From positions 1,184,001 through 1,248,000 of the forward strand of contig CAXWPH010000015.1 of the NCBI GenBank assembly GCA_963666055.2: a stretch of 64,000 nucleotides of DNA. The letters are read 5' to 3'. Under the pieces are notes generated by a model that saw nothing but the letters and a program-made list of their open reading frames with translations, was not told the origin of the DNA and made no database searches. The DNA comes from Acidobacteriota bacterium (GTDB taxonomy: Bacteria; Acidobacteriota; UBA890; WLXD01). Positions 1 to 64,000 of the stretch are shown one piece after another (the first letter of the stretch is position 1; each line of letters begins with the position of its first letter). The position numbers and the translations under genes were made by a program.

Positions 1-1120
1 CGCGGGGCTGTTCGTCAGGAGCTTGCTCAACATCAGCCAGGTGGATCTCGGACTGCAGACCGACAATGTCGTTACGTTCGCCATTTCGCCGCAGCTCAAC
101 GGCTACGAGCCCGAGGAATCGAAGGCCTTGTTTCAGCGCACCGAGGAGGCGCTGTCGGCAATGCCGAGCGTGACCGGCGTGACTGCCGCCATGGTACCTA
201 TCCTCAGCGGCGACAGCTGGGGAAACAGCGTGTCGGTGGAGGGTTTCGAGTGGGGCCCGGATGTCGACAACGGCGCCCGCCTGAACCGCATCGGTGCTGA
301 TTATTTCGGCACGCTCGGTATCCCGCTGATGGCGGGTCGGGAGTTCGCGACCGACGATGCCATGGACACCCCGGGAGTCGCGGTGGTGAACGAGGCCTTC
401 GCGGAGAAATTCGGTCTGGACGGGGCGCGCGCCGTGGGCAAGCGGATGTCGACGGACGGTGGCCGGGGCGCCGAGCTCGATCTCGAGATCGTCGGGGTGG
501 TGCAGAACGCCAAGTACGCGCAGGTAAAGGAGGTGGTGCCGCCGATGTTCTTCACTCCCTATCGCCAGGACGAGAGCATTGGCAACATCACGTTTTACGT
601 GCGCTCGTCGGGCGATTCCCAGCAGGTTCTCAGCGCCATTCCCGGCGTCATTGAGGCGCTCGACCCCAATCTGCCCGTCGAGAGCCTCATCACACTCGAG
701 CAGCAAGCCAACGACAGCGTCTTCCTGGATCGCTTCCTCGGGACCCTGTCGAGTGCCTTTGCGCTGCTTGCTACGCTGCTGGCCTCGGTGGGGTTGTACG
801 GTGTTCTTGCCTATACCGTCGCCCTGCGCACGCGCGAGTTCGGCATTCGCATGGCTTTGGGTGCCGACGGCGGTCGCGTGCGCCGCTTGGTGTTCAAGCA
901 GCTCGGCCGCATGGCGCTCATCGGCTGCGCAGTCGGCCTGGCTGTCGCCCTGGCGCTGGGCCGGGCCGCGGAGTCGCTATTGTTCGAGCTGCAGGGAAGT
1001 GATCCGCTGGTGGTCGGCCTAGCGATCGCGGTGCTCGGCGTCGTCGCGCTGGCGGCGGGAACGATCCCGGCGCTGAGAGCGTCGCGCATCGATCCGATGA
1101 CCGCGCTGCGCTACGAATAA
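1..1120 (+). CDS. ABC transporter permease, ADOP/MacB-FtsX duplicated permease family (5' partial, begins before the window)
   Basis: MacB-PCD segment (GADYFGTLGIPLMAGREF) followed by FtsX TM helices with RTREFGIRMALGA and the C-terminus ASRIDPMTALRYE; frame is open to the window edge. Confidence 0.9.
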   Translation, partial: AGLFVRSLLNISQVDLGLQTDNVVTFAISPQLNGYEPEESKALFQRTEEALSAMPSVTGVTAAMVPILSGDSWGNSVSVEGFEWGPDVDNGARLNRIGADYFGTLGIPLMAGREFATDDAMDTPGVAVVNEAFAEKFGLDGARAVGKRMSTDGGRGAELDLEIVGVVQNAKYAQVKEVVPPMFFTPYRQDESIGNITFYVRSSGDSQQVLSAIPGVIEALDPNLPVESLITLEQQANDSVFLDRFLGTLSSAFALLATLLASVGLYGVLAYTVALRTREFGIRMALGADGGRVRRLVFKQLGRMALIGCAVGLAVALALGRAAESLLFELQGSDPLVVGLAIAVLGVVALAAGTIPALRASRIDPMTALRYE

Positions 1121-1140
1121 CGCGCGAATACAATGCGGCC

Positions 1141-2220
1141 ATGAGAGCCGCTGTATGTCACGAGTTCGGCAAGCCACTCATTGTCGAGCAGGTCGACCTC
1201 GCTGCGCCGCAAGCTGGAGAGGTCAACGTAAGGCTCGCAGCCTGCGCCATTTGCCATACCGACATACACGCCATCGAGGGAGCGTGGGGCGGGCCGCTGC
1301 CGGTGGTATACGGGCACGAGGCGGCCGGCGTGGTCGAGGAAGTCGGCCCCGGCGTGGCGCTCGTGGAGGTGGGTCAGCGTGTCGTGGTCACGCTGCTGCG
1401 CTCGTGCGGGCACTGCTTCTTCTGCTCCCAGGGCCTGCCGGCCCAGTGCGAGACGACCTTCCCTCTGCACGAGCAGAGTCCGCTCACGACGGGCGACGGC
1501 GTGTCGATTTTCCAGGGCTTTCGTACCGCGGCGTTCGCCGAGCAGGTGGTCGTGGACCAATCCCAGCTGGTCGTCATTCCGGAAGACGTGGCTTTCGAAA
1601 GCGCGTCATTGCTGGCGTGCGGAGTCATCACGGGTGTGGGGGCAGTAGTGAACACGGCCAAAGTACCGGCTGGCAGCAGCGTGGTGGTGATTGGCGCCGG
1701 CGGTGTAGGGCTCAACAGCGTTCAGGGAGCGAAGCTCTCGAAGGCGGATCCCATCATCGCCATCGATCTCGTGGAACCCAAGCTCGAGGCGGCGCAGGTG
1801 TTCGGAGCCACCCATCGCGTCAACGGCCGTGAGGACAACGCCGCCGAGGTGGTCCGCTCCCTGACCGCGGGACGTGGTGCCGACTACGTCTTCGTGACGG
1901 TGGGCAGCGCTCCGGCCTTCGAGCAGGGGCTCGGGCTGCTGCGCCGCGGCGGCACCCTGGTGATCGTCGGCATGCCGGCAACCGGTGAGACGTCGGAGAT
2001 CGAGTTGGGTAATCTCGCCGACGCCGGACAGACCATCCTCGGCAGCAAGATGGGGTCGGTACAGATTCAAGTCGATGTGCCGAAGCTGGTGCGTCTCTAC
2101 CAGCAAGGCGAGCTCAAGCTCGACGAGCTCGTTACTAGTCGCTACCCGCTTGAAGAGATCAACGAGGCAATCGCGGCGGTGAACCGGGGCGAAGCGCTGC
2201 GCAACGTCATCCTGTTCTGA
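1141..2220 (+). CDS. Zn-dependent alcohol dehydrogenase (MDR superfamily)
   Basis: CHTD and GHE catalytic Zn motifs, CGHCFFC...C structural Zn site, GAGGVG Rossmann motif. Confidence 0.93.
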
Positions 2221-2233
2221 GCCAGGAGCGACC

Positions 2234-3340
2234 GTGTCTCCCAAGATCCACAGCATCGAGACCTTCAGCAACGAGTTCGTCAGCATCGTGCGACTTCGCG
2301 CCGACGACGGCGCCGAGGGCTGGGGCCAGCTGTCGCCCTACAACGCCGACATCGCTGCGCGGGTGGTACACCGTCAGGTCGCACCCCACGCGCTCGGTGA
2401 GGACGCTGGCGACATCGACGCGTTGCTCGACCGCATTGTCGAGATCGAGTTCAAGTTCCCCGGCTCCTACGTGCGCCGGGCGTTGACCGGTCTCGACACG
2501 GCGCTGTGGGATCTGCGCGGCAAGCGCGAAGGCAAGAGCGTATGTGAGCTTCTCGGCGGTACGCCGCGCCCGTTGGCGGTGTATGGCGCCAGCATGCGCC
2601 GCGACATCACACCCGAGGACGAAGCCCAGCGCCTGGTGCGGCTGCGTGACCAGCATGGCTTCAACGCCTTCAAGATCCGCATTGGCAAGGAGTGTGGTCA
2701 CGACGAGGACGAGTGGCCGGGTCGTACCGAGGCAGTCGTATCGCAGGTGCGGAGAGCGCTCGGTGACGACGTCTCCCTGCTGGTCGATGCCAACTGCGCC
2801 TACACCCCCAAGAAGGCTATCGAGGTTGGCCGCATGCTCGCCGACCACGGCGTGTGCCACTACGAGGAGCCCTGCCCGTATTGGGAATTCGAGTGGACCG
2901 CCGAGGTGACCCGCGCCACCGAGGTGCCGGTTGCCGGGGGCGAGCAGGATTGCTCCGTCTCGCAGTGGCGCCGCATCCTGGAGGCGCACGCTTTTGACAT
3001 CGTCCAGCCCGACGTCTGCTATCTAGGCGGCCTCACCCGAACCCTGCGGGTGGCGGCGATGGCCAACGAAGCCGGGCTGCCCTGCGTCCCGCACTCGGCC
3101 AACCTGTCGATGGTCACGGTGTTCACGCTCCACATGATGGGAGCCATCGAGAACGCCGGGCCGTACGTGGAATTCTCCATCGAGCCGACCGAGTACTACC
3201 CATGGCAGGAAGGCCTCTACGCGCCTGCACTGGAGGCCGTCGACGGCAAGGTGCAGATCCCCGACGGCCCTGGTTGGGGCGTCGAGGTCAACCCCGAGTG
3301 GCTTGCCGGCGCCGAGCGTCAGATCAGCGAGCTGGATTGA
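2234..3340 (+). CDS. Mandelate racemase/muconate lactonizing enzyme family (enolase superfamily) protein
   Basis: [11 protein letters not shown], KxR (FKIRIG), LLVDAN, YEEP and GGEQ metal ligands, [10 protein letters not shown]-terminus. Confidence 0.9.
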
Positions 3341-3449
3341 AGCGATGGGGCTCGGTGTGAGTTTTTCCATGCAATCGACCGCGGTACTCTTCCTGGCGCC
3401 ACGAACCCACAGCTGGCAGTCTACGATCCACGCTTCCGAGGAATATGTC

Positions 3450-4100
3450 ATGCGACGGTGGACGCTGTTCTGGGCTTTTGCAGCCGCGATGACCGCGGTC
3501 GCTGTGTGGGGGCTGGTGGCCGGCGCAGCGGACGAGGAAACGGCGCGTCTGCTGGTCCGCTGGACCATTCGCGCCTGCCTGGTGCCCTTTCTGTTGGCTT
3601 TTGTTGCCGCGGCCGTCGGCACGCTGTCGCCCGGTGGCGCCGCCGATTGGCTGCTGGACAATCGCAAGCACCTCGGCCTCGCCTTTGCCTACGGCTTCGC
3701 GCTGAACATGATGACGATCGTATGGCTGGCTAGCTTCAATTTCGGCGTCACCTGGAGCCGACTGTCGTTGCTGGATCGGGTCGAATCGTACGGCGGTCTC
3801 GCTGTCGTCGTCGCCATGACGCTGACGTCGTTCGACCGCTTCAGCAAACGGATGAGCCCCGGCGCCTGGCGCCTGCTCCACACGCTCGGGATGTACGGGC
3901 TCTGGTGGGTGTTCTTCAGGACGAACTGGTTGTATTCGCTGTCGGCGGTGCGACGTGGGTTGATGGCCGAGCGGTGGCTCTATCTGTTGATCACATCGTT
4001 GTTGATCGGCTCGCTGCTGCTGAGGTTCACGGCGTTCATTGCCCGGCGACGCCACGGCGCAACCCGGGTGCTTCCGCGCGAGCCAGCACTCGGCCGCTAA
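3450..4100 (+). CDS. Ferric reductase-like (MsrQ-like) transmembrane protein
   Basis: About six hydrophobic helices with RKHLGLAFA and GAWRLLHTLGMY motifs; ATG 3450 follows GAGG. Confidence 0.6.
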   Translation: MRRWTLFWAFAAAMTAVAVWGLVAGAADEETARLLVRWTIRACLVPFLLAFVAAAVGTLSPGGAADWLLDNRKHLGLAFAYGFALNMMTIVWLASFNFGVTWSRLSLLDRVESYGGLAVVVAMTLTSFDRFSKRMSPGAWRLLHTLGMYGLWWVFFRTNWLYSLSAVRRGLMAERWLYLLITSLLIGSLLLRFTAFIARRRHGATRVLPREPALGR

Positions 4101-4229
4101 CCCCACGCAGACTCTTGTGAGGGAAACGCTGGAGTACTACGCAGGGAAGATGAAATAGACGCGTTGCCAGACGGCACCGCTGCGCTTGGACCGACAACCT
4201 CGTCGGTGCCACGGCTCAAGGAGAACACC

Positions 4230-5819
4230 ATGAGGTTAATGCGCCTTCCCGTCATGCCAGTCGCGGTCGCCGTGGCGGCCTTACTCCTGGCGCTTCCGAG
4301 CGTTGGAGAAACCCAGGAGCGCGGACCCGTGGTGCTGCGGCTTCCGGACCCTGGCCAGGTGGACGCGGTGTTCGCGCGGTTCGATGCGCCGGGGTCGGTG
4401 GGGTGTGCCCTGGGTGTGGCTCATCAGGGCCAGCTCATCTACAAGAAGGGCTACGGGCACGCCAACCTCGACTGGAATATCCCGATGAGCCCGACGACCG
4501 CCATCTACGTTGGCTCCATCTCCAAGCAGTTCACCGCTGCGGCGATCGCGCTGCTGGCTCACCAGGGCAAGCTCGGTCTCGACGACGACGTCCGCGAACA
4601 TCTGCCGGAGATGCCCCACCGCAACCCGCCGGTCACCGTACGTCAGTTGGTGCACCACACCGGCGGCGTGCCCGACATGTACCGGGTGATGCGCGAGAAC
4701 GGGCTCACGACGTGGGACCAGTTCAGTCGAGAGGAGGCCTTGGAGCTGCTGTCGCGCCAGGAGCTCGACTTCCCGCCCGGCCACCAATACCAGTACTCCA
4801 ACGGCGGTTACTTTCTGCTGTCGATGATCGTGCAGCGGGCCAGCGGCAAGACCTTGCGTGGGTACACCAGCGAAATGATCTTCAAGCCGCTCGGCATGCG
4901 TGACACGCACTTTCACGACGACCCGGTGCACGTGGTCAAGAACCGCGCCATGAGCTACATGCCGTCGCCGCATGCGGGCGACGAGGGTGCCAACCACTAC
5001 ATCCAAAGCTACCAGGGAAACTTCGCGCTTCCCGGTGCTGGTGGTCTCTACACCACGGTTGAGGACTTGGTGCGTTGGGACCGCAACTTCCTCGACAACC
5101 GTTTGGGCGGGCCAGACTTCATGGAAGTCATACACAGCAAGGGTGTGCTCAACAGCGGCGAGCCCCTCGACTATGCGTTCGCGATTCGAGAAGACGAGCA
5201 TGACGGTCTCCGAACCCTCGGCCACGGCGGATCGTTCATGGGGTTCAAGGCGCACTACGTGCGCTTTCCCGAACAGCAGCTCTCTATCTGGGTGATGTGC
5301 AACATGGGCGAGATCGTGCCCGAGGATTTCGCACTGCGGGTGGCCGATGTCTACCTGGAGTACCCGGCGTCGGAGAATTCCGCACCAGCAGCGCACGTCA
5401 ACGCTGCGCAGGTTGGCTGGTCGACCTCGGAGCTTGGAGAACGGCGCTCAAACAGAATCATCGGCGGCGAATCGCTTCCCGACGACGACTTGCACGTGGG
5501 CTTTTGGGAGCTCGCGCCGCGGGCCATCTACGCTGGTCACGTTCACCCGGTACCGGAGTTCTACGTCATCCTCGACGGGCAGGCCGAGTGGACCCTCGGC
5601 AAGGACACCTTCCTCGCCGCGCCGGGCGAGGTGATCTACATCGCCCCGAATACGATGCACCGGATGGTGAACCTGACCGACGATATAGTGCGGGCGGTCT
5701 GGGGCCGCTGGGCTCCGAACGGTGACCGCAGCGTGTACGAGGGCGAGTCTCGATATGTGGAGCCGATTCCGGAACAACCGCCGGAGGCGGTGTTGTTCAC
5801 GGAGCCTGTTGGGCAGTAG
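4230..5819 (+). CDS. Secreted serine hydrolase (beta-lactamase/AmpC family) fused to a C-terminal cupin domain
   Basis: Signal peptide; SxxK (GSISKQF), YSN, HGG motifs; C-terminal HVHPVPEFY...PNTMHRM cupin motifs; AAGGAG RBS before ATG 4230. Confidence 0.85.
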   Translation: MRLMRLPVMPVAVAVAALLLALPSVGETQERGPVVLRLPDPGQVDAVFARFDAPGSVGCALGVAHQGQLIYKKGYGHANLDWNIPMSPTTAIYVGSISKQFTAAAIALLAHQGKLGLDDDVREHLPEMPHRNPPVTVRQLVHHTGGVPDMYRVMRENGLTTWDQFSREEALELLSRQELDFPPGHQYQYSNGGYFLLSMIVQRASGKTLRGYTSEMIFKPLGMRDTHFHDDPVHVVKNRAMSYMPSPHAGDEGANHYIQSYQGNFALPGAGGLYTTVEDLVRWDRNFLDNRLGGPDFMEVIHSKGVLNSGEPLDYAFAIREDEHDGLRTLGHGGSFMGFKAHYVRFPEQQLSIWVMCNMGEIVPEDFALRVADVYLEYPASENSAPAAHVNAAQVGWSTSELGERRSNRIIGGESLPDDDLHVGFWELAPRAIYAGHVHPVPEFYVILDGQAEWTLGKDTFLAAPGEVIYIAPNTMHRMVNLTDDIVRAVWGRWAPNGDRSVYEGESRYVEPIPEQPPEAVLFTEPVGQ

Positions 5820-5924
5820 GACTACGCTCAGGCAGCCTGCGGCAGGCGGCGGTGGACCGCCTGCCGACCCCGATCCGTGTTACTTACTAGTAGTGTGCCG
5901 CTCTTGCCTCGATACAGAGGTGGC

Positions 5925-8393
5925 ATGAGAAAACTGATCCTCGCAGTACCGATCTGCACGCTCCTGTTGCTCGGGCTTACGGTCGACGTCGGCCTGGCGC
6001 GACGCCTCGCGCAAGCGCCTCCGGTATCCAGTGAGTCGCCGGTCTCGATGAGGCGCGCGCCGTCGCGGAATCTCGAGGAGCGGTTGTCCTACGATGACCA
6101 GAATCAGGCGCTCGGACGGTTTTGCGTACGCTGCCACAACGACGCATCGCTCAGCGGCGGGCTGACGCTCGAGTCGTTCGATGTGGCACGTGCCGCCGAG
6201 CGTGCCGAGATCGCCGAGAAGATGATCCGTAAGCTGCGCGCCGGCATGATGCCGCCGCAGACCGCCCGACAGCCGGATCGAGCCGTCGTAGAAGCGCTGG
6301 TTGCGGCGCTCGAGAACACCATCGACGAGAGCGCGGCGGCAGATCCCGAGCCCGGTCGCAGAACGTTCCAGCGGCTCAACCGCGCTGAGTATGCTGCCTC
6401 GGTTCGGCATCTGCTGGGGATCGACATCAACGTCAGCGCTTTTCTGCCGCTCGACACCAAGAGCGCCAGCTTCGACAACATTGCCGACGTCCAGATGCCC
6501 TCGGCGACGCTAATGGAGGGCTATCTGCGCGCCGCCGGACACATCAGCCGCGCCGCGCTGGGCGACGCCGAGGCCGACTCCGCTTCCACCGTGTACACGG
6601 TGCCGCGCACGGCGTCGCAGAAGGAGCGCGTCGAGGGAGCGCCGTACGGTACGCGCGGCGGAATCTCCGTGGTGCACAACTTCCCCGCTGATGGCAAGTA
6701 CGAGTTTCGCGTCATGCCCCATGTGGCACCCGAGGGGGAGCTGTTCGGTCGCACTTCCCTGGGCGAGGCGATCGACATCTCGATCGACGGTGCCCGGGTG
6801 GCGTTCGTGGAGCTCGACCGGTGGATGTCTGAATCGGATGCCGGTGGCGCCACCATCGTCACCGAGCCGATCGACATTCGAGCGGGTCCACGGCAGGTGG
6901 CGGTGGCGTTCATCCGCCGCGACGATGGTCCGGAAGACGACCTGATCACACCGATCGACCACACGCTGGCCGACCAGCAGATCGGTCTCGGGTACGGCGT
7001 CACTACCTTGCCCCATCTGAGCAATTTCTCGATCGTGGGTCCGTTCGAGGTAACCGGTGTGTCCGACACGCCCACCCGACGACGTATCTTCACCTGTCGC
7101 CCGACGGCGCCCGACGAGGCCGCCCCGTGCGCCGAGAGCATCCTGGCTCGCTTGGCTACTCAGGCGTACCGGCGGCCGTTGCGCGCGGATGACCTGGCTG
7201 GCTTGATGCGGTTCTACGAGCAAGGGGCGACCCAGGGTGGCTTCGAGGGTGGCATCCGGATGGCCGTGCAAGCGTTGCTGGCAAGCCCACACTTCGTTTT
7301 CCGAATGGAAGCGGCGCCCCATGGGTTGAGCTCGGGGGAGGTGTATCGGATCAGCGATGTCGCGCTGGCGTCGCGACTCTCGTTCTTTCTCTGGGGTGTA
7401 CCGCCCGATCAGGAGCTCGTCGACCTGGCGGCACGCCGCGAGCTCTCCAAGCCGCCGGTGCTCGAAAGTCAGGTGCGGCGGATGGTGGCAGAGGCGCGTT
7501 CCGAGGCGCTGGCCACCCGGTTTGCCGCTCAGTGGCTGCGCTTGCAGGATCTCCAGAAGGTTCATCCGGACGCTCTGAACTATCCGTATTTCGATCACAC
7601 GCTCGCCGAGGCGATGCAGCGCGAGACCGAGATGCTATTCTCGTTCCTGGTCCGCGAGGACCGCAGCGTGCTGGAGTTGTTGACTGCCGACTACACGTTC
7701 GTGAACGAGCGCCTGGCGCGCCACTACGGCATGCCGGGTGTCAGCGGCAGCGAGTTCCGCCGCGTGACCTACACGGATGAGCGACGACGCGGTGTGCTGG
7801 GGCACGGCAGCATCCTCACGCTTACCTCGCATGCCAACCGCACCTCGCCGGTGCTGCGCGGCAAATGGATCATGGAGGTCCTGCTCGGTAGCCCGCCGCC
7901 TCCCCCACCGCCCGATATTCCCGACCTCGAGGAGACCGACAGTGTGAGGGGTGACCGCTTGCTGTCGGTTCGCGAACAGCTCGCCGAGCACCGCGCTAAT
8001 CCGGCTTGCAGCTCGTGTCACAACGTTATCGACCCGATCGGGCTGGCGCTCGACAACTTCGACGTCACCGGCGCCTGGCGCATTCGCGACCGCGGCGTCC
8101 CCGTCGACGCCTCCGGCCAGCTCTACGATGGGACGCCGATCCACGGTCCCAGCGATCTACGTGAAGCGTTGCTGAGCCGCTCGGACGTGTTCGTCACATT
8201 TTTCACGGAGAGTCTGATGGCCTACGCTCTTGGACGACGGGTGGAGTATTACGATATGCCCGCGATTCGGCAGATCGTCCGCGAGGCGGAAAAGGGCGGG
8301 TATCCGATGTCGTCCTTGGTACTGGGCGTCGCCAAGAGCACGGCGTTTCTGATGAGTAGAACGCAGACCGCAACGGCCGACGGAATCGAGTAG
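5925..8393 (+). CDS. DUF1592/DUF1588 (PSD/PSCyt) planctomycete-type cytochrome c domain protein
   Basis: Signal peptide, CVRCH and CSSCH heme motifs, QRLNRAEY, LASRLSFFLW, RTSPVLRGKWIMEVLLG. Confidence 0.88.
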   Translation: MRKLILAVPICTLLLLGLTVDVGLARRLAQAPPVSSESPVSMRRAPSRNLEERLSYDDQNQALGRFCVRCHNDASLSGGLTLESFDVARAAERAEIAEKMIRKLRAGMMPPQTARQPDRAVVEALVAALENTIDESAAADPEPGRRTFQRLNRAEYAASVRHLLGIDINVSAFLPLDTKSASFDNIADVQMPSATLMEGYLRAAGHISRAALGDAEADSASTVYTVPRTASQKERVEGAPYGTRGGISVVHNFPADGKYEFRVMPHVAPEGELFGRTSLGEAIDISIDGARVAFVELDRWMSESDAGGATIVTEPIDIRAGPRQVAVAFIRRDDGPEDDLITPIDHTLADQQIGLGYGVTTLPHLSNFSIVGPFEVTGVSDTPTRRRIFTCRPTAPDEAAPCAESILARLATQAYRRPLRADDLAGLMRFYEQGATQGGFEGGIRMAVQALLASPHFVFRMEAAPHGLSSGEVYRISDVALASRLSFFLWGVPPDQELVDLAARRELSKPPVLESQVRRMVAEARSEALATRFAAQWLRLQDLQKVHPDALNYPYFDHTLAEAMQRETEMLFSFLVREDRSVLELLTADYTFVNERLARHYGMPGVSGSEFRRVTYTDERRRGVLGHGSILTLTSHANRTSPVLRGKWIMEVLLGSPPPPPPPDIPDLEETDSVRGDRLLSVREQLAEHRANPACSSCHNVIDPIGLALDNFDVTGAWRIRDRGVPVDASGQLYDGTPIHGPSDLREALLSRSDVFVTFFTESLMAYALGRRVEYYDMPAIRQIVREAEKGGYPMSSLVLGVAKSTAFLMSRTQTATADGIE

Positions 8394-8402
8394 AAGCCAG
8401 CG

Positions 8403-9845
8403 ATGTACATCACCAAGAAGCACATTTCCCGTCGCATGGTCCTTCGGGGGCTAGGCGCAAGCGTCAGCGTGCCTCTCCTCGACGCCATGGTCCCCGCCGG
8501 CGCGCTGCTGGCCGAAACCACGGCCGGCGGGGCATCCGGGCACACCCGCCTGGTCTGTATCGAGCAGGTGCACGGCGCGGCGGGCTGCAATGAGATCGGG
8601 GAGTCGCTCAACCTCTGGGCGCCGGCGAAGGTGGGTCGTGGCTTCGACCTGGCCCCCAGCAGCCTCAAGCCGTTGGCCCCATTCCAGGACTACCTCACGA
8701 TCGTCAGCAACACCGATGCCAGGATGGCGGATGCGTTGAATCCCGAGGAGATCGGCGGCGACCACTTTCGCTCGAGCGCTGTCTTCCTGACGCAGGCTCA
8801 TCCGAAGCTCACGGAAGGGTCGGATGTCTACGTCGGTACCTCAATGGACCAGCTCTACGTGCAGCGCTTCGGACAGGACACGCCCATTCCGTCGATGCAG
8901 CTATGCATTGAGAACGTCGACCAGGCGGGTGGGTGTGCCTACGGCTATGCCTGCGTATATACCGACACAATCTCCTGGGCGTCGCCGGCGCAGCCGTTGC
9001 CGATGGTGCGCGATCCACGCGCCGCTTTCGAGCAGATGTTCGGTGCCGGCGGCACGCCGGAGCAGCGATCCGCACGTCGCCGCGTCGACCGCAGCATCCT
9101 CGACTGGGTGATGGAGGAGATGGCTGGGCTTCGGCGTGAGATCGGCCCCGACGACCGGTACCGGCTCGATCGCTACGTCGACAGCATCCGCGAGATCGAG
9201 CAGCGGATCCAGCGCATCGAGGCACGCAACACCAGCGGCGAGCGGCGCGAGCTACCGGAGGCACCCGCCGGGGTGCCGGATTCGTTCGAAGAGCACGTCA
9301 AGCTGATGTTCGATCTGCAGGTGCTGGCGTTCTCTTCGGACATTACGCGGGTGTTCTCGTTGAAGCTGGGGCGCGACGGTTCGGGCCGGGTCTACCCGGA
9401 CAGCGGCGTGGAGAAAGGATTCCATGTGGCGTCGCACCACGGCGGCCGCGAGGACCGGGTGCTCGACTACGCCAAGATCAACGAGTATCACGTCGGCATG
9501 CTGCCCTACTTCCTGCAGAAGCTGCAGGACACCGCCGATGGCGACGGCAACCTGCTCGACAACACGCTGATCGTGTATGGGTCGCCGATGGCCGATAGCA
9601 ACCTTCACAACCACCGGCGATGCCCGCTGATTCTTCTGGGCAGGGCCAACGGCGAGCTGGACGGCGGCGTGCACGTTGCCGCCCCGCAAGGCACGCCGAT
9701 GGCGAACGTCATGCTGACCCTGTTGAACAAGCTCGGCGTGTCGGACCTGGAGAGCTTCGGCGACAGTACCGGCGCGTTTTCCTTCGCCGCCGAGGCCGCT
9801 ACGGGCGCTCCTGAAGAACACGTGCTCGAAGCGACCGATGCGTAA
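8403..9845 (+). CDS. DUF1552 family protein (Tat-exported)
   Basis: Tat-like ISRRMVLRG; LDRYVDSIREIEQRI; GNLLDNTLIVYGS; usual partner downstream of DUF1592. Confidence 0.88.
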   Translation: MYITKKHISRRMVLRGLGASVSVPLLDAMVPAGALLAETTAGGASGHTRLVCIEQVHGAAGCNEIGESLNLWAPAKVGRGFDLAPSSLKPLAPFQDYLTIVSNTDARMADALNPEEIGGDHFRSSAVFLTQAHPKLTEGSDVYVGTSMDQLYVQRFGQDTPIPSMQLCIENVDQAGGCAYGYACVYTDTISWASPAQPLPMVRDPRAAFEQMFGAGGTPEQRSARRRVDRSILDWVMEEMAGLRREIGPDDRYRLDRYVDSIREIEQRIQRIEARNTSGERRELPEAPAGVPDSFEEHVKLMFDLQVLAFSSDITRVFSLKLGRDGSGRVYPDSGVEKGFHVASHHGGREDRVLDYAKINEYHVGMLPYFLQKLQDTADGDGNLLDNTLIVYGSPMADSNLHNHRRCPLILLGRANGELDGGVHVAAPQGTPMANVMLTLLNKLGVSDLESFGDSTGAFSFAAEAATGAPEEHVLEATDA

Positions 9846-11811
9846 CCGACTGCTCGTTATCGCCCTCGGTGCTCTGGCATTGCCGGCCCTCGCCGCGGCG
9901 GCAGCACTGGCCGCCGGGCCAGCGGCCGAGGCGCCGGTCGCCGACGCGGCCATGCGCGGCGATGCCGATACGGTGCGGTCGCTGCTGCGCCAAGGTGCGG
10001 ACGTGAACGCGCCGCGTGGCGATGGCATGACCGCGCTGCACTGGGCCGCGATGAACGACGACACCGAGCTTATCGGCGTGCTGGTTTACGCCGGTGCGAT
10101 GGTGGAGCCGACGACGCGTCTGGGTGGCTACACGCCGCTGCACTTGGCCAGCCGCGAAGGGCGCGCGCTGGCCGTAGCGGCATTGCTCGGGGCTGGCAGC
10201 CAACCCGAGACCCTCACTTCGACGGGCGCCAGCGCCATCCACCTCGCCGCTCAGTCGGGCAGTACCGAGGCTATTCGAGCCCTGCTCTTGCATGGGGCCG
10301 ACGTCAATGCGAGGGACGCACGTGCCGATCGTACGCCGCTCATTTTTGCTACCGCCAAGGGCCGAACCACGGCGGTCGAGACCTTGCTCGCCGCCGGCGC
10401 CGACGTCACGCTGGCCACCCGAGTCGTCGACTACCGCGAGCGTGCGGATGCGGACGCGGTGCAGCGTCGCCGCCGGCAGCGCCTCATCGAGGCGGCCAAA
10501 GAGCCTGAGGAAGAGGAAGCTGAAGAGCCCGACGCGGCTGCCGTTCCGGACGAGCCCGATACCGCGCCGCCGGCGCCAGACGTTCAGAATCCGGACGAGC
10601 CCGATACCCCGACGAGTGTCCCGAGTGCTCCCGACCCGGACGAGCCCGATCATCCGACGACGGTGCCGGAGCCAGAGGATCCGGATTTGCCGGCGGCCGC
10701 CCCACACCCGGAGCCGGCTCACCCTGAGCAACCCGACGCCGAGCAGCCGGAGGAACCCGACAAGCCGGAAGAGCCGGAGCCACCCTCGTACACCGACCTG
10801 GTGGGCGCTCAGGGCGGCATGACGGCGTTGCACTACGCGGCGCGCGATGGCCGCAGCGATGTGGTTTCTCGCCTGCTCGAGGCCGGCGCCGACGTCAATC
10901 AGACGACTGTTGGCGACGTCTCGACGCCACTGTTGGTAGCCATCATCAACGGCAATTTCGACCTCGCGATGATGCTGCTCGGTGTCGGAGCCGAACCCAA
11001 CCTGGTCAGCGAGGACGGAGTGGGGCCCCTCTTCGCGACGATCAATAGCGAATGGGCGTTGCGCACCTGGTACCCGCAGCCGACGGCCTCCAAGCAGCAG
11101 GAGACCTCATACGTTGAGCTGATGGGCGCGTTGTTGGCTGCCGGAGCCGATCCCGATGCGCGTGTCAGTACGCATGTCTGGTACGCGGCCTACAACGCCG
11201 GGCGCATGGGGGTGGACTTCGCCGGCGCAACGCCTTTCTGGCGCGCTGCGTACTCGTTGGACGTCGCCGCCATGCGCATGCTCGTGGCAGCGGGCGCGGA
11301 TCCGAACATTCGCACGAAGAAGCCGGCGGAGCGCCGTCGTCGGTTTGATGGCGCCGGCCCTCCGGGCGCACAGCAAGCGGCGGAGGAAGAGGAAGACGAG
11401 GACAAGTCGGGCCTGCCTCCGGTGCTCGTCGGCGGGCCGGCGGTCCACCCGCTGCACGCTGCCACCGGCGTGGGCTACGGAACCTCGCGGGTCGGACAGC
11501 AGCATCGCTACGTACCCGACGGCTGGATTCCGGCAGCGAAGTATCTCATCGAGGAGCTCGGGATCGACGTCAACCTCCGGGATCACGCTGGGTACTCGGC
11601 CTTGCACAACGCCGCAGCGCGCGGCGACAACGAGCTCGTCGAGTATCTGGTTTCTCAGGGGGCCGACATCATGGTCGTGAGTCGCAAGGGCCAGACGACG
11701 GTCGACATGGCCAACAGCCCGCACCAGCGAGTGCAGCCTTATCCCGACACAGTCGGGCTGCTGGAGAGCCTGGGCGCCGTCAACAACAACGACTGCAGCG
11801 CCTGCGACTGA
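9838..11811 (+). CDS. Secreted ankyrin-repeat protein with a Pro/Glu/Asp-rich insert and C-terminal CxxC
   Basis: Signal peptide; repeated GxT(P/A)LHxAA...GADVN units; ends NNNDCSACD; overlaps the upstream stop. Confidence 0.9.
   Translation: MRNRLLVIALGALALPALAAAAALAAGPAAEAPVADAAMRGDADTVRSLLRQGADVNAPRGDGMTALHWAAMNDDTELIGVLVYAGAMVEPTTRLGGYTPLHLASREGRALAVAALLGAGSQPETLTSTGASAIHLAAQSGSTEAIRALLLHGADVNARDARADRTPLIFATAKGRTTAVETLLAAGADVTLATRVVDYRERADADAVQRRRRQRLIEAAKEPEEEEAEEPDAAAVPDEPDTAPPAPDVQNPDEPDTPTSVPSAPDPDEPDHPTTVPEPEDPDLPAAAPHPEPAHPEQPDAEQPEEPDKPEEPEPPSYTDLVGAQGGMTALHYAARDGRSDVVSRLLEAGADVNQTTVGDVSTPLLVAIINGNFDLAMMLLGVGAEPNLVSEDGVGPLFATINSEWALRTWYPQPTASKQQETSYVELMGALLAAGADPDARVSTHVWYAAYNAGRMGVDFAGATPFWRAAYSLDVAAMRMLVAAGADPNIRTKKPAERRRRFDGAGPPGAQQAAEEEEDEDKSGLPPVLVGGPAVHPLHAATGVGYGTSRVGQQHRYVPDGWIPAAKYLIEELGIDVNLRDHAGYSALHNAAARGDNELVEYLVSQGADIMVVSRKGQTTVDMANSPHQRVQPYPDTVGLLESLGAVNNNDCSACD
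10546..10680 (+). repeat. Intragenic 45-bp-period tandem repeat (PDEPD units)
   Basis: ccggacgagcccgat occurs at 10546, 10591 and 10636. Confidence 0.8.
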
Positions 11812-11977
11812 GTCGAAGGATCAGCAAGACGTCGCCGCTATGCGGCACACGTGCGTGCAGTGCGCACCGGCCGACATAGCCCCGCCGCCGCAGCCTACAA
11901 TGATCTCGAGTCGCCGCCGCGGCGGATCCCGAACCGACCCGTTCGATGGCGATCGGCGACCGACTGGGAGATCCGGA

Positions 11978-12631
11978 GTGAAGTTGTTTCGTGCCATTCG
12001 AGACGATATCGATTCCATCATGGTGCGCGATCCGGCCGCCTGCTCGCGTCTCACGGTGCTGTTCGCCTACCCGGGCTTCCACGCTGTCTTGATCCACCGG
12101 CTCGCCAATCTGTTCGACCGCAATGGTCTCTGCTTCCTCGGGCGGATGGTGTCGCATCTGGGCCGCTTCCTCACCAGCATCGAGATTCACCCCGGTGCTC
12201 AGCTTGGCTGCCGTCTGTTCATTGATCACGGGGTCGGATGTGTGATCGGCGAGACCACCATCATCGGCGACGACGTGACCCTGTATCAGGGCGTCACGCT
12301 CGGAGGTGTCACGTTGGCGCCCGAGAAACGCCACCCGACCCTGGAGGACAGCGTCATCGTCGGCGCCGGCGCCAAGGTGCTGGGGCCCTTCACGGTGGGC
12401 GCCGGGGCGCGGATCGCAGCCAACGCAGTGGTGCTGAAGGAGGTCCCTCCGGGGGTGACCGTGGCGGGCGTGCCCGCCCGGGCGATGCAGAGCCGGGTGC
12501 GGGAGCCAGCCTTCCGTGCCTATGGAATGCCGGGCGCAGACGTCCCCGATCCCGTCGCTGGGGCGCTCGATACGCTCACCGGCGAGGTCAATACGCTGCG
12601 CAAGCGGCTCGACGAACTGGAGCAGAAATGA
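11978..12631 (+). CDS. cysE: Serine O-acetyltransferase
   Basis: RDPAA, EIHPGA, FIDHG, KRHPTL hexapeptide-repeat motifs; GTG start; coupled to cysteine synthase. Confidence 0.93.
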   Translation: MKLFRAIRDDIDSIMVRDPAACSRLTVLFAYPGFHAVLIHRLANLFDRNGLCFLGRMVSHLGRFLTSIEIHPGAQLGCRLFIDHGVGCVIGETTIIGDDVTLYQGVTLGGVTLAPEKRHPTLEDSVIVGAGAKVLGPFTVGAGARIAANAVVLKEVPPGVTVAGVPARAMQSRVREPAFRAYGMPGADVPDPVAGALDTLTGEVNTLRKRLDELEQK

Positions 12632-13641
12632 GCACAAGCCACACCCCGGTCCGCGAAGGGTTCGTGGGCGCGGTTGGCAACACACCTTTGATTCGCTTGC
12701 CGGGCCCCTCACAGGCGACCGGCTGTGAGATTCTCGGCAAGGCAGAGTTCCTGAACCCCGGCGGCTCGGTCAAGGACCGCGCCGCGTTATCGATGATCCA
12801 GCAGGCCGAGCGAGACGGTACGTTGCGGCCCGGCGGTTTGATCGTCGAGGGAACTGCCGGGAACACCGGCATCGGGTTGGCGCTGGTCGCCAACGCCCGC
12901 GGGTATCGGACCCTCATCGTCATGCCGGACAATCAGAGCCAGGAGAAGAAGGACATGCTCCGGCTGTGCGGCGCCGAGGTCATGGAGGTGCCGGCGGCAC
13001 CCTACAAGGAGCCCGGCAACTACGTGCGGGTATCGGAGCGCGTCGCCGCCGAGAAGGCCGAAACAGAGGCCGACGGCGTGCTCTGGGCGAACCAGTGGGA
13101 CAACCCCGCCAACTGGGGGGCGCACTACCACACGACGGGCCCGGAGATTTGGGGCCAGACCGACGGCAAGCTCGACGCCTTCATCTGCGCGATCGGAACT
13201 GGTGGGACGATGGGCGGGGTCAGCAAGTACCTCAAGGAGATGAACCCTGACGTGACCATTGGGCTTGCCGATCCCATGGGCGCGGCGATGTACCGGTACT
13301 TCACCGACGGCGAGCTCGAGAGCGAGGGCAGCTCGATCGCCGAGGGCATTGGACAGAGTCGCATTACCGGAAACGTCGCAGAGGTCCGCATCGACGTGCC
13401 AATCCGGATCACCGATGCTGAGGCACTACCGGTGCTCTTCGACCTGTTGAAGAACGACGGTCTGTGCCTGGGTGGATCCAGTGCGATCAACGTGACCGGA
13501 GCCATGCGCCTGGCCGACAAGCTCGGCCCCGGTCATACGATCGTGACCATCCTCGGCGACAGCGGCCAGCGATACCAGAGCAAGCTCTTCAACCCCGTTT
13601 TCCTGCGCCAGAACGACCTGCCCGTACCCGACTGGCTGTAG
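12628..13641 (+). CDS. cysK: Cysteine synthase (O-acetylserine sulfhydrylase family)
   Basis: VGNTPLIRL, NPGGSVKDR (PLP lysine), GTAGNTG, GTGGT; ATGA overlap with cysE. Confidence 0.88.
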   Translation: MSTSHTPVREGFVGAVGNTPLIRLPGPSQATGCEILGKAEFLNPGGSVKDRAALSMIQQAERDGTLRPGGLIVEGTAGNTGIGLALVANARGYRTLIVMPDNQSQEKKDMLRLCGAEVMEVPAAPYKEPGNYVRVSERVAAEKAETEADGVLWANQWDNPANWGAHYHTTGPEIWGQTDGKLDAFICAIGTGGTMGGVSKYLKEMNPDVTIGLADPMGAAMYRYFTDGELESEGSSIAEGIGQSRITGNVAEVRIDVPIRITDAEALPVLFDLLKNDGLCLGGSSAINVTGAMRLADKLGPGHTIVTILGDSGQRYQSKLFNPVFLRQNDLPVPDWL

Positions 13642-13670
13642 CCCGCCACACTTCCACCAGGGCGTGCTAG
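13642..13670 (-). repeat. Degenerate solo terminus of the 279-bp MITE family
   Basis: Minus strand ctagcacgccctggtggaagtgtggcggg resembles the TIR ctagcaggccgtggtgaaagtgtggtggg; its TAG is the stop of the minus-strand CDS. Confidence 0.65.
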
Positions 13671-14506
13671 AAGGTCTGGAAAACCCCGATATTGAAGACC
13701 GGCCCGGCCGGCCAGTTTTGCCCGCTAATGCTCAGAGGTACTGACAGCTCCAGGGTGCGGCGGGGCGATAGCTCCACCATCACGCCGGGCTCCATGTACA
13801 CGATGCGTCGCTCGAGCGACCGCAAGGGCAAGCCGAAGCTGGTGGTCTCGAGGCCGTGCAGTCCCCGGACTAGGGCCTTGAGAGTAATGCGTGAGGCGAC
13901 GCCGTAGCCTGCCTCGAAGCTCCAGAGCACCTCGTTGCCATGGTGAATGCCAGTCTCCTTGTTAGCTGCTCGCCACCGGTAGCCGATCAAGGCGGTCACG
14001 TAGCCGGGACGCGGCCAGAGGGAACGAGCGATCTCCGCGGTAATCTCGAAATCGTACTGGCCCTCGCCCACCGGCACGATCTCGGCGTCGTTGACGAACT
14101 CGCCTGTCGGAAACTTGACCGTCGCACCCAGGGTGGCCACGATCGGGCCCGGTAAGACGTTGTAGCGCAGTCCCACACGCAGATCGCCGATGCCAGTGGT
14201 GTTGCGCTCGGCGGCGAAATCGTCGAACGAGATGCTGAAGAACGGCAGCTGGACGGCCGCCTCTAGCCGATCCGAGATGCCGTGCCGGAGATCGACAAAG
14301 GCCGCCAGAGTTTGGTTGTGTCCTTCGAAGAAATAGGGAATGCGGCGCCCGTCGATGAAATAGCGGTCGTTGGTAATCTGCACCATGAAGCCGGTGCGCA
14401 GCCAGGTTGTCCCGCGCGACAGCGTCCACCCGCCGGCCTGGGCGTCGTCCTGTAGACTCGGCAAAAGCAGCAAGATTGCCGCAGCGATCATTGTCGTGGC
14501 GCTCAT
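13667..14506 (-). CDS. Outer-membrane beta-barrel 'transporter' (phenol/MetA-pathway-like family)
   Basis: Signal peptide, GIGDLRVGLRY and VKFPTG motifs, amphipathic strands, terminal Phe. Confidence 0.7.
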   Translation of the reverse strand: MSATTMIAAAILLLLPSLQDDAQAGGWTLSRGTTWLRTGFMVQITNDRYFIDGRRIPYFFEGHNQTLAAFVDLRHGISDRLEAAVQLPFFSISFDDFAAERNTTGIGDLRVGLRYNVLPGPIVATLGATVKFPTGEFVNDAEIVPVGEGQYDFEITAEIARSLWPRPGYVTALIGYRWRAANKETGIHHGNEVLWSFEAGYGVASRITLKALVRGLHGLETTSFGLPLRSLERRIVYMEPGVMVELSPRRTLELSVPLSISGQNWPAGPVFNIGVFQTF

Positions 14507-14732
14507 CCGCCGCCAGCGATGTCGACTTGGCTTCACGCCGTGGTGCTCGGGGTCAGGTTCTTGATTTGGCATCGATTCTGCAACGTAGCATTGACGCCTC
14601 TTCCGGCGGTGCGGGCCGCTACCTGGCCGTGTTGCAGCGCTGACAGACGGCACCAGCAGCTTATCGACAGAGGGTGAGCCCGACGTTACCTTGGTTGGAT
14701 AGGCAGCCCTACGTTTCTCCAATGGAGCCTTC

Positions 14733-15802
14733 ATGTCTCCACGACACGTCCACCTGTGGACCGTTGCCCTGCTCGCGGCCGGTGTGTTGATACCCGCGGC
14801 CGCTGGGGCAAAGTTGCAGCACTGTCTCAATTCCGAGCTACCCATTCTCTCCGGAGGGGTAGGACGGGAGGGGATCCCGGCGCTGACGAACCCGGTGCTC
14901 GCATCAGCGGCGGCGGGCGACGGCTTCATGGCCCCGACGGACATGGTGCTCGGAGTCGTTATCAACGGCACCGCGCGTGCCTATCCGCACCGCGTCCTCT
15001 GGTGGCACGAGATCATCAACGACGTGATCGACAGCGTCCCGCTCGCGGTGACGTACTGTCCGCTCACTGGAAGCGGTCTGGTGTACGACCCGGTGATCGG
15101 CGGAGAGCACGTGACCTTCGGGACCTCGGGACTGCTGCTCGAAAGCAACCTGATCATGTTCGACCGCACCACCGAGACCCTCTACGCGCAGATGAAGGTG
15201 TTGGCAATCTGTGGGCCGGATCGTGGCTTCGTGCCGTCGCTTATTCCGGTCGCTCAGTCGACCTGGGCGGCGTGGAAGGCGTTACACCCCGCCATTACTC
15301 GAAATACCCTTATGGCACCTACGATCAGATCGACGAGCCACTGTTGATATTCCCGGTGACCGTGTTTGACCAGCGCCTGCCGAGCAAGCTGCTGGTGCAC
15401 GGAATCGAACACGAGGGGAAGGCCAAGGCCTACCCTTACGACGCGCTCGCCTCGCGAGGCAGACGCGTGGCGGTGAACGACGAGGTCAACGGTCGACCAG
15501 TGCTCGTCGTGTTCGATGCGGATGGCGAGATGGTGTTGTCGTTCGATCGCCGGGTACAAGTACGGAAGAAGAACGGTAAGCTCCGCACCCGGACGCTGAC
15601 CTTCGACGTGGTCGACCCCGACGTGTTTCCGTTCCAGCTCGAGGATGTGAACACCGGCACGCGCTGGAATCTCTTCGGGGAGCCTGTGCAAGGATCACTA
15701 GTGGGCCAACTGGTGGGCGACCGATTGCCGCGGATCACCAACGCTCACACGGCGTTCTGGTTCGCCTGGGCGGCGTTCAACATCGGTACCGACATCTTCT
15801 AG
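14733..15802 (+). pseudogene. DUF3179 family protein, frameshifted with an internal deletion near 15290
   Basis: N-half has GIPAL, HEIIND, TYCPLTGS, NLIMFDR; after WKALHP the family-like text continues in another frame to FWFAWAAF. Confidence 0.75.
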
Positions 15803-16007
15803 CAGGCCGTGGTGAAAGTGTGGTGGGTCTGGCGACAGGGTCTTGCGAAGTGTAGGCAAGGAGAGAGGAGGAGGCGATGGATTTGGGGCCATCTGCAGCG
15901 TTGGCTTTCCTCGACGATGGCTAGGGCATCGCCTGTGTCAGGCCGCCTTGCATCTGGCCCCAACTCGCCGTAACCAGACCCACCACACTTTCACCACGGC
16001 CTGCTAG
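15799..16007 (+). mobile_element. MITE-like element, 209-bp internally deleted copy
   Basis: 34-bp TIR ctagcaggccgtggtgaaagtgtggtgggtctgg...ccagacccaccacactttcaccacggcctgctag; near-identical to 17275-17553 but lacking 70 bp; sits on the DUF3179 TAG stop. Confidence 0.85.
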
Positions 16008-16114
16008 CCGCGGCCACCCGGAGGGGTGGGCCGAGACGCGACGACCTCCGTTTCGTGATAAGTGAACGGCACTGTTCAAGGCTGTTCCTTGCACCGGACC
16101 CGAGGGAGCAAGCG

Positions 16115-16633
16115 ATGACCGGGGCCGATTGGCGGCGAGATATTTTCCAAGCGCTGGTGGATCTTGATGTCCGCCAGGTCGCTTTTGTCCCCGATGCCGG
16201 GCACACACGATTGATCGAAATGTGCTGCGACGACAGCCGCATCGTTACGGTGCCGTTGACCACGGAGGAGGAGGGTGTTGCGCTGCTCGCCGGCGCCTGG
16301 CTGGGCGGTCAGCGCGGTGCGCTGCTGATGCAGAGTAGCGGCGTTGGCAACTGCATCAACATGTTGACGTTGGTGAAGAGTTGCCGCTTCCCGGCATTGA
16401 TTATTGTCGCCATGCGCGGTCAGTGGGGCGAGACCAATCCGTGGCAGATGGCGATGGGCCAGGCGACCACAGAATCGCTACGTTTGATGGGCGTGGTGTC
16501 GATCGATGCCGACCGGGCCGAGGAGGTGGGAGCCGCCGTAAAGGCCGCCGGCGACATGGCGTTCAACGGAGCTGGCGGTGCCGCCGTCCTGCTGTCGCAG
16601 CGCCTGATCGGCGCCAAGGTATTCGAGGACTAG
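16115..16633 (+). CDS. comD: ThDP-dependent sulfopyruvate/phosphonopyruvate decarboxylase, alpha subunit
   Basis: FVPD, TTEEEGVALLAGAWLGG, LMQSSGVGNCIN, MRGQWGETNPWQ. Confidence 0.75.
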   Translation: MTGADWRRDIFQALVDLDVRQVAFVPDAGHTRLIEMCCDDSRIVTVPLTTEEEGVALLAGAWLGGQRGALLMQSSGVGNCINMLTLVKSCRFPALIIVAMRGQWGETNPWQMAMGQATTESLRLMGVVSIDADRAEEVGAAVKAAGDMAFNGAGGAAVLLSQRLIGAKVFED

Positions 16634-16647
16634 CAGGCCGTGGTGGA
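16630..16647 (+). repeat. Short solo MITE terminus on the comD stop codon
   Basis: ctagcaggccgtggtgga matches the first 16 nt of the TIR. Confidence 0.6.
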
Positions 16648-16654
16648 TAGGCCG

Positions 16655-17260
16655 ATGGATGCCGCGCGTGCCACGACCTACCCACTGCGCCGCCGCGAGG
16701 TGGTTTCGAGCCTGCTGTTCGACCGCGGCGAGCTCTTGGTCATTGCCGGTTTGGGCGCCCCGGCGTGGGATGCCACCGCGGCTGGGGATTCGCCATTGAC
16801 CTTCCCGTTGTGGGGAGCGATGGGCGGCGCGTCGTCGATGGGTCTTGGCCTCGCTATCGCCCGGCCCGAGCGGCGAGTGCTGGTGCTGACCGGCGACGGC
16901 GAGATGCTGATGGGCATGGGGTCGCTTGCTACGGTCGCCGCCTTGGCGCCCGGCAATCTGGCGATCGCCGTGCTCGACAACGAGCGTTATGGTGAGACGG
17001 GAATGCAGCCCACCCACACTGCGGGCACAACCGACCTCGCCGCGATCGCTGCGGCCGCCGGCATACCGGTGACCGGCACGGCGCACGATGCCCAAGGGCT
17101 GAAACGGGCGCTAAGCGATCTGCGCGGTGCGGTGGGGCCGGTCTTTTACGCCATCAAGGTGCGGGCGGAAGAGCTTCCTCTAGCCCTGCCGCCGCGCGAT
17201 GGCGTGTGGTTGAAGGACCGGTTTCGAACGGCGCTGTTGGGAGACGGAGCTTCAACCTGA
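16655..17260 (+). CDS. comE: ThDP-dependent sulfopyruvate/phosphonopyruvate decarboxylase, beta subunit
   Basis: WGAMG and the ThDP-binding GDGEMLMG...LDNERYGETGMQPT motif. Confidence 0.75.
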   Translation: MDAARATTYPLRRREVVSSLLFDRGELLVIAGLGAPAWDATAAGDSPLTFPLWGAMGGASSMGLGLAIARPERRVLVLTGDGEMLMGMGSLATVAALAPGNLAIAVLDNERYGETGMQPTHTAGTTDLAAIAAAAGIPVTGTAHDAQGLKRALSDLRGAVGPVFYAIKVRAEELPLALPPRDGVWLKDRFRTALLGDGAST

Positions 17261-17274
17261 CGCCGATGGATCGA

Positions 17275-17553
17275 CTAGCAGGCCGTGGTGAAAGTGTGGT
17301 GGGACTGGCGACAGGGACTTGCGAAGTGGAGGCAAGGAGAGAGGAGGAGGCGATGGTTACCCCATCGTTGACGAGGAACGACGCAGGATACGCGCGCAAC
17401 CCCCTGTCGCCCGAAGGGTTACGACGATTTGGGGCCATCTGCAGCGTTGGCCTTCCTCGACGATGGCTAGAGCATCGCCTGTGTCAGGCCGCCTTGCATC
17501 TGGCCCCAACTCGCCGTAACCAGACCCACCACACTTTCACCACGGCCTGCTAG
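17275..17553 (+). mobile_element. MITE-like element, full-length 279 bp
   Basis: 34-bp TIRs bounded by CTAG, two internal hairpin arms, no coding capacity; near-identical copy at 46144-46422. Confidence 0.88.
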
Positions 17554-17666
17554 CGCGTTCCGAGGCCTGCCGTTTCGCGTGTCAACGGATCTCGGGTGTC
17601 GCGAGTACAGGGTGGCGAGGAGTGTCCTGAAGACATTCCCAGGTACACGCGCACCGGAGAGAATCC

Positions 17667-18035
17667 ATGAAGACACTGCACAGTGCTTTGATGGCCGTGA
17701 TGTTATGCGCCGTCCTGGTGGTCGCCGCCGGGTTCATGCCGCCGCGGAGCCTCATCGCCGAGGTCCAACATGGCGAGGCCGATGACCCACAGGCTCATTT
17801 CGAGGTAGTCGCCAAGCAACTCGACTTGACCGCCGACCAACAGGAGGCCATCGCGCCGTCCTTTCACCAAGCGTTCGCGGCGATGCAGGAGCTGCAGCGA
17901 CTCCACGAGACAATCGCTGCGGAGCTTACCCACGAGCAGCAGCAAAAGCTCGCCCAGATAATCCACCATGCGTTCGGCGGCTCCATGTCACAAGAAGGGC
18001 ATGGCCGGAGGCATCACGGGCAGGGTAGCCGCTGA
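17667..18035 (+). CDS. Small periplasmic helical protein, Spy/CpxP-like, with a His-rich tail
   Basis: Signal peptide; LDLTADQQ and ELTHEQQQKL LTxxQ motifs. Confidence 0.6.
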   Translation: MKTLHSALMAVMLCAVLVVAAGFMPPRSLIAEVQHGEADDPQAHFEVVAKQLDLTADQQEAIAPSFHQAFAAMQELQRLHETIAAELTHEQQQKLAQIIHHAFGGSMSQEGHGRRHHGQGSR

Positions 18036-18039
18036 CCGA

Positions 18040-18072
18040 CTAGCAGGCCGTGGTGGAGGTGTGGTGGGCCGG
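18040..18072 (+). repeat. Solo MITE terminus
   Basis: ctagcaggccgtggtggaggtgtggtgggccgg closely matches the TIR. Confidence 0.75.
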
Positions 18073-18111
18073 GTCCCGGGGGCAGCTGACATATGCTCCC
18101 GGGAGGGAGCC

Positions 18112-18666
18112 ATGAGCGATGCAGCGGAACCAACCGACGAGGAGCTGGCGCGGGCGGCCAAGCGCGGCGACGCGGTTGCCTACGACGCGCTTGCGCGGCG
18201 CTACCTGCGCCCCGCCATGGCCCTCGCCTGGCAATATGCGCGCCGCGTCGAGGATGCCGAGGACGTCGTCCAGGATGCGTTTCATCGAGCTGTGCGCTCG
18301 CTGGCCAGCTACGATGATCGACGCCCGTTCAGTGCCTGGTTTTACGCCATCGTTCGAAACGTGGCGCGAACCGCGATCAGCAAGGATGGCAGGCGCGCGG
18401 CTCTCGCTCCGCTCACCTTGCTCGACACCGAACCGCCGACGCCGACCATCGCCGATCCGGTCGTCGTCGGTGACGTCGAGCGGGCCATCGAGGCACTCGC
18501 ACCAATGCAGCAAGCGTGTGTTCGTCTCTGCGACATCGAAGGCTATACGAGTGTCGAGGCTGCCCGGATGCTCGGCGTCGGCGAGACCACGGTTCGCACC
18601 CATGTGCACCGCGCACGCAAGCAGCTGCGGGCCGTCATCGGCCCTCGGCAAGGTATCCTGCAGTGA
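18112..18666 (+). CDS. ECF RNA polymerase sigma factor
   Basis: DAEDVVQDAF, FSAWFYAIVRN, region 4 EAARMLGVGETTVRTHVHRAR. Confidence 0.92.
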   Translation: MSDAAEPTDEELARAAKRGDAVAYDALARRYLRPAMALAWQYARRVEDAEDVVQDAFHRAVRSLASYDDRRPFSAWFYAIVRNVARTAISKDGRRAALAPLTLLDTEPPTPTIADPVVVGDVERAIEALAPMQQACVRLCDIEGYTSVEAARMLGVGETTVRTHVHRARKQLRAVIGPRQGILQ

Positions 18667-19022
18667 TGGCTGAGCTCCCGAGGTCGCAGCTGCCGCAAGA
18701 ACCCGAGTACTGGGAGCAGCTGGCGCGAAGGATTCGCCAGGACGCGGTCGGCCCGCTCGCCGCGCACGCCGCAGCCCACGACGCGTGGTACGGCGTGTTG
18801 GCCCGGCGTGCGCCCTGGCTGGTGGCGGCGTCGGCGGCCGCCATGCTCGTTCTGTGGCTTGTCCTGCCGTTGCCAGACGCCTCCGCATCCTTCCGTCCGA
18901 TCGAGCATTCGCTGGAGCCCAGTGAGGTCGCCGGAACGCTAGTCGGCGGTCCGGCGCCGCCCAGCGTCGACGTGCTGATGGTGCAGTTTCCGCCCGCGCT
19001 CGACGTCGAGGCGCGGCAGTGA
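18666..19022 (+). CDS. Putative single-TM anti-sigma factor
   Basis: Translationally coupled to the ECF gene; YWEQLARRI followed by one TM helix. Confidence 0.6.
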   Translation: MAELPRSQLPQEPEYWEQLARRIRQDAVGPLAAHAAAHDAWYGVLARRAPWLVAASAAAMLVLWLVLPLPDASASFRPIEHSLEPSEVAGTLVGGPAPPSVDVLMVQFPPALDVEARQ

Positions 19023-19393
19023 TCGGGGCGCGGTTTCGTGCCGGCTTGGTGCTGCTGTTCGTGTTTGCGGTCGGTGTTCTTGCCGGGATGTTCTTCGAGC
19101 GGCACCACTTACTCTCCCTGCACGCATCGATGTCACCGGCAGACTTGCATGCGGCGGCCATGGCCGAGATGCGGGAAGCGCTGGACCTCGACGATCGCCA
19201 GGCCGAACAGATCCACGCCATCATGTCGGAGCGCCAGCAGCTCGTGGAGCACCTGTGGGGGCAGCTTCGTCCCGAAGTGCAGAGCGCTATGCGGCAGGTG
19301 CACGCCGAGATCGCCGACCTGTTACGGCCGGATCAGCTCGAGCGCTTCCACAGTTGGCTGACCGAGCGCGGCGAACAGGCTCTCCCACACTGA
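19019..19393 (+). CDS. Membrane-anchored periplasmic helical (Spy/heavy-metal-sensor-like) protein
   Basis: N-terminal TM, LDLDDRQ and LLRPDQLERF motifs; GTGA overlap. Confidence 0.6.
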   Translation: MIGARFRAGLVLLFVFAVGVLAGMFFERHHLLSLHASMSPADLHAAAMAEMREALDLDDRQAEQIHAIMSERQQLVEHLWGQLRPEVQSAMRQVHAEIADLLRPDQLERFHSWLTERGEQALPH

Positions 19394-19417
19394 TTCCCCA
19401 CCGCAGGACGACGCTCC

Positions 19418-21826
19418 ATGGAAAACTTCAAGGCGGCGATGCGGTCGCTGCGCTCCACCCCCGGACCTACGCTGGTGGTAGTGGCGACGCTGGCGATCGC
19501 CATCGGCGCCAACACCGCGATCTTCAGCGTCGTCGACGGCGTGCTGCTGCGTCCGCTCGGCTATGGCGACGATAGCCGGCTCGTAGTCGTGTGGGCAACC
19601 AGCGGATCTGGAGGATCCGACATCTTCCGCCTATCGCCGGCCGACTACCGCGACCTGCGCGATAGCGCCGAGTCCTTCGACGGTCTGGTCGCCCTATACC
19701 GTTCTATCGGTTCCACTCTTACCGGCTTCGAGCGACCGGTTCGGGTAGGCAGTTTTACCGTGACGCCGCGGCTGTTTCGCGTTCTGCAAGCAAGGCCGGC
19801 TGCGGGTCAGTTCTTCACTGATCAGGACGAAGTCCCGGGCGGCGGCAAGAAGGTGATCATCACGCACGCCTCGTGGACGCGACGCTTCGGAGCGGACCCG
19901 TTGATCGTCGGCTCCACCATCGAGGTCGACAGCGAGCCGCGCACGGTCGTCGCGGTTACCGAACCGGGCTTCCAGTTTCCGCCCGGGAACGACGATGTCG
20001 AGATGTACTTCCCGATGGGCATCGGCGACGCGATCTTGCTCGACCGCGATCACCGCATGTTCGACTCGATTGCCCGCCTTGGCGACGGTGTTGCGGTGGA
20101 TGCTGCGCAGGCCGAGCTCGATGCGATCGCGGATCAATTGGCAGGTGAGTTCCCGGACACCAACGACGGCTGGGGGCTGATGGCCCGGCCGCTGCGCGAC
20201 GAGCTGTTCGGCGATCTCACCACGACCCTGTGGGTGCTTTTCGGTGCCGTGACGCTGGTATTGCTCACCGCGTGCGCCAACATCGCCAATGTTCTGATCG
20301 CCCGCTCGACAGCGGCGGGGCGGGAGTTCGCCGTCCGTGCCGCCCTCGGGGCCCGGAGGAGCGACCTGTGCAAGCGCTCGCTGGCCGAGACACTGATCCT
20401 GGGTCTGCTCGGCGGGACGGCCGGCGTGCTGTTGGCCTTGTGGGGCATGGGGTTGCTACGCGCCGTGTTGCCGGGCGGCATACCCCGCGGCGAGTCGATC
20501 GGCGTCAACACCACCGTCCTGTTGTTTGCTGCGGTCCTGTCGCTTGGTGCGACGGTGCTGTTCGGGTCGCTGCCGGCGCTGCGAAGTATGACGCCCGACT
20601 TGAGCGAGTTACTCAAGCCAACCGGAGCGGCGGTGGGCTCGAGCGGCGGTGGGCGCCGACTGCGCGAGCTCATGGTGGTCGTCGAGATCGCTCTGGCGAT
20701 CGTTTTGCTGGTGGGCGCCGGGCTGATGTTGCGCAGCTTCACACGTCTGAGCGAGGTGGATCCTGGCTTCCGAACGGAGGGCGTGGTCTCGGTGGCGGTC
20801 AAGTTGCCGACCCTACGCTACGGCCGCACGGAATGGCGTCCGTTCTTCGAGCAGTTGGTCGAACGGGTGGAACAGTTGCCCGGCGTCAAGGCTGCGGGTG
20901 CGGCCTCGGATCTACCGATGAGCGACGTCGGGTTGGGTTTCGAGATGGAGTTCACCGTGGTTGGCCTCGACGCACTGTCGCCAACCGCCCGGCCCAATGC
21001 CGACTTCCGGCTCGTGTTACCTGGGTACTTCGATGCGATGGGCATGGAGATCGTTCGTGGCCGTGCCTTCGACAAGCTCGATCCGACCAGCGATCGCTTC
21101 GTTGCGATCATCAACCAGACCGTCGTCGAGCACTACTTTCAGAATGTCGATCCGATCGGACGATCGGTGCGCATGGCGTCGCTGGGCGAGGTCGAGGTGG
21201 TGGGTGTGGTCGCCGACATTCGCCACGCCGGCCTGCAATCCAAGTACGAGTCGGAGCTCTTCCTGCCATACGGTCGTATCGCGACGTACGAGATGCACGT
21301 CGTCGTGCAATCCGACCTCGGCACCGCGGCTGTCGCTAGCGCCGTGGGCGACGTGCTCGCCGACATGGATCCGCAGCTGGCGCCATCCCAAGTGGTGGCG
21401 ATCTCCGACCTGCTCTGGGAGTCCGTCGCCCAACCACGCTTCAACACCGCATTGATAGGCAGCCTGGCGCTCTGCGCAGCTATCCTCGCCGTGATCGGCA
21501 CCTATGGGATCGTTGCCTACGCAGTGTCCCAGCGCACGGCGGAGATCGGGATCCGCATGGCGCTGGGGGCCGATTCCACCGTGACGGTGACGATGATCGT
21601 ACGCCAGGCCCTCGGCATCGTCTTGGCAGGAGCGGGCCTCGGCGTCTTCGGTGCCTTGGGTGCGACGCGGTTCCTCGGCCGGCTCCTGTTCGATGTGCAG
21701 CCCACCGACCCGCTTACGTACGGCGTAGTGTTGGTCGCTGCCGTATTGATCGGCGTCCTGGCGGCCTGGATACCCGCCCGTCGGGCTACACGCATCGATC
21801 CGGTCGCGGCGCTGCGCGACGGGTAG
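19418..21826 (+). CDS. ADOP family duplicated ABC permease
   Basis: AIGANTAIFSVVDGVLLRPL, ACANIANVL, QRTAEIGIRMALGA, RATRIDPVAALR. Confidence 0.93.
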   Translation: MENFKAAMRSLRSTPGPTLVVVATLAIAIGANTAIFSVVDGVLLRPLGYGDDSRLVVVWATSGSGGSDIFRLSPADYRDLRDSAESFDGLVALYRSIGSTLTGFERPVRVGSFTVTPRLFRVLQARPAAGQFFTDQDEVPGGGKKVIITHASWTRRFGADPLIVGSTIEVDSEPRTVVAVTEPGFQFPPGNDDVEMYFPMGIGDAILLDRDHRMFDSIARLGDGVAVDAAQAELDAIADQLAGEFPDTNDGWGLMARPLRDELFGDLTTTLWVLFGAVTLVLLTACANIANVLIARSTAAGREFAVRAALGARRSDLCKRSLAETLILGLLGGTAGVLLALWGMGLLRAVLPGGIPRGESIGVNTTVLLFAAVLSLGATVLFGSLPALRSMTPDLSELLKPTGAAVGSSGGGRRLRELMVVVEIALAIVLLVGAGLMLRSFTRLSEVDPGFRTEGVVSVAVKLPTLRYGRTEWRPFFEQLVERVEQLPGVKAAGAASDLPMSDVGLGFEMEFTVVGLDALSPTARPNADFRLVLPGYFDAMGMEIVRGRAFDKLDPTSDRFVAIINQTVVEHYFQNVDPIGRSVRMASLGEVEVVGVVADIRHAGLQSKYESELFLPYGRIATYEMHVVVQSDLGTAAVASAVGDVLADMDPQLAPSQVVAISDLLWESVAQPRFNTALIGSLALCAAILAVIGTYGIVAYAVSQRTAEIGIRMALGADSTVTVTMIVRQALGIVLAGAGLGVFGALGATRFLGRLLFDVQPTDPLTYGVVLVAAVLIGVLAAWIPARRATRIDPVAALRDG

Positions 21827-21947
21827 CTCTCGCCCTGAGTTCAAATCCGCTCTCGGGATGATCCCCGTTGCCGGGTCCCTACCTTGTGGTTTGATAGGGC
21901 TCGCGATTTCCGCGAGATGAGCGTCTGGCACATAGGGAGCGTGTTGC

Positions 21948-23810
21948 ATGGGCATCGGCCGCAGGTTGTTCGTTCTATCGATTGCGATTCTGATCGTCTG
22001 CCTCGCAGCCCCGGGAGGAGCGGCCGGCTGGGGTCAGCGCAGCACCCAGGACTCGGACGTTGCGATTACCAAGGAACGCAGCAACATGATTCCGATGCGC
22101 GATGGCGCCGGGCTCTCGACGGATCTGTACTTTCCTGAAGGTGTTACGGAGGGGCTCTCCACCATTTTGATCCGCACGCCGTATGGCAAGGACGGCGGCA
22201 GCCGAATGGTGTCGCGGTTCGTGGAGGAAGGCTACGCGGTGGCCATCCAAGACATGCGTGGGCGGTTTGAATCGGAGGGTGTCTACAAGCCATCGACCGG
22301 TGATCGCAACGATGGTCACGACACGGTGACCTGGCTGGTGGAGCAGCCATGGTCAAACCAGAAGGTTGCGACCTATGGGTGTTCCTATCTCGGGGATGTA
22401 CAGGTCGTGCTGGCGGCAACGCAACATCCGAACCATGTTGCCGCGATGCCGATGGCCTCCACTACGGGCTACTACGCCCACGGCCGCCCCTGGGTCTCGT
22501 ACGACGGTGGGGTCTTCGAGCTTGCCCAGACAGCCGGCTGGTTCTCTGGAAGTGGGACCAAGGTCTACTACGGACCACCCGCCTGGGCAGATCGGCAGGA
22601 GTGGTTTCGCTCCGACGCAGCACAGCTCTTCCGATCTACACCCGAGCGTCGACAGACTGACCACTCACTCCTCAAGACGCTGCCGATCGTCGACATTCTG
22701 AAGAAGTCCGGGGCGCCGCCCACAGACTACGAGGACTTCGTCTCCAACAATCCGGAGGCCCCCTACTTTCACCAGCTGGATTGGGTTGGAGAGGCCGATC
22801 GGTTCGACGTCCCCGCCATCTTCTTCGACTCCTGGTATGACTACGGCGTCGCAGAGACCATGGAGCTGTTCAACCTCTTTCAGAGCAATGCGGTCAGTGA
22901 TCGGGCGCGCGACAACCAGTTCGTAATCATCGCGCCCACCACTCATTGCGGCTGGGACCGGGCGACCGAGCATACGATCATCGGTGAGCGCGACCTGGGC
23001 GACGCCCGGCGCGACTTCATGGACATATACCTGCGCTGGTACGAGCGCTGGCTCAAGGGCGTCGACAACGGCATCACCGACATGCCCAAGGTGCAGTACT
23101 ACCTGATGGGCAAGAACGAATGGCGCAGCGCCAATGAGTGGCCGCTGCCCAACACCACGTACCGTCGCTACTATCTACACAGCGACGGTCGGGCCAACAG
23201 CCGCTACGGTGATGGCACGGTGTCGTTGTCGATGCCGGGCGAAGAGCCACCCGATCGTTTCGTCTACGATCCAGCCGCCCCGGTTCCGTCGCTCGGGGGG
23301 CAGGCTTGTTGCACCGGAATGAACACCGGTGCCGGCGCGTTCGACCAGTCGGAGATCGAGATGCGCCACGACGTGCTCGTCTACACGTCGCCGGCACTCG
23401 AAAACGGCATCGAGGTAACCGGGCGGCTCGAAGTAGTGCTCTACGTCTCGTCGTCGGCCAAGGATACCGACTTCATGGCCAAGCTGGTGGACGTCTATCC
23501 GGACGGCAGGGCGTTCAACGTGCAAGAAGGCGCCCAGCGAATGCGTTACCGCGAGGGATTCGACCGGAAGGTGTGGATCGAGGAGGACGAGGTCTACGAG
23601 ATTCGCCTCGATCTGCACGCCACCGGCAACTACTTCGGCCCGGGCCATCGGATTCGCCTGGAGGTGTCGAGCTCCAGCTTTCCGCGCTTCGATCGCAACT
23701 TGAATACCGGCGGCAACAACTACGACGAGACGGAGTGGGTGGTGGCGCACCAAGCGCTGCACCATTCCGCACAATACTCGTCGCACCTGGTGTTGCCGGT
23801 AATCGAATGA
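21948..23810 (+). CDS. Secreted CocE/NonD family hydrolase (peptidase S15)
   Basis: IPMRDG, IRTPY, nucleophile elbow GCSYLG, WYD, FPRFDRNLNTG. Confidence 0.92.
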   Translation: MGIGRRLFVLSIAILIVCLAAPGGAAGWGQRSTQDSDVAITKERSNMIPMRDGAGLSTDLYFPEGVTEGLSTILIRTPYGKDGGSRMVSRFVEEGYAVAIQDMRGRFESEGVYKPSTGDRNDGHDTVTWLVEQPWSNQKVATYGCSYLGDVQVVLAATQHPNHVAAMPMASTTGYYAHGRPWVSYDGGVFELAQTAGWFSGSGTKVYYGPPAWADRQEWFRSDAAQLFRSTPERRQTDHSLLKTLPIVDILKKSGAPPTDYEDFVSNNPEAPYFHQLDWVGEADRFDVPAIFFDSWYDYGVAETMELFNLFQSNAVSDRARDNQFVIIAPTTHCGWDRATEHTIIGERDLGDARRDFMDIYLRWYERWLKGVDNGITDMPKVQYYLMGKNEWRSANEWPLPNTTYRRYYLHSDGRANSRYGDGTVSLSMPGEEPPDRFVYDPAAPVPSLGGQACCTGMNTGAGAFDQSEIEMRHDVLVYTSPALENGIEVTGRLEVVLYVSSSAKDTDFMAKLVDVYPDGRAFNVQEGAQRMRYREGFDRKVWIEEDEVYEIRLDLHATGNYFGPGHRIRLEVSSSSFPRFDRNLNTGGNNYDETEWVVAHQALHHSAQYSSHLVLPVIE

Positions 23811-25411
23811 TCGATGCTCCCCTCAGCGAGAGCTATGTCGCTGCCGACGAGAGCTCACCGGTGCTCGAGACCACCGTCGGCTCGATCCTGCGCGATGCGG
23901 CAGGGCGCGCGCCCGACAACGTGGCGCTGGTCGAGGGCGCTCCCGGCGGCGGCCGGCGCTGGACCTATGGCGAGCTGCTGCTCGACGCCGAGACCGTCGC
24001 TGGCGCGCTGACGGCGCGCTTCGAGAGGGGTGAGCGGGTGGCGGTGTGGGCACCCAACATCCCCGAGTGGGTGTTGCTCGAGTATGGGGCGGCGCTTGCC
24101 GGGGTCGTGCTGGTGACGGTCAATCCGTCCTTCCAGCCCAAGGAGCTCGAGTACGTGCTTGGCCAATCGCGGTCCTCGGGCATCTTTTACACTCCCGCCT
24201 TCCGCGGCAATCCGATGCACGAGCACTTGCAGCAGGTGGTCGGTGATCTCCCCGAGCTGCGCGAGATTATCTCGCTCGACGAGTTCGACGCTTTCTTGGC
24301 ATCGGCCGACGACGACGTCGAGCTGCCCGAGGTGCAGCCCGGTGACCCGGCGCAGATCCAGTACACCTCGGGCACCACCGGCTTCCCCAAGGGCGCCTAC
24401 CTGCACCATCGCGGCATCACCAACAACGCGCGCTTCTTCGCTGAGCGCCTGCGCATCGACCCGGGCTCCGTCTACATCAACCCGTTCCCGCTTTTTCACA
24501 CCGCCGGCTGCGTGCTCGCGGTGCTCGGTTCCTGCCAGGCGCACGCCAAGCTGGTCAACATGATGCAATTCGAGCCCGGCCTGATGCTGGAACTTGCCGA
24601 GACCGAGCGTGCCACCCACCTACTGGGCGTGCCGACGGTGTTGATCGCCTTGATGGAGCACCCGAGCTTTTCCGAGGTCGACCTGTCGACCGTGCGCACC
24701 GTGTGTTCGGGCGGTGCGACGGTGCCGGCCGATCTGGTGCGGCGCATCGAGAGCACGCTGGGCGTCGACCTCTCGATCATCTACGGCCAGACTGAAACCT
24801 CACCCGGTGTGACCCTGATGCGCCTCGACGACAGCAACGAAGACAAGGCCAGCACCCTCGGCCCGGTATTGCCGCAAACCGAGATCAAGGTCATCGACCC
24901 GGAGACCGGCAAGACCCAGCCAATCGGCGTTCAGGGCGAGCTCTGCGTACGCGGATATCTGGTGATGCTGGGCTACTTCGAGATGCCGGAGATGACCGCT
25001 GAAACGATCGACGACGAAGGGTGGCTGCGCACCGGCGACCTGGTGTCGATGGACGAGCGCGGATACACCACGATCACCGGACGGCTCAAGGACATGATCA
25101 TCCGTGGCGGCGAGAACATCTATCCCCGCGAGATCGAAGAGCTGTTGTTCGAGCACCCCAAGGTCGCAGACGCGGTGGTGGTCGGTCTGCCCGATGCCAA
25201 GTGGGGCGAGGTCGTCGGCGCCTTCGTGCGCGATGCCGATCCGAGCGACCCGGCGACCGACGCCGAGCTCCACAGTTATTGCCGCGACCATCTGTCGCCG
25301 CAGAAGACGCCTTCGGTGTGGGTGCGGGTCGAGGAGTTTCCGTTGACCCCGTCGGGCAAGATCAAGAAGTTCGTGCTGCGCGAGCAGTGGGAGCGGGGCA
25401 GCGCCGACTGA
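23807..25411 (+). CDS. AMP-dependent acyl-CoA synthetase
   Basis: YTSGTTGFPKG, YGQTE, WLRTGD, GRLKDMIIRGGENI, TPSGKIKK; ATGA overlap with the CocE gene. Confidence 0.93.
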   Translation: MIDAPLSESYVAADESSPVLETTVGSILRDAAGRAPDNVALVEGAPGGGRRWTYGELLLDAETVAGALTARFERGERVAVWAPNIPEWVLLEYGAALAGVVLVTVNPSFQPKELEYVLGQSRSSGIFYTPAFRGNPMHEHLQQVVGDLPELREIISLDEFDAFLASADDDVELPEVQPGDPAQIQYTSGTTGFPKGAYLHHRGITNNARFFAERLRIDPGSVYINPFPLFHTAGCVLAVLGSCQAHAKLVNMMQFEPGLMLELAETERATHLLGVPTVLIALMEHPSFSEVDLSTVRTVCSGGATVPADLVRRIESTLGVDLSIIYGQTETSPGVTLMRLDDSNEDKASTLGPVLPQTEIKVIDPETGKTQPIGVQGELCVRGYLVMLGYFEMPEMTAETIDDEGWLRTGDLVSMDERGYTTITGRLKDMIIRGGENIYPREIEELLFEHPKVADAVVVGLPDAKWGEVVGAFVRDADPSDPATDAELHSYCRDHLSPQKTPSVWVRVEEFPLTPSGKIKKFVLREQWERGSAD

Positions 25412-25419
25412 GCGGGGAG

Positions 25420-25436
25420 CCCCCCCCCCCCCCCCC
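25420..25436. repeat. Poly-C homopolymer (C17)
   Basis: 17 consecutive C residues between the acyl-CoA synthetase and the metal-uptake operon. Confidence 0.85.
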
Positions 25437-25522
25437 GCCCCCGCCGGACTTCCGCCTTCCGCCTTCCTCCGCCCGCCGCGCCGTGCTCCGGCGTCGCCCG
25501 GGTGACATGATCGGTCTCACTC

Positions 25523-27034
25523 ATGCGGAGCTTCGTTCTACCCACCTTGGGAGTCGATCGGATGATGTATTGCGTATGGAATCGGACATCTCGTCGGCGG
25601 CGCAATTCAGCACCGGGCGTGTGCCGCGCGTACCGGCGCGGTCGAGCTCGCCGGCGCGGCTTAGTGGTAGCCGGGGTCGCGGCGGTCGTCTGGCTCGGTC
25701 CGCAGACGGCGCACGCCGAGCAGCAGCCAACCACCCTCGCACAGCAGCAAAGTGATGCCGAGCGTATCGCCGCGCTCGAGGCGCGTGTGGCCGCCTTGGA
25801 GCGGTCGCTGCGGCAGACGAACGAGCGGTTCGGAACCCGGCTCGAGGAGCTGGAGCAGCGCCTGATGGCACCGCAAGAGGTGCAGCTTGATGCGGCCGGC
25901 CAGGCGGCCGCGCCGACACTGGAGAACGCCGAGCGCGACGTCTTCCAGGACGAGCTGGCGCGCGCCCTGGCCGCCTTGGAAGACCAGCCGGAGCAGGCAG
26001 CCACGCCTGCGTCGGCACCTGCGGCCGACGATCGGCAGTTCACCGATCGGGCGCGCAACATGCGCGAGCTCAACCCCGAGATCTCCGTCTCGGGCGATGT
26101 GTTCGGCACCTGGGCGGATCGGTCGGGCGACCCGACGGTGAACCGCTTTACACTCGGTGAGTTCGAGGTGGCGTTTCAGGCGCCGCTCGATCCATTCTCG
26201 CAAGCGCGCGCCTTCCTCGTCGAGGAGGACGGCAAGGTCGGTGCCGAGGAGCTCTATATCGACTGGACCACACTCCCCGGTGGGCTGGGAGTCAAGTTCG
26301 GCAGGTTCCGCAATGACTTCGGCAAGTTGAACCGTTGGCACAACCACGCCCTGCCGCAGGTCGACCGGCCGCTGGCGCATCGGGCGTTCCTGGGCGAGGG
26401 AGGGCTGGCGGGCCTCGGGGTCTCGCTGTCGTGGTTGCCGCCAACCTTCCTGGGCGATTACAACGAGCTGTGGGTTCAGGTCACCAACGACGACAACGAC
26501 GTTGCGTTCTCCGGACGGGGGTTCGACACCCCGGTGATCACGCTGCACGAAACCAACTACTGGGACCTGTCGCCATCGACCTACTTCGAGCTCGGCCTGT
26601 CGGCGGCGACCGGCGTCAACGATGCCGACGGCCGGTTCCGCAGCTGGCTGCTGGGCGCCGACGTCAACCTCGGCTGGTCGCCACCCGCTGAAGCCCGGTA
26701 CAAGGGGCTCGAGTTGCGCGGCGAAGTTCTATACGAGCGCCGGGAGATGCCCGATGGAACCCGCGGCAGCTGGGGCGGGTACCTGTATGCCACTCGGAAG
26801 CTCGGACCGCGTTGGAGCATTGGCCTACGGGGTGACTTCACCGAGCTGCCCGACCAGCCTGGCGAGAGCGTCTGGGGCCTCAGCCCGTATGCCGAGTGGT
26901 GGCAGAGCGAGTGGGCGAAGCTCCGTTTCCAGTATTCTTATGGTTCGCGTCGTCTCGAGGAGGATGAGCGCGACAACCGCTTCTCGATCCAGGTGATCTG
27001 GGCTCTCGGGCCACACAAGCACGAGAAATACTGA
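25523..27034 (+). CDS. Outer-membrane beta-barrel/porin-like protein associated with metal uptake (true start probably downstream)
   Basis: Signal peptide ending AHA, short coiled coil, LNPEISVSGD, FGKLNRWHNH, His-rich C-terminus GPHKHEKY. Confidence 0.7.
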   Translation: MRSFVLPTLGVDRMMYCVWNRTSRRRRNSAPGVCRAYRRGRARRRGLVVAGVAAVVWLGPQTAHAEQQPTTLAQQQSDAERIAALEARVAALERSLRQTNERFGTRLEELEQRLMAPQEVQLDAAGQAAAPTLENAERDVFQDELARALAALEDQPEQAATPASAPAADDRQFTDRARNMRELNPEISVSGDVFGTWADRSGDPTVNRFTLGEFEVAFQAPLDPFSQARAFLVEEDGKVGAEELYIDWTTLPGGLGVKFGRFRNDFGKLNRWHNHALPQVDRPLAHRAFLGEGGLAGLGVSLSWLPPTFLGDYNELWVQVTNDDNDVAFSGRGFDTPVITLHETNYWDLSPSTYFELGLSAATGVNDADGRFRSWLLGADVNLGWSPPAEARYKGLELRGEVLYERREMPDGTRGSWGGYLYATRKLGPRWSIGLRGDFTELPDQPGESVWGLSPYAEWWQSEWAKLRFQYSYGSRRLEEDERDNRFSIQVIWALGPHKHEKY

Positions 27035-28128
27035 TGTACCGACAACATCGAATCGCCGCTGCGGCACTTGTCGCGACGGCCCTTATCGTTGCAAGCGGGC
27101 TCGGCATTGCCGACGCAGCGCAGCTCAGCATCGCCGATGCAGCCCAGCAAGGGCTCCAGGTCGTCGCTACGCTACCGGCGTACGAGGCCATCGCCCGCCA
27201 CCTGCTGGCAGACGACGCCGAGATCGGGTCGATCGCCAGCGCCCATCAGGACGCCCACTTCGTGCAGCCGAAGCCGAGCTATTCGATCCGAATCGGCCGC
27301 GCCGACCTGCTGATCGCCACCGGGCTCGACCTGGAGCTCTGGCTGGCTCCGGTGGTCGACAAATCGCGCAATCGGCGGGTGCGGTCGGGTGAGCCAGGCT
27401 TCGTGGCGGTGGCCACCGGTGTGCCGATGCTCGACGTGCCCGACAACCCGAGCCGGGCAGGCGGCGATATCCATATCTACGGAAACCCGCATGTTCACGC
27501 CGATCCGCTGCGCTCTGTGATGCTTGCCGACAACATCCGCGTTGGCTTGCAACGCGTCGATTCGGGCAACGCCGGCCTGTACCAGCAACGCTTCGACGCC
27601 TACAAGGAGCTCGTCTATCGTCGACTCTTCGGTGCCGAGCTCGTCGGCCTGGTTGGCGGCGACAAGCTCGCACGGCTCGAGATGGCCCACCGGCTGTTGC
27701 CGTTCCTCGAGTCGACCTCCCTCGGCGGCGCTCCGCTTGTGGACCGCCTGGGTGGCTGGATGGCCGAAGCCTCGTGCCTGCGAGGCAAACGGCTGGTTGC
27801 GTACCATCCGAACTGGGTCTACTTGATGGACCGGTTCGGAATCGACATCGCCGCGTACGTCGAGCGCCGCCCCGGGATCCCACCGTCGGCGGCGCACGTC
27901 GCCGAGCTCGTGGACCTGATCCGACGCGAGAAGATCCGGGTCCTGTGGGTCGCGGACTATTTCGGTCGCCGAGTGCCCGAGCTGATCGGAGAGCGCACCG
28001 GCGCCATACCGCTGACTGTGCCGCTGTATCCAGACCCCGGCGCTACCGACGGGCCTCGCGACATTCTCGATCTGTACGATGAGTGGATCGGCGCGCTGCG
28101 TGGCGCGTTCCCGGACTGCGCCGGGTAA
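27034..28128 (+). CDS. Metal (Zn/Mn) ABC transporter substrate-binding protein (ZnuA/TroA family)
   Basis: DAHFVQPKPS, GLDLELW, GDIHIYGNPHVH, YHPNW, PGIPPS. Confidence 0.88.
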   Translation: MYRQHRIAAAALVATALIVASGLGIADAAQLSIADAAQQGLQVVATLPAYEAIARHLLADDAEIGSIASAHQDAHFVQPKPSYSIRIGRADLLIATGLDLELWLAPVVDKSRNRRVRSGEPGFVAVATGVPMLDVPDNPSRAGGDIHIYGNPHVHADPLRSVMLADNIRVGLQRVDSGNAGLYQQRFDAYKELVYRRLFGAELVGLVGGDKLARLEMAHRLLPFLESTSLGGAPLVDRLGGWMAEASCLRGKRLVAYHPNWVYLMDRFGIDIAAYVERRPGIPPSAAHVAELVDLIRREKIRVLWVADYFGRRVPELIGERTGAIPLTVPLYPDPGATDGPRDILDLYDEWIGALRGAFPDCAG

Positions 28129-28182
28129 GGCATCGGGCCCGCCGGGCCGCGGACAGAACAGAGCATCGATACTCGGAGGTAG

Positions 28183-29622
28183 ATGTTGGAGCTCGCGCTC
28201 GAGATCTTGTTGCCGCCGTTCGTGGCCTGCCTCGTGCTGACAGGGATTCACACTTACCTCGGGCTGCACGTGGTGGCGCGCGGCGTGATCTTCGTGGACT
28301 TGGCGCTGGCGCAGGTCGCCGCGCTGGGTGCGACCTTCGCTTTCCTGCTCGGGTACGATGCCGCCGGCACGGGCGGCTACCTGTACTCGCTGGCCTTTGC
28401 TTTTGTTGGCGCCACGGTCTTCTCGCTGTCGCGACTCAAGGACCAACGCGTTCCTCAAGAGGCGATCATCGGGATCACGTTCGCGGTTGCGAGCGCGGCG
28501 ACGATCCTCATCGCGGATCGCGCTCCCGAGGGGTCCGAGCTGATCCAAGCCATACTCGCCGGCAGCCTGCTGTGGGTCCCGTGGAGCAAGATTCTTGGCA
28601 CCGCCGCTATCTACGCGGTCATCGGCGCGTTCCACTGGAGGTACCGCGACCGTTTCCTGGCGCTGTCGATGAACCCGGCTCAGGCTGAAGCGTCGGGATG
28701 GAACGTGAGGCTGTGGGACTTCCTGTTCTACATGTCGTTCGGGTTCGTGATCACCTCGAGCGTGTCGATGGCCGGCGTGCTGCTGGTGTTCTCGTTTCTG
28801 GTGATTCCCGCGGTGATTGCCATGCTGTTCGCCACGCAGATACGGTCCCGGCTGATGATCGGCTGGGCCACCGGAACGCTGGTGAGCGTGATCGGCCTGG
28901 CGCTTTCGTATGCCTACGATCTGCCAAGCGGACCGGCCGTCGTCGGTGTGTTTGGCGTGGCCATGGCGCTGGCAGCTACGGTTCGTTATACGGCCAGTGC
29001 GGCGCGGCCTGCCGCGGCGCTGGCGCGTGTCGGAATCGTCGCGATGGCGGCGCTGATCGCCGTCGTAGTAGCTGTCCGCACGGCGCCGATCAGCGCCGTC
29101 GGGCCGGTGACCGGAGGCGCGGGAAGCACCACCAGCCCGGTTGCCGACTCCGCGGCGCCGGCGAGCGGCGCGGAGCGCGTCACCGACGCGTTGGCCGAAT
29201 TGCGCAACAGTAGTGGCACCGCCACCCAGGTGGTGAGCGCCATCGCCGAGTCGGGCGTCGATATCCACGAGCTCATGTCCTCTGGCTTGGTGAGCTTCAC
29301 CGAAGACGACGTTGCGGCGCTGCGCGAGGTTCCCGGAGCCGACGCGTTGAGCGTGCTGCACGAGATTGCCTTTCACGCCCCCGACGCGTGGGCTCGGTTG
29401 CGCGCCGCGGAGCACCTGGTGACTCAGGCCGGCACGCTTGGCGACGACGCGCTCCTGCAGCTCATGGTGGGAGACAATCCCGCGCTGCTGAAGGCCGAGG
29501 CCAACGAGGCCCTGGAGGCGGCGACCGGTCAGGACTTCGCCTTCGACCCGCTGGCTCCCGACCGGCAGGCGGAGGCCATCGCCCGCTGGCGCGCCTGGCT
29601 CATTGCCAACCCCAGCCGTTGA
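28183..29622 (+). CDS. Metal ABC transporter permease (ZnuB/MntB-like) with a C-terminal HEAT-like extension
   Basis: HTYLGLHVVARGVIFVDLALAQ, GVLLVFSFLVIPA, DLPSGP; extra helical tail of about 150 aa ending RWRAW. Confidence 0.85.
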   Translation: MLELALEILLPPFVACLVLTGIHTYLGLHVVARGVIFVDLALAQVAALGATFAFLLGYDAAGTGGYLYSLAFAFVGATVFSLSRLKDQRVPQEAIIGITFAVASAATILIADRAPEGSELIQAILAGSLLWVPWSKILGTAAIYAVIGAFHWRYRDRFLALSMNPAQAEASGWNVRLWDFLFYMSFGFVITSSVSMAGVLLVFSFLVIPAVIAMLFATQIRSRLMIGWATGTLVSVIGLALSYAYDLPSGPAVVGVFGVAMALAATVRYTASAARPAAALARVGIVAMAALIAVVVAVRTAPISAVGPVTGGAGSTTSPVADSAAPASGAERVTDALAELRNSSGTATQVVSAIAESGVDIHELMSSGLVSFTEDDVAALREVPGADALSVLHEIAFHAPDAWARLRAAEHLVTQAGTLGDDALLQLMVGDNPALLKAEANEALEAATGQDFAFDPLAPDRQAEAIARWRAWLIANPSR

Positions 29623-29627
29623 TCTAA

Positions 29628-30971
29628 TTCTCGCTGAATCGCGTCGCCAAGATCCTCTGCTCGGCGGTCTTCGTCTCGGGGCGCGAGCTGGATGAGGCGC
29701 TGCACAACAGCGCTCGCCGAATTCTCCCGGAGGCTGACTGGCAGCGGCTGGCGGGGCGCTCGGAAGGAGACTCCGACGCGGAGGTCAGCATCGACTGGAA
29801 TGCCCGTGCGGTGCGCGCCACGCTGCACGGCTTTAGCGGGCGCGCGAAGCACCATGGCGACCAGGGCTGCGTGATCCTGCCGACCGGGCTGGATGAGGTG
29901 TTCTTCAAGACCGTGACCGTCGAGAGCTCGCTGCCGGATCCCGCGCACCAGCCATGGCCGATGGGCAACCGACTCCCCGATCTGCCGCCGTTCCCGGCGC
30001 TGGATCAGGCGAAGGTGCAGCAGGCGGTCGATGCCGCGTTCCAGGGCGACGGGCTGACCGCCGCGTTCGTGGCCGTCCACAAGGGAAAGATCATCGCCGA
30101 GCGCTACGGGCAGGGTGCGAACAAGAACACCCAGCTGGAGAGCTGGTCGATGGGCAAGAGCCTCACAGCCACGCTGGTCGGAGTCCTGATCCAACAGGGC
30201 CACCTGAGCCTGGACGGTCCGGCGCCGGTGCGCCTGTGGCACGAAGACACGGCAGATCCACGCGGCCAAATCACCATCAGCGACCTGATGCGCATGAGCT
30301 CCGGCTTGCGGTTTAGCCATGCGAGTCAGCCGGCCTACGAGTGGGGCCGCGGCGTCCCCGACCACCTCTACGTCTACGCGGCGGCGATCGACGCGTTCAA
30401 CCTTTCGATCACGCGACCCGCCGAGTTTCCGCCGGGCTCCGTCGGCCGCTATCGCAACTCCGATCCGCTGACCTTGGGGTACATCATCCGACAAACCGTG
30501 GAGAGCCTCGGATACAACTACTTGTCCTGGCCACAAGCTGCTCTGTTCGATCGCATAGGCATTCGCAAGCAGGTGCTCGAGACCGACGCGTATGGAAACT
30601 TCCTTCTCACGGGCCACGACTACGGCACCGGGAGGAACTGGGCACGCCTCGGTTTGCTGTACCTGCAGGACGGCGTCTGGGAAGGCGAGCGGATCCTGCC
30701 CGAGGGGTGGGTGGAGTTCGTGAGCACGCCGGCGCCCGCCTGGGACCCTCCGGTGTATGGCGGGCTCTTCTGGATCAACAGCGACGGCCGTTGGAATGTG
30801 CCGCGGAGCGCGTACTACATGAGCGGAGCCGGCGGCCAGCAGGTCATCATCGTGCCCACCCACGATCTGGTGGTTGCCCGACTGGGTCACTCACGAGGAA
30901 GCGCGGCCGGGCAGGCGGCGCTCAACGTGGCTGTCGGGAAGTTGATCGAAGCGATCGAGAGGTCGCTGTAG
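29628..30971 (+). pseudogene. Serine hydrolase (AmpC/6-aminohexanoate-dimer hydrolase family), 5'-truncated
   Basis: SWSMGKS and YRNSD motifs; family-like N-terminal AKILCSAVFVSGR is in frame from 29631 but preceded by TAA, with no start codon or signal peptide. Confidence 0.7.
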
Positions 30972-30978
30972 GCCACGG

Positions 30979-31008
30979 AGGGTGGTGAAGAACTCTGGTG
31001 CGTCTGGC
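30979..31008 (+). repeat. Degenerate terminus of the variant MITE subtype
   Basis: agggtggtgaagaactctggtgcgtctggc resembles the TIR of the 43669-43947 copy. Confidence 0.6.
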
Positions 31009-31083
31009 AAGAAGGGACAGATCACGGCGGGAGTCGTCGTCGACTCCCGCCACGGTTCCCCATCGTCGCCCCGAGCTCAACCC

Positions 31084-31737
31084 TCAGGACACGGATCGCG
31101 TCCTTGCCCCGCCTACCGCAGCCTGCCGGCTATAGTCGAGCGCGTAGAGCACGTAAGCCGGGTAGATCCCGGTGCCCTGGGAGCCGGAGATCGTGTAGTT
31201 GTTGCGGCCCGTACCCCGAGACACGAAGGCGATCTCCACCCGCCCGGTGACGCTGCTGAAGCCCTTGTCCTCGGCGTGGGCGCCGAACGTGAAGTAGGTC
31301 CAGACGACCCCGGTGCCGGAGCCGATGGGCCGCACGCGATCCGGCAGCCCGAGCGTTACCGCGATGCGTCCGCGGTCCGACTTCCAGCCGCGGAACGGCG
31401 TGTCCCGGTATCTGGTGTTGGCATGGGCGACGCGCTCGTAGAACGCATCCTTGAACGGCCTCCCCTGGTCGCCGGGTTCGTTTTCACGACGCTCCCAGAA
31501 TCGGGCGATGAAGGAGGCGCGCTGGTCGGTGGTCGCCAGCTCGTTCCAGGTGTCGCTCTCCTCGTCGAGAATCAGGTACTCGGCTGGTCCGTCCAGCCAT
31601 CGGTCAGAGTCGCTCTCGTAGTAAGCCATCGCCGCGGCGCCCGTTGTCGGGTACTCGTCGCGCGCGGCTGCCGGCGCCGCCGGGGGCAGCGCAAGGATCA
31701 GGGCCACTGTCAGGGCGGTCGCGGTCGGAACTCTCAT
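31084..31737 (-). CDS. Secreted GWxTD domain protein (copy 1)
   Basis: Signal peptide, FIARFWERR, FYERVAHAN, GWKSDRGRIAVTLGLPD. Confidence 0.88.
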   Translation of the reverse strand: MRVPTATALTVALILALPPAAPAAARDEYPTTGAAAMAYYESDSDRWLDGPAEYLILDEESDTWNELATTDQRASFIARFWERRENEPGDQGRPFKDAFYERVAHANTRYRDTPFRGWKSDRGRIAVTLGLPDRVRPIGSGTGVVWTYFTFGAHAEDKGFSSVTGRVEIAFVSRGTGRNNYTISGSQGTGIYPAYVLYALDYSRQAAVGGARTRSVS

Positions 31738-31795
31738 GTCTTTCTCCTGTAGCCTCAGATCGGTAGGACCGAACCTCGTCGTCGGGCTCGGCGTT

Positions 31796-31838
31796 GGGCT
31801 CTACACATGATTTGTCCACGGCTCGCGAGGTGGTTACA
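31796..31838 (-). promoter_or_regulatory. Putative ECF-type promoter of GWxTD copy 1
   Basis: Minus strand tgtaaccacctcgcgagccgtggacaaatcatgtgtagagccc aligns without gaps to 50017-50059 (GTAACC...ACAA...GTAGAGCCC). Confidence 0.6.
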
Positions 31839-31898
31839 AGTAATGTGACTCAACGGCGCCCTGCTGGGGTATCGCCTGGGTCGAGTGATGGGCCTGTT

Positions 31899-31942
31899 AG
31901 CACCCAGATAGCCCACCTCGATGGCATCTGGCTGGAAACATC
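31899..31942 (+). repeat. 44-bp direct repeat, copy 1
   Basis: agcacccagatagcccacctcgatggcatctgg...acatc is repeated at 32659-32702. Confidence 0.8.
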
Positions 31943-32118
31943 CAGCGCCCTGCGGGAGAGCAACATCCGAACCCTGCAGGACCTCACGCTAGTGAACCTG
32001 GCGACACCCAGCACGATCCACGAGGATCAGCTGGCGTTGCTGCTGGAGGCTGCAGGCACCGCAAGAGTGCAGGCGCGGGAGGTGCAGGCCAGTAGTAGCT
32101 CGTCCCGTAGCGAACGGA

Positions 32119-32589
32119 CTACGAGGCCGGTCGGGTCAATGCCCAAAGCGGTAGAAGACCGAGACAGCCGAAGGTTGCAAGCCTCGTCAACGCGATCTTC
32201 TGCCAGGTCGTCCCCCGATCCAAGAGCGCCGCGTCGATCGTCTCCGAATAGGGTGACGATACGAGCGCCGTGTACTCGGGAAAGATGTAGGCGAGCGAGA
32301 CGATTGAGATCGCGATCGATCCGACTAGGGCGGAGAGCAGAAGCGTGCGCCGTGTACTGCGCCAATTTGCCGCGAGCGCTGCAACCAGGAACACGATAGC
32401 GAGCGTGTTAGTGATCCGCCAGAACGGTGCCGGATTGTAGACGTACTCGCCCTGGTACATCGCAAGAGAGGCCGGCGGCGCGGACAGAGCGACGGGGGTG
32501 ATGGACGCCTGGCTGTAGGCATCGGCGCCGACGAGCAGGTAGTGAGTGACGATCGCGCCTATTAGCAGAACGTCTCGGACCCTAGCCAT
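32119..32589 (-). CDS. Four-TM membrane protein (DUF1772-like)
   Basis: Hydrophobic helices, PPASLAMYQG...FW, TWQKIALTR; AAGGGGG upstream of ATG 32589. Confidence 0.55.
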   Translation of the reverse strand: MARVRDVLLIGAIVTHYLLVGADAYSQASITPVALSAPPASLAMYQGEYVYNPAPFWRITNTLAIVFLVAALAANWRSTRRTLLLSALVGSIAISIVSLAYIFPEYTALVSSPYSETIDAALLDRGTTWQKIALTRLATFGCLGLLPLWALTRPAS

Positions 32590-32658
32590 GCGGGAATCCC
32601 CCTTGTTGCCGCCATCAGGGTCGATTGAGCTACCCTCCGGCGCATGAAGCTCACCCCC

Positions 32659-32702
32659 AGCACCCAGATAGCCCACCTCGACGGCATCTGGGCCGAGACA
32701 TC
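32659..32702 (+). repeat. 44-bp direct repeat, copy 2
   Basis: agcacccagatagcccacctcgacggcatctgg...acatc; first 33 nt match copy 1 at 32 positions. Confidence 0.8.
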
Positions 32703-34171
32703 AAGGGTGAATCACGCCTCCCTCCTCAGCACCGATGTAGTTGGCCGCCGGATTGTTCAGCATGTACGAATAGACGATCTCTCCTGCCGGGATCTGCGGC
32801 CGCTGGTCCGCCTGCCACGGCAGGACAGTGCGTAGGCCGGCCAGGGCGTCCTCGGCGACCCGACCGAACGAACGGGCTGGGTTCTGTGCTTTGCGGACCT
32901 CGACCCAGTAACTCGCCGAGAGCATCTCCTGGGCGACGAGCCGCAGGGCGATATCCACGGCCTGTCGAGCCCGTGCCACACGTTGGCGGGTGTACGACTC
33001 CATGTCCTCGACGTTGCGGACGAGGCTGAGGCCTTGCGCCGGTACCGGGTTCGCCAGAGTCTGGATCTCGGCCATCAGGTCCGAGATCGCCCAGCTCGAG
33101 CCCCGCGAAGGTGCCTTGGCGCGCACCTCCGCGGAGAGCACATCGGCCGGCACAATCACAGTGAAGAAGGCGTCCGGGAAGCGCATGACGCGCTGCACCG
33201 AGCCGGCCAGACTCTCCGCAAGGGCCATCGAGAACGCCTGCAGGTCGTTAGCCATAGGCTGGGCCACGAAGTTCGCGCTCGAGAGAATGTAGCCGCCTTT
33301 TTCGGAGTACGGCCCGGGCTCGACGTAGTACCGCTTTAGCCAGGGGGTGTCGAGCTCCCACGAGTCGCTCGGTTTGGCGCCGGGCACGACAGCCGGGTTG
33401 TGGTCGGACGAGTTGATTTGGATCAGGACGGTACGCTTTAGCCGGTCGTAAGCCTCCCATAGCGTCCAGGCCGGCCCTCCGCAGAGCCTCCGCCGCCGTC
33501 ATGCGCTCACCCTTCCAGTACGCGTCGCCGACGCCAACCATCGTCCCTGCGACGTTCGACATCATCGGCAGGTCGCCCTCGCCCGGCGAGCCACGCGACC
33601 AGACGACAGGAGTGACCCGCTCGTTGATCAGGTCGATGAGCATCTGAGTCAGACCGGGCGTGGCCGCCTCGTAAACCATGGTGTTGGCGCGCACGACCAT
33701 CATCGCCCGCACGATTTCCTCTTCCCCGACCTCCGGGCCGACCCCCGAGCGCGCCCCACGCCGGAAGCTGGCGAGCTGCCGGTCTCGGAGCAGCTGCTCG
33801 TTGTCGGGCCGCAGCGCGTCCCCCTCGAAGATGACCGTTTCGCGCCCCGAACCAGCGCCACGATTGAAGAAGTAGATGGGCACGTTTTGGCGCGTGCCTT
33901 CGAGCAGGAGGTTGTAGGCGTCGAGGGAGCGCTGACGCGCCGAGGGGCCGTACTCCACCTTCGCTCCACGGCGCGCTACCGCAACGACCTTGTCGATCGT
34001 GAGGTCCTTGCCGGTGAGGACGATCGTCGTCCCCGTGTCGGACGGGTTGATGGGGTTCATCGCCGCCGCTTGACTGGCTACGGGCGGGGGCGCGATCGCT
34101 TGAGTGGCGACGGCGGCGGGTGCGATCGCTAGAATCGCCACGAGCACGCCCAACAGTCTGTGTGAATTCAT
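32701..34171 (-). pseudogene. Secreted aromatic amino acid ammonia-lyase (HAL/PAL) homolog with a non-MIO motif; internal deletion and frameshift near 33465
   Basis: LTIDKVVAVAR, VRAMMVVRAN, GSPGEGDL, AEALRRAGL; second frame has INSSDHNP, SANF, LANPV...NVEDMES. Confidence 0.75.
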
Positions 34172-34276
34172 CGCACGTATCCTCTACTGGCGAAGTCGCA
34201 GAACCTAACAGCGGACCGCGGGAGCTTGCAACGTATGCTCTCCGATCACGCCAGGTATGCTCGGGCCAATCGATGC

Positions 34277-34405
34277 GCCACGGGGGTAGAATTCGTGCTG
34301 GTCAACGGCGTGGTGGCCATCGACAATGGCCGCTACGCTGGCGCCCTCGCGGGCAACGTCTTGCTGAAGACTGACGACTACCCACCGAAAAGGAGGGAAG
34401 TATGA
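34277..34405 (+). pseudogene. C-terminal remnant of a D-aminoacylase/amidohydrolase
   Basis: ATGVEFVLVNGVVAIDNGRYAGALAGNVL; its TGA overlaps the next ATG (ATGA). Confidence 0.65.
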
Positions 34406-35865
34406 AGGAACAACCGAGGATCTCATTGAGCTCGCGGACGACTTCGTTGGCTTTCTTGTCGCTGCTTATGTTGGTCGGCCTCTTTGTTCAGGGCCGAACG
34501 ATGGCACAGGCACAGGAAGACGACGCCGGCTCTGCGCAATATGTCGGAGAGAACAATCAGATTCGGCGGGACAAGTTTGATCTCGTCCTTCCGTACGTCA
34601 TGCGGAAACGCAATGTCGACATGTGGATCCATGTGATGAGAGAGGCGATTCGCGATCCCTTCGGTGCGCAGGAGCTGGGGAGCACCTCCGGGGTGTTCGT
34701 ATTCACCGACCGCGGCGGCGACCGCATCGAACGCGCGATCCTCGGACGTCGCTGGGGAGCTTCACAGCGCGACTGGAGAAGCCCGGACTATGAAGATCCG
34801 ATGGAAGTGCTCGGAGCCTTCGACATCATCGGCAATTCGGTTCGCGTGCAAGAACCCTTGGCAAGCCCGGTGACTGAGTACGATCTCCGATTCGAGGGCC
34901 TCAGAGAGTTCGTTGCGGCGCGTGACCCTCAAAGTATTGCGGTGAATTTCAAGCGTGAGCTGGGAACGTGGCCGACGCGCTCGGGGCGGCCAGACGGCAT
35001 CTCGTATACCGATTACCTCCTGCTGGCCGAGGAGCTCGGGGAGAAGTATGCCGACAGGCTGATCTCGTCCGAATACGTAATGATGGACTACATCCACAAC
35101 AAGGTGCCGAGCGAGATAGAGCTGCTCCGGCAAATGCGCCTGAACGCAGCCGAGCGAGCAAGAGATGCCTTCGCGCGAGTCGTGCCGGGTGTAACCAGAA
35201 CCCGCGGAGGGGGCGTCACGGTCTTTCGCCGGATGAGCACGGGACAGTCACAGAGGGGAAGGAGCCCGGGTTGGGAAAACAGCGTCGTCGAGGGAGGCGA
35301 CATCCTCGCCGCCCCGAGCGTCGGGATGTACGCCTACGTTCTCCGTGAAGGTGAGACCGAGCCGCCTGCAGAGATCCAGAAGCTCTGGGCGGAGTATTTG
35401 AAAATCGACAAGATCCTGGCAGAGACCATCCGGTCAGGACGGACTCCTCGTGAGATCGTTCGAGCCTACAAGCAGAGATTCGACGCTGAAGGGATCATCG
35501 TTCAGGATGACCAATTGCACATGGTCGTCCCGAAGAACGACTTTCCCGCTTACTCGGCAGGTTTTGACCCCGGCAAAACCCACCTGAGCATCGACGCCCA
35601 TGGCCACATGAAAGGCGCGCGTGCCAGGTCGACCGAGACCTACTTCGGCCCCAGAATCGGCTCCTACGGTCCGGATTGGGCGTTGGACGTACCCCTCGCA
35701 CCCAATCACCACTTCGTTATCGAGTATTTCTTCTACATGCCGTCGCCTGCCCGAGAAGGCGAGGACCAATACTTGCTCTGGTGGGATCATGAGGAAGCGA
35801 TAGCCACCGAGAGTGGAATCGAGTACCTCACTCCACCGCAAGAAGAGTTATTGCTTATTCACTAG
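34402..35865 (+). CDS. Secreted M24 (Xaa-Pro aminopeptidase)-like protein with a degenerate metal site
   Basis: Signal peptide, RRDKFDLVLPYVMRKRNVDMWI, AYVLREGETEPP, PPQEELLLI; AGGAGG RBS. Confidence 0.65.
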   Translation: MKEQPRISLSSRTTSLAFLSLLMLVGLFVQGRTMAQAQEDDAGSAQYVGENNQIRRDKFDLVLPYVMRKRNVDMWIHVMREAIRDPFGAQELGSTSGVFVFTDRGGDRIERAILGRRWGASQRDWRSPDYEDPMEVLGAFDIIGNSVRVQEPLASPVTEYDLRFEGLREFVAARDPQSIAVNFKRELGTWPTRSGRPDGISYTDYLLLAEELGEKYADRLISSEYVMMDYIHNKVPSEIELLRQMRLNAAERARDAFARVVPGVTRTRGGGVTVFRRMSTGQSQRGRSPGWENSVVEGGDILAAPSVGMYAYVLREGETEPPAEIQKLWAEYLKIDKILAETIRSGRTPREIVRAYKQRFDAEGIIVQDDQLHMVVPKNDFPAYSAGFDPGKTHLSIDAHGHMKGARARSTETYFGPRIGSYGPDWALDVPLAPNHHFVIEYFFYMPSPAREGEDQYLLWWDHEEAIATESGIEYLTPPQEELLLIH

Positions 35866-35916
35866 CGTCCTGACTCAGGCCACTTCTATGAGAAGGCCTA
35901 GCTCGGTCAAGGGCAA

Positions 35917-35949
35917 CGTGGTGGAAGTGTGGCGGGGCTGGCGACAGGG
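35917..35949 (+). repeat. Degenerate MITE terminus
   Basis: cgtggtggaagtgtggcggggctggcgacaggg resembles the TIR plus the start of arm A. Confidence 0.6.
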
Positions 35950-36019
35950 CGCCCTCGGAATGCTCGTGCGCATATTTTAATCAGCTACAGAATGTAATTC
36001 TGCTGTCGTCAGTGCTATT

Positions 36020-36046
36020 AAGTCTTTAAGTGATTAATAAAGACTT
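36020..36046. promoter_or_regulatory. AT-rich inverted repeat AAGTCTTTA-N9-TAAAGACTT
   Basis: Perfect 9-bp arms inside an AT-rich patch of about 110 bp upstream of the HD-GYP gene. Confidence 0.45.
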
Positions 36047-36317
36047 TTAAGTGTCACAGGATAGCCTTTATAGTTGGAGTCTCAGGATCTGAGCCCGCGC
36101 CCCGGCGGGCCCACCAGAGGTAATCGGGGGGACCGGCAGTGCCGACGATAACGCGGAAGATCGAGACCTCTCATCCTGTGCCCAGCCGTCATTCGGGGCG
36201 CGAGAGCGACCAGTTGGGTAGCTTCCCAGATCGGTGGTCGGCATGGTATCGGCCCGCTCGCGGCATGCCCGGCGACTGCCTTCGCGTTCCCTACTGAGGG
36301 CCTGTGTTAGGGGATCA

Positions 36318-39300
36318 ATGCGCGGATCAATGCTTGATGAGGTCGTGCTGGGCTTGCGCCAACGGTCGAGGAAGCGACAACTGGAAGCCACGGCTCTGAC
36401 CCAGCGTTCACCGGACGAGCGTCGACCCACGGAGGCCGAGCAGGCATGTCTCGCCGCAGCCGAAGCAGCGCGGGCGGCGGAGCAGCTAGCCTACAAGGTC
36501 CGAGCACGTACCGCCGAGCGCGCCGGGTTCGAGCGAGAGAAGGTTGCCCTGCTCCGGGAGAGGGCCGCCGAGGTGGAGATCGAGCTTGCTGCGGCCGAGG
36601 CAAGGCTCGTGAGCGATGCATCGGGTAGCCGCTCGGCTCGCGCCGCGGAAACGGCCATCGAGCGCGCCGTGGGTCGGGCAGAGCTCGAACGCGCCAAGGT
36701 GACCAAAGCGCAAGTCCACTTCCGGAAGGCCGAAGCCAGAGCAGCGAAGGCCGAGAAGGTCTGGCGTGCGGAGGCCGAATGCGCCACGGTTGCCGACGAG
36801 GCCTTGGAGGCGGCGCGTCGGGAGGCGGCCGAGCCGGCGGATCTCGACAGCCCGGCGACCGCAGACGCGCTGGCCAAAGCCAAAGCGGCCGAGGCTGCGG
36901 CTCAGGAAGCCAAGCGGGCCGCGGAGACAGCCGAGCAAGCCCGGGCACAAGCTGCCAAGCGTGAAGAGGTGGAGCGCACCAAGGCTGCCGAGGCCGAGAC
37001 CAAGCTTGCCGACATCGAGGTCAAGCTCGCCGATATCGAGGCCAAGGCGGCCGAGGCCGAGACAAAGGCCACGACGGCAGAGACGGCACGCGTGGCGCAG
37101 GACGCCAAGGCGAATCGTACCGTCTCGCGGCACGCCAAGGCGGCCGACGCTGCTGCACGGGAAGCGGAGCGAGCTACGGCGGCGGCGAAGCAGGCCAGGG
37201 CAGAGGGAGCGGCGCGCGCCGAGACCGAGCGACAGAGAGCGGCCGAAGCCGAGGCGAAGCTGTCGGAGATCGAGGCCAAGCTCGCCGATGTGGAGGCCAG
37301 AGCCACCGAAACCGAGATCTCGGCACGGCAGGCCGAGGCGGAAAGGGCCCGCTTGGCGGACAATCGCAAGGCCGACCTCGTCGCCGCGGAGCAGGTGAAA
37401 GTTGCCGAAGCCGAGGCGCACCAAGCCAAGTGTGCAGCCGAGGAGGCAGACCGAGCAAAGACAGCGGCCGCCGAGCGCGCTGAGGTCGAGCGCGTCAAGG
37501 CGGCGGACGCTGAGGCCAAGCTGTCGGAGATCGAAGCCAAGCTGGCCGATGTCGAGGCCAAGGCCGCCGAGGCCGAGGCCAAGGCTGCCGCTGCGGAGAA
37601 GGCGCGCGTCTTCGGCGACATGGAGGCCAACCGCGCCGCCGGCGAGCAGGCCCGGGCTGCGAAAGCTGCCACACGGCAGGCCAATCTTGCTACCGCCGCT
37701 GCTGAGCGTGCCAAAGCACAGGTGGCAGAGCTCGCGGACGCCGAACGCGCCAGGGCCGCCGAGGCCGAGGCCAAGCTGACCGATATAGCGGCCAAGCTCG
37801 CCGATGTCGAAGCCAAAGCGGCCGAGGCCGAGGCCAGGGCAAAGCAAGCCGATGCCGAGAAGACCCGCATGGCGCGAAACGCCAAGGCCAATCGTGCGGC
37901 CGCCCAGCAAGCCAAGGTTGCCGAGGCCGCGGCACTCCAAGCCAAGCGTGCCGCGCGAGCGACCGAGCGGGCCAAAGGGATGGCTGCGGAACGTGCGGAG
38001 CGAGAACGCGCCAGAGCTGATGAAGCCCGAACCAGGGCCCGGGACGCCGAGGCGAAGGCCGCCGAGACCGAGCAGCAGAGGCATGCAGAGGCCGAGCGGG
38101 CCAGGACCGCCGAACGAGCCGCCGAACGGGCTCATGCCGGCGCGGCAGAACGCGAAGAGTACGAGCGTGCCAAGACCGCCAAGGCACAGGCCAAAGCCCA
38201 GGAAGCGGAAGCCAAGCTTGCGAAGGTCGAGCCGAAGCTCGCCGAAGCCGAGCAGAGCAAGGCCGCCGGCCGGATTGCGGAGAATGCCCGAGCCGAAGCC
38301 GCCGAGCGGGCACGACGCGAACGCGCCAAGGCCACAGCTGCACAGGCGAAACTCGAGGAGGCGAGCGACCGGGCCGCGGCGGCTGAATCCAAAGGCGAGG
38401 ACGCAGAGCGCGCCCGCCGTGCCGAAGCGCAGAAGGCGGCCGCCGCCAACGCCGCCGCCGAGCAAGCGAGGGCCCGTGCCGTTGAGTGTGCACAGCAGGA
38501 GCGCTCCAAGGCCGTCGAGATCGTTGCTCAGGCCGAGCGAGCGCAGGCCGAAGTAGCCAAGCGCCTCGAGCGGGAGCGAGCAAAAGCAGACGAGACTCAG
38601 GCAAAGCTGGCGGCGACCGAGGCCAAGCTCGCCGCGGCAGAGGCCAAGGCCACTGCGGCCGAAGCCAGGGCTGGCGAGGCCGAAACTGCGCGGAAGACGG
38701 CTGCGAAGAAAGCCGTTCGCCTAGAGTCCCGGGCGGCCCGGGCGCGCGCTTCCGGCGCTGAGGCGAAAAACACGAGTCGCCGCCATCGTCGTAGGCCCGC
38801 GACCTCCAGGCGACAGCCGACGCTCGGCAGAACGCCCTCCGCTAAACCGGGCGCGCTCAACCTCGGCAGGAGCGCGTCAAAAGCTCGCCCGGATCCCGTT
38901 TCTCTCGATGTACCGGCCGCCGCCGATCCGGCTGCAGAAGTACGCCAGGCGTTGGCTGCGGTGCGCAACAAGTCTCTCGAAAGCCCTCGTCTGCAGCGGG
39001 TCCTGAAGCAAGTGGCGCGCCAGGTGGACTTGAAGGACGCCTCGCCTGAGGATCACTCACTGCGAGTCAGCCGGATGGCGCGGAAGCTTGCCGAAGCCAA
39101 GGAAATCACCGGGCCGCATCTTCTGGCGATCACAATCGCGGGGCTCGTGCACGACATTGGCAAGTCGTGTATTCCTGACGCGATCATTGAGAAGGCTCGG
39201 CCGAGTCGCGAGGACATGGAGCTCATCCGTCGCTACGCGGAGTTCGGGGTGGAGCTACTCGAGCCGTTGCCCTGCATGGAGCCTGTCCTGCCGATCGTTG

Positions 39301-39557
39301 GAGGCCAGCAGGAGCGCTGGAATGGCTCCGGGTACCCAAGGAGCCTGTCGCGCAAGGACATTCCGATCGGTGCCCAGATCGTGGCGATTTGCGACATTTA
39401 TAACGTGTTAAGGATGGATCGCCGTTATCGGCCAGCCCATTCGGAGGAACGCGCGCGTCAGATCATCCACGAAAACGTCGGTGGCCTCTGGAGCCCGGCG
39501 GTCGCCCAGCTCTTCCTCAAGCGTATTGTCCCCAAGATGGCGATGCGGAGCGAGTGA
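36318..39557 (+). CDS. Large Ala/Glu/Lys/Arg-rich coiled-coil protein with a C-terminal degenerate HD-GYP domain
   Basis: About 800 aa of helical repeats; DHSLRVS, VHDIGK, QQERWNGSGYP, AICDIY, RRYR. Confidence 0.85.
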   Translation: MRGSMLDEVVLGLRQRSRKRQLEATALTQRSPDERRPTEAEQACLAAAEAARAAEQLAYKVRARTAERAGFEREKVALLRERAAEVEIELAAAEARLVSDASGSRSARAAETAIERAVGRAELERAKVTKAQVHFRKAEARAAKAEKVWRAEAECATVADEALEAARREAAEPADLDSPATADALAKAKAAEAAAQEAKRAAETAEQARAQAAKREEVERTKAAEAETKLADIEVKLADIEAKAAEAETKATTAETARVAQDAKANRTVSRHAKAADAAAREAERATAAAKQARAEGAARAETERQRAAEAEAKLSEIEAKLADVEARATETEISARQAEAERARLADNRKADLVAAEQVKVAEAEAHQAKCAAEEADRAKTAAAERAEVERVKAADAEAKLSEIEAKLADVEAKAAEAEAKAAAAEKARVFGDMEANRAAGEQARAAKAATRQANLATAAAERAKAQVAELADAERARAAEAEAKLTDIAAKLADVEAKAAEAEARAKQADAEKTRMARNAKANRAAAQQAKVAEAAALQAKRAARATERAKGMAAERAERERARADEARTRARDAEAKAAETEQQRHAEAERARTAERAAERAHAGAAEREEYERAKTAKAQAKAQEAEAKLAKVEPKLAEAEQSKAAGRIAENARAEAAERARRERAKATAAQAKLEEASDRAAAAESKGEDAERARRAEAQKAAAANAAAEQARARAVECAQQERSKAVEIVAQAERAQAEVAKRLERERAKADETQAKLAATEAKLAAAEAKATAAEARAGEAETARKTAAKKAVRLESRAARARASGAEAKNTSRRHRRRPATSRRQPTLGRTPSAKPGALNLGRSASKARPDPVSLDVPAAADPAAEVRQALAAVRNKSLESPRLQRVLKQVARQVDLKDASPEDHSLRVSRMARKLAEAKEITGPHLLAITIAGLVHDIGKSCIPDAIIEKARPSREDMELIRRYAEFGVELLEPLPCMEPVLPIVGGQQERWNGSGYPRSLSRKDIPIGAQIVAICDIYNVLRMDRRYRPAHSEERARQIIHENVGGLWSPAVAQLFLKRIVPKMAMRSE

Positions 39558-39711
39558 GCCGCCTGACGTAGCATGACGGCTGTGGGCGCGACGAGGATCG
39601 AGGCCCGTAGATCGTCCCTCGGAAACAGCTAACTCGAGCTCAGATAGAGGTGTAGATGGTCGGAGGGTGATACTAAGCCCTGAGCGCTAGGCCTGAGCAC
39701 TAGGGGAAAAC

Positions 39712-41076
39712 ATGACCACCGAGACCGACAAGACCTGCTGCGGCCCAGGCTATGCGTCGCCCGCGGAGGCGATGAAGGCGCCGCGCGAGAAGCTCCTCTA
39801 CACCGTCGCGCTCTACATCGGCACGGGCATCCAAAAGCCAGACTATCTGGCCACCATCGACGCTGACCCGGAAAGCCCCACCTACAGCCAGGTTGTCAGC
39901 CGGCTCGAGATGCCCGGCATCGGCGACGAGTTGCATCACATGGGCTGGAACGCCTGCTCGTCTTGTCACCATGATGCGAGCAAGGAGCGACGCTATCTGA
40001 TCATGCCGGGAGTGCGCAGCTCCAACCTGCACATTGTCGACTGTGCGGCCGATCCCAGGAGCCCGCGCCTTCACAAGGTGATCGAGGGGGCCGAGATCAA
40101 GGCGAAGACCAATCTGTCGGCGCCGCATACGGTTCATTGCCTTGGCTCGGACATCATCATCTCGATGCTCGGCGATGCGAAGGGCGAGGCGCCCGGCGGA
40201 TTCCTGCATCTGAACGAAGATCTCGAGATCGTCGGGCGATGGGAGAACGACCTGGGCGGCATGAAGTTCAACTACGACTTCTGGTACCAGCCGCGCCACA
40301 ACGTCATGGTCTCGAGCGAATGGGCGGCGCCCAACACCTTCATGCCGGGCTTCGATCTGGAAGAGGTCGGGCTGCTCAAGTACGGCCGCGAGATCCACTT
40401 CTGGGATTTCGAGAACAGGAGAGTCGAGAACACGGTCTATCTGGGCGAGGACGGCCTGGTGCCGCTGGAGGTGCGTTTCCACCACAACCCGAGCTCGAGC
40501 CACGGCTTCGTCGGCGCGGCGCTTTCCTCCAACGTGATCCACTGGTTCAAGAAGGACGACGAGTGGATCGTCGAGAAGATCATCGACGTCGAGAACGAAC
40601 GCCATCCGGAGTGGCCCATCCCGGTACCCGGCCTGATCACCGTGATCCTGATCTCGATGGACGACCGGTTCCTCTATTTCTCCAACTGGCTGCATGGAGA
40701 CCTGCGCCAGTACGACATCTCCGATCCATCCAATCCAAAGCTCACCGGTCAGGTCTGGATGGGTGGCCTGCTTGGCAAGGCGCCGGAGGTAAACGGCCAC
40801 AAGATCACCGGCGGCCCGCAGATGCTCCAGCTGTCGCTCGACGGCAAGCGGCTTTATGTGACCACCTCGCTCTTCTCGACCTGGGACAATCAGTTCTACC
40901 CGGAGATTCGCGAGACGGGCGGCTGCATGCTGATGGTCGATTGCGACGCCGAGAACGGCGGCATGTCGATCAACGCCGGCTTCTTTGTCGACTTCGGCAA
41001 GGAGCCGCACGGCCCGGCGCGTTGCCATGAGACGCGTTATCCGGGCGGTGACTGCACCTCGGATATCTGGCTGTAG
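39712..41076 (+). CDS. Selenium-binding protein SBP56 family (methanethiol oxidase-like)
   Basis: GPGYASP, GDELHHMGWNACSSC, YDFWYQPRHNVMVSSEW, GGPQMLQLSLDGKRLY, GGDCTSDIW. Confidence 0.92.
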   Translation: MTTETDKTCCGPGYASPAEAMKAPREKLLYTVALYIGTGIQKPDYLATIDADPESPTYSQVVSRLEMPGIGDELHHMGWNACSSCHHDASKERRYLIMPGVRSSNLHIVDCAADPRSPRLHKVIEGAEIKAKTNLSAPHTVHCLGSDIIISMLGDAKGEAPGGFLHLNEDLEIVGRWENDLGGMKFNYDFWYQPRHNVMVSSEWAAPNTFMPGFDLEEVGLLKYGREIHFWDFENRRVENTVYLGEDGLVPLEVRFHHNPSSSHGFVGAALSSNVIHWFKKDDEWIVEKIIDVENERHPEWPIPVPGLITVILISMDDRFLYFSNWLHGDLRQYDISDPSNPKLTGQVWMGGLLGKAPEVNGHKITGGPQMLQLSLDGKRLYVTTSLFSTWDNQFYPEIRETGGCMLMVDCDAENGGMSINAGFFVDFGKEPHGPARCHETRYPGGDCTSDIWL

Positions 41077-41083
41077 TGTCGCC

Positions 41084-41527
41084 ATGACCAACCCGCAGGA
41101 CAACACCCCGAACGGCCCAGCGCCGACCCGCCCAGCGCCGACCCACACAGGGCGCTTCACCATCACGCTCGCCAATCAAGGGGGCAGTGCGTTCGAGGTC
41201 GACGCGGAGGCGCCGCTTCTCGAATCGCTCGAGCAGCATGGCGTTTCCCTGCCGTATGGCTGCCGCTACGGGGGCTGCATCTCCTGTTCGGCAAAGCTGC
41301 TGGTAGGCGAGGTCGACCAGAGTGAAGGTCGCGCGCTCAACGGCCGCCAGCTGGCGGACGGCTATGTGCTGTTGTGCGTGGCTCGTCCCGAAACCGATTG
41401 CACGCTCGACGTCGGCGTCGAGAGCCACGACAAGCTCTATCGCAACCCGTTCCAGAGTCCGCTCAGCCCGAATGAGCTGAAGCCCTCCCTTGTTGGCGAA
41501 CCGGGATCCCTGCAGGACGCACCATGA
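41084..41527 (+). CDS. Plant-type 2Fe-2S ferredoxin
   Basis: LPYGCRYGGCISC...VLLCVA (Cx4Cx2C...C). Confidence 0.9.
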   Translation: MTNPQDNTPNGPAPTRPAPTHTGRFTITLANQGGSAFEVDAEAPLLESLEQHGVSLPYGCRYGGCISCSAKLLVGEVDQSEGRALNGRQLADGYVLLCVARPETDCTLDVGVESHDKLYRNPFQSPLSPNELKPSLVGEPGSLQDAP

Positions 41528-41985
41528 GCCATGCCTTAGACCACGACGAGGACTATCCACCGGAATACCTGGCCGGGATTCTCCAGGAGGTGAAGACCAT
41601 CGCCATGGTCGGAGCCAGCTCCGACCCGGCGAAGTTCAGCTACGGGGTGCTGCGCGTTCTGCACGAGATCGGCTACGACATGATTCCCGTCAACCCCAAG
41701 GAAGCCGGCAACGAGATCCGCGGACTGCCGGTTTACGAGTCACTGGCCTCGATCGATCGACCCGTCGACATGGTGCAAGTGTTTCGCACCTCGGAAGCGG
41801 CCTACGGCGTTACCGAGGAAGCCATCGAGATCGGTGCCAAGGTGGTCTGGATGCAAATCGGCGTGCGTAATGACCAAGCAGCAGCGCTGGCGGAAGCGGC
41901 CGGCTTGAAGGTGGTCATGAACCGCTGTCCGAAGATCGAGCTGTTCCGCCCCTTCTGGAAACCCCGCCTCAACCAGACGATCTGA
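41524..41985 (+). CDS. CoA-binding protein (YccU-like)
   Basis: IAMVGAS, IPVNP, VDMVQVFR, VWMQIG, VVMNRCPKIE. Confidence 0.9.
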   Translation: MSHALDHDEDYPPEYLAGILQEVKTIAMVGASSDPAKFSYGVLRVLHEIGYDMIPVNPKEAGNEIRGLPVYESLASIDRPVDMVQVFRTSEAAYGVTEEAIEIGAKVVWMQIGVRNDQAAALAEAAGLKVVMNRCPKIELFRPFWKPRLNQTI

Positions 41986-42083
41986 GCTGAGATAGCATGA
42001 CATGGTAGTTCCGAGGCTCGTCTGGCAAGAGGCTCGAAATGCCAGGCAACAGCGTGGCCAGGTGGGCCGCGTTCGAGGTGCTG

Positions 42084-42503
42084 GTGGAATTCGCCAAAGT
42101 CCAGCGCGTCGTTGCGCGCCATCTGGACGCCGAGCAGGCCGACTGGGCAGTGATCGGGGGACTGGCCTTGGCCGTTCATGGTGCCGGCCGCCTCACGCAC
42201 GACGTCGACATCATTACGGAACGTCGAGCTCAGCCTGCTCTCATCGAGTATCTCGAGTCGCTGGGTTACGAAACGTTGCACCGCTCCGAGGGTTACTCGA
42301 ACCACGCGCATTCGGAAGCGGCGTTCGGACGGCTCGACGTCGTGTATGTGGACGGCACGACCGCCGATGACCTCTTCGCGGCGGCTACGGAGTCGGAGGT
42401 GTTGCCCGAGGTGTTCGCGAAGGTGCCGCGTCCCGAGCATCTCGTGGCCATGAAGGTACTGGCAGCGAAGAACGATCCTAGGAACCAAGCAGCGCCAACG
42501 TAG
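42084..42503 (+). CDS. Pol-beta-like nucleotidyltransferase (DUF6036/AbiEii-like), probably C-terminally truncated
   Basis: VIGGLALAVHG...THDVD, RLDV, PEHLVAMK; ends before the usual D-x-x-D helix. Confidence 0.65.
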   Translation: MEFAKVQRVVARHLDAEQADWAVIGGLALAVHGAGRLTHDVDIITERRAQPALIEYLESLGYETLHRSEGYSNHAHSEAAFGRLDVVYVDGTTADDLFAAATESEVLPEVFAKVPRPEHLVAMKVLAAKNDPRNQAAPT

Positions 42504-42533
42504 GGGCTGTTCTTATTCAAGGAGAGGCAACCT

Positions 42534-43037
42534 ATGGATACGCTAGCAGTTTTTGTTCTACAGGTCGTCCTGAGTCTTCTTGTTTACGCTCTCATTGCGA
42601 AGTGGTACGTGACGCCATGGCTCGCAGAAAAACCAACCCATGCGGCGTTGATGGTGCTGATCTTCCCCCACGCGTTTCGGCATCTGGGGTTGGCGTTCTT
42701 GGTCCCAGGGTTGGTTGCCCAACCCCTGCCGAGCTCCTTTGCCTCCGCGGCTGCCTATGGGGACTTTGTCAGCGGCCTGCTCGCACTGCTGTCTCTGGTG
42801 GCTCTTCGAGGACGTTGGGGCGTGGCGCTCCCGTTCGTTTGGCTGTTCAACATTCTCGGCACGGTGGATCTGCTAAATGCACTGAGCCAAGCGGATGCTG
42901 TACCGCATTTGCTGACGACCTGGTACATCCCGACATTTGTGGTCCCACTACTCCTGGTGACTCACTTCATGATCTTTGCCCGGCTGATCAGACGGCGAAC
43001 AGGTACCGCCCGCCTTGGGACCAATGGGCACGACTGA
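42534..43037 (+). CDS. Integral membrane protein of unknown function
   Basis: Five TM segments, PHAFRHLG, YGD, GTVDL motifs; AGGAG RBS. Confidence 0.75.
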   Translation: MDTLAVFVLQVVLSLLVYALIAKWYVTPWLAEKPTHAALMVLIFPHAFRHLGLAFLVPGLVAQPLPSSFASAAAYGDFVSGLLALLSLVALRGRWGVALPFVWLFNILGTVDLLNALSQADAVPHLLTTWYIPTFVVPLLLVTHFMIFARLIRRRTGTARLGTNGHD

Positions 43038-43106
43038 AGCAGGAACTGCCGAGAACCTCGTCGACGGCGTCGATAAGGAGAGATAGGCACTGGCCGGGAG
43101 GGCGCG

Positions 43107-43511
43107 ATGCGAGCGATGTTCGGTTTCTTACGGACCATGATGACAATGCGCAAGCCCGTGGTGGGCTGGATCATGCTGTTGATGCTAGTCAACTTGGTCA
43201 TTCCCCTCTTCTTCGCTGGGACTCTAGAAGGTAAGGCAGTCCTGGGAGCCTTTGTGGTTGGGGCACTCCTTCAGGGGTGGATTTTCTCTGCGAAGGGTTT
43301 CGTTCGTCTGCTGTGGATTGGCCACATCGTCTGGGTTCCGATGGTGGCCTGGCTGTGGATACGGCTGGAGGTCGCCCCTGCCGGTAGTCTCTTCAGATAC
43401 TGGCTGCTCGCGACCATTGTCTTGGTGAGCCTGTCTCTGTTTATCGACGCCGTCGACATCATCCGCTATCTGAGAGGTGAGCGGGACCCTTATGTCGAGA
43501 CTCCGGCCTGA
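43107..43511 (+). CDS. Small membrane protein of unknown function
   Basis: Four TM segments, GFVRLLWIGH, DAVDIIRYLRGER; GGAGG RBS. Confidence 0.7.
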   Translation: MRAMFGFLRTMMTMRKPVVGWIMLLMLVNLVIPLFFAGTLEGKAVLGAFVVGALLQGWIFSAKGFVRLLWIGHIVWVPMVAWLWIRLEVAPAGSLFRYWLLATIVLVSLSLFIDAVDIIRYLRGERDPYVETPA

Positions 43512-43537
43512 CACCAAGATGCGCCGCTCGGGCTAAC

Positions 43538-43672
43538 CCAGGGGTAATGGAATCCGGACTGACTAGCCCCATCTTCTGGCTGGGTATGGGCCTGGCCCTC
43601 ACGGCCGGCTTCATTGCGGCTTGGCCTGTAAACTACTGGCTGGTGGGCAAGGGCATACGCCAGGTCCATTAG
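43538..43672 (+). pseudogene. C-terminal remnant of a DUF4396-like membrane protein
   Basis: PGVMESGLTSPIFWLGMGLALTAGFIAAWPVNYWLVGKGIRQVH*; its TAG is the MITE insertion site. Confidence 0.6.
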
Positions 43673-43947
43673 CAGGGTGCTGAAAAACTCTGATGGGTCT
43701 GGCGGGTGGGTCTTGCTGGCGAGATCAAGGAAGAGCGACGAGGGCGATGCCAGGGTCATCGTCGAGGAGCTGTAACGCTGAGATCGCCAGCAACCCCCAC
43801 GCGCCCGAAGGGTTACGGCGTCGTGGAGCCATCTGCAGCGTTGGCCCTCCTGGACGATACGACAAGCATCGCCTGCGTCGCGCCGCCTTGCATCTGGCCC
43901 CACGACGCCGTAACCAGACCCACCAGAGTTCTTCAGCACCCTGCTAG
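43669..43947 (+). mobile_element. MITE-like element, divergent 279-bp subtype
   Basis: TIRs tagcagggtgctgaaaaactctgatgggtctgg / ccagacccaccagagttcttcagcaccctgcta; same length and arm layout as 17275-17553. Confidence 0.85.
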
Positions 43948-44162
43948 GTGCGTGTCGCAGCCCCACGCGGCTTCTGCTCTGCTCTTCCTGGAGAGGGTCA
44001 ACCGGCTCTGGTCGCGCCTGTTGTGGGTGCCGGATGACGGCCGAACTTCCCAGGACTTCGCCGCTGAAGACTATGCGCTCCCGGAGGAGCCGCGCACCCA
44101 GGTCGACGCGGCCGCCGCCCGGCGTGGGGCGCTGACGGCCCAGACAGAAAGAGGAGTGTGTC

Positions 44163-44978
44163 GTGTCCAAAGAGAGTCTGAATGCCGTAGTGACCCAGAG
44201 GATCGAGATGTCACCCGAACTGGTTCTGCTCCGGGTGGCTCCGGATGGCTGGGAGTTGCCGTTGTTCGAGGCCGGACAGTTCGCTGTCCTTGGGTTGCCG
44301 GGGAAATCGGCACGCATCACCTGGTCGGATCCGGAAGAGGAGCCGCCTGAGCCAGAGCGGCTGATTCGTCGAGCCTATTCGATTGCTTCTTCATCGGCGT
44401 CGAGCGAGTACCTGGAGTTCTACATCATGATCGTCCGTTCTGGACGGTTGACTCCCAGGTTGTTTTCGCTGGAGCAAGGAGATCGCGTTTGGCTGGGGCA
44501 GAAAATTGCTGGGATGTTCACCTTGGAGGATGTGCCAGAAGACAAGGACATCGTGCTGGTCTCCACTGGGACGGGATTGGCACCCTATGTCAGCATGCTG
44601 CGTAGCCATCTGGTTTGTGGAAGCAAGCAGCGCTTCGCGGTGCTTCACGGAGCTCGACACTCTTGGGATCTGGGATACCGGGCAGAGCTCACCACCATGC
44701 ACCGGCTCTGCGACAACTTTGACTACTTCCCTTTGGTCAGTCGTCCGGCTGAAGAGCCGGTGCCGTGGCAGGGCGCCACCGGATACGTCCAGGACCTGTG
44801 GACCGGAGGGGTCCTTGAAGAGGCCTGGCACAGCCGGCCGACACCAGCGGACGCCCACGTGTTCCTCTGCGGAAACCCACGCATGTGCGAGCAAATGGTC
44901 ACACAGCTGGAAACAGAGGGATTTAGGGAACACACGCGTAAAGAGGCGGGCGAGATTCACGTCGAACGCTATTGGTAG
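44163..44978 (+). CDS. fpr: Ferredoxin/flavodoxin-NADP+ reductase
   Basis: FEAGQF, RRAYSIAS, GRLTPRL, STGTGLAP, FLCGNP, terminal ERYW. Confidence 0.9.
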   Translation: MSKESLNAVVTQRIEMSPELVLLRVAPDGWELPLFEAGQFAVLGLPGKSARITWSDPEEEPPEPERLIRRAYSIASSSASSEYLEFYIMIVRSGRLTPRLFSLEQGDRVWLGQKIAGMFTLEDVPEDKDIVLVSTGTGLAPYVSMLRSHLVCGSKQRFAVLHGARHSWDLGYRAELTTMHRLCDNFDYFPLVSRPAEEPVPWQGATGYVQDLWTGGVLEEAWHSRPTPADAHVFLCGNPRMCEQMVTQLETEGFREHTRKEAGEIHVERYW

Positions 44979-45055
44979 AAAACCTCGCCGCGGGCGAGCC
45001 TCTCGGTATCCTTGGCGTTCTCAAACATCGTATCGCCGCGCCCGGCCAGTGTGAT

Positions 45056-46090
45056 CTACGCAGCCCACGGCTGCAGGACGATGTTGCCCTTCACCTGGCC
45101 CTCGGCCAGGAGCGTGTGAGCAGCGCCCGCCTGGCCCAGGGGCAGGACGGTATCGAGCAGCGGCTTGATCTTGCCGGCCCTCACCTGCTCGAGGCCCCAT
45201 TCGAGATCCTCGATATCACTGGCCATCACGCCGCGGAGCTGTTTCTGGGCAAAGAAGAGGCTGCGCACGTCGAAAGTCGCCTCCGGGCCTGCCACGAAGC
45301 CGAAGACCACGACCACGCCGAGCGGCTTGACCGCCTCGATACTCTTGGGCAGCACATCACCCCCCAGGTTGTCGATCACGACGTCGGCGCCAGCGCCACC
45401 ACTCCACTCCTGAACCTTGGCCACGAAGTCCTCCTCGCGCGTGTTGATCACCAGGTCCGCCCCAATGCTCTTTGCGAACGCGGCCTTCTCGGCACTCCGA
45501 ACCGTGGTGGCGACCTCGGCCCCCAGGGCCTTGGCGACCTGGATCTGCATCGAGCCCGTACCCGACGCACCGCTGTGCACCAGCACTTTGTCGCCAGCCT
45601 TCACTTCACCGACGCCCCTGACGGCGCGGACGCCGGTCGAAAGCACCATCGGCAGCGTCGCGGCTTCCTCAGGTGAGAGGCCCGTGGTGTCCTTGACGAC
45701 GAAGCGAGCCGGCACAGAGATGTATTGGGCATAGGTGCCCGGTCGGTGCAGGCCCGGCAGGTTGAAGCTGGCCGTTGCGGCTCCAGGACGGGTCTCATAC
45801 TCGGCCGGATCCGTTGGGAATCCCGGCTGCGGGATGACCCGCTCGCCGACGGTGAAGCCCGTCACGCCTTCCCCCACGGCCGCTACTTCACCTGCAGCGT
45901 CGGCGCCCAGGATATGCGGCCATTCCAACTCGGGCACGATCAATCCCTCGCGGATGTAATCCTCCAGGCGGTTCAGCCCGGCGGCGAGGATCTTGATAAG
46001 TACCTCGCCCGCTTGTGGCTCGGGTGTAGGAACTTCTTCAACCTGTAGGACATCGGAGTCGCCGAATTCGCGAATGATTGCTGCTCTCAT
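45056..46090 (-). CDS. NADPH:quinone oxidoreductase-like MDR protein
   Basis: AGLNRLE, ILGADAAG, GTYAQY, SGASGTG, KGNIVL. Confidence 0.88.
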   Translation of the reverse strand: MRAAIIREFGDSDVLQVEEVPTPEPQAGEVLIKILAAGLNRLEDYIREGLIVPELEWPHILGADAAGEVAAVGEGVTGFTVGERVIPQPGFPTDPAEYETRPGAATASFNLPGLHRPGTYAQYISVPARFVVKDTTGLSPEEAATLPMVLSTGVRAVRGVGEVKAGDKVLVHSGASGTGSMQIQVAKALGAEVATTVRSAEKAAFAKSIGADLVINTREEDFVAKVQEWSGGAGADVVIDNLGGDVLPKSIEAVKPLGVVVVFGFVAGPEATFDVRSLFFAQKQLRGVMASDIEDLEWGLEQVRAGKIKPLLDTVLPLGQAGAAHTLLAEGQVKGNIVLQPWAA

Positions 46091-46143
46091 TTCCGTTTCC
46101 CTCCCTTGTCCGGATCCCCAGACAACTGGTTTCCGATCACGCA

Positions 46144-46422
46144 CTAGCAGGCCGTGGTGAAAGTGTGGTGGGTCTGGTTACGGCGAGTTGGGGCCAGATG
46201 CAAGGCGGCCTGACACAGGCGATGCCCTAGCCATCGTCGAGAAAGGCCAACACCGCAGATGGCCCCAAATCGCCGTAACCCTTCGGGCGACAGGGGGTTG
46301 CGCGCGTATGCTGCGTCGTTCCTCGTCAACGATGGGGTAACCATCGCCTCCTCCTCTCTCCTTGCCTCCACTTCGCAAGACCCTGTCGCCAGACCCACCA
46401 CACTTTCACCACGGCCTGCTAG
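46144..46422 (-). mobile_element. MITE-like element, full-length 279 bp, inverted relative to 17275-17553
   Basis: Reverse complement is near-identical to 17275-17553; flanks gcaCTAG...CTAGtgc rebuild a palindromic empty site. Confidence 0.88.
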
Positions 46423-46468
46423 TGCATTGGATCGGTTGGTGATGAATTCCCAACGTCTGCTGGTCTCC

Positions 46469-47167
46469 TCACGCGGCGGCTTGCTGGCCCACATAGCGGT
46501 GCTCGTACCGACGCACCGTCGCTTCTCGGTTGGGCAGCGTCTCGAGCAGCGCCGGGATACGCGCGGCGCGGTCGAGCCATTCCCGCAGCTGCGGCCGTCC
46601 ATCCACCAACTCGGGCAGGCCGGTGTATGACTGTAGCCAGACCATGCGGGCCCAGTGCGTGGCGACGTGGAAGGCGAGCAGGCTCTCCACCTCAGGGCCC
46701 ATCTGCTCGATCGTCCGGGCGAGCTCGTCCAGCTCCCTTCCGACCTCCTCGCGCCGCTCCACATCGAGCCACGCCGGGTCGCGCAGCGAAGCGTAGAAGG
46801 CCTGCAGGATCTTGGCGTCCCACTGCTTTATGGCCAACCGCTGCCGGGCTCGGAGGCGTGGGTCGTCAGCGAAAGCGGCGTCCCAGTCGTGAAGGTCGGC
46901 GAGGTACTCGTTGATGATCTGCGACTCATACAAGGTGAAGTCGCCATCGACCAGCAACGGCACCCGGCCGGTAGGGCTGAGCTTCAGGAAGTCGGGGTCG
47001 CGGTCGTCCAGGTCGATCTCGTGAAGCTTGAACGGCACCCCGAGATAGGTCAGCAAGGCGCGGGTCCGGTGGGCGAACGGGCAGCCGTGAGCGCTGTAGA
47101 CCTCGAGCATCGAGTATCCACCATTGGAGTGGTCGAGTGACGGTTCATTCGGGAATGTGTAGGACAT
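46469..47167 (-). CDS. Glutathione S-transferase family protein (Cys-type, omega-like)
   Basis: CPFAHR, PTGRVPLL, LYESQIINEYL; AAGGAG RBS. Confidence 0.88.
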   Translation of the reverse strand: MSYTFPNEPSLDHSNGGYSMLEVYSAHGCPFAHRTRALLTYLGVPFKLHEIDLDDRDPDFLKLSPTGRVPLLVDGDFTLYESQIINEYLADLHDWDAAFADDPRLRARQRLAIKQWDAKILQAFYASLRDPAWLDVERREEVGRELDELARTIEQMGPEVESLLAFHVATHWARMVWLQSYTGLPELVDGRPQLREWLDRAARIPALLETLPNREATVRRYEHRYVGQQAAA

Positions 47168-47188
47168 CGGCTTCTCCTTAGGGCGATC

Positions 47189-47204
47189 TACTTACTAATA
47201 CGTA
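47189..47204. promoter_or_regulatory. Putative TetR operator (13/16 match) inside a long hairpin upstream of the GST gene
   Basis: TACTTACTAATACGTA versus TACCTACTAGTAGGTA, nested in tagggcgatctac...gtagatcgcccta. Confidence 0.5.
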
Positions 47205-47229
47205 GATCGCCCTAGCAAAAAAACGAACT

Positions 47230-47604
47230 TCAGGCGTGCAGGTGGAAGACCTTGTTCATGATCTTCCAGTGCCCGTCGACTCGCAGCAGTGTGAACAGGT
47301 CGGTGTAGCGGTAACCGCCCAGGTTGCCGAGCTCGAGCCGCATGGTGGCGACCGTGTCAGCCGAATCGATGCTGGCGATCCGTGCCTGGAGATCGGGCGA
47401 TGGGTCGCTCGCGTCAGCCCATGTGAAGAGCCGCTCGATGGGACCGGCGAACAGCTCGGCCCCGGCGTAGCCGAAGATCGTCGCCTCCTTGTGGAAGGCA
47501 GGTCTCATGGCGTCGCCACTACCAGATCTGGCGCCATCGATGTATGGCTGAACGGCCTCGGCGATGGCGTCGTGCTCACTGACTCTTGCAGGTGCGGTGC
47601 TCAT
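47230..47604 (-). CDS. NTF2/SnoaL-like (putative lumazine-binding) protein
   Basis: YIDG, AFHKEATIFG, YTDLFTLLRVDGHWKIMNKVF. Confidence 0.85.
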   Translation of the reverse strand: MSTAPARVSEHDAIAEAVQPYIDGARSGSGDAMRPAFHKEATIFGYAGAELFAGPIERLFTWADASDPSPDLQARIASIDSADTVATMRLELGNLGGYRYTDLFTLLRVDGHWKIMNKVFHLHA

Positions 47605-48725
47605 GCTGCCCTCTCGGTGCGCGCCGCAGGCGCGTAGTTGGGATAGTCCGTGTAGCCGACGGGTGTCGGCTCGCCGGAGTACCAGGTTGCGGGATCGGGG
47701 ACGGGAGCGAGCGGCCAGCCGTTGCGGAAGCGCTCCACGAGGTCGGGGTTGGCGAGGAACGGGCGGCCGATGGCGATCAGATCCGCAGCGCCACGGACGA
47801 CGGCCGCCTCGGCACTCTCGGCGTCGTAGCCGCAGTTCCCCATCAGCGGACCGCGGAACACGGAACGGAACTCGTCGAGCGTCATCGGCTCCCCATGTTG
47901 GTGGGAGCCGAAGTCGAGGCCGTCCATGACGTGGAGATACGCCAGACCATACTCGACCAGCTGCTTAGCGGCGTATGTGAAAGTGTCCCGGAAGTCGGGT
48001 GAGCCCATGTCGTTAACCACACCGTTTGGTGAGATCCGCACCCCTATGCGCGCTGCCGGGAGTACCCCCGATACACCCTGGACGATCTCGCGCAGCAGGC
48101 GGAAGCGGTTCTCGACGCTGCCACCGTAGATGTCGCTGCGCCTATTGGTCCTGGATTGCAGGAACTGGTCGAGCAGGTAGCCGTTGGCCGAATGGATCTC
48201 CACCCCATCGAAGCCTGCCTCGCGGGCACGCTTGGCAGCGGCGACGTAGTCGGCGACGATTCCCGGGAGCTCGCTCGTCTGCAGAGCGCGGGGCGTTTGG
48301 TGGAGTTTCCTGCCGAGCGGCGTGCGCACACCATCGCCGGTGATCGGGATGGCCGACGGAGCGACCGGGAGCTCGCCACCCAGGAAGTCGCTGTGAGAGG
48401 CGCGCCCGGTGTGCCAGAGCTGGATAAAGATCCTGCTGTCCCGTTCATGGATGGCGTTGACGATCTGCTTCCAGGCCGCGCCCTGCTCATCGGTGTAGAT
48501 GCCCGGGCTGCCGATCCAGCCGTTGGCCTGCGGGGAGATGGTGGTGGCCTCGGTGATGAGTAGGCCGGCACCCGCTCGCTGGGCGTAGTACTCGGCCATG
48601 AGGGCGTTCGCCAGACGTGAGTCACCGGCGCGGGCACGTGTGAGGGGAGCGAGAACGACGCGGTTGTCGATGTGGAGGCCACGCATCTCGAACGGGCTGA
48701 GAAGTGCTTGTGGAATGGGGATCAT
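47601..48725 (-). CDS. Old yellow enzyme family alkene reductase (NemA-like)
   Basis: NRVVLAPLTRAR, QLWHTGRASH, EIHSANGYLLDQF, GRPFLANPDL, GYTDYP; AAAGGAG RBS before ATG 48725. Confidence 0.93.
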   Translation of the reverse strand: MIPIPQALLSPFEMRGLHIDNRVVLAPLTRARAGDSRLANALMAEYYAQRAGAGLLITEATTISPQANGWIGSPGIYTDEQGAAWKQIVNAIHERDSRIFIQLWHTGRASHSDFLGGELPVAPSAIPITGDGVRTPLGRKLHQTPRALQTSELPGIVADYVAAAKRAREAGFDGVEIHSANGYLLDQFLQSRTNRRSDIYGGSVENRFRLLREIVQGVSGVLPAARIGVRISPNGVVNDMGSPDFRDTFTYAAKQLVEYGLAYLHVMDGLDFGSHQHGEPMTLDEFRSVFRGPLMGNCGYDAESAEAAVVRGAADLIAIGRPFLANPDLVERFRNGWPLAPVPDPATWYSGEPTPVGYTDYPNYAPAARTERAA

Positions 48726-48822
48726 GGGTGGCTCCTTTCGGCTTTGGCCTTTGGTGTTGTCGGCTGGCAAATCAGTCGGGGTGCTCGCCATGGGTCTGTC
48801 TAGTTGACGAGAATCGGTCGGC

Positions 48823-48838
48823 TATCTACTAGTAGGTA
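48823..48838. promoter_or_regulatory. Putative TetR operator upstream of the OYE gene
   Basis: TATCTACTAGTAGGTA, one mismatch to the perfect palindrome at 49478. Confidence 0.75.
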
Positions 48839-48870
48839 GTTGAAGAGAACAAAAAAACTCACGGTCACCT

Positions 48871-49434
48871 TTATGCCGCGGGACGGAGGTTGTCTTTCAC
48901 TTGTCGAACGATCGCTTCCAGCTCCTCTCGGCCATGAGCACGCCCGTACTGCAGTGCCCCCTGCATGGTGGAGAAGATCATCATCGCCTGGGTTTCGGGG
49001 CTGCCGGGGAACTGCATCAGACCCCTGCGCCTGCCCTCCTGTAACACCTGCGCGATCCAGTCGATCACGTATTGGATCAGCTCGCACCACTTTGTGCGCA
49101 TGCTCTCCGGGATGACGTTGTAATCCGACTGCACCGCGCCAGCGGCACAGATGCGGTCGCCGGAGCCAAAGGCACCGAAGACGACACGTTCGTACCCCTC
49201 AAACCGCTCCCATGGATCGTCATGCTCGTCGGCCTCCCGGAGAGTCTGGCGTACTAGCTCGAAGTAGCGCTCCGACAGCGCCACACCGAGCGCCTCCTTG
49301 CTGCGGAAGTGGTGGTGGATGCTGGCCTTGGTAATACCCAGACGCTCAGACAAGTCGGCGTAGCTGAACGAGGCGTAGCCGCGTTTTTGCAGCAGCTCTA
49401 GTCCAACCTCGATGATCTGTTCCTTGCGGTCCAC
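48871..49434 (-). CDS. TetR/AcrR family transcriptional regulator
   Basis: GYASFSYADLSERLGITKASIHHHFRSKEAL HTH; Cys in DRICAAG. Confidence 0.93.
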   Translation of the reverse strand: MDRKEQIIEVGLELLQKRGYASFSYADLSERLGITKASIHHHFRSKEALGVALSERYFELVRQTLREADEHDDPWERFEGYERVVFGAFGSGDRICAAGAVQSDYNVIPESMRTKWCELIQYVIDWIAQVLQEGRRRGLMQFPGSPETQAMMIFSTMQGALQYGRAHGREELEAIVRQVKDNLRPAA

Positions 49435-49477
49435 GGGTGGCTCCGTCGAAGAAATGCGACAGCGATTGAGAGATGAT

Positions 49478-49493
49478 TACCTACTAGTAGGTA
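49478..49493. promoter_or_regulatory. Putative TetR autoregulatory operator
   Basis: Perfect 16-bp palindrome TACCTACTAGTAGGTA about 44 bp upstream of tetR. Confidence 0.78.
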
Positions 49494-49609
49494 GTGTGTC
49501 AACCCGCTGCGGGACTTTCTTGCACCATCTCGTCGGAGAGCTCTTCGAGCCTGCTGGACTAGCCGCCCCCTCAGGCCAGGGAGCCAGGGCAGCTGGAAGA
49601 TGCTTCTCA

Positions 49610-49858
49610 GCGGGCAACGTGCCCGATCTCGAGCAATTCAGTCCGATGGGCGCGATCCCGTCCACGGTGAGCCTGACCACTTATGCGGGCGGCGACCGGG
49701 ACTTCATCGATACACCGCTCCAGACTGTGGTGAACGAAGTAGAAGCGGGGCTCATAACGCCCAAGATCGGACGCGTCTTTCAACTTGATGACATCGTGGA
49801 AGCGCACCGCTGCATGGAAGACAACGCAGCTGGCGGAAAGATCGTCGTCCTCACCTGA
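49610..49858 (+). pseudogene. C-terminal remnant of a zinc-binding dehydrogenase/quinone reductase
   Basis: FSPMGAIP...IGRVFQLDDIVEAHRCMEDNAAGGKIVVLT*; no N-terminal domain. Confidence 0.7.
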
Positions 49859-50016
49859 CGTCGGGAATCTTGACTCTAGGCAATCCCACGAACTCGGGAT
49901 CGCCTCCCATATCTGCGAGACGGTGGTGCCCTGTGCCCCGGCTGAGGTTCGTGTCCCAGAAGCGGACTGACGAACTCGGCAGCCGAGTTGGATCAACTGA
50001 ACTCTCGGCGCACCAA

Positions 50017-50059
50017 CGTAACCAAATGGCGAGGCGCGTACAAGTTACTGGTAGAGCCC
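50017..50059 (+). promoter_or_regulatory. Putative ECF-type promoter of GWxTD copy 2
   Basis: cgtaaccaaatggcgaggcgcgtacaagttactggtagagccc aligns without gaps to 31796-31838 (minus). Confidence 0.6.
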
Positions 50060-50141
50060 GAAAAAGCCGGAGCCGACCGATCTCGCTCAGCTACCGGCGC
50101 CAATGATCCGTCCCCTACGAAGATCACAGGAGGGAAACGAC

Positions 50142-50789
50142 ATGAGAGTTCTATCCGCGACCGCACTGGCGCTGGCATTGATGCTTACGCTGCCCACAAG
50201 GGCGCCGGCAACCGACCGCGTCGAATACCCGACCACGGGCGCTGCAGCGATCGCGTACTACGAAAGCGACGCCGATCGCTGGCTGGACGGACCGGTGGAG
50301 TACCTGATCCTGGACGAGGAGCGTGACGCCTGGAACGAGTTGGTGGCCACGGACCAACGCGCCTCCTTCATTACCCGCTTCTGGGAGCGTCGCGACAACG
50401 AGCACCGAGCGAATCTGTTCAGGGATGCGTTCTACGAGCGTGTCGCCTACGCCAACACCCACTACCGGGACACGCCGTGGCGCGGCTGGAGGTCCGACCG
50501 CGGGCGCATCGCGGTGACGCTCGGGCTGCCGGATCGCGTGCGGCCCATCGGCTCTGGCACCGGGGTCGTCTGGACCTACTTCACGTTCGGGGCACACGCT
50601 GAGGGCAAGGGCTTCAGCAGCGTCACCGGGAGGGTGGAGATCGCGTTCGTGTCGCGGCTTACCAGACGCAACAATTACAGGATCTCCGGGCCACAGGGTA
50701 CTGGCATCTACCCTGCCTACGTGCTGTATGCGCTCGACTGGAGTCGACTGGCTGCGGTCGGGGCGTCAAGCAGGCGGCCCGTCTCTTGA
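50142..50789 (+). CDS. Secreted GWxTD domain protein (copy 2)
   Basis: Paralog of 31084-31737; GWRSDRGRIAVTLGLPD; AGGAGG RBS. Confidence 0.88.
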   Translation: MRVLSATALALALMLTLPTRAPATDRVEYPTTGAAAIAYYESDADRWLDGPVEYLILDEERDAWNELVATDQRASFITRFWERRDNEHRANLFRDAFYERVAYANTHYRDTPWRGWRSDRGRIAVTLGLPDRVRPIGSGTGVVWTYFTFGAHAEGKGFSSVTGRVEIAFVSRLTRRNNYRISGPQGTGIYPAYVLYALDWSRLAAVGASSRRPVS

Positions 50790-50826
50790 GCTGATCGAAC
50801 CCTGAAAGCTGGCGAACGCACACACA

Positions 50827-50852
50827 GAAAAAGCCCCGAGAGGGGTTTTTTC
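50827..50852 (+). terminator. Intrinsic terminator, possibly bidirectional
   Basis: gaaaaagcccc-gaga-ggggttttttc hairpin with A and T tails. Confidence 0.8.
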
Positions 50853-51058
50853 TTCTGGTCTCACTTGCTGTGTGAGAGTGAGTTCCTACTTGTTCCCATT
50901 CCTTTCCCGCCGCAAGGTACGCCTAGAGCGCCTCATCAAGAAACGCCGGCAAGGTCGAAAGTCGCTCGCACGACGTACTGTTCCCTCGCTCTCACCATCG
51001 AATGGGGCACTTGGCTCACTCTCGATCCGACTCGATGGATCCCCGATGGACTATCTGA

Positions 51059-51721
51059 ATGCTCTGGAATGCCACCGTGAAACTGCTTGCGCTGCAGATT
51101 GCCGCCGCGCCCACCGTTGGTGCTACGCGGCTGCCCGCCGCAACGACTCATGATCAGGGGCCAGTGAACGTCGTAGTTTCCGATCGCTTCGGCTTTAGAG
51201 AGAGCTTCCTAGCGGCGATCAGCAAGGATGTGCTGGAAATCCTTCGCAGCGTCGGTATCGACGCCACATGGTCTCCCGAAGAGCCGGTGAACGCGGAGGC
51301 TGGAAGCCACCGGTGGAAGCTCGACGGCGCGGGATCTTTCCTCGTGGTTTTCTCCGGCAAATCGCCTTCGGCGTGGGGGGTGAAGCGCCGGGGAATGGGT
51401 ATCGTGGTATCGGAGCCCCGTCCTCGCCGGCACGTCATCATCTTCCCGGAGAGAGTGCTGCGAGTATTGGATGCGGATCGACACGCGGGCCGGCCGCTGG
51501 CCGCCAGGCGCAGCCAGCAGATAGCTCGGGCGTTTGCCAGAGTCGTCGTGCACGAGCTCGTCCACGCGATCGCACCCGAGCACTCGCACGCCAAGCAGGG
51601 TCTGATGCGCGGCACGCTGAATCGCCAGCTTCTGTTGTCTCGGGAGCTGCCAGTTGACCCTGCATGTCACGCCGCCATCGTCGGGGCGCTGCAGTCACCT
51701 GGGGCCGGCGTGCTCCCGTGA
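51059..51721 (+). CDS. Putative secreted zincin-like metalloprotease
   Basis: VVVHELVHAIAPEHSHAKQGLM (HExxH...H, Met-turn-like GLM); start uncertain. Confidence 0.6.
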   Translation: MLWNATVKLLALQIAAAPTVGATRLPAATTHDQGPVNVVVSDRFGFRESFLAAISKDVLEILRSVGIDATWSPEEPVNAEAGSHRWKLDGAGSFLVVFSGKSPSAWGVKRRGMGIVVSEPRPRRHVIIFPERVLRVLDADRHAGRPLAARRSQQIARAFARVVVHELVHAIAPEHSHAKQGLMRGTLNRQLLLSRELPVDPACHAAIVGALQSPGAGVLP

Positions 51722-51849
51722 GTCGCAGGTGGTGAGGCAGTCAGACCCGTTGGCATGAACGAAGACGCCCTCGAGCCTATGACCCGAGGGCGTCGTTCGG
51801 TCCGGTCGGGCTCGGCGTTCCGGAGGAGGCGCCGAGCCTTCCGGGGTTG

Positions 51850-52290
51850 TCAGTGTGAGTGCGCCAACACGTCAGCGCTGCCCTGCAGCCGGCTGTACAC
51901 CCAGCCGAGCAAGGCGCCGAACACCAGGTGGCCCACCAGGCTGGGCAGCATCTGGGTAGCGGCCTGGAAGCTCCAGTTCACGCCCAGTCCCATACCCATG
52001 AACAGCGGCATCAAGGTGAGGGGACCGAGCACCCACCAGGTGGCGCCAAAGGCGAGGCCGTATCCGACCCCCCGCCCGGCGCCGTCGATCCGGTTGCCGA
52101 GCAGGACCGCGAATGTGGCGCCGATCACGGCGCTGATGACCAAGTGTACGAACATCCCGTACACCGCCGAAGCATAGCCGGCCATGGCACCGATCATCGG
52201 AAGCATGCCCATCATCGCCATCATGGCCCCGAAGACAACACCGCCGGCCAGACCGCCGAGGATTCCGTTCTTGAGACTCGAGCTATTCAC
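51850..52290 (-). CDS. Gly/Met-rich four-TM membrane protein
   Basis: GGLAGGVVFGAMM, VHLVIS, SLVGHLVFG with TM histidines; GAGGAGG RBS. Confidence 0.75.
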   Translation of the reverse strand: MNSSSLKNGILGGLAGGVVFGAMMAMMGMLPMIGAMAGYASAVYGMFVHLVISAVIGATFAVLLGNRIDGAGRGVGYGLAFGATWWVLGPLTLMPLFMGMGLGVNWSFQAATQMLPSLVGHLVFGALLGWVYSRLQGSADVLAHSH

Positions 52291-52380
52291 TGAGATATCC
52301 TCCTCTGATTCCGTGAGCTTGGAAGCGACGTCATTCCTTCGATCGCCTCCTGGCCGGCTCTGAGTGCCAGCCTCGCTTAG

Positions 52381-52409
52381 TGAGTGCGCTCGGGTGCCGA
52401 GTTCTTACA
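52381..52409 (-). promoter_or_regulatory. Putative ECF promoter TGTAAG-N16-GCACTCA (copy 1)
   Basis: Minus strand tgtaag aactcggcacccgagc gcactca, upstream of 51850-52290 and divergent from the ECF gene. Confidence 0.7.
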
Positions 52410-52429
52410 GCGGCGAGTTGAGTCCCTCG

Positions 52430-53038
52430 GTGAAGTCAGCAGCCCGTAAGCATCGCTCCGACTCCTTTGGGGACGCCGCGTTCGTGGAACGCCTGCGCGC
52501 CGGCGATGAGCAGGCGACACGGGCCGTAGTGACGACCTACTTGCCGCAGATCGTTCGAACGGCCCGCGGCGCAGGCTTCAGCCCGTCGCAGGCAGATGAC
52601 GTCGCCCAAGCCACCTTTGTCACCTTTCTGGAGGTCGTGTCTCGCTTCGAAGGCAGGTCGCACGTGCGCACGTTTCTCTTCGGCATCCTCTATCGGAAGA
52701 TCGCCGAGGCGCGTCGAGGTCTGGGCCGCGATCGGCGAGCGGATGCGATCGATGAAGTAATGGAGGACCGCTTCGCGCCCGACGGTCAATGGCTGAAGGC
52801 ACCGCGCCCGATCGACCTGCGCGTCCACGATGCCGAGGTCCGGCAGAAGATCGGCGAGTGTCTCGAGAGTGTGCCCGTCGCCCAGAAAATGGCCTTCCTC
52901 CTGCGCGAGGTCGAAGAGCTCGAAACCGCCGAGATCTGTAAGATCCTCGAAGTCTCACGCACTAACCTGGGTGTGTTGCTGTATCGGGCGCGCAACCGCC
53001 TGCGAGAATGTCTCGAGAGCCAGGGCGTGAGGGGCTAG
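52430..53038 (+). CDS. ECF RNA polymerase sigma factor
   Basis: ADDVAQATF, FEGRSHVRTFLFGIL, FLLREVEELETAEICKIL...LYRARNRLRECLE. Confidence 0.92.
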   Translation: MKSAARKHRSDSFGDAAFVERLRAGDEQATRAVVTTYLPQIVRTARGAGFSPSQADDVAQATFVTFLEVVSRFEGRSHVRTFLFGILYRKIAEARRGLGRDRRADAIDEVMEDRFAPDGQWLKAPRPIDLRVHDAEVRQKIGECLESVPVAQKMAFLLREVEELETAEICKILEVSRTNLGVLLYRARNRLRECLESQGVRG

Positions 53039-53041
53039 GAC

Positions 53042-53329
53042 ATGAAGATGATGCTCAGCTGCGAGGAGGCCTGCCGTAAGATCGCCAGCGACGAGTACGC
53101 CGAGGCGGGCCGGTGGGAGCGCCTCCAAATTCGATTTCACCTGTGGTTGTGTGGCGATTGCCGCGGCTACGCGCGCCAGCTGCGCGAACTCGGTACCTCG
53201 GTACGGCAGCTGGCACACGACACGCAGCCGCAAGCCTCCGACATCGAGCGCTTGGAAAGCGACATCCTCGCGGGTCTGAGCTCGCCCGACAGCGGCTCTG
53301 ATGATCTCCGTCGGGTCCCCCGCCCGTAG
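53042..53329 (+). CDS. Soluble zinc-finger (zf-HC2/ZAS) anti-sigma factor
   Basis: MLSCEEA...HLWLCGDC (C...HxxxCxxC); no TM segment. Confidence 0.88.
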   Translation: MKMMLSCEEACRKIASDEYAEAGRWERLQIRFHLWLCGDCRGYARQLRELGTSVRQLAHDTQPQASDIERLESDILAGLSSPDSGSDDLRRVPRP

Positions 53330-53445
53330 TCCCGTCGGTAAGTCGAGCTGGCGAAAGGAATCTAGACACTGCAGGTGTGCCGGAGACTGGGTCAGCGAGC
53401 CCACGCGGGTTGTCTCTCGAGCCACTGACCACGCCCGGCGTCGAA

Positions 53446-54354
53446 TCACGCCGCCGTCGAATTGGATAGGCCGGTCGTCGATTTCCGGATCACGGCCGTG
53501 CCTGCCGCGCGTGACTGGCCTGTCGCGGCGGGAACTGCGGGTTCGCGGTACGCGGGAACCTTGATGATCGCGAAGTTGCAACTCAGGTCGAAATCCCTCG
53601 GGGTAATGTGGGAGAAGTGTTTCATGACGGGCAGCAGTTGAGGCACCTCGTCCTCCGCTACTGAGCCCAAAGGCAGAAGCTCGCGGGTCGGCCGTATCAG
53701 AAAGCCGACGCTCTGGAAGGCCTTGGCGATCACCCCGGAGCACATCACCGCGAGGTCGGTACAGGCACCGATGCAAACTTGTGCACCCTTCTTCCTGAAC
53801 GGCCCGAAGTTGATCGGTAACAGCTGGAGCGCGAGGTCGATGATGTTGCGGTTGTCGTATTGTTTGCCCAAGTCGTTGATGGCTGTGTTGAGCACTCGTT
53901 GCAGCGCTCTGAGCTCGACGCCGATCGGCCGGCAGATACGCAGCTCGTGGTCTTCGTACTTGTTCAAGGGAACCGTAACGACGCCGTCTTTGACCAGCGC
54001 TTCGACAAGCAGCTTGTCCGCATAGTCGCCATACAGCTGCCGCAGATCGGCGCGTCGATCCGGATACCGCTCCCAGATCTCGTCACCGATGTACAGTGCC
54101 GCGTGCGTCCATTGGGATTGGGTGAACAATCTGACCCCTCGACTGAACCGTGTACGACCCTCGACCAGTATCACGTCGCCTTTGTGGAGCGTGCGAGCCA
54201 GCGCCTCCATGCTGTTTGCGACGATGTAGGTCGCGCCCGACTCTTCCGCGTCGAGGAAGCTGGCGACGCGCTCCTCGAGGTAGCAGACGATCCGGTTCCA
54301 CAACTTTTTCATGCCGCCCACGACGACAATCCGAGTCTCATGCCTGGCGTTCAT
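53446..54354 (-). CDS. YiiX/YebB-like permuted papain (NlpC/P60) amidase
   Basis: GDVILVEG, WTHAALY, LGKQYD, MCSGVIAKAF, ITPRDFD. Confidence 0.82.
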   Translation of the reverse strand: MNARHETRIVVVGGMKKLWNRIVCYLEERVASFLDAEESGATYIVANSMEALARTLHKGDVILVEGRTRFSRGVRLFTQSQWTHAALYIGDEIWERYPDRRADLRQLYGDYADKLLVEALVKDGVVTVPLNKYEDHELRICRPIGVELRALQRVLNTAINDLGKQYDNRNIIDLALQLLPINFGPFRKKGAQVCIGACTDLAVMCSGVIAKAFQSVGFLIRPTRELLPLGSVAEDEVPQLLPVMKHFSHITPRDFDLSCNFAIIKVPAYREPAVPAATGQSRAAGTAVIRKSTTGLSNSTAA

Positions 54355-56705
54355 GCTGCTGCTTCTCCGCCGACCCGTTCGGTCGGTGAGATTGCCGGCT
54401 GGACGATGGGAATCGGCGCCGGGGCTCCGGCTTCATGCCCTGTCGCCGCTTGCACGAGCCCCTCCGACGCGAAGGAATCGACCTGTACGGCTTCGTTGCG
54501 CGCTGTTTCGGCCACCGCGACCAACTCGGCCTCGGAGGCGCTGATGACGCCGGCGGCCACCGCCTTGGCAACCAAGCGGTCCGGGGCGTCCTTCACCAGC
54601 GTGCCCTGGCGCACCGCGACTTTGATTTTCCGGGCCACCGGTTCGGCCTCGAAGCTGGTGCGGAAGGCCCGTTCGAGGCGACCGAGGCTCTCGGTTTCGT
54701 CGACGGGAACGTAGACACCATCGGTAAGAGCGTCGCGCTGCGCCCCCGGCGTCTGCAAGATGCGGGCAACCTGACTGCCGAGTCGGTCGGCAGGTTGGCG
54801 CCCGATTGGGTTCAATCGTGACCACGTTGCAACCGGGCCGCGCAGGAACGCTCCGACGACGGGAATGTCGAGGTTCTGGAAGAGACCTTCGAAGCCTTCC
54901 TGAATGCGGGCTAGCGCATACTGCATCGACCAGTGGAGCAGCGGCAGATCCTCTTTGCGGCGACCCTCCACCTCGAACCGCACCAGGACCGAATTGCTCA
55001 GGTACATCCACGAGAAGATGTCGGCGAAGCGTCCGGTAAGCGCTCCCCTGCGCTTGAGGTCACCGCCCAGCGCCGCCATTGCCAGGTCTGCGAGCAGCGC
55101 AAAATTGGCCGATGCCCATGCCAGCTTCCGATAATAGGGTGCCGCGGGACCGGCAACTGGAGAGCTGGCCAACCGGCCGCGGTTGAGGCTCAGACCGATT
55201 GCCCGGCCGAGGTTACGGGCGATGTGGACCACATGACCCCAGAATGCTTCGTCGAATGCCTCGAGGTCGTTTGCCGCCAACGCCTTGATCTCCCGGTAGG
55301 CGTACGGATGCGAGCGAATAGCACCCTGGCCGAAGATCATCAGAGTGCGGGTCAAGATGTTGGCGCCCTCGACGGTGATGCCGATGGGTGTGCCGATGTA
55401 GCCATGGGCCAAGAGGTTGCGAGGCCCGCGGGCGATTCCGGCTCCGCCGAGGATATGCATGCCGTCGTTGATTGCCTGGCGAGCGAGCTCGGTAAAGCTG
55501 TACTTGGTGATCGCTGTGACTACGGCAGGCTTGGCGCCGGCGTCGAGGCCACCGTTGGTGTAGCGCCGCGCCGCCTCCAGCAGGTAGGCGAAGCCGCCGA
55601 TGCGCGCCAGGGGCTCTTCGATGCCTTCGAACTTTCCGATCGATGTGCCGAATTGCTGGCGCACCGCAGCATAGGCTCCGGCGACCCGCGCCACCATCTT
55701 GGTGCCGCCCGCGCTGAGCGCCGGTAACGAGATCCCCCGGCCGGCCGCCAGGCTCTCCATCAACATTTGCCATCCGCGACCGGCACCCTCGGCGCCGCCG
55801 ATGATGGCGCTGACAGGCACCACGACATCCGCTCCCTCAGTCGGACCGTTGTGGAACGGCACGCCGAGCGGATCGTGCCGGCGACCGATCTGTATGCCCA
55901 TCGTGTCGCTGGGAATCAACGCACAAGTGATTCCCGGATCGGTGCCGTTGCCGAGCAGATTGTCGGGATCGCGAAGCTTGAAAGCGAGCCCGAGCACAGT
56001 AGAGATGGGCGCCAACGTGATGTACCGCTTTTCCCAGTTCAGTCGCAGGTAGAGGTCGCCGTCCTCGCCGCGAAAGACGGTCCCTTCCGACGACAGGGCG
56101 CCCGCGTCGGAGCCGGCGCCGGGCTCGGTGAGAGCGAAACAGGGAATCTCTTCGCCTCGCGCCAGCCGCGGTAGGTAGTAGCTTTTCTGCTGCTCGGTCC
56201 CGTAATGGATGAGCAGCTCGGCAGGCCCCAGGGAGTTCGGCACCATGACGGTGACGGCCAGAGGCATCGAGCGCGACGCGAGCTTGGCAACCACGGCGCT
56301 GTTCGCTGAGGCGGAAAACCCGAGACCGCCGTATTCTCTCGGAATGATCATGCCCAAGAAGCGGTTGGCCCTGAGATGCTCCCAAACCTCCAGGGGCAAG
56401 TCTCTCTGCTGGTGAACCTCCCAGTCGTCGGTCATGCGACAGACCTCTTCGACCGGTCCGTCGAGAAACGCTTGCTCCTCCGCACTCAAGCCCGCAAAGG
56501 GCTCACCGAGGAGCCGCTTGAAGTCGGGCTTACCCGAAAACAGCTCGCCGTCTACCCAGACCGTGCCGGCATCGATGGCGGTGCGCTCGGTCTCGGAGAT
56601 TTTCGGTAGAAGCTCGAGGCGTCTCAGCAGCTTCATGACCGATGCCGTGAGCAGACGACGGCGCAGCGTGACGAGGATCCCGTAGGCCGATTTGAAGACG
56701 TTCAT
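54351..56705 (-). CDS. fadE: Acyl-CoA dehydrogenase, long FadE type with C-terminal DUF1974
   Basis: VMVPNSLGPAELL, CFALTEPGAGSDAG, GRGISLP, ITVEGANILTRTLMIFGQGAIR, QVDSF. Confidence 0.92.
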   Translation of the reverse strand: MNVFKSAYGILVTLRRRLLTASVMKLLRRLELLPKISETERTAIDAGTVWVDGELFSGKPDFKRLLGEPFAGLSAEEQAFLDGPVEEVCRMTDDWEVHQQRDLPLEVWEHLRANRFLGMIIPREYGGLGFSASANSAVVAKLASRSMPLAVTVMVPNSLGPAELLIHYGTEQQKSYYLPRLARGEEIPCFALTEPGAGSDAGALSSEGTVFRGEDGDLYLRLNWEKRYITLAPISTVLGLAFKLRDPDNLLGNGTDPGITCALIPSDTMGIQIGRRHDPLGVPFHNGPTEGADVVVPVSAIIGGAEGAGRGWQMLMESLAAGRGISLPALSAGGTKMVARVAGAYAAVRQQFGTSIGKFEGIEEPLARIGGFAYLLEAARRYTNGGLDAGAKPAVVTAITKYSFTELARQAINDGMHILGGAGIARGPRNLLAHGYIGTPIGITVEGANILTRTLMIFGQGAIRSHPYAYREIKALAANDLEAFDEAFWGHVVHIARNLGRAIGLSLNRGRLASSPVAGPAAPYYRKLAWASANFALLADLAMAALGGDLKRRGALTGRFADIFSWMYLSNSVLVRFEVEGRRKEDLPLLHWSMQYALARIQEGFEGLFQNLDIPVVGAFLRGPVATWSRLNPIGRQPADRLGSQVARILQTPGAQRDALTDGVYVPVDETESLGRLERAFRTSFEAEPVARKIKVAVRQGTLVKDAPDRLVAKAVAAGVISASEAELVAVAETARNEAVQVDSFASEGLVQAATGHEAGAPAPIPIVQPAISPTERVGGEAAA

Positions 56706-57064
56706 TTCGCTCCTCTTTCCCTCGACGAGGGCATGTCGGGTTGGCGGCCTCTCGGGTGGACGGTCGGGCGGCGCTCGACCCGGGCTGATTGTTCGCTCAG
56801 CTTCGTCGGTGAGTGGCGGGTGTCCGGAGAGTTGTTACGGGACGAAGCGCGTAGCTGTAAGCGCACCCACATGGAGGGTGACGCTGGGCATCGGCGGAAC
56901 CGACCCTACGACCGCGGCGCCAGCTCGAGGTACCAGGCTAGCTCGTTCCTGAGCTTGCCGTTGAAGCTCTCAACCTCGAGCACGCGCGCGACGCGTTCCT
57001 CCTACTGGGCGAGTGGAGTTCGATGTCGGGGCCTCGTCAGGATCGCACTCGGGAGCGGCGCAGG

Positions 57065-57093
57065 TGTAAGAAACCGCGACTCGGCCGCACTCA
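57065..57093 (+). promoter_or_regulatory. Putative ECF promoter TGTAAG-N16-GCACTCA (copy 2)
   Basis: tgtaag aaaccgcgactcggcc gcactca, about 50 bp upstream of the PEGA gene. Confidence 0.7.
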
Positions 57094-57144
57094 TCACACG
57101 GAGCGCGGCAATGGAGCGCGCGCACTGGGCAGGAGGATACTCTC

Positions 57145-57654
57145 ATGCGAAAGACGCTAGGAGCGTTGGCGCTGACGGCTTTGGCGGCGGTGACAATATC
57201 ACTGTCGTTTCCGGCCGCGGCTGATGCTCAGCATCACTATCGTGGTGGCTACTACGGGCATCACTACAGTTATGGATACTACGGGCACCCCTTCTACGGC
57301 CCTGGCTACGGTTTCGGCGGCTACGGTTCCTTTGGCAACCGGACGGAGCGGTCGCACCTAGGAGCCGTGCGGATCGAGGTCAACCCGAAGAAGTCCCGCG
57401 AGGACATCCAAGTTTTCCTTAACGGAGCGTACGCCGGGGTCGTCGATAACTTCGACGGGTCCGCGCAGCGCCTTTACCTGGTGCCAGGAGAGTACGAGCT
57501 GGAGCTCAGGCTCGATGGGTATGACTCCATTCGCATGACCCTCTACGCCAGTGCCGGCACCACTCACAAGATTCGCGGCGAGATGAAGCGTCTGGTCGGA
57601 GACGGCGGTAATGAGGCCGACGACGTGTCATCCACGGCGCGGTCCACGAGCTGA
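57145..57654 (+). CDS. Secreted PEGA-domain protein with a Gly/Tyr/His-rich linker
   Basis: Signal peptide, HHYRGGYYGHHYSYGYYG, VFLNGAYAGVVDNFDG...LVPGEYELELRLDGY. Confidence 0.82.
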   Translation: MRKTLGALALTALAAVTISLSFPAAADAQHHYRGGYYGHHYSYGYYGHPFYGPGYGFGGYGSFGNRTERSHLGAVRIEVNPKKSREDIQVFLNGAYAGVVDNFDGSAQRLYLVPGEYELELRLDGYDSIRMTLYASAGTTHKIRGEMKRLVGDGGNEADDVSSTARSTS

Positions 57655-57697
57655 ACGGAACGCCGACGGTAGCCCCGGGGTCATCAGAGCCGGGTCT

Positions 57698-57727
57698 GAA
57701 GAGCCTCTCCGACCGGAGGGGCTCTTC
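57698..57727 (+). terminator. Strong GC hairpin downstream of the PEGA gene
   Basis: gaagagcctctccg/cggaggggctcttc stem; weak U-tail. Confidence 0.5.
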
Positions 57728-57871
57728 GAGTTTGTCACACGCCAGTTCCCGAGAGCACACTGCGATCCCCATGCCGCTCGATCTGCGAGGAGCTTGGACG
57801 AAACGACCACGCCTGGCCCCCGCGTACTCAGCCGGCGGAGAAAGTCGTGTCGCCGGATCTCGTCTGGGGTG

Positions 57872-57968
57872 CGACGATGCGCCGCGGCATCGCCAGCCTC
57901 GCCGCGCCTTGATCTCGCCCGCAAATCCCATCTGCGGCGCTATCGATTCCCCTGGTACAGGCCACTAG
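57872..57968 (-). repeat. Remnant of a related structured repeat (one arm, different CTAG-bounded end)
   Basis: Minus strand ctagtggcctgt...gcgagatcaaggcgcggcgaggctggcgatgccgcggcgcatcgtcg resembles arm A of 43669-43947. Confidence 0.55.
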
Positions 57969-58009
57969 TACGCTATGTAAGCGACGATACGGGCGCCTCG
58001 ACGCGCAGC

Positions 58010-58038
58010 TGTAAGAAACCCCGATAGCCTTGCACTCA
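58010..58038 (+). promoter_or_regulatory. Putative ECF promoter TGTAAG-N16-GCACTCA (copy 3)
   Basis: tgtaag aaaccccgatagcctt gcactca, about 54 bp upstream of ATG 58092. Confidence 0.7.
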
Positions 58039-58091
58039 CCATCGAGTGGCGCACTAGACCCACTCTCAAGCCAACTCGATGGAGGATGGAA

Positions 58092-58427
58092 ATGACCAAG
58101 CTGCGCAGTTGGATGCTGTTGTCCCTTGCCCTACCCACCATGGCCATTGCCAGTTCGGCCACCCCGCTGTCGCACCAGGTGCCTCAGTACCGCGGCGAGA
58201 TCAACGCGATCCAGACGGACGTGCTGGTTCTGGACGACCAGGGACTGCCGGTGGTCGGTCTGACGTTGGACGACTTCGAGCTCTACGAGGACGGCGTCAG
58301 ACAGCGGCTGTCCAGTGTCCAGATGATCGGCTCGCGCTCTGACGAGGCGACGGTGGAGGTTACGCCACGCCGATTTGTCTTCGTCATCAACCGGCTGGGC
58401 GCCAGGCCCGTATCGCCGGGCCCTTGA
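58092..58427 (+). pseudogene. N-terminal fragment of an acidobacterial VWA-domain protein
   Basis: Signal peptide, DVLVLDDQGLPVVGLTLDDFELYEDGVRQ, PRRFVFVI, then an abrupt end. Confidence 0.75.
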
Positions 58428-60162
58428 AGGTTCCGATTCAGCGGTGGTCGTTTACTCGGATGGACGGGACGTGCGGGTTATTCAGCCGGATCGGCTGCTC
58501 TACCAGCTGACGCCGACGCCGGCGATGTCCGGTTCTTCCTCGCCTTCGTTTTCCATGGGGCCGTCGGCGGGCCTGGCCGAGGCGGAGCGTGCCGAGCTGC
58601 GCGAGAAGGATTATCAGCGCGCAGCTCAGCTGTATGAGGCACTCCTGGCCGGCGCCGAATCGAGCCAGCGCCCTCTGTTGCTGCATAGGCTGGCGCGCAC
58701 CTCGAGGAAAGCCGGACTCCGAGACGACGCCCTCCGTTACTATCGCGAGCTCGAACTGGCGGGGGCGGACCTGATCGGGGCGCTACCTTCCGATCTCGTG
58801 GCCAACTTCGAGCTCTGCTCGATCTGGGCGGACGAAGCCGCCACCGATAAGCTGACGGCCAGCGCTCTGGCGCTTTACAGAGGCCTGGTCGAGGGCCGCT
58901 GGCGGTTGGAGAGGCCACGGTATCTGTTCTACGCGGACGCCGCCTGGCGGTGGTTGCAAACCGGCCCGCAACTACCGAATGAGGCTCTGCGCCTGCGCGA
59001 GGCGGAGCAGCAGAAGCTCCCTCTGAGCGAGGCCGTCGAGGGGTTCTTGCAAAGCCCGCGACGTCTGATTTCAAGTGACGGCGGGGTGTCGTTGGCTTTT
59101 TGGCGCTCGGATCCGCTTGTCGCTTTGCTGCTGCCAGACGAGTTTGTCAAAGCTCGGATCTGGGAGCGGCTCTCGGCGCCCACGACCGCCGCGGGGCTCA
59201 GGGTAGCTCTAGTGGGGTCAGATCGGAGAGTAGTATTCGGCGACAGTCTTCCGTCCAGGGCGCGCCTCGACGTGAGGCGCGATCTGGCCGAGATCGGCAT
59301 GCCTTTGCGGTTGCACGTCTGGCCCGTGGATACGGCGCTGCTGTACGCGGACTTGAATCGACGTCAGAATCTGTACTTGTCGATGCTGGCGTTCGTGATC
59401 GCTTTCCTTGGCTTCGGCAGCTACCTCACGGTGCGTACGGTCAGAAGGGAGCTGCAGATCGCGACGCTGAAATCGGAGTTCGTCTCCGCCGTTTCGCACG
59501 AGTTCCGCTCGCCCCTGACCGGCATCCGTCAGCTCGCGGAGATGCTGCTGCGGGGTCGAATCAAGAGCGAGACAAGGCGTCAGGACTACTACGAGATGAT
59601 CGTACGCGAAAGCGGCCGCCTGACTCGGCTTGTCGAAAACGTCCTCGATTTTTCCCGCATCGAAGAGGGCCGCAAACACTATGACTTCCAGCGGCTCGAT
59701 CCCACCGAGTGGTTGCCGTCGCTGGTGGAGGAGTTCCGGTTGGAGGTAGCCGACCGGCAGGTTTCTGTCGTGGCCGAGATCCCGGAGGCCTTGCCCACCC
59801 TTCGGGGCGACCGCGAGGCGCTGACCTGCGCTGTGCACAACCTGCTGGACAACGCGGTCAAGTACGCCGGGGAGTCGAACAGGGTGTGGCTGAGCGCCGC
59901 GGCGGTCGATGAGACGCTGTCGATACGGGTCCGCGACGAAGGTGTCGGGATCTCCGAAGAAGACCAGCAGCACGTCTTCGAGAAGTTCTTTCGGGGCGGG
60001 GGCGAGACCCCGCAGGAGGTGAAAGGAGTGGGGCTCGGGCTTAGTTTGGTGCAGCAGATCGTGAAGGCGCACGGCGGCTCAATCGCGCTCGAGAGCCGGC
60101 TCGGCCACGGCAGCACGTTTTCGATCCAGCTGCCGGCGGCGCCGACGGTGAGGCAAGCGTGA
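58420..60162 (+). CDS. Sensor histidine kinase lacking its N-terminal TM and start (probably 5'-truncated)
   Basis: H-box VSHEFRSPLT, N-box NLLDNAVKY, DEGVGI, GVGLGL; only one TM and no credible start; left boundary approximate. Confidence 0.8.
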   Translation, partial: ALEGSDSAVVVYSDGRDVRVIQPDRLLYQLTPTPAMSGSSSPSFSMGPSAGLAEAERAELREKDYQRAAQLYEALLAGAESSQRPLLLHRLARTSRKAGLRDDALRYYRELELAGADLIGALPSDLVANFELCSIWADEAATDKLTASALALYRGLVEGRWRLERPRYLFYADAAWRWLQTGPQLPNEALRLREAEQQKLPLSEAVEGFLQSPRRLISSDGGVSLAFWRSDPLVALLLPDEFVKARIWERLSAPTTAAGLRVALVGSDRRVVFGDSLPSRARLDVRRDLAEIGMPLRLHVWPVDTALLYADLNRRQNLYLSMLAFVIAFLGFGSYLTVRTVRRELQIATLKSEFVSAVSHEFRSPLTGIRQLAEMLLRGRIKSETRRQDYYEMIVRESGRLTRLVENVLDFSRIEEGRKHYDFQRLDPTEWLPSLVEEFRLEVADRQVSVVAEIPEALPTLRGDREALTCAVHNLLDNAVKYAGESNRVWLSAAAVDETLSIRVRDEGVGISEEDQQHVFEKFFRGGGETPQEVKGVGLGLSLVQQIVKAHGGSIALESRLGHGSTFSIQLPAAPTVRQA

Positions 60163-60905
60163 GCGATCCGAAGGAAAACCGAAGGGTGAAGAAGATCCTG
60201 ATCGTCGAGGACGAGCCTACGATTGCCGCCGCGCTTCAAGACGATCTGGAGCTCGAAGGGTATGAGGTCGAGGTCGCGCGCGACGGTGCAACGGGTGCGA
60301 CGCGAGCCCTGGCGCGCACGCACGACCTGATCCTCCTCGACGTGATGCTGCCACAGAAGGACGGTTTTTCGGTCTGTCGGGAGCTGCGGGCGGCGGGGCT
60401 TGGTACACCGATCATCATGTTGACCGCCAAGGGTCAGGAGGTCGACAAGGTGGTCGGGCTGGAGCTGGGTGCCGATGACTACGTGACCAAACCGTTCAGC
60501 CCGCGGGAACTGATGGCGAGGATCAAGGCGGTACTCCGCCGCGCCGACGGTTCCCACGAGTCAGAGCGGGTCCAGCAGCCCCTGCAAATCTGCGAGTTCG
60601 GCAATGTGAAGGTCGACTTCGGCCGCTGTCAGGCGTGGCGCGAGGGCAAGGAATTGGACTTGACGGCGATGGAGCTCAGGTTACTGGGGGCCTTTCTGGC
60701 CCGCCCGAGCCGCGTGCTGAGTCTCGACGAGCTGATCGAGCAGGCATGGGGCGCCGATGTTTTCCTGTCTGACCACGTCGTCTACACGCACATCAACAAC
60801 CTGCGCAGGAAGATCGAGGCCGACCCCTCCCATCCCCGCCATCTGATCACGGTGCGGGGCATGGGCTACCGATTCGATCCTGAACCAAACTTGAACTCAG
60901 CTTGA
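60159..60905 (+). CDS. OmpR/PhoB family response regulator
   Basis: ILIVEDE, LLDVMLP, MLTAK, GADDYVTKPF, winged helix ITVRGMGYRF. Confidence 0.95.
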   Translation: MSDPKENRRVKKILIVEDEPTIAAALQDDLELEGYEVEVARDGATGATRALARTHDLILLDVMLPQKDGFSVCRELRAAGLGTPIIMLTAKGQEVDKVVGLELGADDYVTKPFSPRELMARIKAVLRRADGSHESERVQQPLQICEFGNVKVDFGRCQAWREGKELDLTAMELRLLGAFLARPSRVLSLDELIEQAWGADVFLSDHVVYTHINNLRRKIEADPSHPRHLITVRGMGYRFDPEPNLNSA

Positions 60906-61010
60906 TGCACCGGGCCAGGAGCCCCCGCTATCGTGGCGACATGTCCCAACACCTTCAGGAGGACCGCTGCCATGATGAGAATCCGAATCGCCCTCACGCT
61001 GCTGGCCGCG
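60877..61010 (+). repeat. About 133-bp direct repeat, copy 1 (OmpR-type boxes, RBS, signal-peptide start)
   Basis: atcctgaaccaaacttgaactcagcttgat...ctcacgctgctggccgcg is repeated at 61421-61553. Confidence 0.88.
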
Positions 61011-61427
61011 TTTGTGGTTTCCGGCGTCGCAGCACAGCAGGTGCAGACCCCCGAGACGCTGCTGGGTGGGGCGCTCCACCAGGAGGAAGTGGAGGGGAAC
61101 CTCGAGGCAGCGATTGAAACCTACGAGATGATCCTCGCCGGACCCTCCATGAGCCGCTACGTCGCCAGCCGAGTTTTGCTGCACATCGGCTTCTGTTACG
61201 AGAAGGCGTCTCGACAGCGATCCCTTCGATCTCTACGGCGACTGTGCTACGGAACCCCGCCGCCTCGAACCCTAGATCCAGACCGACAGCGCCGGCGTAC
61301 CGTTACCCGGATGGAGTTTGCGCGCCTGCTCGATGAGTTCGAGGGTGCGTTCCAGGCCGCCCATGAGAATGGCACCAAAAGCGTGAAGCCACCGGTAGTG
61401 ACACGACAAGGGATCAAACAATCCTGA
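60972..61427 (+). pseudogene. Truncated secreted TPR-domain protein with a probable unrelated tail
   Basis: Signal peptide, EEVEGNLEAAIETYEMIL...LLHIGFCYEK (TPR-like), then an abrupt change in composition. Confidence 0.6.
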
Positions 61428-61553
61428 ACCAAACTTGAACTCAGCTTGATCCGCCGGGCCAGGAGCCCCGCTATCGTGGCCACAGGTTCCAACACCTTCA
61501 GCAGGAACGTTGCCATGGTGAGAATCCGAATCGGCCTCACGCTGCTGGCCGCG
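61421..61553 (+). repeat. About 133-bp direct repeat, copy 2
   Basis: Aligns to 60877-61010 with scattered substitutions and one 1-nt indel. Confidence 0.88.
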
Positions 61554-63449
61554 ATGGGTTTCTTGAAACGCTGCACGCCAGGGAGCGCGTGGCTACTGGC
61601 GCCGCTCGCGTTGCTGATTCTTGTCGTCCCGGCGTTGGCCGCGGTTGGAAACAACAGCACCGTGGCGGGGAATGGGGCCGGAGGCTTTTCCGGGGACGGT
61701 GGTTTGGCCACATCGGCACGGCAGCAAAGCTGCCGGGGCCTTAACACAGCTCCGACGGTGAACCGAAGTGGAGACGTGGCGGTGATCGAGGATGACGGTA
61801 CCCTCTCGATCCCAGCCAACGACATCGACCTTGCCGGGCACGGCATCGACTTCAAGCGCCGCAAGGATGGCCTCCGGGCCACCATTAAGAGCTCCGTCTC
61901 AATCAAGAAGAGTCTGGGTTCGAAGCTCGACATGGGGCTTAGCACAAGCATCTTCGTGGAGTTCCCAGCGCGCTTCGAGTTCCCCTTCTTTGGCAACAAC
62001 TACGACGGTGTGTACGTCAACACGGACGGCAACCTGACCTTCACCCAGCCCGACACTGTCTCCCTGGACACAAACAGCGTGGCTCGGGTGCTCACCGGCC
62101 CGCCGCGAATCGCACCGCTGTTCTTCAAGCTCGATCCGAGCAAGGCGGAAGGCACCGCCGGCATCTACTCGAAGCTCACCGCCAAGAGTCTCCAGATCAC
62201 CTGGTTGAGGGTCCCGCAGTGGGGCTCCCTGCGGGACCGAACCAACATTTTGGGGTTCCCGGTACGCTCCAACGAGAACACCTTCCAAGTCACCTTGTTC
62301 AAAAACGGTCGAATCCTCATCGCCTACGGGGAGCTGGCCCTGCTGGATTCCAACTCGGGTAGTAACAACCTCCTGCACAGATCTGCGGTGGTCGGCGTGG
62401 CGCCCGGCGGTGGAAGCGAGCTGCAGTTGCTCGACTTCACCGCGGACCTACCGGTCGCAACGACTACCGGAGCGCTCCTGGAGCGCTTCAGCCAATTCCG
62501 AATACTGGACGATCAGGCGATCGCCCAGGCCTTTTACAGCCGCTTTGCGGATGTCTACGACCAGCTGATCGTCTGGCTAGATTTTCCCTTCGCCGGAGGG
62601 TTCTTCTTCCCGGCCTACGCGCTCATGCCCAGCAACGCGGTGCAAGGCATCGGTCGCGACCGCCATGACCTCTCGGCGGCCTACGGTAGCGATGGCAATC
62701 TGAGAAGTTACGCACAGATGGGGACGCTGGCCAACTACTCGCTCGATCCAGCGGAGAGCGTTACTGGTTTCATCACCAGCAACACCTGGGATGTGGTGGC
62801 ACACGCAGTAGGGCATCGCTGGCTGAGCTACGTGCGCTTCCGGGATGCGGAGGGTAACGCGAGTAACCTCCTCAGGAGAGTGGATGATGATCCGCTCTCT
62901 GCCGGCATCGGACCCGCGGCGATGAGCGTTGAGAGTCACTGGAACTCGCCCACGGTCGTCCAGGTTGGCACTGGCGTGCCGGTGTTTCTTGATTCGGATG
63001 CTTCGGTCATGGGTGGCTACGACCTACGCGACAACGGCAATGGTTTTTTCACCACGATCGCCACCACCGACCGCTACAGCCGTCTGGATCGATACCTCAT
63101 GGGTTTGATCCCGGCCCAACAGGTGGGCGACATTTCCCTGGTCACCGTAGTCTCGCGCACGGGCTTGACAGGGTTTCATACTAGCGACGGGCTCAATCTC
63201 ACCTTCGAGGGCAAACGGCTGGACCTCAGCGTCCACGACATCATCGCGATCGAGGGTGAGCGGGTGCCGAGTAGCAAGGACGCCCCAAAGCGTTTCAAGA
63301 TGGCCTTCATCGTCGTGGGCCGTGAGGGAGCGCCGCCCTCGAAGGCATCGATCGACAAGGTCAACACGATTCGCAAGGGCTGGGGACCCTATTTCCGTAA
63401 GGCCAGCGGGAATGGGACGGTCACGACGAATCTTGTCGAGAGAAACTAG
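61515..63449 (+). CDS. Secreted NIDO-like plus metalloprotease-like protein (HExxH degenerate to HAVGH) with a mosaic N-terminus
   Basis: FPFFGNNYDGVYVNTDGNLTF, RIAPLF, NTFQVTL; VVAHAVGHRW; SVMGG; YSRLDRYLMGL. Confidence 0.7.
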   Translation: MVRIRIGLTLLAAMGFLKRCTPGSAWLLAPLALLILVVPALAAVGNNSTVAGNGAGGFSGDGGLATSARQQSCRGLNTAPTVNRSGDVAVIEDDGTLSIPANDIDLAGHGIDFKRRKDGLRATIKSSVSIKKSLGSKLDMGLSTSIFVEFPARFEFPFFGNNYDGVYVNTDGNLTFTQPDTVSLDTNSVARVLTGPPRIAPLFFKLDPSKAEGTAGIYSKLTAKSLQITWLRVPQWGSLRDRTNILGFPVRSNENTFQVTLFKNGRILIAYGELALLDSNSGSNNLLHRSAVVGVAPGGGSELQLLDFTADLPVATTTGALLERFSQFRILDDQAIAQAFYSRFADVYDQLIVWLDFPFAGGFFFPAYALMPSNAVQGIGRDRHDLSAAYGSDGNLRSYAQMGTLANYSLDPAESVTGFITSNTWDVVAHAVGHRWLSYVRFRDAEGNASNLLRRVDDDPLSAGIGPAAMSVESHWNSPTVVQVGTGVPVFLDSDASVMGGYDLRDNGNGFFTTIATTDRYSRLDRYLMGLIPAQQVGDISLVTVVSRTGLTGFHTSDGLNLTFEGKRLDLSVHDIIAIEGERVPSSKDAPKRFKMAFIVVGREGAPPSKASIDKVNTIRKGWGPYFRKASGNGTVTTNLVERN

Positions 63450-63452
63450 ACG

Positions 63453-63497
63453 TACCGGGGGAGGGTCTCGAACCCTCACTCCCTTGCGGAAACAGGA
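63453..63497 (-). other. 3' fragment of tRNA-Leu (probable att site of an integrative element)
   Basis: Minus strand tcctg-tttccgcaagggagt-gagggttcgagaccctc-ccccggta: anticodon stem 3' strand, long variable arm, T-arm, acceptor strand, discriminator A; no 5' half adjacent. Confidence 0.78.
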
Positions 63498-63931
63498 GTG
63501 ATGTCGAAGAAATGTGATCGCGCGCGACGATCGCTCTCTGGCCCCGTTTCGCTCGCTTCTGCGCCTCCATAGGAAAAAGGGATTGGCGGATCCCTGTGGT
63601 GCGAGCTCACACCAACACGGGAGGACCACGAGAAGTGCAATGACGGGATTGACACCGGCGGCGCCCGACCACTTCCGGTCGACCTGTCGCTTTCCTTAGT
63701 GAAGGCTGTTCGTGCTTGCCCCACTGCGGCGGGGTCACCGAACAGCTGGCTTCCGCCCCGGGTCGTTGCGGACTAGCTCGAGCTACCTGCGCTCAAATGA
63801 GCCCTTTTGGCGCGGTTTGTGGCATAAGAGATCAAATGAGGGACGCAGAAGCGTCCTGTTAACCTGCCCTGATGAAAACTTCGGGTAGTCCTCACGTTCG
63901 GCTCAGGCAACCGGGACCCAGGAGCCCCACA

Positions 63932-64000
63932 ATGATGATGCGCAGGCGCACGTTGCTGGCGACGCTGGTCCTTGTCGCTACCCTGGGCGTGACTTCGAGG
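63932..64000 (+). CDS. Start of a secreted protein (3' partial)
   Basis: AGGAG then MMMRRRTLLATLVLVATLGVTS, signal-peptide-like, running off the window. Confidence 0.5.
   Translation, partial: MMMRRRTLLATLVLVATLGVTSR

Follow-up and report, generated by a model that had tools for sequence, protein, structure and literature searches.

A short transposable element of Acidobacteriota with a conserved, strand-specific core and ends resembling those of three transposase groups

Bacterial MITEs are usually viewed as the two ends of one parent insertion sequence (IS) with disposable filler between them; the classic examples are Correia/NEMIS, RUP, ERIC, and YPAL, of which RUP and Correia are linked to IS630. 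REP/REPIN repeats with their RAYTs are abundant intergenic palindromes that occur as inverted doublets, are recognized as single-stranded DNA (ssDNA) hairpins, and have a short hairpin with a conserved tetranucleotide at its foot. The attC sites of integrons have RYYYAAC/GTTRRRY ends and lie in cassette arrays. Bacterial MITEs and the bcr1 repeat have been reviewed (PMC3184786), and in sedentary integron arrays the active attC strand lay on the template of the leading strand in 25 of 30 cases (PMC5371416). In Geobacter metallireducens, 24 intergenic repeats (Gmet_R1001-R1024) were named “predicted short RNA elements” in 2009, and relatives were mentioned in other Geobacter and in Desulfotalea (PMC2700814, Fig. 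S1).

We describe here an element in which, against the usual view of MITEs, the filler is conserved and the ends are exchanged. It is almost certainly a non-coding, non-autonomous MITE. Our leading explanation, held tentatively, is that it inserts at the TA of CTAG and that its cores are strand-specific ssDNA sites aiding movement by whichever TA-targeting DDE transposase lent the ends.

Copies of the element and their target site

The window (the whole 64-kb stretch of DNA that we analyzed) contains 11 matches to the end motif of the element, where 0.03 would be expected, and the four copies and five solo ends listed in an earlier note on this DNA are all present. The note had delimited a 279-bp unit with a 34-bp TIR; the TIR-bounded copies are real, but the element proper is 273 bp long with a TIR of 31 bp, the outer CTA and TAG being a target base plus the duplicated TA. 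The full type A two-arm element lies at 17278-17550 (plus strand), between the duplicated TA at 17276-17277 and 17551-17552; its left TIR (17278-17308, plus strand) is delimited by end-motif matches, and its right TIR (17520-17550, minus strand) by end-motif matches and the fold. Two cores, located by a covariance model and alignments, lie head to head between the TIRs. In the arm A core (17333-17386, folding strand plus), box 1 is formed by 17333-17338 with 17380-17386, box 2 by 17344-17349 with 17369-17374, and the apical hairpin by 17350-17368; in the arm B core (17442-17496, folding strand minus), box 1 is formed by 17491-17496 with 17442-17448, box 2 by 17479-17485 with 17454-17459, and the apical hairpin by 17460-17478. 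A central mini-hairpin, CCC-GAA-GGG (17410-17418; cUUCGg on the other strand), separates the arms. The earlier note had seen a Y shape, with arms joined by cgaag; the two hairpin arms stand, but cgaag lies within a CC-GNA-GG mini-hairpin that 76 of 95 distinct two-arm elements retain, and a four-way junction is equally good. The placing of one core on each strand was borne out, since the covariance model found both arms on opposite strands in every full copy in the window; and both full types fold better than shuffled sequences (z = -10.5 and -11.2).

The other copies differ in completeness and type. The type A copy at 15802-16004 (plus strand), which had been described as deleted, is a remnant that has lost most of arm A but keeps the arm B core whole (15882-15964, minus strand); its left TA falls within the TAG stop codon of the ORF at 14756-15802, and the copy is missing from the corresponding site of genome G002. 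A full type B two-arm element, in the target T|TA|G, is located at 43672-43944 (plus strand), and G002 carries other DNA at this site. A full, inverted type A copy is located at 46147-46419 (minus strand); the orthologous site of G002 has one CTAG and no insert, whereas the G002 sites of the 15802 and 17278 copies are not clean empty sites. Solo type A ends, all recognized by the end motif, occur at 13642-13670 (minus strand, decayed), 16630-16648 (plus strand, with a shorter remnant also in G002), 18040-18068 (plus strand), and 35917-35949 (plus strand, tip-less), and a tip-less solo type B end at 30979-31007 (plus strand). The solo end at 16630-16648 provides the TAG stop codon of the ORF at 16055-16633; the region 16055-17260 encodes sulfopyruvate/phosphonopyruvate decarboxylase-like alpha and beta genes, and it is the alpha gene that ends on this stop. 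At 57832-57968 (minus strand) there is a remnant of a family with IS630 ends (type C-like), absent from the earlier note's list, with an end at 57958-57968 and a damaged core.

A BLAST search of the genome containing the window (G000; 5.7 Mb, 95.7% complete), which the earlier note had proposed, gave 278 merged loci, 83 of them 270-290 bp long. Among end pairs of 260-279 bp, 77 are A-A, six B-B, five C-C, and one A-B, with about 25 shorter pairs besides; about 90 copies are two-arm. By blastn, copies are present in 20 of 25 other genomes of the same order and in none of five from other orders; the relatives' copies stay at about 279 bp even down to 75% identity. Plasmids in PLSDB, searched by blastn with both types, gave no match other than a single 32-nt chance match, and the matches in viral contigs are mostly chance, with a few true cores.

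Flanking bases were compared in 115 paired elements of G000: variation was counted 22 times at the outer bases and seven times at the inner ones (T|TA|G, C|TA|A, G|TA|T, etc.). Since the outer bases vary more than the inner ones, the duplication is TA and not 4 bp, with CTAG as the preferred context. CTAG is scarce in this genome (5391 observed vs 8576 expected), C|TAG ends 623 of 4153 crude gene calls, and 39 of 89 two-arm ends that face the 3′ end of a gene fall on its stop codon. The CTAG in the apical loop of arm B also takes new insertions (for example, C3:136961-137514 and C6:367119-367672 of G000), and it bounds tandem arrays of an 88-bp right-end piece (e.g., C11:160026-160413 and C7:59590-59983).

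We also observed several other repeats. The window contains an ORF of 1107 aa (36234-39557) with long alanine/glutamate-rich repeats (periods of 21 and about 255 nt) that looks coiled-coil-like; two inverted paralogous gene segments (31083-31748 and 50131-50790; 81-85% alike); an upstream region and gene start duplicated 543 nt apart (60877-61010 and 61421-61553); and a 29-nt inverted repeat (43060-43457) around a small ORF (43107-43511). Elsewhere in the genome, self-BLAST revealed a tandem repeat with spacer-like inserts, CRISPR-array-like by eye, at C15:336113-337931.

Ends shared with insertion sequences

DUF772 and DDE_3 transposases were sought in the 26 genomes of the order. The left end of a 1.5-kb element of genome G011 shares 20 of 20 nt with the type A end (17276-17295 in the window) and diverges beyond them; the best NCBIfam match of its protein is IS1182 (159 bits, under the cut-off of 270), so that we call it IS1182-like. 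The first 21 nt of the type B element at 43672-43944 match the end of an IS5 element of genome G007 at 20 of 21 positions, and the IS5 proteins of G007 and G005 score above the NCBIfam cut-off. The same length and different sequence of this copy had been reported correctly, but its TIR differences, read earlier as paired changes, are not drift: the two ends match two different insertion sequences. Similarly, types C and D of G000 match IS630 ends (23 of the first 30 nt; 27 of 40 against the right end of the G007 IS630), and a second IS5 group shares 16 of 20 positions with the end of another Acidobacteriota element (L347). By these sequence matches, the ends of the element are borrowed from three transposase groups (IS1182-like, IS5, and IS630). 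The core itself is absent from five autonomous IS with matching ends (best nhmmer E = 0.77).

Derivation from IS630, which the ends of types C and D of G000 support, is not supported by those of types A and B of the window; and the multi-copy IS5 of G000 was ruled out as the source of the A and B ends, because its ends differ. The earlier expectation of a YTAG target of IS630 or IS5 type was right about the TA in CTAG and about the IS5 end of type B, but the main type is IS1182-like. By its ends, the mover of the main type is IS1182-like, rather than an IS630 or a RAYT: an autonomous element with the same termini was found as an IS1182-like element in G011 and as an IS5 in G007, but not as a RAYT in G000, where Y1 HUH transposases number zero (they occur in one of the 26 genomes of the order). 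G000 contains the IS630, but no IS701 (DDE_5), and no matching IS1182-like or IS5 transposase was found in G000 or in G002-G004. Ten long end pairs in G000, inspected by eye, enclose no transposase (tblastn finds only the IS630), and no mobilizer gene recurs beside the core among 266 ORF calls at 93 loci. The element has no transposase of its own, in agreement with the proposal that it spreads in trans.

Across five end types of two-arm families, the distance from the tip to the first box (54-55 nt) and the inside length (270-273 nt) are constant. In G007, which has 146 DUF772 and 43 DDE_3 matches in 5.1 Mb, IS630 copies adjoin a MITE tip in eight of nine loci examined (L070, L077, L080, L083, L085, L087, L089, and L090), and these MITEs are mostly a variant whose TIR starts with TAGGAG instead of TAGCAG. 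An IS630 on a MITE tip is the substrate that an exchange of ends would need, although common use of the rare CTAG sites may suffice instead.

The folded core, its range, and selection

The core is a rod-like hairpin with two inverted copies of one purine-rich internal loop, C(A/G)AGG opposite RACGNNG, and an apical hairpin that has a G.T pair in 46 of 50 cores. The spacer between the boxes is 5-7 nt in 12 and 14-17 nt in 32 of 44 loci, and none has the 8-13 nt that the search also allowed; the two classes differ by about one helical turn, a phasing that rests on these two spacer classes only. In short-class arms (n = 25), 23 of 29 pairs of the named structure are changed on both sides, above all 500 shuffles and all slid controls; for long-class arms (n = 21), RNAalifold, unaided, gives the same fold, with 18 of 27 pairs compensated. 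Covariation extends to a non-Watson-Crick pair (C.A in 32, A.G in 17, and C.G in one of 50 cores). A weak tree gives this pair about 10 parallel changes, with five independent pairs supported and four to five concordant (p = 0.06 at best); for the C-G/G-C pair of box 2, only two supported independent pairs are found. We left out 5 of 55 rows as mis-parsed before the mismatch, tree, and mini-hairpin counts. Apical ATG/CAT, TAC/GTA, and TAG/CTA pairs were a search filter in the alignment sets, which makes their counts there circular; without the filter, 60 of 118 loci have apical pairs of these types.

Mismatches are unevenly distributed between the two strands of the core: purine-purine mismatches outnumber pyrimidine-pyrimidine ones by 90 to 18, and G.T outnumbers A.C by 47 to 14, which identifies one strand as the folding strand. 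An A.G/C.A exchange is of a kind known from sheared pairs in RNA. This asymmetry and this exchange both speak for a reading in which the core is a structured RNA motif (for protein binding, processing, or stability), useful to the host or to the tolerance of the element in transcripts, which the ends merely spread, and in which the replication bias described below is a by-product of hairpin deletion. We consider this reading plausible but rather unlikely. It would fit a central loop that reads cUNCGg on one strand, but the same loop is equally a C-GNA-G DNA mini-hairpin; and an RNA role leaves the constant tip distance over unrelated ends unaccounted for. A kink-turn has a 3-nt bulge before tandem G.A/A.G pairs; it was rejected as a description of the boxes, which have G.A-type pairs flanking one Watson-Crick pair and a bulge of 0-1 nt.

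Searches with Rfam 15 gave no match at gathering score in the window (below it, only miRNA/snoRNA chance hairpins), and none to the core of 10 distant loci, loose thresholds for ribozymes included. The catalysis suggested earlier therefore found no support: a self-cleaving ribozyme, or part of an RNA-based route of mobility, might be thought of because the core has conserved unpaired purines and travels with mobile DNA, but the fold is rod-like, with two symmetric loops and no multi-way core or pseudoknot, and DDE transposition is indicated by the duplicated TA and by TIRs of IS origin, so that we regard such activity as very improbable.

The core is widespread. An HMM finds 290 matches in G000, and a regular expression finds 86, compared with 0-1 in Markov controls. 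A degenerate pattern has some match in 91 of 301 genomes of the phylum, many of them single chance matches, with repeated cores in several other families. In a GTDB scan, at least 44 of 118 loci among the matches listed pass a strict parse, and none in the reversed control; they include at least 15 loci from Nitrospirota, nine from Thermodesulfobacteriota, seven from Acidobacteriota, two from Planctomycetota, and one each from Pseudomonadota, Myxococcota, Spirochaetota, and Bdellovibrionota, with seven more that have no phylum. By sequence, then, the core appears to be present in at least eight named phyla, of which those with a single MAG record may be mis-binned. Elsewhere, the core mostly lies in elements that have one arm, measure 100-185 bp, and end differently again.

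This range bears on the reading of the element as an ordinary MITE, with a functionless passenger for a core, stems kept by fold-back repair, and a likeness due to common descent or horizontal spread. Template switching can produce stem covariation; young copies decay evenly; and the strand bias is explicable by passive deletion. Fold-back repair, however, would erase the unpaired boxes rather than keep them, and the boxes are nearly invariant over the eight phyla while the adjoining stems have been replaced completely. The covariation of a non-Watson-Crick pair, and a length and geometry that outlast the replacement of the ends, likewise argue against a passenger, and we find it improbable. 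The earlier suspicion that conservation exceeds what a passive MITE needs was upheld by the same core inside unrelated ends, its spread over the phyla, and the covariation.

The core is very probably under selection. At 19 orthologous, apparently sessile Nitrospiraceae sites, box 1, which lay outside the search pattern, is changed at 7 of 151 bases, compared with about 20% of stem positions and 25% of those outside (after halving for ascertainment, p = 0.02 to 0.001; 9 of 28 orthologous groups had no usable pair). Part of the TIR is changed by 10% at these sites, whereas the fastest codon position of the same genomes differs by 37%. Conservation of box 1 at orthologous sites means selection or conversion after insertion, and selection at sessile sites is something that a mobility aid alone leaves without explanation. 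In this respect the data favor another alternative, that the core serves the host as a DNA signal (domesticated, of the REP/BIME kind, or as a polar binding site of a protein of replication, repair, or the nucleoid), with retention favoring the folding strand on the leading template and mobility needing only the TIRs. The distribution of copies is less favorable to a host signal: it is patchy, with many genomes of the phylum lacking any copy, insertion sites differ between G000 and G002, and single young copies show no sign of selection. In 77 young A copies, which give low power, private substitutions per column are 0.46 and 0.35 in the boxes vs 0.44 elsewhere; given this even decay, the filter appears to act at amplification. 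For the RNA reading the orthologous copies are ambiguous, since box 1 is changed at 0 of 39 bases where it is sense to genes and at 5 of 56 where it is antisense (p = 0.08), but it is still kept in the antisense copies (8.9% changed).

Strand orientation, mechanism, and relation to known systems

One-arm copies were examined in seven genomes, six of Nitrospiraceae and one of Desulfarculaceae. The C-rich strand, which is the leading-strand template, carries the folding strand in 90 of 121 (14 of 135 copies were left out for weak skew), and in 58 of 82 independent loci once orthologues are merged (p = 2e-4). The folding strand is antisense to leading-strand genes in 45 of 57 cases and sense to lagging-strand genes in 17 of 21 (Fisher p = 2e-6), gene directions being taken from a simple scorer of ORFs by amino-acid composition, with no gene finder. 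In a closed genome (G340) in which dnaA and the skew switch were located, the folding strand is on the leading template in 23 of 32. In the same genome, one-arm elements directly follow the second and third genes downstream of dnaA (L518 and L519, at C1:2722 and C1:5375), and the latter element is common to at least three Nitrospiraceae genomes. Beyond Nitrospiraceae, the strand test covers 3 Desulfarculaceae copies, G000, and 22 Geobacter copies; the last, counted from PMC2700814 with an assumed origin, gave 15 of 22 (p = 0.13).

The one-arm copies of G000 have 19 junction types in 20 elements, and in 15 of 19 the C-rich strand carries the remaining core; for lone cores the figure is 25 of 34, or 30 of 50 with a cruder skew estimate. 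The sense-strand fold is more stable than the antisense fold in 48 of 50 cores. The arm that is lost is the one whose stable fold is on the lagging template, the exposed one; the core therefore folds as DNA in vivo. The bias is equally expected from passive deletion of the more stable fold on the lagging template, so that it speaks for folding as DNA, not for function as DNA.

Two-arm copies of G000 are neutral to replication (35:29) but are co-directed with flanking genes (27:8; 36:12 in another count). The earlier description of the element as orientation-independent thus holds in that each strand has one foldable core and that replication leaves the two-arm copies neutral, but not with respect to genes. 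This co-direction favors an RNA role, as does the name “predicted short RNA” given to the Geobacter repeats in PMC2700814; so does a one-arm element (L271:1387-1622, minus strand) that we observed inside a TPP riboswitch match (54.4 bits, just above gathering score), on the sense strand of the riboswitch. One-arm copies, on the other hand, are not sense to their flanking genes (29 sense, 49 antisense). Two sets of metatranscriptome contigs give next to no cover of the element.

Outside Firmicutes, IS5, IS630, and IS1182 have little orientation bias of their own (PMC3971601), and the replication orientation of the one-arm copies is not expected from these elements alone. That orientation, seen in the seven genomes and again in G000, is what a host signal with a preferred strand would produce; but the bias of loci shared between genomes (22:6) does not significantly exceed that of genome-specific loci (36:18; p = 0.31), and we hold a host signal to be unlikely.

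We favor a DNA-level reading because the tip geometry survives the replacement of the ends, young copies decay evenly, and transcription leaves the one-arm copies unoriented. We would put the core acting as DNA at slightly better than an even chance, and its acting as an aid to mobility at somewhat under one; the A.G/C.A exchange, the co-direction of two-arm copies with genes, and the lack of a matching IS1182-like or IS5 transposase in G000 count against the latter. The mechanism that we propose for the mobility aid is as follows. The ends, the duplication, and the empty site show that movement is DDE transposition in trans into the TA of CTAG, the action of the enzyme itself being presumed. 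At a fork or in a cruciform, each strand could fold back, and the two TIRs would then form one duplex end. A putative host factor, for which we identified no candidate binding protein, would bind both purine-rich loops, which are inverted and separated by one or two turns of the helix, and may hold the short element in a geometry that the transposase can cut; it might thus aid the cutting or the pairing of the ends of a very short element. With two head-to-head cores, one foldable core would be on the exposed template in either orientation. New ends could be acquired through insertion of an IS into the CTAG that is restored at the tip, deletion and fold-back copying then making the element symmetrical. 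More speculatively, and with considerable doubt, the whole may be a selfish module, a folded DNA core, bound by a conserved host protein, that captures the ends of unrelated TA-targeting IS (IS1182-like, IS5, IS630), survives across phyla by switching transposases, and in its two-arm form is active on either template.

Should a host factor use the core as a folded-DNA site, this would point to an unrecognized host step in the transposition of very short elements and to a route by which non-autonomous elements outlive their transposase. If it acts as RNA, it is an uncatalogued structured motif with tens to hundreds of copies in genomes of Nitrospira, Desulfobacterota, and Acidobacteriota. Either can be tested in a cultured, tractable host, Geobacter metallireducens, and on either reading the strand-specific loss of hairpins at the fork can be read out cleanly in vivo.

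In the literature covered (ISfinder and most subscription journals lie outside it), we found no account of the element as a MITE, of an exchange of ends, or of a core shared across IS families; further multicopy families are given in supplements of PMC2996986 and PMC3543383 and may include this one. Like the core, attC sites are strand-specific ssDNA hairpins with conserved unpaired features, and they favor the same template side (PMC5371416); an attC site was nevertheless rejected, because the ends of the element are TA-bounded IS TIRs and its copies are dispersed, with no common gene family among their neighbors and no integrase link. REP/REPIN repeats are likewise abundant intergenic palindromes in inverted doublets, but this assignment was also rejected, given the count of Y1 transposases above and ends that belong to DDE elements. 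The bcr1 repeat of the Bacillus cereus group, as described in PMC3184786, resembles the element in being mobile and non-coding, with a cruciform-like fold and two stem-loops with compensatory changes, and it is transcribed; compared by description only, it differs in its length (155 bp), its 5-bp direct repeats, and its restriction to one species group.

The closest record is that of Gmet_R1001-R1024, which contain the same core on the opposite strand: the central palindrome and both strands of box 1 can be read in the printed alignment, which we compared by eye with Desulfobacterota variants of the core. As delimited there, these are one-arm repeats of 111-116 nt, described as possible RNA only; PMC2700814 gives no mobility, ends, two-box structure, mechanism, or range beyond Geobacter and Desulfotalea. 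With bacterial MITEs in general the element shares its short, non-coding, TIR-bounded form, TA duplication, many intergenic copies, stable fold, and movement in trans. It differs from the classic families in having a core that is common to families with ends of three transposase groups, is not found in the parent IS, lies at a constant distance from the tip, and occurs in eight phyla. New here are the link between Acidobacteriota and Nitrospira, the three transposase groups, the constancy of the geometry, the structure of two boxes, and the connection to the Geobacter record.
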